In this document: piece after piece, positions 1-8,759 of the stretch | Numbering within the stretch: the first letter of the stretch is position 1 | How the letters are laid out: the number at the start of each line of letters is the position of its first letter | IMG/VR virus record: IMGVR_UViG_2690316243_000011 | Source: a virus | Lineage: Duplodnaviria > Heunggongvirae > Uroviricota > Caudoviricetes | DNA: 8,759 bases | Direction: 5' to 3' (one strand) | The notes under the pieces: model-generated | The model's database searches: none | What the model saw: the letters and a program-made list of their open reading frames with translations, nothing else | What the model was told of the DNA's origin: nothing | Position numbers and translations under genes: made by a program

Positions 1-31
1 TGGTAGTGTCCGCTATTGCCAGTACACCTCA
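1..31. repeat. Left arm of a perfect 31-bp terminal inverted repeat (partner 8729-8759)
   Basis: tggtagtgtccgctattgccagtacacctca at 1-31 is the exact reverse complement of 8729-8759; identity ends at base 32 (g versus t). Checked base by base. Confidence 0.95.
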
Positions 32-579
32 GTGCCCTGGGTGAATGCCGAACCACCACGACAGCATGGTACCAGCAGGATCCCCGCATTATTAGGGATA
101 TACGGAAGCAGTTTTTTGGCAATATGTAAGCCCTGTCCGACACAGCCGTACTGCCCTTTGCTCAGGTCAGCCCGGGGATGGTTAATCGTACTCATATCCT
201 GAACATCATGCAGACAATGGTCAGCAGGAATGATGTCGTTAAATACGCATACTTCACCACCGGGAGTCACTGTGTTACGACGGGCCAGTTGCTTAATGCG
301 CGGATGGGGCGCATCGTATGAATCCGGAAGCGGAAGACCTTCACCGTAAGCCATGGCATTGGATTGCCCGGCCAGTACGATGACGTAGTACCACTCCGGC
401 TCAGTTGCACCACTGACGACCACATCACCTTCTGCTGCAATCGCCTGCATCAGGGTATAAGGGGTTATGGCCACCGGACTACCAAACGGCTGCCAGCCCT
501 CCTTCAGTTTTTGTGTCAGTCGTTTCGCAAGGTCTGACGGCGATGCCGCCCTGACCACGTCATAGTGTTTAAATGCCAT
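13..579 (-). CDS. NanS-p-like sialate O-acetylesterase, N-terminal 188 aa only; apparently truncated by a TAG stop at 13-15
   Basis: ATG at 579-577 preceded by GGGAGGA. The translation contains the esterase block-I motif VLAGQSNAMAYGEG (GQSN with the serine nucleophile), but the later catalytic blocks are absent because the frame ends ...TEVYWQ-TAG inside the terminal inverted repeat. Prophage NanS-p proteins are several hundred aa (from memory). Confidence 0.65.
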   Translation of the reverse strand: MAFKHYDVVRAASPSDLAKRLTQKLKEGWQPFGSPVAITPYTLMQAIAAEGDVVVSGATEPEWYYVIVLAGQSNAMAYGEGLPLPDSYDAPHPRIKQLARRNTVTPGGEVCVFNDIIPADHCLHDVQDMSTINHPRADLSKGQYGCVGQGLHIAKKLLPYIPNNAGILLVPCCRGGSAFTQGTEVYWQ

Positions 580-772
580 GAATCCTCCCGGCCGGGATAA
601 TATTGTGAGTAAAATAAGGAGCGGGCTGAAGTCCGGAAGTTACAGGACAATGGCAGAAGAGAGACGACAGCCCGCAATTCGAAAAAGACCGCGCAGTTGC
701 GCAGAGTGATTACTATGGGGTATTATTCGCCAGCTGAAATATTACTTCACGTTTTATTGTTTATTCCTTGCC

Positions 773-801
773 GCCCGCGTCTCCCAGCGCGGGCTTTTTT
801 T
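773..801 (+). terminator. Intrinsic terminator-like hairpin plus T7 tract on the plus strand
   Basis: gcccgcg (773-779) pairs with cgcgggc (788-794) as a 7-bp GC stem with an 8-nt loop, followed by ttttttt (795-801). On the minus strand the same hairpin is followed by ggcaagg, so it is not a minus-strand terminator. Confidence 0.5.
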
Positions 802-804
802 GCC

Positions 805-1105
805 CACAAGAAAACCCCTCCGGAGAGGGGCTAAAGCCGCGTATCTGTATCATCATGCACATGGTGCCGGGTGCCTCCCGGTGAGTTCAGCCCGGTGCCA
901 CTAAACCCGCGTCATTCTCGTTTTGATAATCAGAGATTATACCGTCACCAGTCGCCCCTCCGCTCAGGGGGATTCACCATGCGAAATTTTTTTAACAAAT
1001 GCCCAGTCTGACAGGCAACTGTCAACTTACTGAATTGTGAGCAACATAGCATTTAACGGGGAACCTGTTTTCTGCAGTAAAAAGGCCCACCGGAGCGGAT
1101 GGGCC
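805..1105 (-). repeat. Copy L of a diverged structured non-coding module (hairpin-rich, bounded by terminator-like hairpins)
   Basis: Aligns with 1293-1540 at roughly 65-70 percent identity (by eye). Shared blocks include cccctccggagaggg, tgccgggtgcctcccggtga, gcccctccgc-N-cagggggattcaccatgc, ttttaacaaa, caactgtcaac, ctgaattgtgag and aaaaaggccc. No conserved ORF. Confidence 0.6.
808..830 (-). terminator. Terminator-like hairpin at the 3' end of module L (minus strand)
   Basis: Minus-strand RNA reads cccctc-tccg-gagggg (6-bp GC stem, 4-nt loop) followed by UUUUCUUG. Confidence 0.5.
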
Positions 1106-1292
1106 TGGAAGGATAGCGGTCATGTGATGCCGGTTTCCCGGTAACTCAGCACCGGTATCTGAGTCAACGTTTTCTCTACTGGGTCATTTCCGATACGCCC
1201 TGCCTGCTGACAGGCTTTCATCACATCTGAAAATATAGCACCCTGACTGATACTGTAGTACCTAAGGTTCCAGAAACTGTGATGTATCCGGC

Positions 1293-1540
1293 ACAGAAAA
1301 GCCCCTCCGGAGAGGGCTGGAGAGTGGCGCTATGTGCCATTGCATGATGCCGGGTGCCTCCCGGTGAATTCAGTACCAGCACCTGAATCCGCGATTATCC
1401 CATATACCTACTCGCTGATTGCCCCTCCGCACAGGGGGATTCACCATGCCAGTTTCTTTTAACAAACTCCCCGCAAAACAGACAACTGTCAACCGTCTGA
1501 ATTGTGAGACATTTAAAAAAAAGGCCCGCAAAAGCGAGCC
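1293..1540 (-). repeat. Copy U of the same structured non-coding module, directly downstream of tRNA-Arg(UCU)
   Basis: Same conserved blocks and hairpins as 805-1105. Its 3' end has a weaker terminator-like hairpin (ccctc-cgga-gaggg, 1303-1316) followed on the minus strand by GCUUUUCUG. Confidence 0.6.
1514..1540 (-). terminator. Intrinsic terminator immediately downstream of the tRNA cluster
   Basis: Minus-strand RNA: ggcucgc-uuuu-gcgggcc (7-bp stem with one G-U pair) followed by UUUUUUUUU (plus-strand A-run 1514-1522); lies 15-40 nt past the tRNA 3' end. Confidence 0.65.
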
Positions 1541-1554
1541 AGGGAAAATAAGTG

Positions 1555-1631
1555 TGGCGCGTTGTACTGGATTCGAACCAGTGACCGATTGCTTAGAAGG
1601 CAATTGCTCTGTCCGGCTGAGCTAACAACGC
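1555..1631 (-). tRNA. argO: tRNA-Arg (anticodon UCU), copy A, 77 nt, CCA encoded
   Basis: Reverse complement folds as a cloverleaf: acceptor GCGTTGT/ACAACGC, D-stem GCTC/GAGC, anticodon stem ATTGC/GCAAT with loop CTTCTAA, T-stem ACTGG/CCAGT with loop TTCGAAT, discriminator G, CCA. Symbol assigned only by analogy with the ileZ-argN-argO cluster of Stx phages (from memory). Confidence 0.85.
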
Positions 1632-1641
1632 TGAATACCGA

Positions 1642-1662
1642 NNNNNNNNNNNNNNNNNNNNN
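1642..1662. other. Assembly gap (21 N)
   Basis: Run of n at 1642-1662; the flanking sequences on the two sides differ, so the true distance and linkage are unknown. Confidence 0.95.
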
Positions 1663-1706
1663 TTTCAGTATAAGGCTCTGCCGGAAGGAATCTGGAAGAA
1701 TGAATA

Positions 1707-1783
1707 TGGCGCGCTGTACTGGATTCGAACCAGTGACCGATTGCTTAGAAGGCAATTGCTCTGTCCGGCTGAGCTAACAACGC
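1707..1783 (-). tRNA. argO: tRNA-Arg (anticodon UCU), copy B, 77 nt, CCA encoded
   Basis: Identical to copy A except one base in the 3' acceptor strand (ACAGCGC versus ACAACGC), which gives a G-U pair. Its upstream flank differs from that of copy A. Confidence 0.85.
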
Positions 1784-1796
1784 ATGATGCAGATAA

Positions 1797-1873
1797 TGGA
1801 CCGCCATCGGGGACTTGAACCCCGCGCAGCCAGCTTCGAAGGCTGGCGCTCTTTCCTGATGAGCTAATGGCGG
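1797..1873 (-). tRNA. argN: tRNA-Arg (anticodon UCG), 77 nt, CCA encoded
   Basis: Cloverleaf: acceptor CCGCCAT/ATGGCGG, D-stem GCTC/GAGC, anticodon stem CCAGC/GCTGG with loop CTTCGAA, T-stem CGGGG/CCCCG with loop TTCAAGT, discriminator T, CCA. The 5' base is C, which is unusual but paired. Confidence 0.8.
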
Positions 1874-1880
1874 TATGTGA

Positions 1881-1956
1881 TGGTGGCCCTTGCTGGATTT
1901 GAACCAGCGACCTGGCGATTATGAGTCGCTCGCTCTCACCACTGAGCTAAAGGGCC
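1881..1956 (-). tRNA. ileZ: tRNA with CAU anticodon, Ile2 (lysidine)-type by similarity to E. coli ileX; a tRNA scanner would probably call it Met
   Basis: GGCCCTTTAGCTCAGTGGTGAGAGCGAGCGACTCATAATCGCCAGGTCGCTGGTTCAAATCCAGCAAGGGCCACCA: anticodon loop CTCATAA, T-loop TTCAAAT, CCA encoded. It resembles the tRNA-Ile2 sequence as I remember it. Confidence 0.85.
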
Positions 1957-1965
1957 GGGAGCCGC

Positions 1966-1994
1966 ATAATAACGACGCGTAATTAATTCTTCAA
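1966..1994 (-). promoter_or_regulatory. Candidate sigma70 promoter for the tRNA cluster
   Basis: Minus strand: TTGAAG (1994-1989), 17-bp spacer, TATTAT (1971-1966); the predicted start falls 1-3 nt before the mature 5' end of the first tRNA. The -35 sits just past the methyltransferase stop codon. Pattern match only. Confidence 0.4.
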
Positions 1995-1996
1995 TA

Positions 1997-3055
1997 TCAT
2001 CCGTTCTGGCTGACTAAATCCTGTACTTCCCGAACCGTCTGCTCAAAACGTTCAGTCTCCAGCTCAACGCCAATTGCACGACGCCCGAGCGCCAGTGCCG
2101 CTTTCACTGTCGAACCCAACCCCATGAAAAAATCTGCAATCAGGTCACCCGGACGACTGCTAGCGCTGATTATCTGCTGCAGCATTTCTGCCGGTTTTTC
2201 GCACGGATGTTTCCCGGGATAGAACTGCACCGGTTTATGCGTCCACACATCGGTATACGGCACCTGCACCGTCACGCCAAAATACCGCCGCAGATGTTTA
2301 TATTCACTCAGCAGCTCCGCATACTGCCGGTTCAGTGAGGTATACGTATCCACCAGCTGGTGGTGGAGCTTTTCCAGTTCACCACGCCGATGCTTCTCTT
2401 CTGCCACCCGGGCAAACAGCGCCTGTAATTTCAGATAATCGCTTTCATTCGGCAACTGCCACTGACCGGCACTGAACCAGTGCGACACCATGTTTTTCTT
2501 TCCTGTGGCATCTGCAATCTGTTTTGCCGTTATCCCCAGGGCAGCTCGCGCATCACGAAAGTAAGAAATCAGCGGGGCCATCACATGCTGTTTCAGTGCA
2601 CTGCCCTTCGCCGCATACCCGGCATCTTTCGGACGATACGGCCCCTGATAATGTTCCGCGAACAGAATGCGCTCTGTGGCGGGGAAATACGCCCGCAGGC
2701 TTTCCTTGTTGCATCCGTTCCAGCGTCCGGACGGCTTCGCCCAGATAATATGGTTCAGCACACTGAAGCGTTCACGCATCATGATTTCGATATCAGATGC
2801 CAGGCGATGACCACAGAACAGGTAAAGACTTCCGGCAGGTTTCAGCACCCGCCAGAACTGCGCCAGACACTGGTCCAGCCACTTCAGGTAATCATCGTCG
2901 CCCTTCCACTGGTTATCCCAGCCCTCAGGCTTCACTTTAAAGTACGGCGGGGCCGTGACTATCAGGTCAACAGAATTTTCGGGTAACGACCGGATAAATT
3001 CCAGGCAGTCGGCGTTGATTAACTCACAACTGGATATTTTTACAGTATTAAGCAT
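1997..3055 (-). CDS. DNA methyltransferase, beta-class N6-adenine/N4-cytosine family; orphan, no restriction endonuclease partner
   Basis: 352 aa. Motif IV-like DLIVTAPPYF near the N-terminus and motif I-like DFFMGLGST near the C-terminus, in the beta-class order. Motif IV reads APPY rather than the canonical D/N/S-PPY (confirmed on the DNA: acg gcc ccg ccg tac). Confidence 0.85.
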   Translation of the reverse strand: MLNTVKISSCELINADCLEFIRSLPENSVDLIVTAPPYFKVKPEGWDNQWKGDDDYLKWLDQCLAQFWRVLKPAGSLYLFCGHRLASDIEIMMRERFSVLNHIIWAKPSGRWNGCNKESLRAYFPATERILFAEHYQGPYRPKDAGYAAKGSALKQHVMAPLISYFRDARAALGITAKQIADATGKKNMVSHWFSAGQWQLPNESDYLKLQALFARVAEEKHRRGELEKLHHQLVDTYTSLNRQYAELLSEYKHLRRYFGVTVQVPYTDVWTHKPVQFYPGKHPCEKPAEMLQQIISASSRPGDLIADFFMGLGSTVKAALALGRRAIGVELETERFEQTVREVQDLVSQNG

Positions 3056-3147
3056 GGATCATTAAGCCTGTCTCTGATAGGCTCATTCTGCTTTTGCGCA
3101 AAGCAGTGGGCCTGAGGTTTGCTTGTGAACCCAACGCATGAGCAGAT

Positions 3148-3178
3148 GGCTGGTGGGTGCCCCTAACACCCACCAGCC
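3148..3178. other. Perfect 12-bp stem-loop between the small wHTH ORF and the methyltransferase start
   Basis: ggctggtgggtg (3148-3159), loop cccctaa, cacccaccagcc (3167-3178). No U-tract on either strand, so it is not a canonical intrinsic terminator. Confidence 0.7.
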
Positions 3179-3194
3179 GCCCATTTACCACAAA

Positions 3195-3219
3195 TAAAAA
3201 AGCCTTCACTGCGGAAGGC
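3195..3219 (-). terminator. Intrinsic terminator overlapping the stop of the 65-aa ORF
   Basis: Minus-strand RNA: gccuuc-cgcagu-gaaggc (6-bp stem) followed by UUUUUUAUUU (plus-strand A-run 3195-3201). Confidence 0.6.
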
Positions 3220-3403
3220 GTCTGTAACAACCGAACTGATAGTCTGCCAGACCCGCCATAACCAGCTGGGTCAGTATTAACTGGCAGCGTTCGCGTGAAA
3301 GGTAAGTATTCTGCGCTATCTCCCCGACTGTCGCCGGTTCGGTAACGCTTAATTCATTAAACACCACTCTGGCGGTTTCTGTCATATCCTGCTGTTTTAG
3401 CAT
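3206..3403 (-). CDS. Small hypothetical protein (65 aa) with a winged-helix/HTH-like segment; possible DNA-binding regulator
   Basis: ATG at 3403 with upstream AAGGAAAAG. The segment TVGEIAQNTYLSRERCQLILTQLVMAGLADY fits a helix-turn-helix pattern. It has its own terminator and lies just upstream of the methyltransferase. Confidence 0.5.
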   Translation of the reverse strand: MLKQQDMTETARVVFNELSVTEPATVGEIAQNTYLSRERCQLILTQLVMAGLADYQFGCYRRLPQ

Positions 3404-3521
3404 GTCTTTTCCTTTTCCGGTTAACGTGACACACCAATAACTCTTGTCGAAAAAGCCAGCAAGCTGAAAGACAGGTATTCACCGCCACCAGCGCGTTTAC
3501 TGTACTGACGCGATTTCAGTC

Positions 3522-3547
3522 ATAAAAAACCCGCTCGGCGGCGGGTT
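3522..3547 (-). terminator. Intrinsic terminator about 40-65 nt downstream of the Q stop codon
   Basis: Minus-strand RNA: aacccgc-cgccga-gcggguu followed by UUUUUUAUG. Confidence 0.6.
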
Positions 3548-3586
3548 GTAGAAACTCTTCTAACGTCAGGCATAAAACGCCCATCG

Positions 3587-4441
3587 TTATGACGAATTTA
3601 CCACAGATTCCGGAAAAATCAACCTAGTTACCTTTTTTAACTGCCGCTCAGCCCATGCTTCTTCAATATCAAACCGGGTCACCAGCGCATCATAAAATTT
3701 CTTAACTGTTTTTTCCCATGACGCGCGTGTTATCTGGTTTGTCACCTCGCATATAGCATTAAATGCCTCCGTTGATGGTAGTCTTTCATAGCCACGACCA
3801 CCACAACGCTGGCAGTCTCTGATAACAGGCATACCACGTTTTACCGACTCTTCACGATGAATGGCGACACCACGCCCACGGCAATCCTTACAGGCGGTGG
3901 AAACCTCACCCTTTCCGCCACACTCCGGACAGGCAACTTTTACCACCTCTCTGACTTTTTTCCATTCTTCCCAGTAAGACGGATACACACCTTTCGTACA
4001 CTTTGCCCATACCGGCGGCTTACCATCCGGATACTGGATCTTGTTTGTAAAAACCTCGCTTTCAATAAATTTTTTTCCGTGACAGCAGGGGCACTGTTTT
4101 TTGCTCGCCGCGCTACGGGCATAATCTTCAAACGCATACGAAGCCATAATACGCATCACTGCCGGTTTTATTTCTGCCGGGAGTTTTCTTAACGCCGCCA
4201 CGCGATCACACCGACTGAGTGCATATTCTGTCAGCAATTCTGTTGCCCGCTCTCTGTCATTCATACTAATGCCCATTTTCCCAAGGAACGCAGAAACCCC
4301 CATCTCAGCCCGATTCTGTGTCATGCCCTGCGCGGCCATCACATCAGTGATACTCAGCGCATCTTTCGACGTTGAGGCCGATGCATCAGTCAGGCCGGGG
4401 GATTTTGGGGAGTAGTATTTCGGTAAATCTTCCAGTTTCAT
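3587..4441 (-). CDS. Q: Late-gene antiterminator Q, Q82/QuuQ-type, with CxxCxGxG zinc-finger repeats; complete copy
   Basis: 284 aa. Motifs CPCC, CPECGGKG, CKDCRGRG and CQRCGGRGYERLPS, with a C-terminal segment WEKTVKKFYDAL resembling phage 82 Q / QuuQ as I recall them. Its ATG overlaps the stop of the upstream rusA fragment (ATGA). Position downstream of rusA is as expected for Q. Confidence 0.7.
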   Translation of the reverse strand: MKLEDLPKYYSPKSPGLTDASASTSKDALSITDVMAAQGMTQNRAEMGVSAFLGKMGISMNDRERATELLTEYALSRCDRVAALRKLPAEIKPAVMRIMASYAFEDYARSAASKKQCPCCHGKKFIESEVFTNKIQYPDGKPPVWAKCTKGVYPSYWEEWKKVREVVKVACPECGGKGEVSTACKDCRGRGVAIHREESVKRGMPVIRDCQRCGGRGYERLPSTEAFNAICEVTNQITRASWEKTVKKFYDALVTRFDIEEAWAERQLKKVTRLIFPESVVNSS

Positions 4442-4551
4442 TTTTTGACCTGCCCTTCAAGCATTATGGGATAAATCTTCACCCCCAGACGTCCACCAGA
4501 TACTGGCTGAGCACGAACGATATTGATTTCATCAAACTGCTCATCGTCCAT
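4438..4551 (-). pseudogene. Duplicated 3' fragment of rusA (37 codons)
   Basis: Translates MDDEQFDEINIVRAQPVSGGRLGVKIYPIMLEGQVKK, matching the C-terminus of the full RusA ORF with a few substitutions. It begins at the duplication junction and ends in an ATGA overlap with Q copy 1. Confidence 0.6.
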
Positions 4552-5300
4552 TANAATTTCTTAACTGTTTTTTCCCATGACGCGCGTGTTATCTGGTTTG
4601 TCACCTCGCATATAGCATTAAATGCCTCCGTTGATGGTAGTCTTTCATAGCCACGACCACCACAACGCTGGCAGTCTCTGATAACAGGCATACCACGTTT
4701 TACCGACTCTTCACGATGAATGGCGACACCACGCCCACGGCAATCCTTACAGGCGGTGGAAACCTCACCCTTTCCGCCACACTCCGGACAGGCAACTTTT
4801 ACCACCTCTCTGACTTTTTTCCATTCTTCCCAGTAAGACGGATACACACCTTTCGTACACTTTGCCCATACCGGCGGCTTACCATCCGGATACTGGACCT
4901 TGTTTGTAAAAACTACGCTTTCAATAAATTTTTCCCCATAGCAACAAGGGCACTGCTTTTTACTCGCTGCGCTGCGGGCATAATCCTCAAAAGCGTACGA
5001 AGCCATAATGCGCATCACTACCGGTTTTATTTCTGCCGGAAGTTTTCTCAACGCCGCCACACGATCGCACCGACTGAGTGCATAATCTGCCAGTAATTCT
5101 GTTGCCCGCGCCCTGTCATTCATACTGATGCCCATTTTCCCCAGGAACGCAGAAAACCCCATCTCAGCCCGATTCTGTGTCATGCCCTGCGCGGCCATCA
5201 CATCAGTGATACTCAGCGCATCTTTCGACGTTGAGGCCGATGCATCAGTCAGGCCGGGGGATTTTGGGGAGTAGTATTTCGGTAAATCTTCCAGTTTCAT
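4551..5300 (-). CDS. Q: Second copy of antiterminator Q, C-terminally truncated at the duplication junction (249 aa, last codon contains the N)
   Basis: ATG at 5300 overlaps the RusA stop (ATGA). The protein is co-linear with Q copy 1 up to ...WEKTVKK, then a TTN codon and TAA. It lacks the last ~35 residues of copy 1. Confidence 0.5.
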   Translation of the reverse strand: MKLEDLPKYYSPKSPGLTDASASTSKDALSITDVMAAQGMTQNRAEMGFSAFLGKMGISMNDRARATELLADYALSRCDRVAALRKLPAEIKPVVMRIMASYAFEDYARSAASKKQCPCCYGEKFIESVVFTNKVQYPDGKPPVWAKCTKGVYPSYWEEWKKVREVVKVACPECGGKGEVSTACKDCRGRGVAIHREESVKRGMPVIRDCQRCGGRGYERLPSTEAFNAICEVTNQITRASWEKTVKKX

Positions 5301-5677
5301 TTTTTGACCTGCTCTTCATGCATTATGGGGTAAATCTTCACCCCCAGACGTCCACCAGATACTGGCTGACCACGAACGATATTGATTTCATCAAACTGCT
5401 CATCGTCCATTAGCAACCCCGCATGCGTCAGCGCATCCAGCGGCGCTTTCAGAATATTGTCCAGGTCACGACGGCGCTTATCCGGTGGCTCTGCAATAAT
5501 CTTTATCGCCAGTCTTCCGGACAGGCTTAATTTCAGCCGCTGCTGGCGAACAATAAGCGCCACTGCCCGGCGATAACGCTCCCCGGCTTTTGATACAAAA
5601 TATGTGCTGCCACGACGACGCCAGTAAGTGTTCACCGTCGGCGGGTAAGGTAAAACAAATTCTATGCGCTCGGTCAT
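5297..5677 (-). CDS. rusA: RusA-family Holliday-junction resolvase (endodeoxyribonuclease RusA)
   Basis: 126 aa with PDKRRRDLDNILKAPLDALTHAGLLMDDEQ, matching the conserved DRRRRDLDN acidic motif region of RusA. Its start follows the upstream stop directly (TAAATG) and its stop overlaps the Q start. Confidence 0.8.
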   Translation of the reverse strand: MTERIEFVLPYPPTVNTYWRRRGSTYFVSKAGERYRRAVALIVRQQRLKLSLSGRLAIKIIAEPPDKRRRDLDNILKAPLDALTHAGLLMDDEQFDEINIVRGQPVSGGRLGVKIYPIMHEEQVKK

Positions 5678-6736
5678 TTATGCTTTCCACTTCAGAACAC
5701 CCGAATTTCTCGCGTGCATTAAAAAACGAATCAGCAACAACAGCTGACTGCCGTGTTTCTCTTCAAAATCTTTTACTCCGGCATGTAGTTCGTTACGGCA
5801 TTTACGGCATAACGGAATAACAAACAAATCATCAGCCTTTGTTCCCATCCCTCCCAGTCCATGACCAATGATGTGATGCGGATCATCTGCCTGATTGCCA
5901 CACGTCATGCATTTCTGCGTTTTTACCCAGCGCGTGTATACAGGCATCTCTTCCCGTTGTGATTTCTGGCGCTGGAGATACTGAGCCGGTGACTCCGGAT
6001 CAACGGCAATGCTGACCACCGTCTTTTCCTGTGGTGGGTTCTGTTGCTGGTGGACGTGAGGCAGTAACGCAATATTTTTTGTGCGCTGCTTCAGTATGCT
6101 GGTGGCTGTCTGCTCTCCCGGTATGATGTCGCTTTCACTGTACACAGAGCGAATTTTTTCCGCACGCAACCCCAGCGAACGACGTAATACCGCTTCCGGT
6201 AGCGCGTCCGCCACCTGATTGCGGACCGCCCACCAGGATAATTCAGCCAGAGATAATTCACGCTCCTGCGTACCGCTTATTGCGTGACCGATGACGTCAA
6301 TCATCCATGCTGACAGGTTTTGATGAGCAAGTTGCTCGAGTGATTCGGATGTCTGGTCACGCAGCTGGTTGTCGCAGTGCCAGCACAACACCATTGCGCC
6401 GGTACCATAACGGTGAATGACGGTTTCGCTGTGATGATAATCGCCGTGTGGCCACTGGCAGGATTTAATATGGCGCAACAGCCAGTCAGACAATGCACCA
6501 GCACCACCAGCAGCACGAATCACCCGTGCGTTACTGAAAAACGGCAGCAATGTTTTGTCTTCCACCAGCGGCTGGCGAGCGGCAGGAACGACCCCGGACG
6601 GCAGATTACGCATGCTTTTTGGTTCCGGCTCCACCAGTATTCTGCCGTTATGGAATGCTGACATTGATTCACGGCCTGGCTTAACGATAACCAGACCGAG
6701 TTCCGGTACCAGAACAGGTCGAAGTAATACCCGCAC
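5678..6736 (-). CDS. DUF968 / YdfU-like prophage protein with two Cys/His HNH-like motifs
   Basis: 352 aa in the frame from a GTG at 6736 (alternative ATG at 6664 would give 328 aa). Motifs CQWPHGDYHH...CWHCDNQ and CMTCGNQADDPHHIIGH...CRKCRNELH. Sits between rem-like and rusA as ydfU does in Qin (from memory). Confidence 0.6.
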   Translation of the reverse strand: MRVLLRPVLVPELGLVIVKPGRESMSAFHNGRILVEPEPKSMRNLPSGVVPAARQPLVEDKTLLPFFSNARVIRAAGGAGALSDWLLRHIKSCQWPHGDYHHSETVIHRYGTGAMVLCWHCDNQLRDQTSESLEQLAHQNLSAWMIDVIGHAISGTQERELSLAELSWWAVRNQVADALPEAVLRRSLGLRAEKIRSVYSESDIIPGEQTATSILKQRTKNIALLPHVHQQQNPPQEKTVVSIAVDPESPAQYLQRQKSQREEMPVYTRWVKTQKCMTCGNQADDPHHIIGHGLGGMGTKADDLFVIPLCRKCRNELHAGVKDFEEKHGSQLLLLIRFLMHARNSGVLKWKA

Positions 6737-6737
6737 A

Positions 6738-7016
6738 TTACCTCCAGATCCGTTGCTGGAATGTGCGGGACGGACGCGTTGGCCGTTCGGAGTAAGGGAG
6801 CCTGACGGAGATTATCCAGTGACGGTAGTCGAGGCTAAGGGCTTTTTTAACCTCGCATCCGCGCCTGCGGTAACACTGAATGAGCCATTCGGCCTGTTCT
6901 TCAGTGCATGGGGGATGCTGGTACCAATCAGATTTAAATGCGTGAGAGCGCCGCCCGTGCCTGCTGGCAAAGACGGCTGAATTATCAGAATTGTGTAGTC
7001 TGGAATTTTGCGCCAT
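6738..7016 (-). CDS. Hypothetical protein (92 aa)
   Basis: ATG at 7016 preceded by GGAG with 6-nt spacing; its stop overlaps the start region of the DUF968 gene. No family recognised. Confidence 0.45.
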   Translation of the reverse strand: MAQNSRLHNSDNSAVFASRHGRRSHAFKSDWYQHPPCTEEQAEWLIQCYRRRGCEVKKALSLDYRHWIISVRLPYSERPTRPSRTFQQRIWR

Positions 7017-7082
7017 CGGCTTTCTCCGGTGGCACAGTGTTACTCAACAGGGGTTCAGCCCTGCGCTGAATTGTAGATGAAT

Positions 7083-7346
7083 TCACTCATCTTCAAAAGC
7101 AGAAAAACCAGCCTTAATCCCAGCTTCTTTCAGAGACGGCAACGATGTGACAAATTCATTTGCACGCGAAATAAAACCATCCGTCACAAGCCCATCCACA
7201 AAATGAATTAACGCAGCTCCACTCTTCCTTTGTTGAGACTGTAAACATTTAATACGGCAGTGGCTGACAATAGCGCCATTCTCAACGCGCACAGTATAGA
7301 GGCCATCTTCACTAAAAATTTCACGTAATTCTTCGATTTTCATCAA
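7083..7346 (-). CDS. Small hypothetical protein (87 aa), Rem-like by position downstream of hok
   Basis: ATG at 7346 preceded by GGAAGGA. The Rem assignment rests only on gene order and size, not on a recognised sequence. Confidence 0.55.
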   Translation of the reverse strand: MMKIEELREIFSEDGLYTVRVENGAIVSHCRIKCLQSQQRKSGAALIHFVDGLVTDGFISRANEFVTSLPSLKEAGIKAGFSAFEDE

Positions 7347-7460
7347 CAGAATCCTTCCAGATAAATAGCACTCCCCTGTTCGGGGTCCATCCCTCTTCTC
7401 CCTGCGCGCTACTTAAGTATTTTTGATTCTATTCCGGCACCATCTAAAACTTCAAACGCG

Positions 7461-7495
7461 TTGAAAATAAAAACAAAAACCCGCCGAAGCGGGTT
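7461..7495 (-). terminator. Strong intrinsic terminator downstream of hok
   Basis: Minus-strand RNA: aacccgc-uucg-gcggguu (7-bp stem) followed by UUUGUUUUUAUUUUC. Confidence 0.75.
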
Positions 7496-7563
7496 AAGTG
7501 TGGGTGCATTGAGGATGCCTGACCCATCAGAGGTGGCGAGGGATTTCTCCCCCGCCTGGTCTC

Positions 7564-7719
7564 TTACTCCTCAGGTTCGTAAGCTGTGAAGACAGCGACC
7601 TCCGTCTGGCCGGTTCGAATTCGTACCTCGCAGAGGTCTTTCCTCGTTACCAGTGCCGTCACTATGACGGTTAAACAGATGACGATCAGGGCGATTAACA
7701 TCGCCTTTTGCTGCTTCAT
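7564..7719 (-). CDS. hokD: Hok-family membrane toxin (type I toxin), HokD/RelF-like
   Basis: Translation MKQQKAMLIALIVICLTVIVTALVTRKDLCEVRIRTGQTEVAVFTAYEPEE (51 aa) matches HokD/RelF as I remember it and is clearly Hok/Gef family. An in-frame upstream ATG at 7776 would add 19 residues (the 70-aa ORF in the track); I prefer the internal start. Confidence 0.85.
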   Translation of the reverse strand: MKQQKAMLIALIVICLTVIVTALVTRKDLCEVRIRTGQTEVAVFTAYEPEE

Positions 7720-8010
7720 AGCCTGCTTCTCCTTGCCTTTCGGCACGTAAGAGGCTAACCTAGATTTGCCGTTCATAGATTGAGCCTCAGATTAATGTTA
7801 AGCGTCTTGCCGGACGCGTAATGTTAACTGGGGCTTTTCTCTATCTGCCTTTTGGTGTTCATGCCTGAGACAGATAGCCTCAAGCACCCGCTGCAATTCT
7901 ACTTAACTCTCCTTTTCCCGCAAACCGTTTTTATCCCCAGCGGCAAATCGAATACACCACCAGCGCCACCGCCATCGCAATTCCTACCGTTGTTAATGCT
8001 TCAGGCCAGG

Positions 8011-8355
8011 TCATCGTAAAATATCCTCCACGCTTATCAGTCCGTTCCGCTCCAGATAACTCATCGCCTTATCCGGTAATTTGCAGTCTGGCTTCGCTTT
8101 CCTCAGTTGCCAGGTTAACTGCTTTACCAGCATGGTTAACTCATCGACCAGACGCTGATATCCCACTGGTTTGTATTCATGCAATTTACCGGCTGGCTCT
8201 GCTGCCAGCGATACCAGTGCGATTTCCAGAACAGCAATATCCATCTTATATGTGCGGATGATGTCATGGTCGATTGTGCCCGGTATGCACAGTCTCTGTG
8301 CTTCAATAGTCTCCTCTGCGTGAGCTATTAACTGCTCTCTGGTAAAAGTCGTCAT
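8011..8355 (-). CDS. Hypothetical protein (114 aa), paralogous in its N-terminal half to the upstream 55-aa ORF
   Basis: ATG at 8355 overlaps the stop of the upstream ORF (ATGA). Shares the N-terminus MTTFTREQL and the motif [17 protein letters not shown] with the 55-aa protein ([24 protein letters not shown]). Confidence 0.55.
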
Positions 8356-8519
8356 GCCGTAGCCCCTTCTTGATATTTTTCAAACCAGAACACAACCGGC
8401 TCTGCTTCCAGCGATGCCAGCGCAATCCGTGCCAGTTCCATTTGTTCACCACGGGTAAGCCCGTTTTCAAGCGGGTTTTTAATGAACAATTCAATACGTT
8501 CTTTGGTAATAGTGGTCAT
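8352..8519 (-). CDS. Small hypothetical protein (55 aa); not in the supplied ORF track, found by hand
   Basis: ATG at 8519-8517 preceded by GGAG with 7-nt spacing. Translation [55 protein letters not shown]; TGA stop at 8354-8352 overlaps the next ATG. Confidence 0.5.
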
Positions 8520-8529
8520 GTGTTACTCC

Positions 8530-8754
8530 TTAACCCGCAGTGCTTTCAACTGATGAGGGGAACAAAATCTTTTCATCAAACCCTGCATTCATATCATGAA
8601 CAGCAACACACCAATCCATCGACGAACGATTATCAAGAGCCTCCATGATTTCATCCATGCGGCGTAGGTCATACAGGTAAATGCTTTTATCGCCAATGGT
8701 GTAAAAGCCAATTTTTTTCGGTGATGGATGAGGTGTACTGGCAATAGCGGACAC
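8530..8754 (-). CDS. C-terminal part of a hypothetical protein; 5' end outside the window or disrupted by the terminal repeat
   Basis: Open frame from the window edge to a stop at 8530-8532. The 'M' in the track is a GTG inside the terminal inverted repeat, so the true start is probably upstream of the window. No family recognised. Confidence 0.35.
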   Translation of the reverse strand: MSAIASTPHPSPKKIGFYTIGDKSIYLYDLRRMDEIMEALDNRSSMDWCVAVHDMNAGFDEKILFPSSVESTAG

Positions 8755-8759
8755 TACCA
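8729..8759. repeat. Right arm of the 31-bp terminal inverted repeat (partner 1-31)
   Basis: Reverse complement of 8729-8759 equals 1-31 exactly. Confidence 0.95.

Follow-up and report, generated by a model that had tools for sequence, protein, structure and literature searches.

Right-end sequences of IS600 very probably account for the 31-bp terminal inverted repeat of a lambdoid prophage contig

The stretch of DNA analysed here (the window, 8759 nt in total) is a segment of a lambdoid prophage. It shows about 95% identity to a prophage of E. coli 042, with which it is for the most part collinear, and carries small early-region ORFs, a hok/sok type I toxin-antitoxin system, a DUF968 gene, rusA, the gene for the Q antiterminator, a DNA methyltransferase gene, a cluster of four tRNA genes and the 5' part of an esterase gene, in this order (Table 1). 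The homology to E. coli 042 ends at a junction on either side. A spacer of 975 nt separates the esterase gene from the tRNA cluster and harbors two copies of the STnc100 sRNA, which correspond to the direct repeats D3, D4, and D6. Stx phages carry the stx genes at this position; no stx genes were found in the window.

Table 1. Features of the window and their coordinates.
Feature	Position	Strand	Remarks
IS600 terminus (IRR, ...ACACCTCA-3')	1..31	+	IS body to the left, off the contig; exact matches
Truncated prophage sialate-esterase-like gene (SASA family, NanS-p type)	13..579	-	agrees with the intact protein (617 aa) over residues 1-184
First 3 bp of target DNA beside the left IS600 end (GTG)	32..34		presumed target-site duplication in the case of simple insertion
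Two copies of STnc100 sRNA	802..1011 and 1289..1478	-	Rfam RF02076, 161 and 124 bits
21-N scaffold gap	1642..1662		between two tRNA-Arg(tct) copies, 1555-1631 and 1707-1783
Single-N scaffold join	4554..4554		between overlapping versions of the Q antiterminator gene and the rusA 3' end, 3696-4553 and 4555-5412
hok/sok type I toxin-antitoxin	7564..7889	-	Hok/Gef-family ORF of 51 aa (70-aa ORF 7564..7776 in the same frame)
sok antitoxin RNA	7714..7889	-	RF01794, 112 bits
Small prophage ORF, residues 23-87 (3' part)	8530..8728	-	87 aa in E. coli 042
Second IS600 terminus (IRR), inverted	8729..8759	-	IS body to the right, off the contig; reverse complement of 1-31

The two runs of N identify the window as a scaffold of three short-read pieces. 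At the 21-N gap the neighboring pieces overlap (1511–1641 versus 1663–1793). The overlap covers tRNA-Arg(tct), and the spacers around the two copies of this gene differ. A single copy is present in E. coli 042 and also in the two relatives used for comparison throughout, the closed chromosome CP104423.1 (L006) and a 4.98-Mb contig (L007), which are collinear with the window and 98%–100% identical to it. At the single N, the two overlapping versions are identical over exactly 343 nt and then about 93% identical. As a consequence, the window appears to have tandem Q genes at 3587–4441 (284 aa) and 4551–5300 (249 aa, cut at the 3' end), with 112 nt of the rusA 3' end and the N between them. The stretches 13093–13953 of L006 and 13349–14210 of L007 each match the window twice, and both relatives have one Q gene. 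Judged from these alignments, the duplication of Q most likely represents a scaffold join of overlapping alleles, one of them possibly from another prophage, and the duplication of tRNA-Arg(tct) is probably a scaffold artefact of the same kind. These two false tandem duplications should not be taken for biology. Since the joined pieces overlap as diverged versions, the linkage of the two window ends rests mainly on the collinearity with L006 and L007, according to which both ends are likely parts of one prophage. The real distance from end to end would be about 7.7 kb (a piece of 7.7–8.7 kb). A further difference concerns about 250 bp at window 7006–7255 (corresponding to L005 1505–1754), which include most of an 86-aa ORF of the 'Rem' family. 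This stretch is present in the window and in L007 and is missing from L006, and we regard it as a small indel, as read from the alignments, between prophages that are otherwise 98%–100% identical.

Bases 1–31 of the window (TGGTAGTGTCCGCTATTGCCAGTACACCTCA) are the exact reverse complement of bases 8729–8759 (31 of 31 positions, 100%), as seen by reading the ends and by a scan for repeats. A direct comparison of the window to its own reverse complement gave a perfect run of 31 nt that failed at base 32, which confirmed the inverted repeat reported in the preliminary description. Within the window the 31-mer occurs once per strand, and the probability for a perfect match of 31 nt to occur by chance exactly at both termini is about 4^-31. 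An exact look-up of the 188-aa product encoded at the left end identified the window as positions 1–8759 of the 8759 nt of CXCY01000159.1 (assembly GCA_001258795.1). The window, for which this question had been raised before, is therefore a whole contig, and the arms of the repeat lie exactly at its termini. Both arms interrupt reading frames in the way that had been described: the NanS-p-like esterase frame on the left is cut to 188 aa and ends with TAG at 13–15, and the ORF on the right, 8530..8754 on the minus strand, starts inside the repeat with GTG and its frame stays open up to the contig end.

The 31-mer was identified as a part of IS600, an element of the IS3 family with a length of 1263–1264 bp, whose right end (IRR) terminates in exactly these 31 nt. 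Of 5426 complete E. coli genomes, 2666 contain exact matches, 4993 in total and no more than 43 in a single genome. The matches are located on chromosomes and on plasmids, mostly under no annotated feature. At two places that were inspected, the 31-mer lies 12 nt downstream of the stop codon of a CDS annotated as 'IS3-like element IS600 family transposase'. For the IS600 copies of E. coli, the PGAP annotation includes a programmed frameshift. Two independent copies matched over exactly 1264 bp with 3 mismatches and were unrelated outside of this stretch, so that the element extends from TGAGGTAGCC... to ...ACACCTCA. Given in full, its ends are 5'-TGAGGTAGCCTGAGTTTAACGGACACT... and ...GGTAGTGTCCGCTATTGCCAGTACACCTCA-3', with the 31-mer outermost at the right end. 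We compared 46 unique contexts of the 31-mer, drawn from two IS600-rich genomes: the 60 nt upstream were conserved to 80%–100%, the 20 nt downstream to 26%–46%. This drop in conservation places the boundary of the element at the last base of the 31-mer (...CA-3'). When one genome per species was scanned, the 31-mer was found almost only in a Shigella flexneri and in a 4.44-Mb E. coli, both rich in IS600. Further matches to the 31-mer lie on contigs that are very short or of low coverage and are labelled as Streptomyces sp., Bacteroidetes MAG, and Proteobacteria MAG (L039, L042, and L055); these matches look like contamination or binning errors and not like true hosts.

The left end of IS600 (IRL) agrees with the reverse complement of IRR only in the first six bases, and a stub of IRL reads as the reverse complement of TGAGGTAGCCTGAG.... 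Because of this difference both stubs of the window can be assigned to IRR, and the presence of IRR at both ends implies two IS600 copies in opposite orientation. An origin of the 31-mer from the flanking genes themselves was rejected: the E. coli 042 sequence that it replaces matches at 12 of 31 positions on the left and at 7 of 31 positions on the right.

The length of 31 nt comes from the assembly. Three other short-read contigs start with exactly the same 31 nt of IS600 at the right junction, namely L009 (CXAM01000145.1), L010 (CXCP01000164.1), and L014, and the accessions of L009 and L010 are of the same style as that of the window. Four sequences (L008 and L011–L013) kept 256–341 nt of IS600 at the right junction, and closed genomes kept the whole element. 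The stub is thus the edge of a longer multicopy repeat, which is present as full IS600 in closed relatives and in dozens of copies in genomes of the Shigella type. The k of the assembler would have been about 31–33; a stub of exactly 31 nt does not give a single value for k, with many IS copies sharing flanking bases. The internal scaffold joins were uninformative for k, with exact-match runs of 42 and 343 nt at the ends of the pieces. IS600 is among the five insertion sequences that are expanded in all Shigella species, and the Shigella reference chromosomes contain 229–348 IS insertions. IS sites are difficult to recover from short reads, and the mean read length in one large Shigella collection was 59 bp (PMC7373316).

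The two earlier proposals for the origin of the repeat, a k-mer artefact at the contig ends or at a collapsed inverted repeat on the one hand and a real breakpoint in the esterase gene on the other, were each correct in part. The window is indeed a whole contig and the length of 31 nt is due to assembly, but both genes are interrupted at junctions that exist in real DNA, as described below. The true repeat would be about 1.26 kb long, collapsed and cut off by the assembler; its identity as IS600 had been missed.

At the right junction, IS600 removes the first 22 codons of the 87-aa ORF, and the alignment with E. coli 042 ends at 8728. The ORF of 74 aa that is left at this place received its GTG and 8 further codons from IS600. 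Among public contigs, 19 encode exactly this fusion product, and seven of these exceed 1 Mb. The right junction was absent from the complete E. coli genomes searched and was recovered only by use of the exact sequence of the fusion protein (74 aa). A full IS600 of 1263 bp, from IRL to IRR, is located exactly at the right junction in L006 and L007. It has TG...CA termini, imperfect terminal repeats, and a product with HTH_Tnp_1, HTH_21, and rve (DDE) domains. Since the same junction lies beside a full IS600 in closed sequence, it is real, and the number of contigs shows that it is widespread.

At the left junction, the first 184 residues of the 188-aa product are identical to those of the SASA-family esterase of E. 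coli 042 (617 aa), after which the frame reads VYWQ and stops. Codon 183 of the esterase gene spans the junction and the match of residue 184 (E) is coincidental; residues 185–188 (VYWQ) and the TAG are contributed by IS600. DUF1737 was the only domain detected on the 188-aa product. Intact relatives have DUF1737, SASA, and DUF6645, and the latter two are lost. The left junction had no match in the complete E. coli genomes searched, and the 32-nt pattern of this junction was absent from the GTDB species representatives. The exact 188-aa product is encoded on one public contig only, that of the window, and the left junction is known from one assembly.

The alignment of E. coli 042 to the left end reaches base 27 solely owing to the likeness of the target sequence CCTCC to the IS end CCTCA (window 27–31 versus L001 3001–3005). 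The intact site in E. coli 042 reads CCTCC GTG CCCTGG. Another allele of the esterase gene (L004, about 2995–3025) shows a longer partial likeness to the IS600 end, AGTGTCCGC...CCTCA. The likeness of the target to the end of the element could be due to chance (12 of 31 positions, ungapped) or to a preference of the IS for end-like targets. Some database matches had to be discarded as esterase genes that carry the repeat: H57 and H58 (query 5–140, 90%) show a coincidental partial resemblance within an uninterrupted, frameshifted, esterase-like gene, and H56 (query 1–140) is not a single match and consists of two separate pieces that were joined by the search tool.

The esterase gene and IS600 share only four bases (CCTC) at the left junction. 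A false join in the assembly graph through a shared (k-1)-mer is therefore impossible, and the k-mers of the junction must derive from reads that spanned real DNA. Close relatives, which are 99.5%–100% identical, have an intact esterase gene for 617 aa in the same place, so that a single recent insertion is the simplest explanation. From this comparison of sequences, the left junction most likely marks a recent insertion of IS600 that is specific for the isolate. We infer that the event was a simple insertion. In this case the GTG at 32–34 would represent a presumed 3-bp target-site duplication with its partner on another contig, and the remainder of the esterase gene is expected to be joined at the duplicated GTG (...CCCCTCCGTG). 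A real breakpoint of inversion or recombination inside the esterase gene had been named before as the alternative to an artefact. The junction is indeed real, and its cause is IS600, most simply by insertion.

We consider it very probable that the terminal inverted repeat consists of two IRR stubs of IS600 at the ends of a short-read contig, and that they stem from two oppositely oriented copies which interrupt a lambdoid prophage. The piece of prophage would be bounded by IS600 on each side, with the copies in opposite orientation and each IRR facing the piece. A de Bruijn-graph assembler would collapse the multicopy IS600 into one repeat node, and the unique contig would end about one k-mer (31 nt) inside of IS600. 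Since both neighbors show the same end of the IS, the stubs are perfect reverse complements of each other and identity is lost where the unique DNA starts. The window contains 31 nt of each copy, and we infer that a complete IS600 follows beyond each end in this isolate.

The same topology exists in finished sequence, as seen from pairs of inverted IS600 copies that face inward with their IRR in the relatives. In L006, L008, and L011 the second copy is 6365 bp away from the right junction and lies between the tRNA cluster and the esterase gene (at about 1110–1114 of the window). In L006 it is flanked by a clean 3-bp target duplication (TCC), as expected for a plain insertion. Independently, L007 has its second IS600 at a distance of 10.08 kb, after the holin and DUF1327 genes. 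The esterase gene of both L006 and L007 is intact (617 aa). The two IS600 copies of L006 (8764–10026 and 16392–17654) are both 1263 bp long and differ from each other at 2 positions. Compared to the 1264-bp copy of E. coli, both lack one base at position 316 of the element, in the orfA/orfB region.

A different origin of the left end would be a rearrangement mediated by IS600, such as an inversion or deletion between copies or an intramolecular transposition, which would have moved the remainder of the esterase gene elsewhere. The right junction gives this idea some weight. The IS600 of L006 at this place has no target-site duplication (its flanks are ATTTT and TCCATC), and the missing first 22 codons together with DUF4014 are found 3 kb away in inverted orientation (L006 6958–7241, corresponding to 12430–12713 of the E. 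coli 042 sequence). Both breakpoints of L006 contain the triplet GGA/TCC. We looked for an IS600 end beside the displaced N-terminal fragment (L006 6958) and found none. The displaced, inverted fragment and the absent duplication indicate that a rearrangement associated with IS600 did occur in this prophage in the past, which from the sequence is likely for L006. The other IS600 of L006, on the other hand, is the plain insertion with TCC duplication mentioned above, and the intact esterase gene in nearly identical relatives is most simply reconciled with a single recent insertion. The window itself holds nothing that would tell insertion from rearrangement at its left end. On balance we regard a rearrangement at the left end as unlikely and keep to simple insertion.

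The position of the copies allows a further speculation. On the late-gene side of Q, IS600 is present in three lineages: in the window it interrupts the esterase gene, in L006 it lies between this gene and the tRNA cluster, and in L007 it follows the holin and DUF1327 genes. The three copies share one orientation, with the IRR towards Q, an agreement that has a chance of about 1 in 4. This might reflect repeated selection for IS600 copies that uncouple the Q-dependent late transcription from the lysis genes and thus ground the prophage, or else an invertible segment bounded by IS600. We consider either of these improbable.

A pair of inverted IS600 copies together with the DNA between them could also be imagined as a functional composite transposon or as an invertible segment. 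Inverted copies flank a segment not only in the window but also in L006 and L007, and homologous recombination between inverted repeats of 1.26 kb can flip the intervening DNA. The segment, however, is in the native order of a prophage, collinear with E. coli 042 and L007, and does not lie in a foreign context. The far IS copy is found at three different sites in the three lineages, which argues for independent insertions and not for one unit. Furthermore, both inward ends are IRR, and transposition in the IS3 family normally pairs one IRL with one IRR. This renders a functional unit of this kind very unlikely.

Also very unlikely is an origin of the repeat from the assembly process only, with the IS missing from both ends, for example by a hairpin, a chimeric join, or a palindromic path in the graph. 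The location of the repeat exactly at the contig termini and its length, typical for a k-mer, would fit such an origin, and the scaffold does contain other artefactual duplications. Against this, the 31-mer matches the terminus of IS600 exactly, closed genomes contain the right junction as well, and the esterase gene and IS600 have nothing but CCTC in common at the left junction. The view that the window of 8.7 kb is a discrete mobile element with terminal inverted repeats of 31 bp of its own can practically be dismissed in spite of the perfect repeats, because these are ends of IS600 that in closed genomes continue into the full IS, because they interrupt two genes which relatives have in intact form, and because no transposase is encoded in the window.

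We conclude that the repeat very probably marks two copies of IS600 and neither a new mobile element nor a palindromic artefact. The host lineage is probably of the Shigella type, to judge from richness in IS600 and IS1, from chromosomes of 4.8–5.0 Mb in the closest relatives and from the fact that these relatives are missing from the RefSeq set of complete E. coli genomes. For the prophage, the left junction adds one more gene inactivation by IS600, which affected a sialate-esterase-like gene in a single isolate from an Escherichia/Shigella lineage rich in IS elements. This fits the known IS-driven decay of prophages in such genomes (PMC7373316). For draft assemblies in general, the case calls for caution: if a perfect terminal inverted repeat with the length of a k-mer is seen on a contig, the ends of insertion sequences should be checked first.

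Both parts of this explanation, the IS600 element and the contig breaks at collapsed repeats, are already known biology plus a routine effect of assembly. The degraded, IS-bounded Shiga-toxin prophage of Shigella dysenteriae type 1 is likewise a defective lambdoid prophage with its late regulatory region cut by IS elements (see PMC7819885). The window differs from it in that it lacks stx and that its 975-nt spacer between tRNA and esterase genes holds two STnc100-like sRNA copies. IS600, which belongs to the IS3 family and is expanded in Shigella and enteroinvasive E. coli, has the same outer 31 nt at its right end as the stubs of the window. Compared to the known element, the window holds only these stubs and adds nothing new on IS600 as such. 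None of the other public sequences searched has IS600 at this position of the esterase gene. Finally, de Bruijn-graph assemblies break at collapsed repeats in such a way that the neighboring paths overlap by about k nt, and the window likewise stops 31 nt inside of a multicopy repeat. It differs from such a break by its perfect terminal inverted repeat, which arises only since both neighbors show the same end of the IS.

Follow-up and report, generated by a model that had tools for sequence, protein, structure and literature searches.

Four small-RNA genes in the tRNA–esterase gap of an Escherichia coli lambdoid prophage

What occupies the 1 kb that separates the tRNA genes from the esterase gene in this E. 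coli lambdoid prophage (positions 580–1553 of the 8759-nucleotide stretch of DNA analysed, hereafter the window)? A preliminary description had read this interval as structured non-coding DNA in which a hairpin-rich module occurs as two diverged copies, lying in the slot where Shiga-toxin (Stx) phages carry stx. We find that the gap holds four small-RNA (sRNA) genes, and the interval as a whole is very probably a small-RNA cluster at the ‘moron’ site of the prophage late operon. The feature is real but ordinary, the sRNA families and their arrangement being already known from pathogenic E. coli; the only points that are mildly new are a tandem array of three units (copies A, C and B) and the unnamed subfamily that copy C may represent.

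The surroundings are those of a prophage late region. Genes for Q, RusA, DUF968, a methylase, tRNAs and a DUF1737/SASA protein are present in the window, their synteny agrees with 55989, Stx2_95 and Sakai, and the esterase and lysis genes follow downstream of the units. The upstream boundary is tRNA-Arg(tct) (1555–1631, minus strand; identified by ARAGORN and matching the Rfam tRNA model at 70.1 bits), the last gene of the prophage tRNA cluster. It is followed by an intrinsic terminator recovered by the terminator scan (GGCTCGCTTTTGCGGGCC plus T8; 1515–1540, minus strand), the sequence of which is also found just ahead of the STnc100 unit in Sakai Sp4. The downstream boundary is a minus-strand ORF of 188 aa (13–579) with Pfam matches to DUF1737 (59.5 bits) and to the start of the SASA esterase domain of NanS-p type (19.8 bits, under the SASA cut-off), compared with the 618-aa gene annotated in E. 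coli 55989. The longest ORF in 580–1553 that does not overlap a tRNA gene has at most 53 aa, none is credible, and Pfam returned nothing above threshold for the seven small ORFs of the interval, as the claim of a gap lacking a credible ORF had implied. The comparison to the stx slot also stands, as Sakai Sp5 and the Stx2a phage Stx2_95 both have the gene order tRNAs, stx2AB, STnc100, esterase; the present prophage has no stx or other moron gene at the site. Tree et al. (2014) described the moron site downstream of PR′, and its contents elsewhere (stx2AB in Stx2 phages, iraM in ECONIH6 and phage 640R1) agree with the earlier suggestion of a cargo-insertion site.

Two of the four genes, copy A (802–1041) and copy B (1289–1508), both on the minus strand, are members of the Rfam family STnc100 (RF02076). 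The Rfam search, which the preliminary description had proposed as a check, gave 161 bits for copy A (E = 4.5e-37; 1011–802) and 123.6 bits for copy B (E = 1.7e-27; 1478–1289), each over model positions 1–206 and against a curated gathering threshold of 47 bits. Conserved 5′ boxes extend copy A to 1041 and copy B, with CTCACAATTC...GTTGACAG, to 1508, and each copy has its own terminator (832–813 and 1318–1300 respectively). The two are diverged from each other: a self-BLAST of 809–1041 against 1295–1508 gave 70.6% identity over 238 nt (E = 2e-20), with direct repeats at 954–1041/1421–1508 (82%) and 860–890/1343–1373 (94%). The existence of two copies was thereby upheld, at a similarity far beyond chance, but not their proposed ranges of 805–1105 and 1293–1540, nor the hairpins at their 5′ ends as parts of the module, since 1083–1106 is the terminator of the unit upstream and 1523–1540 is the post-tRNA terminator, miscounted as a 5′ hairpin of copy B.

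Both copies have relatives in Sakai. Copy A is 84.5% identical to Sakai EcOnc27, and copy B is 97.6–97.8% identical to the Sakai Sp4 unit, which is assigned to EcOnc05 on the assumption of a zero coordinate shift at Sp4. The coordinates in Table S2 of Tree et al. refer to an older Sakai record, with a shift of about +137 to +140 for AsxR at Sp5; the reason for assuming zero shift at Sp4 is that it puts the EcOnc05 peak in the 3′ portion of its STnc100 unit, where EcOnc27 also has its peak. Positions 560–1060 align to the region downstream of stx2B in Stx2_95 at a mean column identity of 91%. The earlier guess of a prophage sRNA proved apt, for the modules are STnc100-family sRNA genes, and their homologues in EHEC have been shown to be transcribed, to bind Hfq and to give signals on Northern blots. 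The suggestion that the two copies might be anti-sRNAs fell away: judged on the conserved 3′ region of about 42 nt, AsxR (RF02703) and AgvB (RF02702) have no match in 560–1560 at E up to 10, whereas the Sakai Sp5 control scores 88.1 bits.

A common fold links copies A and B to a third minus-strand unit, copy C (1077–1284), placed between them. In all three, a long-range stem encloses three hairpins and is accompanied by a terminator hairpin, with 32 (A), 31 (B) and 32 (C) of the 34 model pairs formed; the GC hairpins of the module are CCCCCUGNGCGGAGGGG and CCGGGAGGCACCCGG, plus the terminator CCCCUCUCCGGAGGGG. Our own covariance model of the fold, R1, found 133 matches from 96 sources across many Enterobacteriaceae. 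Among 129 distinct homologues in this family, 92.9% of pair cells hold standard pairs (77.8% in shuffles, 43–49% with the partners slid) and compensatory changes on both sides occur at 31 of the 34 pairs, in an alignment that was fitted to the model and in which H1 and part of P1 are biased because the loci were collected with a pattern fixing hairpin H1. This is the covariation that a functional RNA had been predicted to show. Scaffold columns are conserved at 90% or above, compared with 30–50% in the internal region and the 3′ linker. Single-sequence folding z-scores for the three units (−1.15, −0.54 and −1.93) are unremarkable, and folding energy is therefore not used as evidence. The terminators are as real as the GC hairpins: between 500 and 2100 the scan found 12 terminator-like sites where 2.0 were expected, with minus-strand sites of the interval at 832–813, 1106–1083, 1318–1300 and 1540–1523. 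A further conserved hairpin, CTGCGCAACTGCGCGG then TCTTTTTCGA (689–704, minus strand), is terminator-like on the late strand by the same scan and is kept in the window, Stx2_95 and Sakai Sp5. The promoter scan found a consensus sigma-70 promoter for none of the late-strand units, and the conserved TTGACA box lacks an acceptable −10 at 16–18 nt; the 222–247 nt of the homologues would place the 5′ ends near the conserved TCACAATTC box.

The fourth gene lies on the plus strand (~620–801, the 5′ end being an estimate) and is of the EcOnc08/21/42 type. Together with copy C, it had been overlooked in the preliminary description, and it sits in the position that AsxR has in Sp5. It ends in a terminator (773–794) followed by a U-tract, which faces the copy A terminator at 832–813 in a convergent layout that also emerges from the Sp5 alignment, and on this strand the 689–704 hairpin lies inside it. 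The sequence is nearly identical, terminator and seed included, to EcOnc08/21/42 and its EPEC equivalent E2348C_1409.E2348C_1408.IGR, a homology that the EPEC Table S6 states independently. It is 92–93% identical to Sakai Sp4 and Sp15, the EPEC coordinates 1444797–1444978 map to window positions 620–801, and column identity averages 96% when the window is aligned with E2348/69 PP6, Sakai Sp4 and Sakai Sp15; the cassette is absent from Sakai Sp10 and Sp17. A predicted seed, CCUUGCC (766–772, plus strand), lies directly 5′ of the terminator, is invariant in the four-locus alignment and is complementary to the motif GGCAAGG/GGCAGGG shared by the RIL-seq targets of the EPEC homologue, cfa, dppA and tir among them. 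A promoter-like site, ATGCCA-17-GATAAT (573–601, plus strand; 9 of 12 matches in the promoter scan), is invariant in the four loci, overlaps the esterase start codon on the opposite strand and, from its sequence, would start the RNA near 608. Several other identities were discarded for this element. Rfam matches to OmrA-B (25.2 bits, the cut-off being 40) and to suhB, anti-hemB and others were rejected as sub-threshold and terminator-driven, AsxR and AgvB had no match here with the Sakai control positive, and an RNA of ~68 nt from ~733 (−35 TTGCGC, −10 TATTAT), suggested by analogy with the AsxR promoter, was dropped because Hfq peaks and the EPEC coordinates give a longer RNA from 608–620.

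How might such a cluster act? We propose that three genes belonging to the STnc100/PasD structural family follow one another head to tail on the late strand, first B, then C, then A, with the plus-strand EcOnc08/21/42-type gene converging on copy A. Each late-strand unit comprises a long-range stem, P1, closing a three-way junction, a variable internal region, a single-stranded variable linker and a Rho-independent terminator. If transcription, Hfq binding and target pairing are as in homologues elsewhere, each unit would yield a separate RNA of ~170–250 nt, bound by Hfq through its linker, terminator hairpin and U-tail, and its variable region would base-pair in trans with host or prophage mRNAs. 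We infer that the units have separate promoters and distinct target sets, as a common scaffold with different linkers would address different targets. Upon induction, Q-modified RNA polymerase would presumably pass every terminator and read on into the genes for the esterase and for lysis.

It is possible, if somewhat unlikely, that the role is mainly one in cis, the late-strand terminators forming a barrier that silences the esterase and lysis genes in the lysogen and is crossed solely by Q-modified polymerase, with the ‘sRNAs’ as by-products. Terminator-like hairpins do recur on the late strand between Q and the lysis side (3547–3528, 3219–3202, 1540–1523, 1318–1300, 1106–1083, 832–813 and 704–689), a run that fits the established biology of lambda Q antitermination, and the reason for the dyad arrangement has been called unclear in review. 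A barrier needs terminators alone, however, which leaves unexplained a three-way junction with compensatory changes across genera, the strong Hfq binding of the homologues, and the RIL-seq targets of PasD and of the plus-strand homologue. Nor do the two roles exclude each other, and trans-acting sRNA genes remain the reading that we prefer.

Among these genes it is copy C whose standing is most open to argument. It scores 30.1 bits against RF02076 (E = 1.7e-4; 1250–1077), under the membership threshold of 47, and is therefore filed as a diverged relative and not as an STnc100 member; the R1 model gives 37.6 bits (E = 1.9e-7). It has a terminator at 1106–1083, a 5′ box ATCACAGTTTC at ~1284 and, upstream of the terminator, a CU-rich linker, CUAUCCUUCC. 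That some units, and copy C above all, are decayed duplicates left by inter-prophage recombination would suit its low score, the lack of BLAST similarity to A, B or PasD2, the failure of the promoter scan to find a good promoter and the mosaic nature of the prophage late regions compared. We nonetheless consider decay improbable: the pairs that copy C forms include changes on both sides in P1 and H1, and an 85%-identical variant keeps the H1 hairpin and the terminator with different sequences. Copy C is also present in 673 of 5426 E. coli genomes (~12% of complete genomes), in E. albertii and in one sequenced phage, and it is the middle of a three-unit array in all six loci examined. An identification as PasD is ruled out by BLAST (E = 4.3 against PasD2) and by the different linkers.

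Retained as a gene in its own right, copy C (1077–1284) has, in our estimate, an even chance of being an unnamed third subfamily on the STnc100/PasD scaffold, with the arrays serving as a diversification cassette. Further A-C-B tandem arrays are found in E. coli, E. albertii and one sequenced phage, and arrays of two to five units, shorter or longer than this one, occur in other Enterobacteriaceae. If copy C is such a subfamily, lambdoid prophages would carry at their moron site two to five sRNAs that share a scaffold and differ in their seeds, in a cassette for diversification built by recombination, and the linker CUAUCCUUCC of copy C would serve as an anti-Shine–Dalgarno seed.

It is very improbable that the units instead encode short peptides starting at the conserved AUGGUGAAUCCCCC. 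A and B both keep the AUG, and several EDL933 STnc100 loci have appreciable ribosome footprints (a ribosome coverage value of 3.21 for STnc100_10); yet the frames run to only 11, 25 and 1 codons in A, B and C and 8 in PasD2, lack Pfam matches and a Shine–Dalgarno sequence before the AUG, and start within stem P1, where the pairing strand compensates changes. The late-promoter/qut/6S-like leader entertained in the preliminary description, to which the presence of terminators and nothing more lends itself, is almost certainly wrong, since the end of Q (Pfam Antiterm) is at 3587 and the first terminator after it on the late strand lies at 3547–3528, ~2 kb upstream of the interval and separated from it by the methylase gene and four tRNA genes, and the Stx-phage equivalents lie downstream of stx.

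With the interval read as sRNA genes, an stx-negative E. coli prophage is seen to retain, and even to multiply, the set of Hfq-binding sRNAs that Shiga-toxin phages carry on either side of stx. Real structured sRNA genes can be recognized from sequence alone, and one Rfam scan settles their identity. Routine annotation misses two elements that are widespread, copy C and the EcOnc08-type sRNA; the latter is present in 987 genomes and has no name, no Rfam entry and no annotation in the E. coli genome records listed. At least eight Sakai prophages are reported to have dyads of Hfq-binding sRNAs in the stretch from the late promoter to the lysis genes, and the literature still describes the purpose of such dyads and arrays as unclear.

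The closest known systems share parts of this layout. Lambda 6S RNA and StxS, short RNAs that run from PR′ to tR′, are likewise late-region RNAs with an intrinsic terminator, but lie immediately downstream of Q; the corresponding candidate here is near 3528–3600, outside 580–1553. In Sp5, the 53-nt AsxR converges on an STnc100 unit from the slot that the plus-strand sRNA has here, with both flanks conserved, whereas the cassette of the window differs in sequence and its RNA has roughly three times the length of AsxR. EcOnc08/21/42 and the EPEC intergenic sRNA have the same terminator, CCUUGCC seed and convergent position upstream of the esterase gene as in the window; reports of their size disagree, since Northern blots give ~271 nt in EHEC and RNA-seq gives 182 nt in EPEC, where RIL-seq targets are also available.

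PasD1 and PasD2 (EPEC E2348/69; homologues of EcOnc13), Hfq-dependent sRNAs with RIL-seq targets, share their structural superfamily with the units here: against RF02076, PasD2 reaches 41.4 bits compared with 30.1 for copy C, and both lie upstream of an esterase gene. By sequence, the PasD seed UGUGAG included, the units here are distinct, sharing with PasD2 only 29–42 nt of scaffold or nothing and having other linkers. PasD has its seed in the linker before the terminator, its 172-nt RNA begins at stem P1 and not near TCACAATTC as in the 222–247-nt STnc100 homologues, and its copies are reported as distal and not tandem as here.

STnc100 itself is known in EHEC as EcOnc27/sRNA103 (Stx2 phage Sp5) and EcOnc05 (Sp4), with the fold, the terminator and the position between the tRNA/moron site and a NanS-p-type esterase seen in A and B. 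In Sakai, EcOnc27 lies downstream of stx2B; it gives an Hfq-CRAC peak and two Northern bands, one of ~235 nt and one of ~247 nt that is destabilized without hfq, and EcOnc05 is ~222 nt. No direct target has been validated for STnc100 proper, the reports being confined to effects on fimZ and espA when sRNA103 is overexpressed. In EDL933, eleven STnc100 loci are transcribed, with STnc100_4 confirmed by Northern blot; those eleven all lie far apart, whereas the units described here stand three in a row, head to tail.

The interval of ~1 kb between the tRNA genes and the esterase ORF holds a real feature, and everything in it falls into already described families. It lies in the late region of a lambdoid prophage, on DNA that shares 98-99% identity with prophages in many E. 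coli strains, 55989 and ATCC 11775 among them; all genes in the window are coded on the minus strand. These comprise a hok/sok type I toxin-antitoxin module (7564-7889; sok at 7889-7714 with 112.4 bits on RF01794, and a 70-aa Hok ORF at 7776-7564 with Pfam HOK_GEF), DUF968 and RusA, two Q antiterminator ORFs (5300-4551 and 4441-3587), an N6/N4 DNA methylase (3055-1997), four tRNA genes (1956-1555) and, beyond the interval, an ORF (579-13) that carries a DUF1737 domain and the beginning of a SASA esterase domain. The preliminary description had located the interval in the stx slot, as gene order bears out: Stx2a phage Stx2_95 and Sakai prophage Sp5 read methylase or Q, tRNAs, stx2AB, a homologous module and esterase, and positions 560-1046 share 91% mean column identity with the stretch downstream of stx2B.

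Three irregularities accompany this gene order. The esterase ORF ends after 188 aa, compared with 618 aa in 55989, and bases 1-26 of the window fall outside the alignment with the 55989 prophage, which suggests that a nanS-p-type gene has been truncated or rearranged; ATCC 11775 likewise has just a DUF1737 fragment at this position. The two Q ORFs (284 aa and 249 aa) stem from an 861-bp tandem duplication (3693-4553 and 4552-5412, 95.8% identity), which may be real or an assembly artefact; a single Q occupies the corresponding place in ATCC 11775 and 55989. A run of 20 Ns (1643-1662) is flanked by a 90-nt duplication (1543-1631 and 1694-1783, 94%) with tRNA-Arg(tct), a stretch that occurs once in the reference prophages; an assembly gap or masking is the probable cause, and the fourth tRNA gene may therefore not exist.

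As first described, the interval has no credible ORF: those off the tRNA genes are all ≤53 aa, and none of the seven tested had a Pfam match above threshold. Two diverged copies of a module had been proposed instead, and both direct repeats (954-1041/1421-1508 at 82%, 860-890/1343-1373 at 94%) and self-BLAST (809-1041 against 1295-1508, 70.6% over 238 nt, E 2e-20) confirm them. Terminator-like hairpins, which it also reported, are strongly enriched (12 observed, 2.0 expected). The Rfam search it had recommended identifies both as full-length minus-strand STnc100 sRNAs (RF02076, gathering score 47), copy A at 1011-802 (161 bits, E 4.5e-37) and copy B at 1478-1289 (123.6 bits, E 1.7e-27), so that its guess of a prophage sRNA was right. 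Its boundaries were not, each copy having taken in the terminator of the element upstream: the post-tRNA terminator (1540-1523) for copy B and that of a third unit (1106-1083) for copy A. Because the similarity of A and B reaches ~30 nt past the 5' end of the Rfam model (CTCACAATTCAG...GTTGACAG), we set the limits of the units at ~802-1041 (A) and ~1289-1508 (B). No consensus promoter was found at any unit. AT-rich hexamers lie 2-3 nt upstream of a TCACAA box in both copies, TATGTT preceded by TGC in A and TAAATG (or TTAAAT, one base upstream) in B, and a start at the box is consistent with the sizes of homologues.

Between these copies lies the third unit, copy C (1250-1077, minus), which in a permissive-threshold search scored 30.1 bits on STnc100 (E 1.7e-4), under the cut-off, and by BLAST was similar to none of A, B and PasD2, a structurally related EPEC sRNA. 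Its core structure forms 32 of 34 pairs; compared with A and B, both partners have changed at four positions in the long-range stem and at three in the first hairpin. An 85% identical variant in E. albertii, E. coli ECONIH6 and phage vB_EcoS-640R1, also the middle unit of a three-unit array, keeps hairpin and terminator at the same places with different sequences. Copy C, present in 673 of 5426 complete E. coli genomes, is taken here as a diverged, probably functional relative outside the STnc100 family.

For the covariance analysis of homologues that had been suggested, we built a model from the robust helices of six E. coli sequences (34 pairs: long-range stem P1, hairpin H1, composite hairpin H3/H4, hairpin H5 and terminator) and searched 96 sources, mostly loci from one genome per species collected by the H1 pattern. 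The 133 matches came from Kosakonia, Enterobacter, Klebsiella, Raoultella, Citrobacter, Leclercia, Superficieibacter, Escherichia and others. Standard pairs filled 92.9% of pair cells (129 distinct rows) as against 77.8% in shuffles, none of 500 of which reached the observed value, and sliding the 3' partners by 1-3 columns lowered them to 43-49%. Changes on both sides occurred at 31 of the 34 pairs across these rows, in an alignment fitted to the model and with H1 and part of P1 fixed by the collection pattern, so that the informative helices are H3/H4, H5, outer P1 and the terminator. Scaffold columns are conserved at ≥90%, including UCACCGGGAGGCACCCGGCACCA, which lies outside the pattern requirement, whereas conservation falls to 30-50% in the internal region and in the linker from P1 to terminator.

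Opposite copy A, a strong plus-strand terminator (773-794 followed by U7) faces the terminator of that unit. The same slot in Sp5 holds the 53-nt anti-sRNA AsxR (88.1 bits); the flanks of that cassette align with the window on both sides, but its sequence differs. An AsxR or AgvB identity is rejected, since neither model gave a hit in 560-1560 while Sp5 scores as above. Positions 690-805 instead share 93% identity with Sakai Sp4 and 92% with the Stx1 prophage Sp15, where Tree et al. reported Hfq-CRAC peaks EcOnc08/EcOnc21 and EcOnc42 and a Northern band of ~271 nt. An EPEC RIL-seq study describes a stated homologue of EcOnc08/21/42, E2348C_1409.E2348C_1408.IGR (182 nt), with targets including cfa, dppA and tir and the target motif GGCAAGG. 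Alignment to that locus places the plus-strand sRNA at 620-801 and the complementary CCUUGCC at 766-772; a conserved promoter-like site, ATGCCA-17-GATAAT (573-601, plus), gives a candidate start near 608. Four aligned loci share 96% mean column identity, and the cassette occurs in 987 of 5426 E. coli genomes, unannotated among the genome records listed. A conserved hairpin, CCGCGCAGTTGCGCAG (689-704; ~4683-4720 in comparison locus L003), contains a TTGCGC hexamer. In Sp5 this hexamer is probably the AsxR -35 element, since TAAAAT and the mapped AsxR 5' end follow it at a distance of 18 nt; in the window it is internal to the longer plus-strand sRNA.

We propose that these are four independent, trans-acting, Hfq-dependent sRNA genes. 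The three late-strand units combine a common scaffold with different linkers before the terminator (UGCAUGAUGAUACAGAUACGCGGCUUUA in A, CAAUGGCACAUAGCGCCACUCUCC in B, ACCGCUAUCCUUCC in C). The linker position is where the seed of PasD lies and where EcOnc27 and EcOnc05 have their Hfq peaks, so different linkers would imply different targets. A Q-dependent barrier is compatible as a secondary role, given seven late-strand terminators between Q and the esterase gene. The late-promoter/qut leader first suggested for the interval was misplaced, the candidate being near 3528-3600. There, ~40 nt past the Q stop codon, a strong minus-strand intrinsic terminator (AACCCGCCGCCGAGCGGGTT and T6) is likely the tR' that would end a short PR' leader resembling lambda 6S or StxS; this candidate had no Rfam match at gathering score.

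Copy B with the preceding tRNA terminator is 97.8% identical to Sp4, and copy A, taken together with the plus-strand cassette, corresponds to what lies downstream of stx in Stx phages. Judged by these alignments, the array appears to have arisen by recombination between different prophage late regions and not by a recent duplication, A and B being just 70.6% identical. The A-C-B arrangement recurs in 55989 and ATCC 11775, and at least 80% of positions 1-2000 is covered in 120 genomes. Arrays of 2-5 units occur in at least 13 of 92 loci of other species, such as Superficieibacter (L024, L040) and Leclercia (L081). Superficieibacter/Leclercia loci with 3-5 consecutive units are L024 (6327-7004), L040 (135-1617), L081 (5410-6549) and L022 (6388-7919), and pattern matches in S. 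electus L024 are spaced 257 nt. In ECONIH6 and vB_EcoS-640R1 (L102 and L103, both 914-1249), the anti-adaptor gene iraM lies on the opposite strand between a three-unit array and the DUF1737 gene, a further example of cargo at this site. What little is new here lies in the tandem array and in the copy C subfamily, which has no name yet.

Known relatives come from pathogenic E. coli. STnc100 proper has no direct target validated in the literature, and a review calls the purpose of the dyad arrangement unclear. EDL933 has 11 transcribed STnc100 loci, of which STnc100_4 is Northern-confirmed. EcOnc27 (sRNA103), the unit downstream of stx2B, gives bands of ~235 and 247 nt, the latter destabilized without Hfq, and EcOnc05 measures ~222 nt. 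Features that predict HUS include SNPs in the unit downstream of stx2. The RNA has also been found in outer membrane vesicles. Structural similarity links PasD with STnc100 according to a 2026 preprint, in agreement with the 41.4 bits of PasD2 on RF02076. Convergent pairs of Hfq-binding sRNAs were described at the moron site, the cargo slot downstream of PR', in Sakai prophages Sp3, Sp4, Sp5, Sp9, Sp10, Sp11, Sp15 and Sp17 (Tree et al., 2014). Sp10 (L096 16754-16916) and Sp17 (L097 16454-16616), which carry AgvB1 and AgvB2, have strong STnc100-family units (141 and 138 bits with our own model); as AgvB is transcribed antisense to EcOnc06 according to a review, they carry a dyad too.

Follow-up and report, generated by a model that had tools for sequence, protein, structure and literature searches.

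tRNA genes located just after the late antiterminator are described for SfI, Sf6, ST64T, PS3 and phage 21, and a role in codon supply has been proposed for them (PMC3636060). These phages carry Asn(GUU) and/or Thr(UGU), however, and not the Ile2/Arg/Arg set considered here, for which the closest described system is that of phage 933W. The GenBank record of this phage (NC_000924.1) annotates, in order, a putative tRNA promoter (pT, 21082-21110), the tRNA genes ileZ, argN and argO (21120-21371) and a rho-independent terminator (21385-21408). A literature search on ileZ/argN/argO, and on rare codons and the tRNA genes of 933W, brought up no paper on the cluster, so that its status as a known feature rests on the GenBank annotation.

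By the window we mean the whole stretch of DNA that was analysed, which is the 8759-nt contig CXCY01000159.1 of draft assembly GCA_001258795.1. A 531-nt region taken as query matches 289 phage records, mostly of Stx2-converting phages, in which the cluster lies beside the same methylase gene as in the window. Among 5426 complete E. coli genomes, 3062 have a match. In the phage records, the annotation of the region beside the DNA methylase gene is either ileZ/argN/argO or tRNA-Ile/Arg/Arg.

tRNA genes, candidate promoter and terminator

Four tRNA genes on the minus strand of the window are called by both ARAGORN and the Rfam tRNA model, the latter with scores of 58-72.5 bits (gathering score, 29). 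All four have the CCA encoded at the 3′ end, and their anticodons, in minus-strand order, are CAT, TCG, TCT and TCT. The first-pass annotation had described four such genes, with the same anticodons and CCA ends, and the two programs agree with it on their places and on their folding as tRNAs. The first gene, ileZ (1881-1956; 76 nt; 72.5 bits), has a CAU anticodon, and is followed after 7 nt by argN, a tRNA-Arg(UCG) gene (1797-1873; 77 nt; 58 bits), and after a further 13 nt by the first of two tRNA-Arg(UCU) genes, argO copy a (1707-1783). These three genes are contiguous, and the tight packing claimed for all four does hold for them. It does not extend to the fourth gene, argO copy b (1555-1631), which lies 75 positions from copy a, 21 of them N. 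The two copies of argO differ at position 69, with a U4-G69 wobble pair in copy a and U4-A69 in copy b.

Assignment of the CAU tRNA to the Ile2 (lysidine) type, which had been suggested at first reading, is supported by its body, which is identical to that of K-12 ileX at 68/76 positions, versus 54/78 for K-12 metT, and which has the ileX-like features C4-G69, C5-G68 and A73; the RefSeq annotation of the same CAU gene is likewise tRNA-Ile. In 16 IMG/VR loci, an identical ileZ is followed by Lys(UUU)-Thr(UGU)-Gly(UCC) in place of argN-argO.

The acceptor stem of argN starts with C1 paired with G72, and U73 is present. A20 in the D-loop and C35 are identity elements for E. coli ArgRS, and both argN and argO possess them, since their D-loops (ATCAGGAAA and AGCCGGACA, respectively) have an A directly after G18 and G19, and their anticodons are UCG and UCU. 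Copy b of argO is identical to K-12 argU at 56/77 positions and has the same anticodon loop. Among 146 distinct regions, argN is absent from 46, and it has decayed in many related prophages. This decay implies that selection for an Arg-UCG function would be weak, and the function seems dispensable. In one stx2 phage locus (L010), argN has the anticodon TCT.

A consensus scan places a candidate sigma-70-type promoter, homologous to 933W pT, ahead of the tRNA genes on the minus strand (1966-1994). It consists of a -35 hexamer TTGAAG (1994-1989), a 17-nt spacer and a -10 hexamer TATTAT (1971-1966), exactly as had been noticed at first reading, and the methylase gene ends with its stop codon 2 nt ahead of the -35 hexamer. 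At the 17-nt spacing, 9 of 12 hexamer positions agree with the consensus, a match that by itself is not above chance (2 promoter-like sites seen, 0.9 expected in shuffles). What raises the candidate above such a match is its conservation footprint. In 47 distinct 60-nt upstream sequences, counted from the tRNA 5′ end, conservation peaks at TTG (-38 to -36) and TATTAT (-15 to -10), whereas the 20 columns upstream of the hexamers are poorly conserved. The hexamers are kept even where the sequence further upstream is unrelated, with the 17-nt spacing and the distance to the tRNA fixed, and they align onto 933W pT (TTGCAG-17-TATTAT). The stretch from the -10 hexamer to the tRNA 5′ end is GC-rich (GCGGCTCCC); because the hexamer ends 10 nt before G1 of ileZ, the predicted leader is only ∼3 nt long.

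At the other end of the cluster, a hairpin scan and folding identify an intrinsic terminator on the minus strand (1515-1540; GGCTCGC-TTTT-GCGGGCC + T8). Its hairpin (1540-1523) has a 7-bp stem with six GC pairs and a 4-nt loop, and is followed by eight T residues (TTTTTTTT), rather than the nine first counted. The hairpin has a folding energy of -14.3 kcal/mol (z = -4.6), which was not reached by any of 200 shuffled sequences. The same hairpin sequence is found in the 933W terminator annotated upstream of stx2A.

We propose that the operon would be transcribed from pT, constitutively in the lysogen, and that after induction the Q-modified polymerase probably also reads through from upstream. 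One might alternatively suppose that the cluster has no promoter of its own, that its tRNAs are made only in the Q-antiterminated late transcript, and that TTGAAG-17-TATTAT is fortuitous. Such an arrangement would fit 933W, where pR′ and qut precede the cluster on the same strand; it would also fit the window, where the Q gene is upstream on the same strand and the hexamer match is as weak as 9/12, with about the frequency of chance. We nevertheless consider it unlikely, because TTG and TATTAT are held at fixed spacing and distance across upstream sequences that otherwise diverge, and because a terminator right after argO fits an autonomous unit. Transcription from pT and Q-dependent transcription are, moreover, compatible with each other. 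A search for pR′ between the Q and methylase genes found terminator-like hairpins only, with no promoter-like site, so that read-through from Q in this phage type is still a matter of inference.

The N-run and the apparent second tRNA-Arg(UCU) gene

The apparent fourth tRNA is separated from the others by a run of 21 N (1642-1662), which represents an assembly gap or scaffold join. The first-pass annotation overlooked this run when it described four genes as one cluster; in fact, no determined sequence connects copy b with the cluster. On the minus strand, the 44 nt that follow copy a (1663-1706; TATTCATTC...CTGAAA) are the 3′ flank of argO from another prophage type, which has iraM among its cargo, and are 100% identical in many closed genomes (e.g., at locus L001); the IMG/VR locus L130 continues gap-free past the end of this stretch. 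Beyond the N-run, the 10 nt that precede copy b (1632-1641; TCGGTATTCA) are unlike the sequence that precedes copy a; they are the 5′ flank of argO in prophages with decayed argN. Both flanks of the gap occur in one prophage type (e.g., that of E. coli 4/1-1, with argN decayed and iraM downstream). The outer flanks, 5′ of copy a and 3′ of copy b, are of the type seen in the prophage of E. coli 042.

Each arm of the gap, taken alone, has a full-length, 100% identical match in closed genomes. Either arm may consequently be a genuine locus, and it is the join between them that is unsupported. Two simple accounts of this structure were considered and rejected: that one side of the gap is itself chimeric, since both flank combinations are exact in closed genomes, and that argO underwent a simple tandem duplication, since the flanks of the two copies differ.

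When positions 1632-1783 are deleted, the remaining sequence is identical, without gaps, at 1100/1100 nt to two IMG/VR assemblies (L072 and L133), which have exactly three tRNAs at this locus; both are also drafts, scaffolded with single-N joins at other places. These relatives also contain the other prophage type, and so competing reads would have been available. The contig has one other N, at position 4554. It marks the precise boundary between the two units of an 861-nt tandem repeat (3693-4553 and 4552-5412; 95.8% identical), through which the Q gene is present twice; E. coli 042 has a single Q gene. On this comparison, the Q duplication is false in the same manner as that of argO. The ends of the contig form a perfect 31-nt inverted repeat.

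The true locus, then, probably has three tRNA genes rather than four, the fourth being in all likelihood an artefact of scaffolding. Copy b is probably the single true argO, with copy a and the 75-position spacer making up the duplicated join, although copy b can equivalently be taken as the extra gene. In a short-read draft, the 77-nt argO repeat of co-resident prophages could have been joined, or gap-filled, with argO reads of the other prophage; judging from the usual behaviour of such pipelines, the likely course is an assembly with short k-mers, after which contigs were scaffolded and gaps filled across repeats that the prophages share. The difference at position 69 means that the two argO copies cannot simply be the same reads used twice.

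That same difference, between two intact tRNAs, is one reason to ask whether the four-gene arrangement might be real, a tandem tRNA-Arg(UCU) produced by recombination between co-resident prophages, in which the N-run merely hides ∼21 bases. Recombination at argO does occur naturally, as all four combinations of 5′ and 3′ flanks are found in closed genomes, and scaffolders sometimes join contigs correctly. We regard a real tandem as decidedly unlikely, however. A simple duplication predicts the same flanks on both copies, which is not what is seen, and a recombinant would require that the junction between the foreign 3′ and 5′ flanks be concealed exactly within the 21 N. With the extra copy collapsed, the sequence agrees at 100% with that of two three-gene relatives, the same kind of false duplication is found at the contig's other N, and a gap-free example was found in none of the collections searched. 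Specifically, no gap-free version with four tRNAs was seen in complete E. coli genomes, phage records, IMG/VR or metagenome contigs; among the best 30 phage-record or complete-genome matches listed, none covers more than ∼379 nt of the 531-nt query; the order Ile-Arg(UCG)-Arg(UCU)-Arg(UCU) occurs in 0 of 195 IMG/VR loci in which ileZ is identical; a gap-spanning pattern has no match in viral contigs or metagenome contigs; and genome contigs, scanned for TCGGTATTCA-argO, gave two loci only, both unrelated.

The flank combinations have a further implication. Because all four are 100% identical in closed E. coli genomes, we tentatively suggest that the 77-nt argO may act as a recurrent junction for homologous recombination, at which co-resident lambdoid prophages swap their downstream cargo (stx, iraM or STnc100), a possibility to which we would give somewhat less than even weight. 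Should the scaffold be correct after all, the odd join seen here would capture one such cargo exchange at argO.

Neighbouring genes, proposed codon supply and origin of the tRNA genes

The gene immediately upstream of the promoter encodes an N6/N4 DNA methylase (1997-3055, minus strand; Pfam PF01555, E = 7e-41), which is also the neighbour of the cluster in E. coli 042 and in Stx2a phages. Further upstream on the same strand is the gene for the late-gene antiterminator Q (3587-4441; Pfam PF03589). Downstream are two sRNA genes of the STnc100 family (1289-1478 and 802-1011, minus strand; Rfam), which fill the slot occupied by stx2AB in 933W. The overall order, on one strand, is hok/sok, a DUF968 gene, RusA, Q, the methylase, the tRNAs with their terminator, the two STnc100 genes and a truncated DUF1737/SASA esterase. 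The cluster is therefore located downstream of Q, between the methylase and a cargo slot that lies upstream of a nanS-p-type (SASA) esterase. No stx ORF is found in the window, where STnc100 sRNAs and the truncated esterase ORF lie downstream of the cluster. Although the cluster belongs to the Stx-phage type, the window gives no sign that the prophage carries stx.

Processing of the precursor would be carried out by host RNase P and 3′ exonucleases. Host TilS would convert C34 of ileZ to lysidine, so that AUA is read, and host ArgRS would charge argN and argO by way of A20 and C35, so that CGA/CGG and AGA/AGG are read. In this way, the cluster may supply tRNAs that are scarce in E. coli to prophage genes rich in the corresponding codons. 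The ORFs of the window (1715 codons) contain, per thousand, 12.2 ATA, 7.6 AGA, 4.7 AGG and 14.6 CGG codons. Usage in K-12 is about 4, 2, 1 and 5 per thousand, respectively, which makes these codons roughly threefold enriched in the window. The suggestion, made at the outset, that the three anticodons serve codons rare in E. coli fits this usage for ATA, AGA, AGG and CGG; CGA, at 2.3 per thousand, is not enriched.

A counter-defence role has been proposed for tRNAs of other phages, and tRNA-Lys(UUU) is a classic nuclease target. The tRNAs of the cluster might similarly be spares, which replace host tRNAs cut by anticodon nucleases or toxins instead of supplying rare codons, and the Lys(UUU)-Thr(UGU)-Gly(UCC) alternative that follows the same ileZ in 16 IMG/VR loci would agree with this. 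The anticodon loops of ileZ and argO, however, are the same as those of host ileX and argU (CTCATAA and CTTCTAA), and with identical loops these tRNAs would not escape a loop-specific nuclease. Given also that the three anticodons match the rarest E. coli codons, which are enriched in the prophage ORFs, a role as spares is very improbable here, and codon supply is the function that we favour.

The sRNA family STnc100, a relative of PasD, is already known from prophages, where it lies near Q genes of the PF03589 type and esterase genes, and the study describing this takes tRNA hits near prophage sRNAs for integration hot spots (bioRxiv 10.64898/2026.05.13.724894). Prophages do often integrate into tRNA genes, but the corresponding reading of the present genes, as remnants of host integration sites at prophage borders (bioRxiv 10.64898/2026.05.13.724894), is effectively refuted by the presence of the cluster in packaged phage genomes, e.g., the virion genome of 933W, and it is at odds with full-length cloverleafs with CCA for all genes, with a position inside the prophage between methylase and esterase genes, and with identities to host genes of only 68/76 (ileX) and 56/77 (argU). 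Nor, to our knowledge, does K-12 have an Arg(UCG) gene that could have been duplicated. At loci like that of the window, tRNA hits beside STnc100 are phage-borne genes.

Comparison with 933W and other known systems

The operon, its promoter and its terminator were already known, and what the window holds is a rediscovery of an annotated feature together with an assembly artefact. The cluster was annotated in 933W decades ago, and over half of the complete E. coli genomes carry it, so the result carries little biological weight; its practical value is that of a warning. Counts of tRNAs or duplications taken from draft contigs that contain N-runs are inflated by false tandem copies where several related prophages share short repeats, and the contig provides two cases, the Q gene and argO. 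Likewise, a tRNA hit next to STnc100 or another prophage sRNA calls for caution, since it can be a gene carried by the phage and need not be a remnant of an integration site.

Of the host genes, K-12 ileX shares its anticodon and anticodon loop with ileZ, and C4-G69, C5-G68, U12-A23, C29-G41 and A73 are kept between the two; they differ at the pair 27-43, which is an A27-C43 mismatch in ileZ and G27-U43 in ileX. K-12 argU similarly shares its anticodon and loop with argO, and A20, C35 and G73 are kept. For the UCG anticodon of argN, we know of no K-12 counterpart.

The prophage of E. coli 042 (NC_017626.1, 1417048-1418396) is ∼95% (95.5%) identical over 92% of the window, and has the same order of RusA, Q, methylase, tRNA-Ile, tRNA-Arg, tRNA-Arg, terminator, STnc100 and SASA esterase. 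It differs from the window in having three tRNAs and one Q gene, and its argN has mismatches in the T and acceptor stems.

The resemblance to 933W, already noted in the first-pass annotation, stands up to direct comparison. The window can be aligned nucleotide by nucleotide with the annotated features of 933W. Gene order, strand and spacing are the same, and the cluster is downstream of the Q gene and upstream of the SASA esterase gene in both. The ileZ genes are identical (76/76), and argO of 933W is identical to copy a at 75/77 positions and to copy b at 76/77, with position 37 being A in the window and G in 933W. For argN the identity is 73/77, with an identical acceptor stem that includes the same C1-G72 pair, and the same U73. 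This pair had been singled out as unusual; it is indeed present, but is, on the sequences compared, a family trait and not a peculiarity of the locus. The promoters are TTGCAG-17-TATTAT in 933W and TTGAAG-17-TATTAT in the window, and the terminator hairpins are homologous.

The main differences from 933W are that the window has the methylase gene directly upstream, as do many other Stx2a phages, that the cluster is followed by two STnc100 sRNA genes where 933W has stx, and that the window has an apparent extra argO, which we judge to be an artefact. The cluster thus agrees with that of 933W in gene order, identity, promoter, terminator and genomic position. We consider it likely, with a probability of roughly 0.85, that the locus is the ileZ-argN-argO operon of 933W-type lambdoid E. 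coli prophages, here with STnc100 cargo and with an artefactual second Arg-UCU gene.

Flanks of argO and variation of the tRNA cluster

The argO gene (Arg-UCU) occurs with two different 5′ flanks and two different 3′ flanks, and closed E. coli genomes contain all four combinations of these as 100% identical matches. The comparison took in window positions 1534-1641 and 1687-1796, together with 2443-2573 of L001 and 9315-9420 of L002 (two further loci), and across the flank combinations position 69 of argO is either G or A. Since all four combinations exist in closed genomes, the sequences imply that recombination breakpoints would fall inside or beside the 77-nt gene.

The rest of the cluster is also variable among IMG/VR loci that share an identical ileZ. 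In 16 of these (e.g., L137 and later loci), Lys(UUU)-Thr(UGU)-Gly(UCC) takes the place of argN-argO after ileZ, while in many others argN is absent or decayed. One stx2 phage locus, L010, has an argN whose anticodon is TCT rather than TCG.

The Q region and the contig ends

Positions 3693-5412 form an adjacent direct repeat with a unit of 861 nt and 95.8% identity between the copies, and the single N at 4554 is the exact junction of the two. The repeat doubles the gene for the antiterminator Q (PF03589), giving one complete ORF (3587-4441) and a second copy (4551-5300) that is cut at the N. The related prophage of E. coli 042 has Q in one copy, versus two here, and the repeat therefore looks like a second scaffolding artefact of the contig. 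Both contig ends (1-31 and 8729-8759) carry a perfect 31-nt inverted repeat, TGGTAGTGTCCGCTATTGCCAGTACACCTCA. It is probably a remnant of the assembly graph, of k-mer size, and lies beyond the region homologous to the 042 prophage.

A terminator-like hairpin (AACCCGC...GCGGGTT, then a T-run; 3528-3547, minus strand) lies 40 nt 3′ of the Q stop codon, and we consider it a candidate tR′. The interval separating Q from the methylase gene yielded no promoter-like site. Elsewhere in the window, a hok toxin ORF (7564-7776, minus strand; PF01848) is overlapped by a match to the sok antitoxin RNA (7714-7889, minus strand; RF01794, 112 bits), so that the pair spans 7564-7889.

The slot following the tRNA terminator

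Directly 3′ of the tRNA terminator the STnc100 sRNA occurs twice on the minus strand, in copies that have diverged from each other (1289-1478 and 802-1011; RF02076, 123.6 and 161 bits, respectively); this RNA is related to PasD sRNAs according to a 2026 preprint (bioRxiv 10.64898/2026.05.13.724894). A nanS-p-type esterase gene breaks off close to the contig end, leaving its 5′ part as a minus-strand ORF at 13-579 (188 aa) that encodes DUF1737 together with the beginning of a SASA esterase domain. In Stx2 phage 933W the cargo slot is occupied by stx2AB, whereas in the window the same slot holds the STnc100 copies.

Follow-up and report, generated by a model that had tools for sequence, protein, structure and literature searches.

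A lone APPY motif IV in a prophage-borne M.EcoGII-family methyltransferase gene of Shigella sonnei, most likely a short-read assembly artifact

In this work, we analyzed a stretch of Caudoviricetes DNA of 8,759 nucleotides (IMG/VR record IMGVR_UViG_2690316243_000011; hereafter the window), which carries a DNA methyltransferase gene with the catalytic tetrapeptide APPY. Judged by its sequence, it is an ordinary M.EcoGII-family gene and thus of an already known kind. The APPY motif is a singleton, being a trait of neither the lineage nor the family. Its source is most likely, and with modest confidence, a base-calling or consensus artifact that arose when a multi-copy prophage repeat was assembled from short reads, in which case the real gene would read DPPY, as do all other S. 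sonnei copies.

Results and discussion

Identity and motif layout of the methylase

The first-pass annotation described a beta-class DNA methyltransferase, and both the profile match and the motif order agree with that class. The open reading frame starts with ATG and encodes 352 amino acids with no frameshift or stop. PF01555 (N6_N4_Mtase) matches residues 29-340, and thereby the whole catalytic domain, with E = 7.3e-41 and 141 bits (cut-off 26.7). Motif IV lies in the N-terminal part and is followed by the target-recognition domain and then by a C-terminal motif I, which is the beta-class order (Table 1).

The unusual tetrapeptide had been assigned to motif IV, and this placement was confirmed by alignment to solved beta-class enzymes. 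In phmmer comparisons with solved structures (E-values of the PDB matches from 1e-13 to 1e-17), 'livtAPPY' aligns column by column with 'livaDPPY' of 9c3u and 8urk, and it also falls on the DPPY of M.RsrI, given as 'iicDPPY' or 'LIICDPPY'. Residues 31-38 read LIVTAPPY, and residues 309-316 read FFMGLGST, the latter aligned with the FxGxG AdoMet motif. The catalytic D/N/S at the first residue of motif IV is replaced by Ala35 in the deposited sequence. Its GCC codon occupies + strand positions 2951-2953, one base away from the 2952-2954 reported previously, and the variant base is 2952. As deposited, the protein is a member of the beta-class family by descent and is predicted to be inactive. It corresponds to CSQ36774.1 / WP_052990167.1 of Shigella sonnei, the only record of which, CXCY01000159.1 (GCA_001258795.1), is the window itself.

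Table 1. Features of the window that bear on the methylase gene, with their coordinates and the basis of each assignment.
Feature	Position	Strand	Basis or remark
Methylase gene; beta-class DNA N6-adenine methyltransferase, M.EcoGII family	1997..3055	-	ORF, PF01555, identity to M.EcoGII
Motif IV, A35-P-P-Y38	2942..2953	-	Alignment to DPPY of 9c3u, 8urk, RsrI, and relatives
Motif I (FxGxG), F310-M-G-L-G314	2114..2128	-	Leu313 is TTG at 2117-2119
Variant base	2952		G (GCC, Ala) vs T (GAC, Asp) in 9/9 sibling S. sonnei copies
21-N run, scaffold gap	1642..1662		Flanked by two tRNA-Arg(tct) copies, the duplicate at 1555-1631
tRNA-Met(cat), tRNA-Arg(tcg), and tRNA-Arg(tct), immediately 3' of the methylase	1707..1956	-	ARAGORN
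65-aa conserved ORF, preceding the methylase	3206..3403	-	Locus comparison; no Pfam match
Terminator-like hairpin and T-run, candidate tR', just downstream of Q	3528..3547	-	Consensus scan only
Late-gene antiterminator Q, 284 aa, upstream of the methylase	3587..4441	-	PF03589 Antiterm, E = 1.8e-53
Second, truncated Q allele	4551..5300	-	Joined via a single N at 4554 to the complete Q

Relationship to M.EcoGII and phage methylases

M.EcoGII is a beta-class enzyme from a family that is very large among E. coli prophages; it methylates adenine whatever the flanking sequence, in double-stranded DNA, single-stranded DNA, and RNA, is unexpressed in the lysogen, and is harmful if produced constitutively (Murray et al., 2018, PMC5778455). 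The window protein is 93% identical to it (323/349 residues, two gaps, including the target-recognition domain); the M.EcoGII sequence was machine-read from the supplement of the SUPREM paper (PMC11551740) and has a few OCR errors, such that the true identity is probably slightly higher. Within the first 100 residues, position 35 is the sole difference, and a few of the mismatches beyond this part resemble OCR errors. The two enzymes share the beta-class layout, with the DPPY position in the N-terminal part, the target-recognition domain in the middle, and FxGxG in the C-terminal part, as well as a prophage of E. coli or Shigella as the host element, and as expected for the family, the window gene has a prophage location with no cognate endonuclease. 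The window copy differs from M.EcoGII by its singleton APPY, by FMGLG in place of FMGSG (as in all S. sonnei copies), and by a C-terminus that is three amino acids longer (…LVSQNG vs …LIV). For the APPY form, context-independent adenine methylation is predicted to be absent.

Close relatives are also found among lambdoid and Stx phages. Genes annotated as 'DNA methylase' in Stx2_95 (BCI50293.1), phiP27, and 1720a-02 have 85-95% nucleotide identity to the window gene along their entire length, with 95% reached in Stx2 phages. The 1720a-02 methylase, described as very similar to M.EcoGII (Murray et al., PMC5778455), is 95.1% identical in a full-length alignment. The Stx phages and the window share a module composed of Q, the 65-aa ORF, the methylase, and tRNA-Met/Arg/Arg; in Stx2_95 the order is methylase, tRNA-Met, Arg, Arg, and stx2A, with stx2AB located after the tRNAs, whereas the window has no stx. 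The Stx-phage methylases have DPPY and FMGSG, unlike the APPY and FMGLG of the window.

Pairwise dN/dS values in the family range from 0.08 to 0.2, which indicates that the methylase protein is kept functional in general. Relaxed selection on the S. sonnei allele was considered and rejected, as its pairwise dN/dS of 0.08-0.18 is no higher than that of other members and gives no signal of long-term decay.

Prophage neighborhood and predicted expression

The gene had also been read as an orphan methylase of a phage with no restriction enzyme gene nearby. Both points stand: the neighbors are those of a lambdoid late region, namely, antiterminator Q, RusA, a DUF968/HNHc_6 protein, Hok, DUF1737/SASA, and tRNAs, and no cognate restriction endonuclease is found among the genes of the window. 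The exact 65-aa protein lies upstream of the methylase in nine of the ten loci fetched through it, the tenth having no methylase called, and in seven of the ten sibling loci.

The gene position downstream of Q and of the terminator-like hairpin (3547-3528) is consistent with Q-dependent late transcription, the hairpin being a consensus match only. By analogy with lambdoid phage architecture, the candidate tR' would make methylase expression dependent on Q. A scan for sigma-70 promoters between Q and the methylase gave nothing convincing for pR'. The late operon of such phages would comprise Q, the small ORF, the methylase, the tRNAs, and then stx or lysis genes. Extrapolating from the family, induction would lead to Q-antiterminated late transcription and production of the methylase, which would methylate adenines throughout the replicating phage DNA in any sequence context, and the packaged genomes would be protected in their next host from many adenine-sensitive restriction systems. 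The lysogen would keep the methylase off, thereby avoiding toxic global methylation. This expression timing is what the gene architecture suggests.

Several other observations concern the same region. The exact 284-aa Q occurs on 366 S. sonnei contigs of at most 84 kb and is absent from closed chromosomes, where the DUF968 and methylase proteins do occur. Either the closed genomes have or annotate another form (273 aa, as in E. coli relatives), or the 284-aa form is mainly a product of short-read assembly. In one E. coli relative (L007, 2889-5747), a C5 DNA methylase (PF00145) lies between Q and the 65-aa ORF and is adjoined by HEPN and GmrSD_N proteins on the opposite strand; this group looks like a defense or counter-defense islet in this hotspot of the late region. 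Downstream of its 65-aa ORF, the L007 locus has no called M.EcoGII-type methylase, and only the first ~450 nt match. Three other E. coli prophages (L002, L004, and L008) have a ParE/ParD toxin-antitoxin upstream of the DUF968-RusA-Q module (at 1802-2366) and a more diverged methylase of 361 aa with 83% nucleotide identity.

Singleton status of the APPY base

Sibling loci were fetched via the exact 284-aa Q protein, a look-up that reached true siblings. Among them, nine full-length methylase copies on eight S. sonnei contigs each share 1058 of 1059 bases with the window, and the sole mismatch in all nine is window position 2952, with G here and T there. The + strand context is GTACGGCGGG[G]CC in the window, such that the change reads GTACGGCGGG[T>G]CC. 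The contigs with the prefixes CXCN and CXAM adjoin the CXCY of the window and were taken to belong to the same submission series. At the protein level, the Asp form (DPPY; P0121) is found on 997 contigs, including closed chromosomes of 5.03 Mb, and the Ala form is found on one, the window. The exact proteins of its neighbors are common in S. sonnei (the DUF968 protein on at least 1,000 contigs, and Q as given above), and the methylase is unique to this contig.

Searches outside the siblings gave the same picture. We used a 31-mer centered on 2952 (TTAAAGTACGGCGGGGCCGTGACTATCAGGT), so that every 28-base megablast seed had to span the variant; the G and T versions differ only at that base. None of 5,426 complete E. 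coli genomes matched the G version, and the T version, used as a positive control, matched at 1,844 places in 1,465 of these genomes. A degenerate DNA pattern for DLIVT-A-PPYFKV had no match in either the species-representative genome collection or the metagenome collection, and the control pattern with the Asp codon gave 44 and at least 120 matches, respectively. Across the family, DPPY is present in all 120 cluster representatives, which are 73-98% identical and come from many genera of Enterobacterales. Since residue 35 is the only difference from the common S. sonnei allele, the APPY protein has no compensating changes.

Two other routes were discarded. In the complete E. coli genomes and a phage collection, both without S. 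sonnei, the best match was 97.2% identical, at which level a private change is indistinguishable from one of the lineage. The look-up via the 65-aa upstream protein, which is too widespread, led to nothing but diverged E. coli prophages (identity of 97.7% or less).

Assembly artifact or private mutation

The contig is a chimeric short-read scaffold, built in a repeat region from two or more similar lambdoid prophages; it has a 21-N gap and a second Q allele (Table 1), and no N occurs in 1663-4553, where Q, the 65-aa ORF, the methylase, and the three tRNAs lie. The methylase itself is multi-copy in S. sonnei: one sibling locus (L014) has two identical DPPY copies, and two others (L012 and L017) have truncated copies. 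Because the gene is multi-copy and the contig is a scaffold of a repeat region, the consensus at 2952 is less reliable. The change fits a known error context. On the + strand it is GGCGGG[T>G], and miscalling of GGT as GGG is the strongest motif of systematic Illumina error, worsened by upstream GGC motifs (Meacham et al., PMC3295828). An artifact was judged most likely because T>G after GGCGGG is a typical error of this kind. Against this, errors of this kind mostly affect one strand and as a rule are outvoted in the consensus, and at least one other isolated private difference, a synonymous C>T at 3950 that is mirrored at 4809, looks like a real SNP. On balance, we lean toward an artifact rather than a real private mutation.

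The sites 3950 and 4809 are equivalent positions in the two Q copies, where the window has T and the aligned sibling copies have C (16/16 and 12/12, respectively). This shared T could be a true strain SNP in both prophages, a result of gene conversion, or a product of read sharing during gap filling. Other private differences are clustered at 1698-1714, beside the 21-N gap.

Alternatively, G at 2952 may be a genuine mutation private to this isolate, with D35A killing the M.EcoGII-type methylase of a prophage that is cryptic or seldom induced, a reading that we consider plausible and put forward tentatively. Gene decay is known in Shigella, and it would not be surprising for a cryptic prophage gene to have acquired a real null mutation. 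Consistent with decay in progress, IS elements interrupt the prophage regions of sibling S. sonnei, in addition to the truncations mentioned above. The private SNP at 3950/4809 also implies that the strain may genuinely differ from the sampled siblings. Such a null allele would be neutral or could be mildly favored, since leaky expression of such a non-specific methylase harms the cell; the deleterious effect of constitutive M.EcoGII expression (PMC5778455) points in this direction. However, the allele is seen in one assembly only, the source is a low-quality repeat scaffold, and T>G in GGT is an unusual spontaneous change, yet the commonest systematic Illumina error.

The biochemistry of related enzymes also agrees with a null allele. 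The leading residue of the DPPY motif binds the target adenine; that of M1.HpyAVI binds the amino group of AdoMet as well. [quoted passage not shown] Both are the same Asp-to-Ala change at the first DPPY residue in enzymes of the same class, and both are inactive, although these mutants were made in the laboratory, in sequence-specific enzymes that are only distantly related to that of the window. A catalytically dead M.EcoGII mutant was sought in the MadID and SUPREM papers and none was found, so the argument for inactivation is built on CcrM and M1.HpyAVI. Should Ala35 prove genuine, a dead enzyme is the most probable outcome, not one of changed specificity.

This evidence bears as well on the suggestion in the first-pass annotation that APPY may confer unusual activity or specificity, which found no support: the motif comes down to a single base in one contig, and all siblings and relatives have DPPY. 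A functional methyltransferase of altered activity or specificity, i.e., an atypical orphan or anti-restriction enzyme defined by APPY, would fit the placement of the tetrapeptide at motif IV and the intact remainder of the protein, which is free of frameshifts and stops. Nevertheless, it is very unlikely, given that the searched collections contain no second occurrence and hence no evidence of selection for APPY, that the lone residue change relative to the common S. sonnei allele comes with no compensating changes, that the same substitution inactivates the beta-class enzymes tested, and that the specificity of the family is already established as sequence-independent. Even less probable is that the APPY copy acts as a dead partner subunit in a heterodimer with the DPPY copy of a second prophage (cf. 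MettL14 and MTA9, which are inactive members of other beta-class dimers), for although beta-class methyltransferases have been proposed to be obligate dimers with a division of labor (PMC7544214), M.EcoGII elutes as a dimer (PMC11551740), and two gene copies are possible per S. sonnei genome (L014), the L014 copies are identical and both DPPY, the APPY singleton has no sign of fixation, and nothing suggests that the homodimer needs an inactive partner.

The motif I variant Leu313

A second departure from the family consensus is found in motif I, and this one extends beyond the window. FMGLG, with Leu313 encoded by TTG, is common to all nine sibling S. sonnei copies and to the protein found on 997 contigs. 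In contrast, of 120 family representatives examined, 116 keep motif I; all 116 have Ser at this position, and none of the 120 has Leu. The Leu codon TTG is one base from the Ser codon TCG. In M1.HpyAVI, the equivalent change S198A weakens AdoMet binding about six-fold (PMC5173035), and by this comparison the S. sonnei-wide Leu313 allele may be attenuated. As an oddity of this gene, S313L, being S. sonnei-wide, is better supported than APPY.

Implications

The M.EcoGII family is already characterized and commercially used, and the APPY one-off carries little biological weight. Its main value is cautionary, in that a lone non-consensus catalytic residue in an N-containing draft scaffold of a repeat should first be checked against sibling genomes; here, the check needed one look-up via a neighboring protein. 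A real G at 2952 would represent a natural dead D35A allele on top of the S. sonnei-wide S313L, a combination that we regard as possible and somewhat doubtful. If it is true, the pair of changes would point to progressive disarming by S. sonnei of a potentially self-toxic prophage methylase.

Follow-up and report, generated by a model that had tools for sequence, protein, structure and literature searches.

How does a prophage hold back a DNA methyltransferase that can harm its host, and which of the elements encoded in front of the gene take part in its control? Enzymes of the M.EcoGII family, which methylate adenine whatever its sequence context, have found wide use as tools, and we know of no description of how prophages silence and deploy them. 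The question is raised by a viral stretch of 8,759 nucleotides (hereafter the window), in which a small gene and a perfect hairpin lie between the Q gene and a methyltransferase gene. The initial annotation likened this layout to a controller-protein arrangement, with the hairpin as a possible binding or processing site. The reading developed here, to which we assign a probability of about 45%, is that an RNA leader restrains or times the methyltransferase and that the protein of the small gene is an optional accessory, the two being conserved units in a Q-dependent late operon. A covarying leader with an optional winged-helix partner would provide a testable handle on the control of the M.EcoGII family. 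The leader also adds a candidate RNA motif absent from Rfam, and in many Stx2 phages the module immediately precedes stx genes.

The locus opens the late operon of a lambdoid prophage that resembles Stx phages. All genes of the window are on the minus strand and are read from right to left, a point absent from the initial annotation. Along the direction of transcription, the order is Q, the late promoter pR', a first terminator (T1), a 65-aa ORF, a second terminator (T2), the hairpin and the methyltransferase. The ORF, terminator and hairpin originally described between Q and the methyltransferase were all recovered at the same coordinates, on the minus strand. The surrounding genes are the following:

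6736-5678, minus strand: DUF968 gene
5677-5297, minus strand: RusA gene
5300-4551, minus strand: Q gene, copy 1, PF03589 (lambda-Q family)
4441-3587, minus strand: Q gene, copy 2, PF03589, stop codon at 3589-3587
1997-3055, minus strand: gene for a beta-class N6-adenine DNA methyltransferase of the M.EcoGI/GII family (PF01555, E = 7e-41)
1956-1555, minus strand: four tRNA genes
579-13, minus strand: DUF1737/SASA esterase gene

The region from T1 to the methyltransferase shares 90-95% identity with phiP27 and many Stx2a phages, in which tRNAs and then stx2 follow, and it was matched in 3122 of 5426 complete E. coli genomes, at up to 8 places per genome. The small gene, its terminator and the hairpin are thus very common among prophages of gut bacteria. 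T1 is a mosaic boundary, marking the exact start of homology with phiP27 and the Stx2a phages. The slot of the 65-aa ORF may be occupied otherwise, by a 139-aa ORF (mEp460, Salmonella) or a GIY-YIG gene (phiP27). No restriction endonuclease gene adjoins the methyltransferase in any context examined; tRNAs, stx or lysis genes are found there instead.

PF01555 spans the full length of the methyltransferase. Enzymes of the M.EcoGII type are marked by DPPY near the N-terminus, a target-recognition domain in the centre and FxGxG near the C-terminus. The leader and 5' coding region share 96.5% DNA identity with phage 1720a-02, whose methyltransferase has been called very similar to M.EcoGII (PMC5778455). 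By this route, which runs through phage 1720a-02 and not through direct comparison with M.EcoGII, the window enzyme would fall in the M.EcoGII family. The window copy carries APPY in place of the catalytic DPPY; the corresponding TAPPYF was found at 1 of 245 loci, with TDPPYF at 241 and TDPPYY at 3. M.EcoGI and M.EcoGII are non-specific, unexpressed in the lysogen and deleterious if constitutively expressed (PMC5778455). The text of that paper mentions no upstream region or regulator, and the word 'upstream' does not occur in it. An enzyme that is deleterious and silent in the lysogen fits a placement behind pR', two terminators and a structured leader that lacks a Shine-Dalgarno sequence.

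The transcriptional setting of the module is defined by four elements:

3595-3622, minus strand: lambda-type late promoter pR' (-35 TTGATT at 3622-3617, 16-nt spacer, -10 TAAATT at 3600-3595), overlapping the 3' end of Q
3580-3588, minus strand: initial transcribed element AACGATGGG, identical to the sigma-70-dependent pause-inducing element of lambda pR'
3522-3547, minus strand: T1, a tR'-like intrinsic terminator, stem AACCCGC/GCGGGTT followed by T6
3196-3219, minus strand: T2, an intrinsic terminator, stem GCCTTC/GAAGGC (3219-3202) followed by T6 at 3201-3196

In direct comparison with lambda pR' (lambda 753-800), the -10 is identical and the -35 matches at 5 of 6 positions, the window reading TTGATT-16-TAAATT-cgtcat-AACGATGGG and lambda reading TTGACT-17-TAAATT-tgactc-AACGATGGG. 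A consensus sigma-70 promoter scan did not call pR' because its score of 8/12 lies below the threshold of the tool. The +1 of the pR' transcript would lie at about 3588, and a pause role of AACGAT in lambda was reportedly described by Ring, Yarnell and Roberts in 1996. The hallmarks of lambda-type late control are present, namely a PF03589 Q, a TAAATT -10, AACGAT near the promoter and an intrinsic terminator downstream. Since a lambda-type pR' and T1 precede them, the hairpin, the ORF and T2 are placed inside a Q-dependent late operon, and the module would be transcribed late under Q. A pR' transcript ending at T1 would be about 66 nt long and, by analogy, would correspond to lambda 6S RNA or to StxS, the terminated late-promoter RNA of Stx phages (PMC7547250).

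The terminator scan returned 4 terminator-like sites in 2900-3700, against 0.9 expected. T2 is interleaved with the small gene, its 5' arm being formed by the last codons of the ORF and its loop holding the ORF TGA (3208-3206). Across genera, its stem shows compensatory variants (GCCTTC/GAAGGC, GCCTCC/GGAGGC and GCTGCCA/TGGCGG), and, with or without the ORF, GTGRAATGGGC follows a stem-loop that is rich in GC and often amounts to a full terminator. Because a T2-like hairpin is also found at ORF-less loci, T2 is not the small-gene cassette's own terminator.

The small gene and the conserved block in front of it are located as follows:

3206-3403, minus strand: gene for the 65-aa winged-helix protein, PHROG 331, with an ATG start and the Shine-Dalgarno sequence AAGGA at 3414-3410, 6 nt before the ATG
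3426-3463, minus strand: conserved non-coding block CTTGCTGG-N15-AGAGTTATTGGTGTGTCAC, about 23 nt upstream of the ORF start codon

The initial annotation had described an HTH-like ORF with its own ribosome binding site, and the length of 65 aa, the ATG and the AAGGA element were confirmed. PHROG 331, the family of this ORF, is listed as of unknown function. A lack of conservation in related prophages would have counted against the proposal; the opposite was found, with 334 homologues in Escherichia, Shigella, Salmonella, Klebsiella, Citrobacter and Buttiauxella. A full HMMER scan with the family retrieved small proteins only, down to about 35% identity, which share the signature MLKQxDMT...RCQLILTQLxMAGL...(F/Y)(K/R)R. 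Relative to the phiP27 copy, dN is 0 and dS is 0.24, and between genera dN/dS is 0.03-0.05 with dS saturated. The ORF is a genuine gene under strong purifying selection.

Structure prediction, which the initial annotation had proposed as a check, returned a confident winged helix. The AF2 model (pLDDT 93, pTM 0.81) comprises three helices and a beta-wing (H9-16, H26-33, H37-49, E53-56, E59-62), in agreement with the topology H1-(S1)-H2-H3-S2-W1-S3. Foldseek neighbours were generic MarR, IclR, O-methyltransferase N-terminal and Zalpha domains, with E-values no better than 1.5e-3, and the TM-score of the model against MarR/OhrR domains was about 0.8. Pfam matches of the protein (TrmB, MarR_2 and DprA_WH) were all below gathering thresholds, and none was HTH_3. 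For the ORF, NCBIfam gave no match and PADLOC nothing meaningful, and a PDB sequence search with the family profile gave no significant match. The usual ligand of winged helices is double-stranded DNA. The family conserves T45 and Q46 of helix 3 together with a K/R-R pair of the wing, and the protein is slightly acidic, with a net charge of about -1 counted from its sequence. Its only cysteines are Cys40 and Cys59, and a CxxC...CxxC zinc-finger motif is absent.

Many homologues bear the NCBI name 'TrmB family transcriptional regulator'. TrmB family regulators combine a wHTH N-terminal domain with a C-terminal sugar-binding domain. In the present case, the TrmB N-terminal domain PF01978 reaches 18 bits where the cut-off is 25.6, and the protein has only 65 aa. 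This common database name was rejected as unsupported for the 65-aa protein.

The block at 3463-3426 is conserved from Escherichia to Klebsiella and Plesiomonas and may serve the small gene as a promoter or 5' leader. It was found at 20 of 24 ORF-containing loci and at 0 of 24 ORF-less loci. The sigma-70 promoter scan did not call it, and it is non-palindromic; no conserved palindrome was seen by eye in the 3404-3520 spacer. Its restriction to loci with the ORF favours an alternative in which the small gene, equipped with a promoter and terminator of its own, forms an autonomous moron and encodes a prophage-expressed, DNA-binding winged-helix regulator whose targets are unrelated to the methyltransferase. 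The adjacency of the leader would then result merely from an insertion hot spot after tR' and from the roughly 20 nt between the units. The promoter-like geometry of the block (TTGCTG, 17 nt, TATTGG, about 30 nt to the ATG), the position of the cassette between T1 and T2, the 24 of 58 loci at which leader and methyltransferase occur without the ORF, and the presence of other morons in the same slot (the 139-aa ORF of mEp460 and Salmonella, and GIY-YIG in phiP27) agree with such autonomy. However, the block is not called as a promoter and, its final base being a conserved G, has no usable -10; loci without the ORF also carry a T2-like hairpin. Despite heavy upstream mosaicism, moreover, the ORF was never seen away from the leader, at protein identities from 34% to 100%. 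An independent moron is unlikely, although it keeps an appreciable chance of being correct.

The preferred reading, a leader with an optional protein partner, draws on how the ORF, the leader and the methyltransferase co-occur. The leader is delimited as follows:

3056-3193, minus strand: structured leader (5' UTR) of the methyltransferase gene, about 140 nt, from alignments and a covariance model

A methyltransferase homologue follows the leader at 58 of 58 loci (significant in 56, the other 2 being truncated). At 34 of the 58, the ORF lies immediately upstream and its stop codon precedes AATGGGC by 16-22 nt; at 24, no ORF homologue is found within 1.5 kb upstream, and a few of these retain remnants of the ORF 3' end. 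Conversely, the leader follows the ORF at all 78 mEp460-type ORF-anchored loci, a sample low in diversity because every member encodes an identical mEp460-type protein, and in 7 of 7 diverse protein-anchored contexts down to 34% protein identity. The ORF occurs without an intact leader only in PhiR5_1 and one Stx2k phage, where homology breaks inside or just after P1, the helix formed by the hairpin.

The association of ORF and methyltransferase noted at the outset thus extends to a persistent linkage, down to 34% protein identity. Because the ORF implies the leader whereas the leader without the ORF is common, two separable units can be recognized, the ORF cassette and a terminator-leader-methyltransferase unit. 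The 24 ORF-less leaders among the 58 are equally conserved, and consequently the protein is neither required by the leader nor constrains it. The same asymmetry suggests an accessory role for the protein, as a facultative partner that depends on the leader or the enzyme. A hairpin that depends on the ORF, as first envisaged, is at odds with a leader that travels with the methyltransferase and is unchanged at ORF-less loci.

The hairpin itself provides the clearest view of what is being conserved:

3148-3178, minus strand: helix P1 (the 12-bp hairpin), a conserved leader helix whose 5' arm carries Chi (GCTGGTGG, 3177-3170)

It consists of a perfect 12-bp inverted repeat (3148-3159 and 3167-3178), the loop being 7 nt long. 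The window contains one perfect repeat of 12 bp or more whose loop measures 3-10 nt, and such a repeat arose in only 2 of 300 dinucleotide-preserving shuffles. No T-run follows it on either strand, as an intrinsic terminator would have, and its description as a perfect 12-bp hairpin that is not a canonical terminator was borne out; it is a selected structure. All 36 distinct variants fold to 10-14 bp, and 35 of them to 12-14 bp. Changes on both sides were seen in 9 of 12 pairs, with 97% of cells paired. When arms were exchanged between variants, native arms gave -20.9 kcal/mol and swapped arms -17.2 kcal/mol overall, with a wider difference in the divergent set (-19.2 versus -13.6 kcal/mol). 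Wobble pairs in P1 are mostly G.U on the sense strand. The tolerance of sense-strand G.U, together with the compensatory changes, points to an RNA-level element rather than a dsDNA operator.

These features bear directly on the model of the initial annotation, in which a C-protein-like controller would bind the palindrome as a dsDNA operator and switch a methyltransferase promoter. In its favour are the small HTH-type protein encoded just upstream of the methyltransferase, the perfect palindrome between the two, and the conserved T45/Q46 of helix 3 and K/R-R pair of the wing. Controller (C) proteins of restriction-modification systems are Xre-type HTH dimers that control a nuclease; their operators are palindromic C-boxes ahead of the C gene, overlapping its promoter. 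In contrast, the protein here is a winged helix and not Xre, and its gene follows pR' and terminators. A nuclease gene is lacking nearby, and the scan called no sigma-70 promoter in the interval from the ORF to the methyltransferase. Furthermore, the arms differ by G.U-type changes and bulges that break half-site symmetry, and the palindrome is retained without the protein. Neither the controller-protein arrangement nor the hairpin as a protein-binding dsDNA operator is supported, and we regard the model as very unlikely. Two candidate methyltransferase promoters, TTGCGC-16-TATCAG and an extended -10 TGTGRAAAT, were also rejected, being weak and uncalled, inconsistent in register among alleles and overlapping the covarying helix P2.

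The presence of Chi in the arms allows for a different function, in which the hairpin would serve mainly in recombination, as an inverted Chi pair acting on RecBCD, and not as an RNA structure. In the window allele, the palindrome also creates GCTGGTGG on the plus strand, so that Chi lies on both strands (3149-3156 and 3170-3177). The window has 10 Chi against 0.45 expected, and PhiR5_1 homology stops right after the Chi-bearing arm. Nevertheless, 12 of the 36 hairpin variants have no Chi and yet keep the helix through compensatory changes, which led to the rejection of Chi as the main constraint, and only 5 of 36 variants (about 31 of 146 loci) have Chi on both strands. A recombination element is accordingly a most improbable explanation of the hairpin. 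Chi had also been considered as the cause of the invariance of the 5' arm, and this was set aside, since AATGGGCGGCTGGTGGGTGTT, which contains Chi, looked invariant only in the first 8-sequence alignment.

The 12-bp hairpin is the main helix, P1, of a conserved RNA leader of about 140 nt, in which further helices are recognized:

3138-3184, minus strand: helix P1a, AUGGGC (3184-3179) with GCUCAU (3143-3138)
3088-3106, minus strand: helix P2, CUGCUUU/AAAGCAG with a 5-nt loop
3126-3131, minus strand: 5' strand of candidate helix P3, consensus NGRUCA, here GGUUCA with one U.U mismatch in the window allele
3056-3061, minus strand: 3' strand of candidate helix P3, UGAUCC (consensus UGAUCY), directly before the methyltransferase AUG

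Leaders are 77-83% identical between genera for which synonymous sites of the ORF have reached saturation, and in the cross-genus alignment the non-coding DNA that separates the ORF stop from the methyltransferase start exceeds the adjoining coding sequence in conservation. A DNA-pattern scan of one-genome-per-species and viral collections yielded about 146 true loci, all in Enterobacterales. The scan pattern fixes AATGGGCGGC, GCCAT and AGGCCCA, and their invariance in the scanned set is therefore partly by construction; these elements are also invariant in the 7 protein-anchored loci, with small deviations in mEp460. A covariance model was used to re-align 59 leaders (57 distinct). In this alignment, which is fitted to the model structure and thus biases pair counts upward, 92.7% of cells are paired compared with 88.3% in shuffles, and 15 pairs are changed on both sides compared with 7.6 +/- 1.5, a count of 15 being reached by 0 of 500 shuffles. 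The covariation score of the same alignment is 0.182, against 0.101 for shuffles and 0.02-0.06 for slid controls. The signal is weaker in an unfitted MAFFT alignment (0.139 against 0.100), although again 0 of 500 shuffles reach 0.139.

The individual helices differ in the evidence behind them. P1a (consensus AUGGGC/GCYCRU), together with a 4-nt internal loop, extends P1 to an irregular stem of about 20 bp; it is 97.7% paired and shows one-sided changes only (UA to UG in 14 sequences, GU to GC in 15). P2 shows changes on both sides in 5 of 7 pairs. An alternative partner for UGGGC is GCCCA at 3111-3107, with both strands invariant, and because RNAalifold prefers UGGGC/GCCCA over P1a on the fitted alignment, two mutually exclusive leader folds are possible. 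In candidate P3, 91% of cells are paired and both strands are nearly invariant. Since P3 and UGGGC/GCCCA are both almost invariant, covariation neither backs nor refutes them.

Compensatory helices and a fixed position 5' of one gene family are the features of a generic structured cis-leader. Rfam 15 gave no family at the gathering threshold, riboswitches included, for the window leader or for one divergent leader; the best match over the hairpin was P26, with 24 bits against a threshold of 36, and derived from the stem alone. The leader is apparently an undescribed RNA motif, and we infer that it regulates the methyltransferase in cis, restraining or timing its expression. Two other explanations of the conserved sequence were rejected. 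A conserved small ORF within the leader, starting at the ATG of AATGGGC or as a 60-aa TTG ORF at 3230-3048, is contradicted by length-changing indels in P1 and early stops (Klebsiella and one further locus, L014) that, by eye, break the frame. A relation of the C/A-rich segment to GcvB or AgvB/AsxR was dismissed, as the pairing lacks collinearity and the sRNAs in question are encoded at other places.

The stem of P1a and P1, of about 20 bp with an internal loop, may also be viewed as an RNase III site or another processing or stability site, for which the small protein would be unneeded. Cleavage would split the methyltransferase mRNA off the upstream mRNA and give it a remodelled 5' end, which is compatible with a cis-regulatory leader. 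RNase III sites are known in the lambda N leader and among the T7 early sites, and these precedents, the length and architecture of the stem and its conservation independent of the ORF all accord with processing. Against it, the flanking single strands AAUGGGCGGC, AGGCCCA and GAGCCUAUCA are strictly conserved, which such sites rarely need. As an explanation of the stem, processing is improbable, with a small but not negligible chance.

No Shine-Dalgarno sequence precedes the methyltransferase start in any leader with enough downstream sequence, and the sole ribosome-complementary element is UGAUC, at -6 to -2. The 3' end of 16S rRNA contains GAUCA, which the 5' strand of P3 resembles. The accessibility of -6 to +3 is 0.39, compared with 0.48 when the upstream sequence is shuffled, and is lower in 46 of 57 leaders; the drop being only modest, it lends weak support to sequestration of the start codon.

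Taken together, these elements suggest how the preferred reading, a restraining or timing leader with an optional protein, might work. In the lysogen, pR' transcripts would end at T1 or, failing that, at T2, and we propose that the toxic methyltransferase is silent for this reason. Upon induction, Q-modified RNA polymerase would pass both terminators, and the leader RNA could then restrain or time enzyme production in cis. UGAUC beside the AUG may pair either with the 3' end of 16S rRNA or with leader GRUCA, forming P3. The winged-helix protein would serve the leader or the enzyme as an optional accessory acting in trans, following the logic of Mu com-mom with an unrelated protein. Transcription within the late operon, translational control by the leader and any role of the 65-aa protein are inferred. 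A bolder version, which we consider rather improbable, holds that an undescribed cis-acting RNA switches between P1a plus P3 and UGGGC/GCCCA to gate translation and that the 65-aa protein is a dedicated RNA-binding effector, an analogue of Com. If this were true, a switch RNA would gate a toxic, non-specific DNA and RNA adenine methyltransferase, and a Com-like effector would have arisen on a different fold.

Several known systems resemble parts of this module. As in the C.PvuII, C.AhdI and C.Esp1396I systems, a small HTH-type protein is encoded beside a methyltransferase gene and is a proposed timer of expression, but the fold differs, no nuclease is present, inspection by eye showed no C-box, and the gene belongs to a late operon. 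Morons of the HK97/HK022 type are likewise small genes between terminators in the late operon, downstream of Q and pR', with their own 5' block; unlike them, the gene here has no recognizable sigma-70 promoter and stays with the methyltransferase leader. M.EcoGI and M.EcoGII share gene family and prophage location with the window enzyme and are reported to be silent in lysogens and toxic when expressed (PMC5778455), whereas the window copy has APPY and not DPPY.

The transcriptional arrangement is closest to lambda pR'-6S-tR' and StxS, with a constitutive late promoter by Q that has the lambda -10 and pause element, early termination and, with Q, read-through into morons and lysis genes. At about 66 nt, the first terminated RNA would be shorter than lambda 6S RNA (194 nt) and StxS (258 nt), and, unlike in those systems, a second terminator, T2, follows a small coding cassette. 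In phage Mu com-mom, Com is a zinc finger that binds a stem-loop of the mRNA ahead of mom, whereas the protein here is a winged helix without CxxC pairs and with no similarity to Com in sequence or fold; com overlaps mom, whereas a terminator and a 140-nt leader intervene here; and, unlike in com-mom, the leader and methyltransferase often occur without the protein, which would bind and activate by analogy with Com. The likeness resides in the architecture. In both systems, a small protein gene (62 aa in Com, 65 aa here) directly precedes a toxic DNA-modification gene on a late transcript, an RNA stem-loop lies between the two genes, and translation of the modification gene begins at a site that is poor or sequestered.

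The M.EcoGII-family N6-adenine DNA methyltransferase encoded in the window carries TAPPYF (with GCC for the alanine) at its catalytic DPPY motif, in codons 33-37 (2941-2955, minus strand); the motif is TDPPYF in 241 other loci and TDPPYY in 3. The D-to-A change, unique to the window copy among the compared loci, points either to an allele that is probably inactive or to a sequencing error. Q is present in two copies, 3587-4441 and 4551-5300, and a stretch of Ns lies near 4550; a second one, at about 1640-1700, separates two copies of tRNA-Arg(tct). The closest complete genome, TOE17, which is 99.6% identical, has a single Q and three tRNAs, and the duplications in the window appear to stem from collapsed prophage repeats that were scaffolded.

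The window is also rich in Chi (GCTGGTGG), with 10 sites in 8759 bp (six minus-strand, four plus-strand) versus 0.45 expected and a maximum of 3 in shuffled sequences. They lie in the following stretches:

2350-2363, 3149-3177, 3485-3492, 6046-6105, 6504-6569 and 7957-7964, both strands represented: Chi-bearing stretches

Two palindromic Chi pairs are found, one forming part of helix P1, the perfect 12-bp hairpin of the methyltransferase leader, and the other at 2350-2363 within the methyltransferase gene. Sequence comparison places the end of PhiR5_1 homology to the window exactly past the Chi-bearing arm of P1.

In the Stx2k phage phiSTEC1575-Stx2k (L004 3982-4695), an AraC-family HTH gene substitutes for the methyltransferase gene; the small winged-helix ORF, terminator T2 and helix P1 are kept. 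Upstream of the leader, an unrelated protein, 127 aa or more in length, occupies the small-ORF position in several Enterobacter, Citrobacter-like and other loci (L068, L075, L193, L134, L181 and L024); its C-terminus, ...EITSLVDTIGN in four loci, lies about 35 nt upstream of the leader, and a Pfam search with this protein gave no match. A conserved block precedes the small ORF:

3426-3463, minus strand: CTTGCTGG-N15-AGAGTTATTGGTGTGTCAC, kept across genera

This block is strictly tied to the small ORF (20/24 loci versus 0/24), and no recognisable sigma-70 promoter was found in it.

Farther upstream, the slot between Q/pR' and a T1-like terminator holds inserts that vary between phages:

phiP27, L002 2702-3931: GIY-YIG nuclease gene
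mEp460, L247 1738-2154, and Salmonella prophages, L006 3424-3843: 139-aa ORF, without a Pfam match

In mEp460, the 139-aa ORF lies between two T1-type terminators that are nearly identical to each other. The corresponding region of the window is:

3522-3622, minus strand: lambda-like pR' through terminator T1, with pR' overlapping the Q stop codon

A pR' transcript ending at T1 would be about 66 nt long. The region has a weak, isrK-like Rfam match (E = 0.57), and a 2026 preprint locates the PasD/STnc100 sRNAs beside PF03589 Q genes.

Follow-up and report, generated by a model that had tools for sequence, protein, structure and literature searches.

The tandem duplication of a rusA-3′/Q-5′ unit that appears in the DNA analysed here is very probably an assembly artefact, that is, a false duplication arising from scaffolding and gap filling of a short-read draft of Shigella sonnei. 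The whole stretch of 8,759 nucleotides, hereafter the window, is the entire draft record GCA_001258795.1 CXCY01000159.1 (Shigella sonnei); a full-text literature search found no paper mentioning the accession prefixes of this record. Judging from the comparison with related sequences, the true locus most likely holds one rusA and one Q, the latter in its 284-aa allele. The scaffold is best seen as a false duplication at a gap that was left open, rather than as the joining of two unrelated prophages. The hallmark of false duplications is a gap between the copies, together with divergent alleles in the copies and a single copy of the region in better assemblies (PMC9516828). In the window, each of these marks can be recognized, as detailed below.

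The repeat and the genes it contains

An offset comparison reveals that positions 3693-4553 and 4552-5412 of the window are direct repeats; shifted by 859 bp, they align in perfect register and without gaps. The resemblance of the two rusA-3′/Q-5′ units is far above chance: they are separated by 35 substitutions and by the N at 4554, corresponding to about 95.9% identity. The substitutions are unevenly distributed, since 31 of the 35 fall within 4039-4297, where the divergence reaches 12%, and the copies are identical across 3696-4038 (343 bp) and across 4298-4453. At the junction, a dinucleotide TA is common to both repeat units. Tandem Repeats Finder, whose longest period is 500, reported no repeat, the 859-bp period being established by the offset comparison. 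A previous sequence-only reading had described two 858-bp units; the repeat itself stands, with its period corrected to 859 bp. The same reading counted nine amino-acid differences in Q, all in the N-terminal and middle part, and this is borne out: the Q copies differ at residues 49, 64, 71, 72, 94, 121, 123, 129 and 135, and are identical over residues 136-248.

The coordinates of the features are collected in Table 1. On the minus strand, the genes follow each other in the order DUF968, rusA, truncated Q, N, rusA 3′ fragment and full Q. Both Q sequences are recognized by the Antiterm profile (PF03589, cut-off 26.7), with 179 bits for the full Q (Q_A) and 156 bits for the fragment (Q_B). The latter lacks the last 17 positions of the profile, its second domain matching positions 1-70 of 87. 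As previously noticed, the upstream Q is cut at the junction, specifically after residue 248; the downstream Q, described as complete, is a protein of 284 aa rather than of the usual 273. This 11-aa extension is due to an 8-bp deletion at 3621/3622, observed relative to all the E. coli loci examined, that takes out the normal stop codon of Q. The exact 284-aa protein is found in 366 contigs, named Shigella sonnei, and ten of the S. sonnei contigs used for comparison carry it in identical form. The deletion allele was not found in a scan of species-representative genomes. Judging from the contigs that carry it, the allele is real and specific to the lineage.

Table 1. Position of the repeat units, genes and scaffold breaks of the window
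Feature	Position	Strand	Remarks
IS600 end	1-31		Reverse complement of 8729-8759
tRNA-Arg(TCT) on both sides of the 21-N gap	1542-1783	-	Probable second false duplication, across 1642-1662; single copy in L001 and L014
Full Q antiterminator, 284 aa	3587-4441	-	S. sonnei allele; Pfam PF03589 Antiterm, E = 1.8e-53
Copy A, right end of the scaffold's middle contig	3693-4553	-	Q codons 1-249 and last 116 nt of rusA
rusA 3′ fragment, 116 nt	4438-4553	-	Last 37 codons and stop; duplicate of 5297-5412
Apparent truncated Q, 249 aa, last residue X	4551-5300	-	Probably artefactual ORF closed by the join; stop TAA at 4553-4551
Single N	4554		Probable scaffold join, unsequenced junction; matches both 3695 (A/G between paralogues) and 5413 (G/A)
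Copy B, left end of the right contig	4555-5412	-	Same stretch as copy A, with the alleles of a second prophage Q paralogue
rusA, 126 aa, complete	5297-5677	-	Pfam PF05866, 61.1 bits (cut-off 22.8); matching genomes annotate a RusA family protein
DUF968	6736-5678	-	Gene order upstream of rusA
IS600 end, right terminus	8729-8759		Perfect 31-nt terminal inverted repeat with 1-31

The window contains two runs of N, namely 21 N at 1642-1662 and the single N already noticed by the earlier reading, which lies at 4554, exactly at the boundary between the copies. The first hallmark of a false duplication is thereby present. This residual single N is presumably the trace of a join made by the scaffolding software. 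The possibility that it represents an ambiguous base within a contiguous contig was considered and rejected, as no related sequence joins rusA at 5412 to Q at 3696 and, moreover, the second gap behaves as the same kind of overlap.

As both termini are IS600 ends, the scaffold corresponds to an IS-bounded piece of a lambdoid prophage remnant. The 31-mer of the IS600 end is multi-copy in the sister assemblies. The left IS600 copy adjoins position 32, which falls within a DUF1737/SASA esterase gene; the S. sonnei contig L014 has this gene intact, which suggests either an isolate-specific insertion or a contig-end artefact. Other elements can be recognized in the same scaffold. Two copies of the STnc100 sRNA (Rfam, 161 and 124 bits) are located on the minus strand at 802-1011 and 1289-1478, where they form part of a diverged repeat, about 480 bp long, that lies downstream of the tRNAs; the gap-free L014 has both copies as well, so that this duplication is real. 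Upstream of DUF968, again on the minus strand, lies a hok/sok-type toxin-antitoxin system (7564-7889), identified by a Rfam sok match at 7714-7889 and by a 51-aa Hok/Gef ORF at about 7564-7719.

The locus in related genomes and the search for the junction

The comparison was based on draft sister contigs of S. sonnei and on E. coli genomes. In E. coli TOE17, the segments 2900-4553 and 4555-6200, representing the two halves of the window, align unbroken to one and the same single-copy locus, on which they overlap by 858 bp. In S. sonnei, the N-free contigs L010, L011 and L014 contain a single DUF968, a single rusA (126 aa) and a single Q (284 aa). L014 matches the window with no differences over 5514-8759 (3,246 nt) and with four differences over 1715-4553; when aligned to this contig, the two halves of the window have 861 bp in common. 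This mapping implies that, in a near-identical genome, the flanks of the window adjoin via one rusA-Q. Overall, one copy of the region is present in independent assemblies free of gaps, including L010, L011, L014, complete E. coli genomes and phage, as observed for false duplications.

The alternative to be weighed against these data is that of a genuine tandem duplication, in which an 859-bp unit would have been duplicated by illegitimate recombination at the TA microhomology and later converted by the Q allele of another prophage. The exact register of the copies and the TA at the junction are in keeping with such an event. A further feature of the copies is a T at 3950 and at its counterpart 4809, where every compared locus of E. 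coli and S. sonnei has a C; this private T, shared by both copies, is what a SNP peculiar to the strain would give if it had been drawn twice from the same reads, and a recent real duplication would fit it as well. Moreover, the Q gene of E. coli SCU-176 (2928-3749 of that locus) is B-type, that is, like copy B, up to the window equivalent of position 4161 and A-type, like copy A, from 4181, which shows that genuine recombinants of the A and B Q cores occur in complete genomes.

Against a real duplication, the base at the junction is an N, the junction is present in no other genome, phage or protein record, and the near-identical sister contigs are single copy. Neither a duplication in close relatives nor the near-identical copies expected of a recent event were found; in particular, the 12% divergence of the core is incompatible with a recent event unless a second one is added. 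The coincidence of the contig ends with SNPs between paralogues and the second gap, in which the same artefact is seen, both described below, point in the same direction. We therefore attribute to a genuine duplication hardly any probability, and the little that it retains is owed in part to the private T in both copies. The organization that it would entail, with a C-terminally truncated Q having a B-type N-terminal half directly upstream of the full 284-aa Q, is just as improbable; were it true, two Q variants would be produced from one late operon. Accordingly, the real tandem duplication that the sequence-only reading had listed as one option is not upheld, given the N at the junction, the absence of the arrangement from other records and the single copy of the sister contigs, and the variant of that proposal invoking a product of inter-prophage recombination is rejected on the same evidence.

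The search for the junction covered several collections. A 400-bp probe spanning it has matches in 2,780 of the 5,426 complete E. coli genomes; for each of the 30 best hits listed, the two pieces of the probe map, in permuted order, to opposite ends of one 861-bp unit. A shorter probe of 70 bp gave no spanning match in the 5,426 complete E. coli genomes. Nine records matched this short probe at 84% coverage and 87% identity, all inside Q. These matches were considered as candidate junctions and discarded: in RM10466, the sole one that was checked, the sequence is ordinary Q 3′ sequence reached by extension of the alignment, and the halves of the probe map in this genome with 100% identity about 820 bp apart, again in permuted order. 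The exact junction pattern is likewise absent from species-representative genomes and viral contigs, and in alignments with phage records the query is shortened by about 859 bp. At the protein level, no truncated Q ending in F or L is present among about 15 billion proteins, and the truncated Q with X as last residue occurs in one public record, which is the window itself. A sequenced novel junction from unit end to unit start, the hallmark of a real tandem duplication, is thus lacking in the window, where the base is N, and in the nucleotide and protein collections searched.

Two Q alleles and the ends of the contigs

Copy A carries the allele of L014, from which it differs only at 3695 and by the private T at 3950. 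The core of this copy (4039-4297) represents the O157/Stx2-phage type of Q, which 606 E. coli records, O157:H7 and Stx2 prophages included, match with 99% identity or more. As for copy B, many E. coli genomes contain Q genes with the very same core (4898-5156; 100% identity), and 1,170 records match it at 99% or above. Completed with its natural tail, copy B would encode exactly a very common Q protein of 273 aa. In S. sonnei, the sister scaffold L007 combines A-type Q units with a B-type Q fragment from which copy B differs at 5 positions in 847 nt, and another sister scaffold, L012, has a B-type Q beside an A-type Q. The two copies, therefore, carry alternative alleles that are present elsewhere in sister S. 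sonnei scaffolds, in agreement with the second hallmark of false duplications. At least three Q-bearing prophage remnants are found in S. sonnei assemblies and, with several such remnants per genome, both alleles are expected among the reads of one isolate.

The B alleles could also derive from a mixed culture or from contaminating Escherichia or Shigella DNA, in which case the duplication would be an artefact all the same. The B-type Q is indeed extremely common in Enterobacteriaceae, with at least 1000 contigs; on the other hand, A- and B-type Q are held together by sister S. sonnei assemblies from other projects (L007 and L012), so that a paralogue of the same genome suffices to explain the B alleles. 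Contamination is accordingly considered a very unlikely source.

A further possibility, to which we assign an appreciably greater but still low probability, is that of a chimeric scaffold, in which Q_A with the late-gene side and Q_B with rusA and DUF968 would belong to different prophage remnants, mis-joined by read pairs in their shared sequence. Neither copy B nor the SNP cluster at 5471-5513 follows the A locus, both matching the B-type paralogue of L012 (L012a), and the presence of at least three Q-bearing remnants in S. sonnei scaffolds, with L007 and L012 stringing several rusA-Q units over N gaps, makes such a join conceivable. However, L014 reproduces the right flank of the window (5514-8759) without a difference and continues from it, with no gap, into Q_A and the left flank, and the B-type paralogue of L012 has a different right flank, its alignment ending near 5669, and a RusA of 124 aa. 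Consequently, one and the same locus, probably covered twice, is favoured over two mis-joined remnants. The earlier suggestion of a scaffold that is a chimera of two prophages' Q alleles is thus retained in part: two alleles and a scaffold artefact are very probably involved, and the join of unrelated prophages is less likely, given that the flanks are contiguous in the gap-free L014. Within the right contig, A-type bases at 5413-5468 precede the B-type SNP cluster of 5471-5513; the overlapping end of this contig is either a patchwork of paralogues or a third, recombinant paralogue.

The positions at which the two contigs end are informative in this respect. The left-hand contig ends at 4553, equivalent to 5412, and the next base, 5413, is a G in the A paralogue and an A in the B paralogue. 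For the right-hand contig, which begins at 4555 (equivalent to 3696), the base just before is 3695, a G in L014 and an A in the B paralogue. As the A and B paralogues differ at about 5.8% of sites (70 of 1,211), the joint chance that both ends adjoin a site differing between paralogues is roughly 0.3%.

A false duplication at this point probably originated as follows. In the S. sonnei genome, DUF968-rusA-Q modules recur as paralogues in several lambdoid prophage remnants. A pair of contigs would both reach into the same rusA-3′/Q-5′ region, the one from the late-gene side ending at 4553 and the one from the DUF968 side starting at 4555. Extension by greedy k-mers or by majority vote, or a branch in the assembly graph, would stall at a base differing between paralogues. 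The overlapping ends would have borne different paralogue alleles, with 35 mismatches in 859 bp, and because of these differing alleles the overlap would have been missed and the ends abutted with one N. GapFiller proceeds by k-mer-overlap extension from both edges of a gap with a majority vote of 0.7, and gaps in repeats stay open (PMC3446322). The Sanger bacterial pipeline consists of Velvet, SSPACE and GapFiller, and greedy tools can yield false joins (PMC5320598). From the type of the record, we infer that this pipeline was its source, and the order of the events is likewise inferred.

The other gap of the window, made of 21 N, shows a comparable situation. A tRNA-Arg(TCT) is duplicated across it (1555-1631 and 1707-1783), so that the window has four tRNAs, while complete genomes and L014 have three (Ile2, Arg, Arg). 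The two sides of this gap overlap by 93 bp on single-copy references. Past the tRNA gene, each contig end continues with the flank of another paralogous copy, and the wrong-paralogue flank sequence is contiguous in E. coli SCU-176 (L005) and in several sister loci; the ends could not be merged because they exit into the flank of a different paralogue. Strict duplication flanking a gap was thus observed at both gaps of the window (2/2) and at none of the 16 gaps of the sister scaffolds, indicating that it is not a constant signature of the pipeline.

Sister scaffolds are also interrupted in this region. In L009, a contig breaks exactly at the window equivalent of 4038, before the first A/B SNP, and is followed by a single N; furthermore, in L007 (1-4200), L009 (5407, 9330) and L012, two to three rusA-Q units or fragments are strung over short N gaps. 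The Q paralogues are evidently a recurrent point of break and mis-join in S. sonnei drafts.

Consequences and comparison with known systems

Taken at face value, the record adds a truncated antiterminator ORF, a 37-aa RusA fragment and a fourth tRNA, all of them spurious, which could be counted as gene gains or pseudogenes in surveys of the Shigella pangenome or of prophages. More generally, a scaffold gap that falls within a paralogous prophage module should raise the suspicion of a false duplication.

A close parallel is found in the heterotype false duplications described by Ko et al. 2022 (Genome Biol 23:205, PMC9516828), in which, as in the window, two diverged forms of one sequence stand next to each other across a gap, a gene is falsely added in whole or in part and better assemblies contain a single copy. 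The difference lies in the nature of the alleles, which in the window are those of prophage paralogues in a haploid bacterium and not those of diploid haplotypes. A second parallel is provided by the repeat gaps of SSPACE and GapFiller (Boetzer & Pirovano 2012, PMC3446322; Page et al. 2016, PMC5320598), where extension from the two edges stalls at points at which the alternatives are balanced, as proposed here for the contig ends; the use of this pipeline for the record of the window is deduced.

As for the genes themselves, the order and the sequence of the window match, at 92-97%, the lambdoid module DUF968-rusA-Q-(methylase)-ileZ/argN/argO of Stx phages and E. coli prophages, in which Q alleles are natural mosaics. 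Every reference examined has one rusA, one Q and three tRNAs, whereas the window has 1.3 rusA, 1.9 Q and four tRNAs, a discrepancy that is accounted for by the two gap artefacts only. The duplication, then, holds no new biology, and the module underlying it is one of ordinary lambdoid late regulation.

What the first reader, a model, noticed from the sequence alone, without database searches (positions are those of the whole stretch)
7461..7900. hok toxin locus with hok/sok-like mRNA architecture, not linked to relBE
The Hok protein matches HokD/RelF as I recall it, but relE and relB, which precede hokD in K-12 Qin (from memory), are replaced here by a different cassette. A candidate promoter (TTGCGG-16-TAGAAT, 7923-7896) would start the transcript near 7888. 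The predicted 5' end (GGGUGCUUGAGG, 7877-7889) is complementary to a segment just before the terminator (CCUCAAUGCACCC, 7502-7514). That 5'-3' pairing is the hallmark of the tac/fbi fold of regulated hok mRNAs, so this may be a complete, self-regulated type I toxin locus; an antisense Sok-like RNA on the plus strand around 7780-7880 is possible but I could not define it.
Basis: partly seen in the sequence, partly recalled or inferred. Interest (0 to 1): 0.6.

Follow-up and report, generated by a model that had tools for sequence, protein, structure and literature searches.

The report
Complete prophage hok/sok toxin-antitoxin cassette
This is an intact copy of the well-known hok/sok RNA-controlled toxin cassette, carried by a lambda-like prophage; it is common in E. 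coli, a near-identical relative has been tested experimentally, and the relBE-linked K-12 copy is the truncated exception.

Summary
On the minus strand, 7923-7470 holds a full hok/sok cassette: promoter, hok mRNA of about 418 nt, in-frame mok ORF, hok CDS identical to K-12 HokD, and a terminator.

The first 12 nt of the mRNA pair with 7514-7502 in the lowest-energy fold. Only 5 of 2000 shuffled 3' UTRs pair as well, and a U-A to C-G compensatory change occurs in Photorhabdus homologues. Removing the 3' end in silico gives the published "open" pairings.

It lies on the plus strand: -35 at 7733-7738, -10 at 7756-7761, RNA about 7768-7842. Its -10 hexamer is the one mutated to silence sokW in phage Sp5. 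The hairpin region almost lacks G.U pairs, as expected if both strands must fold.

The finding is not novel. Rfam's sok model scores 112 bits. The leader is about 95% identical to the tested hokW-sokW locus. It occurs in 4112 of 5426 complete E. coli genomes, against 1167 with the K-12 relE-hokD junction.

One minor lead: a 12-nt patch at the Sok 5' end occurs as discrete alleles on near-identical cassettes.

The parts
7918..7923 (-). hok promoter, -35 TTGCGG
   Evidence: Read from the sequence. It lies 16 nt from the -10. This part varies among homologues: conservation drops upstream of about 7908.
7896..7901 (-). hok promoter, -10 TAGAAT
   Evidence: The motif GTTAAGTAGAAT is conserved in most near homologues. 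It lies 6 nt upstream of the conserved 5' end GGGUGC.
7472..7889 (-). Full-length hok mRNA, about 418 nt. The 5' end is inferred and the 3' end is placed at the terminator U-tract.
   Evidence: Position 1 of the Rfam model aligns at 7889. The fold has z = -6.8. Across 36 homologues, 86.5% of cells are paired, against 39-45% in the slid controls.
7878..7889 (-). tac element (translational activator), GGGUGCUUGAGG
   Evidence: It pairs with fbi in the full-length fold and with ucb in the 3'-truncated fold. It is nearly invariant in homologues, except position 4.
7830..7836 (-). ucb (upstream complementary box / anti-SD), AAGCCCC
   Evidence: In the full-length fold, GCC.C pairs with the mok Shine-Dalgarno GAGG. 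In the truncated fold it pairs with tac nt 1-8. It is paired in 99.6% of cells.
7785..7788 (-). mok Shine-Dalgarno, GAGG
   Evidence: It lies 8 nt upstream of the ATG at 7776. It is sequestered by ucb in the full-length fold and paired to dcb in the truncated fold.
7564..7776 (-). mok ORF (70 aa, in frame with hok, same stop codon)
   Evidence: It is 89% identical to the MokW/HokW ORF of a 933W-type Stx2 phage and 45% identical to the R1-type Mok/Hok. It matches PHROG 251, 'MokW-like host killing', at 7.7e-33.
7751..7756 (-). dcb (downstream complementary box), AGCCUC
   Evidence: It pairs with GAGGCU of the mok SD in the truncated fold. These pairs are invariant or nearly so in all 36 homologues. 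It overlaps the Sok -10 on the other strand, as described for R1 (PMC9841398).
7729..7733 (-). hok Shine-Dalgarno, AGGAG
   Evidence: It lies 9 nt upstream of the hok ATG. The conserved CAAGGAG is seen in alignments A3 and A4. It overlaps the Sok -35 on the other strand.
7564..7719 (-). hok toxin CDS, 51 aa
   Evidence: 100% identical to K-12 HokD. Pfam HOK_GEF scores 81.6 bits against a cut-off of 22.
7579..7581 (-). Tyr47 codon UAC inside UUACGAA, the TadA A-to-I editing motif (edited A at 7580)
   Evidence: The sequence is identical to K-12 hokD, which is edited Tyr to Cys at this aligned position (PMC5630033). TTACGAA is conserved across alignment A3 and in the R1 type. Editing was not tested here.
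7502..7514 (-). fbi (fold-back inhibition) element, CCUCAAUGCACCC
   Evidence: It forms 12 bp with tac, with U7508 bulged. Position 4 changes U-A to C-G in 7 sequences.
7470..7495 (-). Intrinsic terminator of the hok mRNA (AACCCGC-UUCG-GCGGGUU plus U-tract)
   Evidence: Terminator scan. The hairpin folds at -11.5 kcal/mol. Conservation of the cassette ends at about 7475.
7733..7738 (+). sok promoter, -35 TTGCCT
   Evidence: It lies 17 nt from the -10. It is positionally homologous to TTGCGC of the R1-type locus.
7756..7761 (+). sok promoter, -10 TAACCT
   Evidence: The same hexamer in the same context was mutated, to GAGCCG, to make the promoter-less sokW construct. I deduced this from primers YO-421/422 of PMC8621323.
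7768..7842 (+). Predicted Sok antisense RNA, about 75 nt: single-stranded 5' tail, then a long hairpin (7782-7836) and a UUUUCUCU tract
   Evidence: The fold is -31.4 kcal/mol with z = -5.2. It is complementary to the mok SD and start codon. G.U pairs make up 0.7% of the overlapped helix, against 15% elsewhere. The sokW Northern probe YO-592 covers the homologous stretch. The transcription start is inferred, give or take about 4 nt.
7762..7773 (.). Hypervariable 12-nt patch (mok codons 2-5, which is also the start region and 5' tail of Sok)
   Evidence: There are 11 alleles among 66 near-identical cassettes. Divergence is bimodal, either 0 or at least 40%, even when the rest differs by less than 2%. 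Copies within one genome differ.

Best explanation
The region 7923-7470 is an intact hok/sok-family type I toxin-antitoxin cassette. Its toxin is HokD and its leader is of the hokW/sokW type. It sits as a moron in the early-right (nin-to-Q) region of a lambdoid prophage.

The proposed mechanism is inferred by homology to R1 hok/sok and to Sp5 hokW-sokW.

1. A weak promoter (7923-7896) makes a hok mRNA of about 418 nt.
2. In the full-length RNA, the 5' tac element (7889-7878) is clamped to the 3' fbi element (7514-7502). The ucb box (7836-7830) covers the mok Shine-Dalgarno (7788-7785). In this state the RNA is neither translated nor bound by Sok.
3. Slow 3' trimming removes fbi. tac then pairs with ucb, and the mok SD switches to dcb (7756-7751).
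4. The RNA now either binds the short-lived plus-strand Sok RNA (about 7768-7842) and is destroyed by RNase III, or is translated when Sok has decayed. In that case translation of mok is coupled to translation of hok, and the 51-aa Hok depolarises the inner membrane.
5. TadA editing of Tyr47 (A7580) to Cys probably tunes toxicity.

In a prophage the likely roles are retention of the element and, as shown for hokW, help with lysis after induction.

What is shown here: the sequence elements, the predicted alternative folds, covariation, and near-identity to a tested locus. What is inferred: transcription starts, processing, Sok action and toxicity of this copy.
For: - Family match: Rfam RF01794 scores 112.4 bits (gathering score 59), covering model positions 1-157 at 7889-7714. 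Pfam HOK_GEF scores 81.6 bits. PHROG 251, MokW-like, matches at 7.7e-33.
- Toxin: 100% identical to K-12 HokD.
- Closed fold: the full-length lowest-energy fold pairs nt 1-12 with 7514-7502 and ucb with the mok SD, z = -6.8.
- Open fold: the truncated fold gives tac/ucb and SDmok/dcb. These are the pairings described for R1 (PMC9841398).
- Control: an R1-type locus folded the same way gives the known 5'-3' clamp.
- Chance test: 5 of 2000 shuffles and 0 of 313 other 12-mers match the tac-fbi duplex energy.
- Covariation over 36 homologues from Escherichia, Photorhabdus, Pantoea, Erwinia, Kluyvera and others: 86.5% of cells paired against 39-45% when slid; 37 pairs with changes on both sides against 12-20. 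The one variable tac position (position 4) covaries with fbi and is the bulged base in the tac/ucb helix.
- Sok: the promoter is positionally homologous to that of R1, and the -10 equals the hexamer mutated in the promoter-less sokW construct. The tail-plus-hairpin fold has z = -5.2. G.U pairs are depleted in the overlapped helix, 3 of 451 against 516 of 3420.
- Relative: the promoter, leader and upstream small ORF are nearly identical to the hokW locus, which is a working type I toxin-antitoxin system (PMC8621323).
- Conservation: the cassette is a discrete block, from about 7908 to 7475, with variable flanks.
Against: - There are no expression data for this copy.
- Both promoters are poor matches to the sigma-70 consensus and were not picked up by the scan.
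- No terminator separates the cassette from the upstream prophage genes, so read-through transcripts with a different 5' end are possible.
- Chromosomal hok loci of K-12 and some wild strains were reported not to mediate post-segregational killing (Pedersen & Gerdes 1999, as cited in PMC5630033 and bioRxiv 10.1101/2025.08.07.668861).
- The structure used for the covariation counts was derived from the window sequence itself, which favours it in the slid controls.
- The cells counted are not phylogenetically independent.
Confidence: 0.88

Rival explanations
1. The cassette is structurally intact but functionally silent. It would be a relic that no longer kills or stabilises anything, like the chromosomal hok loci reported inactive in K-12.
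For: Chromosomal hokA, hokB and hokC loci did not mediate post-segregational killing, and hokA, C, D and E were reported inactive (cited). Both promoters are weak consensus matches.
Against: The K-12 loci have identifiable lesions. hokD there lacks the whole leader. Here every element is present. The cassette is conserved as a block in thousands of genomes. Compensatory changes and G.U avoidance indicate ongoing selection on RNA structure on both strands. The closely related hokW-sokW locus is active (PMC8621323).
Confidence: 0.12
2. hok is expressed mainly by read-through from the prophage early-right operon after induction, rather than from its own promoter. It would then act as a lysis accessory gene and not as an autonomous addiction module.
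For: No terminator lies between the upstream ORFs (ending at 7931) and the cassette. hok has the same orientation as RusA, Q and the late region. For hokW, toxin production rose and sokW fell after mitomycin C in a RecA-dependent way, and phage release halved without the locus (PMC8621323).
Against: The -10 TAGAAT sits at a fixed distance from an invariant 5' end, and both are conserved while the sequence further upstream is not. The tac element can only play its described role at or near a 5' terminus. The same cassette occurs in other phage-genome positions and on plasmids. The two modes are not exclusive.
Confidence: 0.25
3. The 5'-3' complementarity is a chance match, and the locus is just a hok ORF with no special RNA architecture.
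For: The match is only 12 bp, and G+C-rich short matches can arise by chance. 5 of 2000 shuffles did as well.
Against: The same pairing is found in almost all of 48 homologues, at the same relative position. There are compensatory U-A to C-G and G-C to A-U changes. The Rfam model match and the R1 control agree.
Confidence: 0.01

Closest known systems
hokW-sokW of Sakai prophage 5 / 933W-type Stx2 phages (Takada et al. 2021, PMC8621323)
   Same: - The promoter, the 27-aa upstream ORF, tac, ucb, the mok SD, dcb, the sok promoter (TAACCT) and the Sok hairpin are nearly identical.
- Probe YO-597 from that paper is 30/30 identical to window 7733-7762.
- The Mok/Hok ORF is 89% identical.
- Both lie in lambdoid prophages.
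   Different: - The toxin C-terminus is the HokD type (VFTAYEPEE) rather than HokW (VFVDYESEK).
- A different allele sits at the 12-nt patch at mok codons 2-5 / Sok 5' end: AACGGCAAATCT here, CTGAACACATGT in hokW.
- The 3' end differs: a clear intrinsic terminator follows fbi here, where the hokW sequence diverges.
- The position in the phage genome differs: nin/Q region here, ea region near P22 EaA-like genes in the Stx2 phage.
hokD (relF) of the K-12 Qin prophage, third gene of relBE-hokD
   Same: The Hok protein is identical. The 3' UTR, fbi and terminator are nearly identical, as are the downstream neighbours rem and ydfU (DUF968).
   Different: K-12 has relE ending about 70 nt upstream. 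It lacks the promoter, tac, ucb, the mok start, the Sok target and the sok gene. Homology starts about 17 nt before the hok ATG. The K-12 junction is present in 1167 of 5426 genomes, against 4112 with the full leader.
hok/sok (parB) of plasmid R1, the archetype
   Same: The order of elements and the alternative pairings are the same. The sok promoter sits at the same place, overlapping the hok SD and dcb. mok is in frame. The TTACGAA motif is present. Both match Rfam RF01794, at 87 bits for the R1 type and 112 bits here.
   Different: Mok/Hok is only 45% identical. The Sok/target hairpin is 19-20 nt longer here. tac is GGGUGCUU here and GGCGCUU in R1. The fbi helix carries a bulge here. The replicon is a prophage, not a plasmid.

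Membership tests
[quoted passage not shown] | A Hok/Gef toxin ORF of about 50 aa with an N-terminal transmembrane helix | tested here: met
   Pfam HOK_GEF scores 81.6 bits against a cut-off of 22. The protein is 100% identical to K-12 HokD.
[quoted passage not shown] | An mRNA leader homologous to the family, from the 5' end to the hok start codon | tested here: met
   cmscan scores 112.4 bits against a gathering score of 59, E = 1.3e-25, over the full model 1-157.
[quoted passage not shown] | An upstream overlapping mok reading frame with its own SD, through which hok is translated | tested here: inconclusive
   The ORF at 7776-7564 with SD GAGG is present and conserved. Translational coupling itself cannot be tested in silico.
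[quoted passage not shown] | Long-range tac-fbi pairing of the 5' end with the 3' UTR in the full-length mRNA | tested here: met
   Lowest-energy fold. Shuffle test, 5 of 2000. Present in homologues with compensatory changes.
[quoted passage not shown] | Alternative pairings: ucb with the mok SD in the closed form, then tac with ucb and the mok SD with dcb in the 3'-processed form | tested here: met
   Predicted folds of the full-length and truncated RNA. The helices are 99.6% paired and invariant, so there is no covariation for or against them.
[quoted passage not shown] | A cis-encoded antisense Sok RNA with its own promoter, a single-stranded 5' tail and a terminator hairpin, complementary to the mok translation-initiation region | tested here: met
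   All the sequence features are present. The -10 equals the mutated sokW -10. G.U pairs are depleted, showing the helix is constrained on both strands. Transcription was not tested.
[quoted passage not shown] | 3' exonucleolytic processing that activates the mRNA, and RNase III cleavage of the Sok-hok duplex | not testable with these tools
   This needs Northern blots or RNA-seq after rifampicin, and an rnc mutant.
[quoted passage not shown] | Toxicity of Hok and its neutralisation by Sok | not testable with these tools
   The identical HokD protein was used as a toxic control in bioRxiv 10.1101/2025.08.07.668861. hokW-sokW was tested in PMC8621323. This copy is untested.
relBE-hokD operon arrangement of K-12 Qin | hokD lies directly downstream of relE, is co-transcribed with relBE, and has no hok leader or sok gene | tested here: not met
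   There is no relB or relE in the window. A full leader is present, whereas K-12 homology begins about 17 nt before the ATG.

The most novel reading that the evidence does not exclude
The 12-nt patch at 7773-7762 may be under diversifying, allele-type selection. It covers mok codons 2-5, which is also the start region and 5' recognition tail of Sok. Different alleles would act as specificity ("immunity") types. This would let several near-identical hok/sok cassettes in one genome (median 2, up to 8 per E. coli genome) each be controlled only by their own Sok, so that loss of one prophage is still punished.

Evidence so far:
- There are 11 alleles among 66 cassettes.
- Divergence is bimodal, either 0 or at least 40%, on backbones less than 2% divergent.
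- Co-resident copies in the few genomes I could inspect carry different alleles.

Relaxed constraint plus recombination is not excluded. The sample was also biased towards the window's own allele.
Probability: 0.3. Interest if true: 0.4.

Novelty: already known. Interest (0 to 1): 0.15.

Why it matters
The practical value is for annotation rather than discovery.

- The hok CDS of this cassette is routinely labelled hokD in RefSeq. Its leader and the sok gene carry no annotation at all: "none" was listed under the match in the listed hits, eight records identical to the window.
- Readers who know only K-12 may therefore think hokD is normally part of relBE. The numbers here show the reverse. 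The autonomous hok/sok cassette is the common form, and the K-12 fusion is a truncated derivative.
- If the allele idea for the Sok 5' patch held up, it would bear on how many copies of one addiction module can coexist without cross-protection. That remains only a lead.

Tried and rejected
- The simple sigma-70 scan found neither the hok nor the sok promoter. Both were placed by conservation and by homology to R1 and hokW instead.
- NCBIfam Hok models scored below their cut-offs for the 51-aa toxin, 48.5 bits against 73. I relied on Pfam, PHROGs and direct identity to HokD.
- The Rfam "sok" hit is on the hok-mRNA strand and spans the whole leader. An R1-type control behaves the same way. The hit shows family membership but says nothing about the strand or ends of Sok, so I did not use it for that.
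- Column-based pair counts for the outer half of the tac-fbi helix are degraded by a one-base register shift, between sequences with the bulge and Photorhabdus sequences without it. The per-sequence duplex table is the better view of that helix.
- I looked for published statements on how K-12 hokD is truncated. Pedersen & Gerdes 1999 is not in the library, so the truncation is documented here by alignment alone.
- Chance complementarity was considered and rejected.
- I did not run large protein-database, structure-prediction or fold searches. The identity of the toxin was never in doubt.

Full report
**What is in the sequence**

The window is the early-right to late-control part of a lambdoid prophage, read on the minus strand.
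- Small nin-like ORFs of unknown function lie at 8754-7931.
- The hok locus follows.
- Next come a rem-like ORF (7346-7083), a DUF968/YdfU gene (6736-5678) and RusA (5677-5297).
- Two Q antiterminator genes lie at 5300-4551 and 4441-3587.
- A DNA methylase lies at 3055-1997.
- Four tRNA genes lie at 1956-1555, followed by two STnc100 sRNA copies and the start of a SASA/NanS-like esterase.
- The best whole-window matches are E. coli prophages at 94-96% identity.

- TTGCGG is at 7923-7918 and TAGAAT at 7901-7896, with a 16-nt spacer.
- CCTCAATGCACCC is at 7514-7502.
- An intrinsic terminator is at 7495-7470.
- The 51-aa ORF at 7719-7564 is 100% identical to K-12 HokD.
- It is the C-terminal part of a 70-aa in-frame ORF starting at 7776, which is mok.

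**Is the 5'-3' pairing more than chance?**

Yes.
- The lowest-energy fold of 7889-7470 (-169.2 kcal/mol, z = -6.8) pairs nt 1-12 with 7514-7502, with U7508 bulged.
- The isolated duplex is -21.1 kcal/mol. Only 5 of 2000 dinucleotide-preserving shuffles of the 3' UTR do as well, and none of the 313 other 12-mers of the mRNA.
- In 48 homologous loci from Escherichia, Shigella, Kluyvera, Citrobacter, Photorhabdus, Pantoea and Erwinia, the 5' end finds the same kind of partner just before the 3' end in nearly every case.
- Photorhabdus copies have GGGCGCUUGAGA paired with UCUCAAGCGCCC. These are compensatory changes at positions 4 and 12.
- I projected the window's fold onto a 36-sequence alignment. 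86.5% of cells form standard pairs, against 39-45% when partners are slid. 37 pairs show changes on both sides, against 12-20 in the slid controls.
- An R1-type hok/sok locus, folded the same way as a positive control, gives the known clamp.

**The alternative fold**

Deleting the last 46 nt (fbi and the terminator) changes the predicted structure in the way described for R1 (PMC9841398).
- In the full-length fold, GCC.C of the ucb box (7836-7830) covers the mok Shine-Dalgarno GAGG (7788-7785).
- In the truncated fold, tac nt 1-8 pair with AAGCCCC, and GAGGCU pairs with AGCCUC at 7756-7751, the dcb box.
- These helices are invariant in all 36 homologues, so they give no covariation either way.
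- One detail is telling. The only tac position that varies, position 4, covaries with fbi and is exactly the base left bulged in the tac/ucb helix.

**The antisense gene**

On the plus strand, TTGCCT (7733-7738), a 17-nt spacer and TAACCT (7756-7761) sit where the R1-type locus has TTGCGC-17-TATCCT. In both cases the promoter overlaps the hok SD and dcb.

Downstream, the predicted RNA has an unpaired tail of about 10-14 nt. A long hairpin (7782-7836) and UUUUCUCU follow. The fold is -31.4 kcal/mol with z = -5.2. The RNA is complementary to the mok SD and start codon.

Two further lines of support go beyond resemblance.
- In the study of hokW-sokW (PMC8621323), the mutagenic primers YO-421/422 change exactly this hexamer, TAACCT to GAGCCG, to make the promoter-less sokW. 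The Northern probes cover the homologous stretches. YO-597 is 30/30 identical to window 7733-7762.
- The hok-mRNA helix that overlaps the Sok hairpin (7835-7783) has 3 G.U pairs in 451 paired cells. All other helices together have 516 in 3420. A helix that avoids G.U pairs is what is expected when the complementary strand must form the same hairpin. The cells are not phylogenetically independent, so the nominal p-value should not be taken literally.

The Sok start (about 7764-7770) and end (about 7840) are inferred. The length of about 75 nt exceeds the roughly 64 nt I recall for R1 Sok. The reason is that this lineage has a 19-20-nt longer hairpin.

**Relation to known loci**

- Rfam RF01794 matches 7889-7714 at 112 bits, against a gathering score of 59. 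Note that this model lies on the hok strand.
- The differences from hokW are the toxin C-terminus (HokD type), the 3' end after fbi, and a 12-nt patch at mok codons 2-5.
- K-12 hokD shares everything from about 17 nt before the hok ATG onwards. Upstream of that point it has relE instead.
- Across 5426 complete E. coli genomes, the promoter plus leader (186 nt) is present at 80% coverage or better in 4112. The median is two copies per genome and the maximum is eight. No annotation lies under the listed best hits, which are identical to the window.
- The K-12 relE-hokD junction is present in 1167 of those genomes.
- The same 70-aa Mok/Hok occurs unchanged in at least 26 IMG/VR contigs. HokD-type cassettes also occur on plasmids.
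- "Not linked to relBE" is therefore the rule and not an oddity. The K-12 arrangement is the truncated derivative.

**The cassette as a module**

Among 66 near homologues, conservation is almost complete from about 7908 to 7475 and drops on both sides. Local alignments to other prophages break at about 7475, 7503 and 7908-7924. This fits a mobile moron that has recombined into different phage backgrounds and positions.

**Mechanism and rivals**

The best explanation is the standard hok/sok mechanism described above, with confidence about 0.88.
- Functional silence is a possible but weak rival, because all elements are intact and appear to be under selection.
- Read-through from the prophage early operon after induction is plausible as an additional mode. 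There is no upstream terminator, the orientation is the same, and the hokW data point that way. It does not replace the autonomous promoter, whose -10 and start point are conserved while the sequence further upstream is not.
- Chance complementarity is excluded.

**A small lead**

Positions 7773-7762 are by far the most variable part of the cassette.
- They occur as discrete alleles, 11 in 66 sequences.
- Among cassette pairs that differ by less than 2% elsewhere, 71% are identical in the patch and 29% differ at 40% or more of its positions.
- In the few genomes with several copies that I could inspect, co-resident copies carry different alleles.
- The patch lies in or next to the Sok 5' tail, the part I recall as starting target recognition in R1.
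- This could reflect selection to avoid cross-talk between copies. It could also be relaxed constraint plus recombination.
- The sample is small and biased toward the window's allele.

**Verdict**

The thing itself is a textbook system, common in E. coli prophages, with a close relative already characterised. Novelty: already known. Interest: low, 0.15.

Noticed in passing
window 7762-7773: A 12-nt hypervariable patch (mok codons 2-5 / Sok start and 5' tail) occurs as discrete alleles on otherwise near-identical cassettes. Co-resident copies in one genome differ. This may act as a specificity determinant.
   Followed up: partly
window 7783-7835 (minus-strand helix overlapping the Sok hairpin): G.U pairs are almost absent here, 3 of 451 paired cells, against 15% in all other hok-mRNA helices across 36 homologues. 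This is a strand-symmetry signature of a functional antisense hairpin.
   Followed up: yes
window 7579-7581: The Tyr47 codon UAC sits in UUACGAA, the TadA A-to-I editing motif. The sequence is identical to K-12 hokD, which is edited Tyr to Cys in vivo (PMC5630033). The motif is conserved in all homologues aligned, including the R1 type.
   Followed up: partly
window 802-1011 and 1289-1478, minus strand: Two copies of the sRNA family STnc100 (RF02076, 161 and 124 bits) lie just downstream of the prophage tRNA cluster and upstream of the SASA/NanS-like esterase. This is the slot where stx genes sit in Stx phages.
   Followed up: no
window 1555-1956, minus strand: Four prophage tRNA genes: CAT (called Met by ARAGORN, annotated Ile in a related prophage), Arg-TCG, and two copies of Arg-TCT. 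The related E. coli 042 prophage has only three.
   Followed up: no
window 3587-4441 and 4551-5300, minus strand: Two tandem Q antiterminator genes of 284 and 249 aa, both with Antiterm and zinc-finger-like domains. The upstream one lacks the end of the Antiterm domain. Some related phages are also annotated with two Q genes.
   Followed up: no
window 7426-7455, minus strand: A promoter-like site, TTGAAG-18-TAGAAT, lies directly after the hok terminator and upstream of the rem-like ORF (7346-7083). It was the only site the consensus scan reported in this region.
   Followed up: no
window 7931-8014, minus strand: A 27-aa hydrophobic ORF ([27 protein letters not shown]) overlaps the stop of the 114-aa ORF by ATGA and ends 8 nt before the hok -35. 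The same ORF precedes hokW in a 933W-type phage. It has no family hit.
   Followed up: partly
window about 7475 and about 7908; loci L068-L147: Homology to other prophages breaks right at the two ends of the hok cassette (7475, 7503, 7908-7924). This suggests the cassette is exchanged as a unit between phage backgrounds.
   Followed up: partly
loci L006, L012, L039, L050, L058, L065: Near-identical E. coli-type hok cassettes sit on very short contigs labelled Xanthomonas pisi and Acinetobacter idrijaensis, and on short-to-medium contigs (about 2.6 to 23 kb) of MAGs labelled Veillonella, Haemophilus, Collinsella and Candidatus Scatousia. These are most likely contamination or mis-binning.
   Followed up: no
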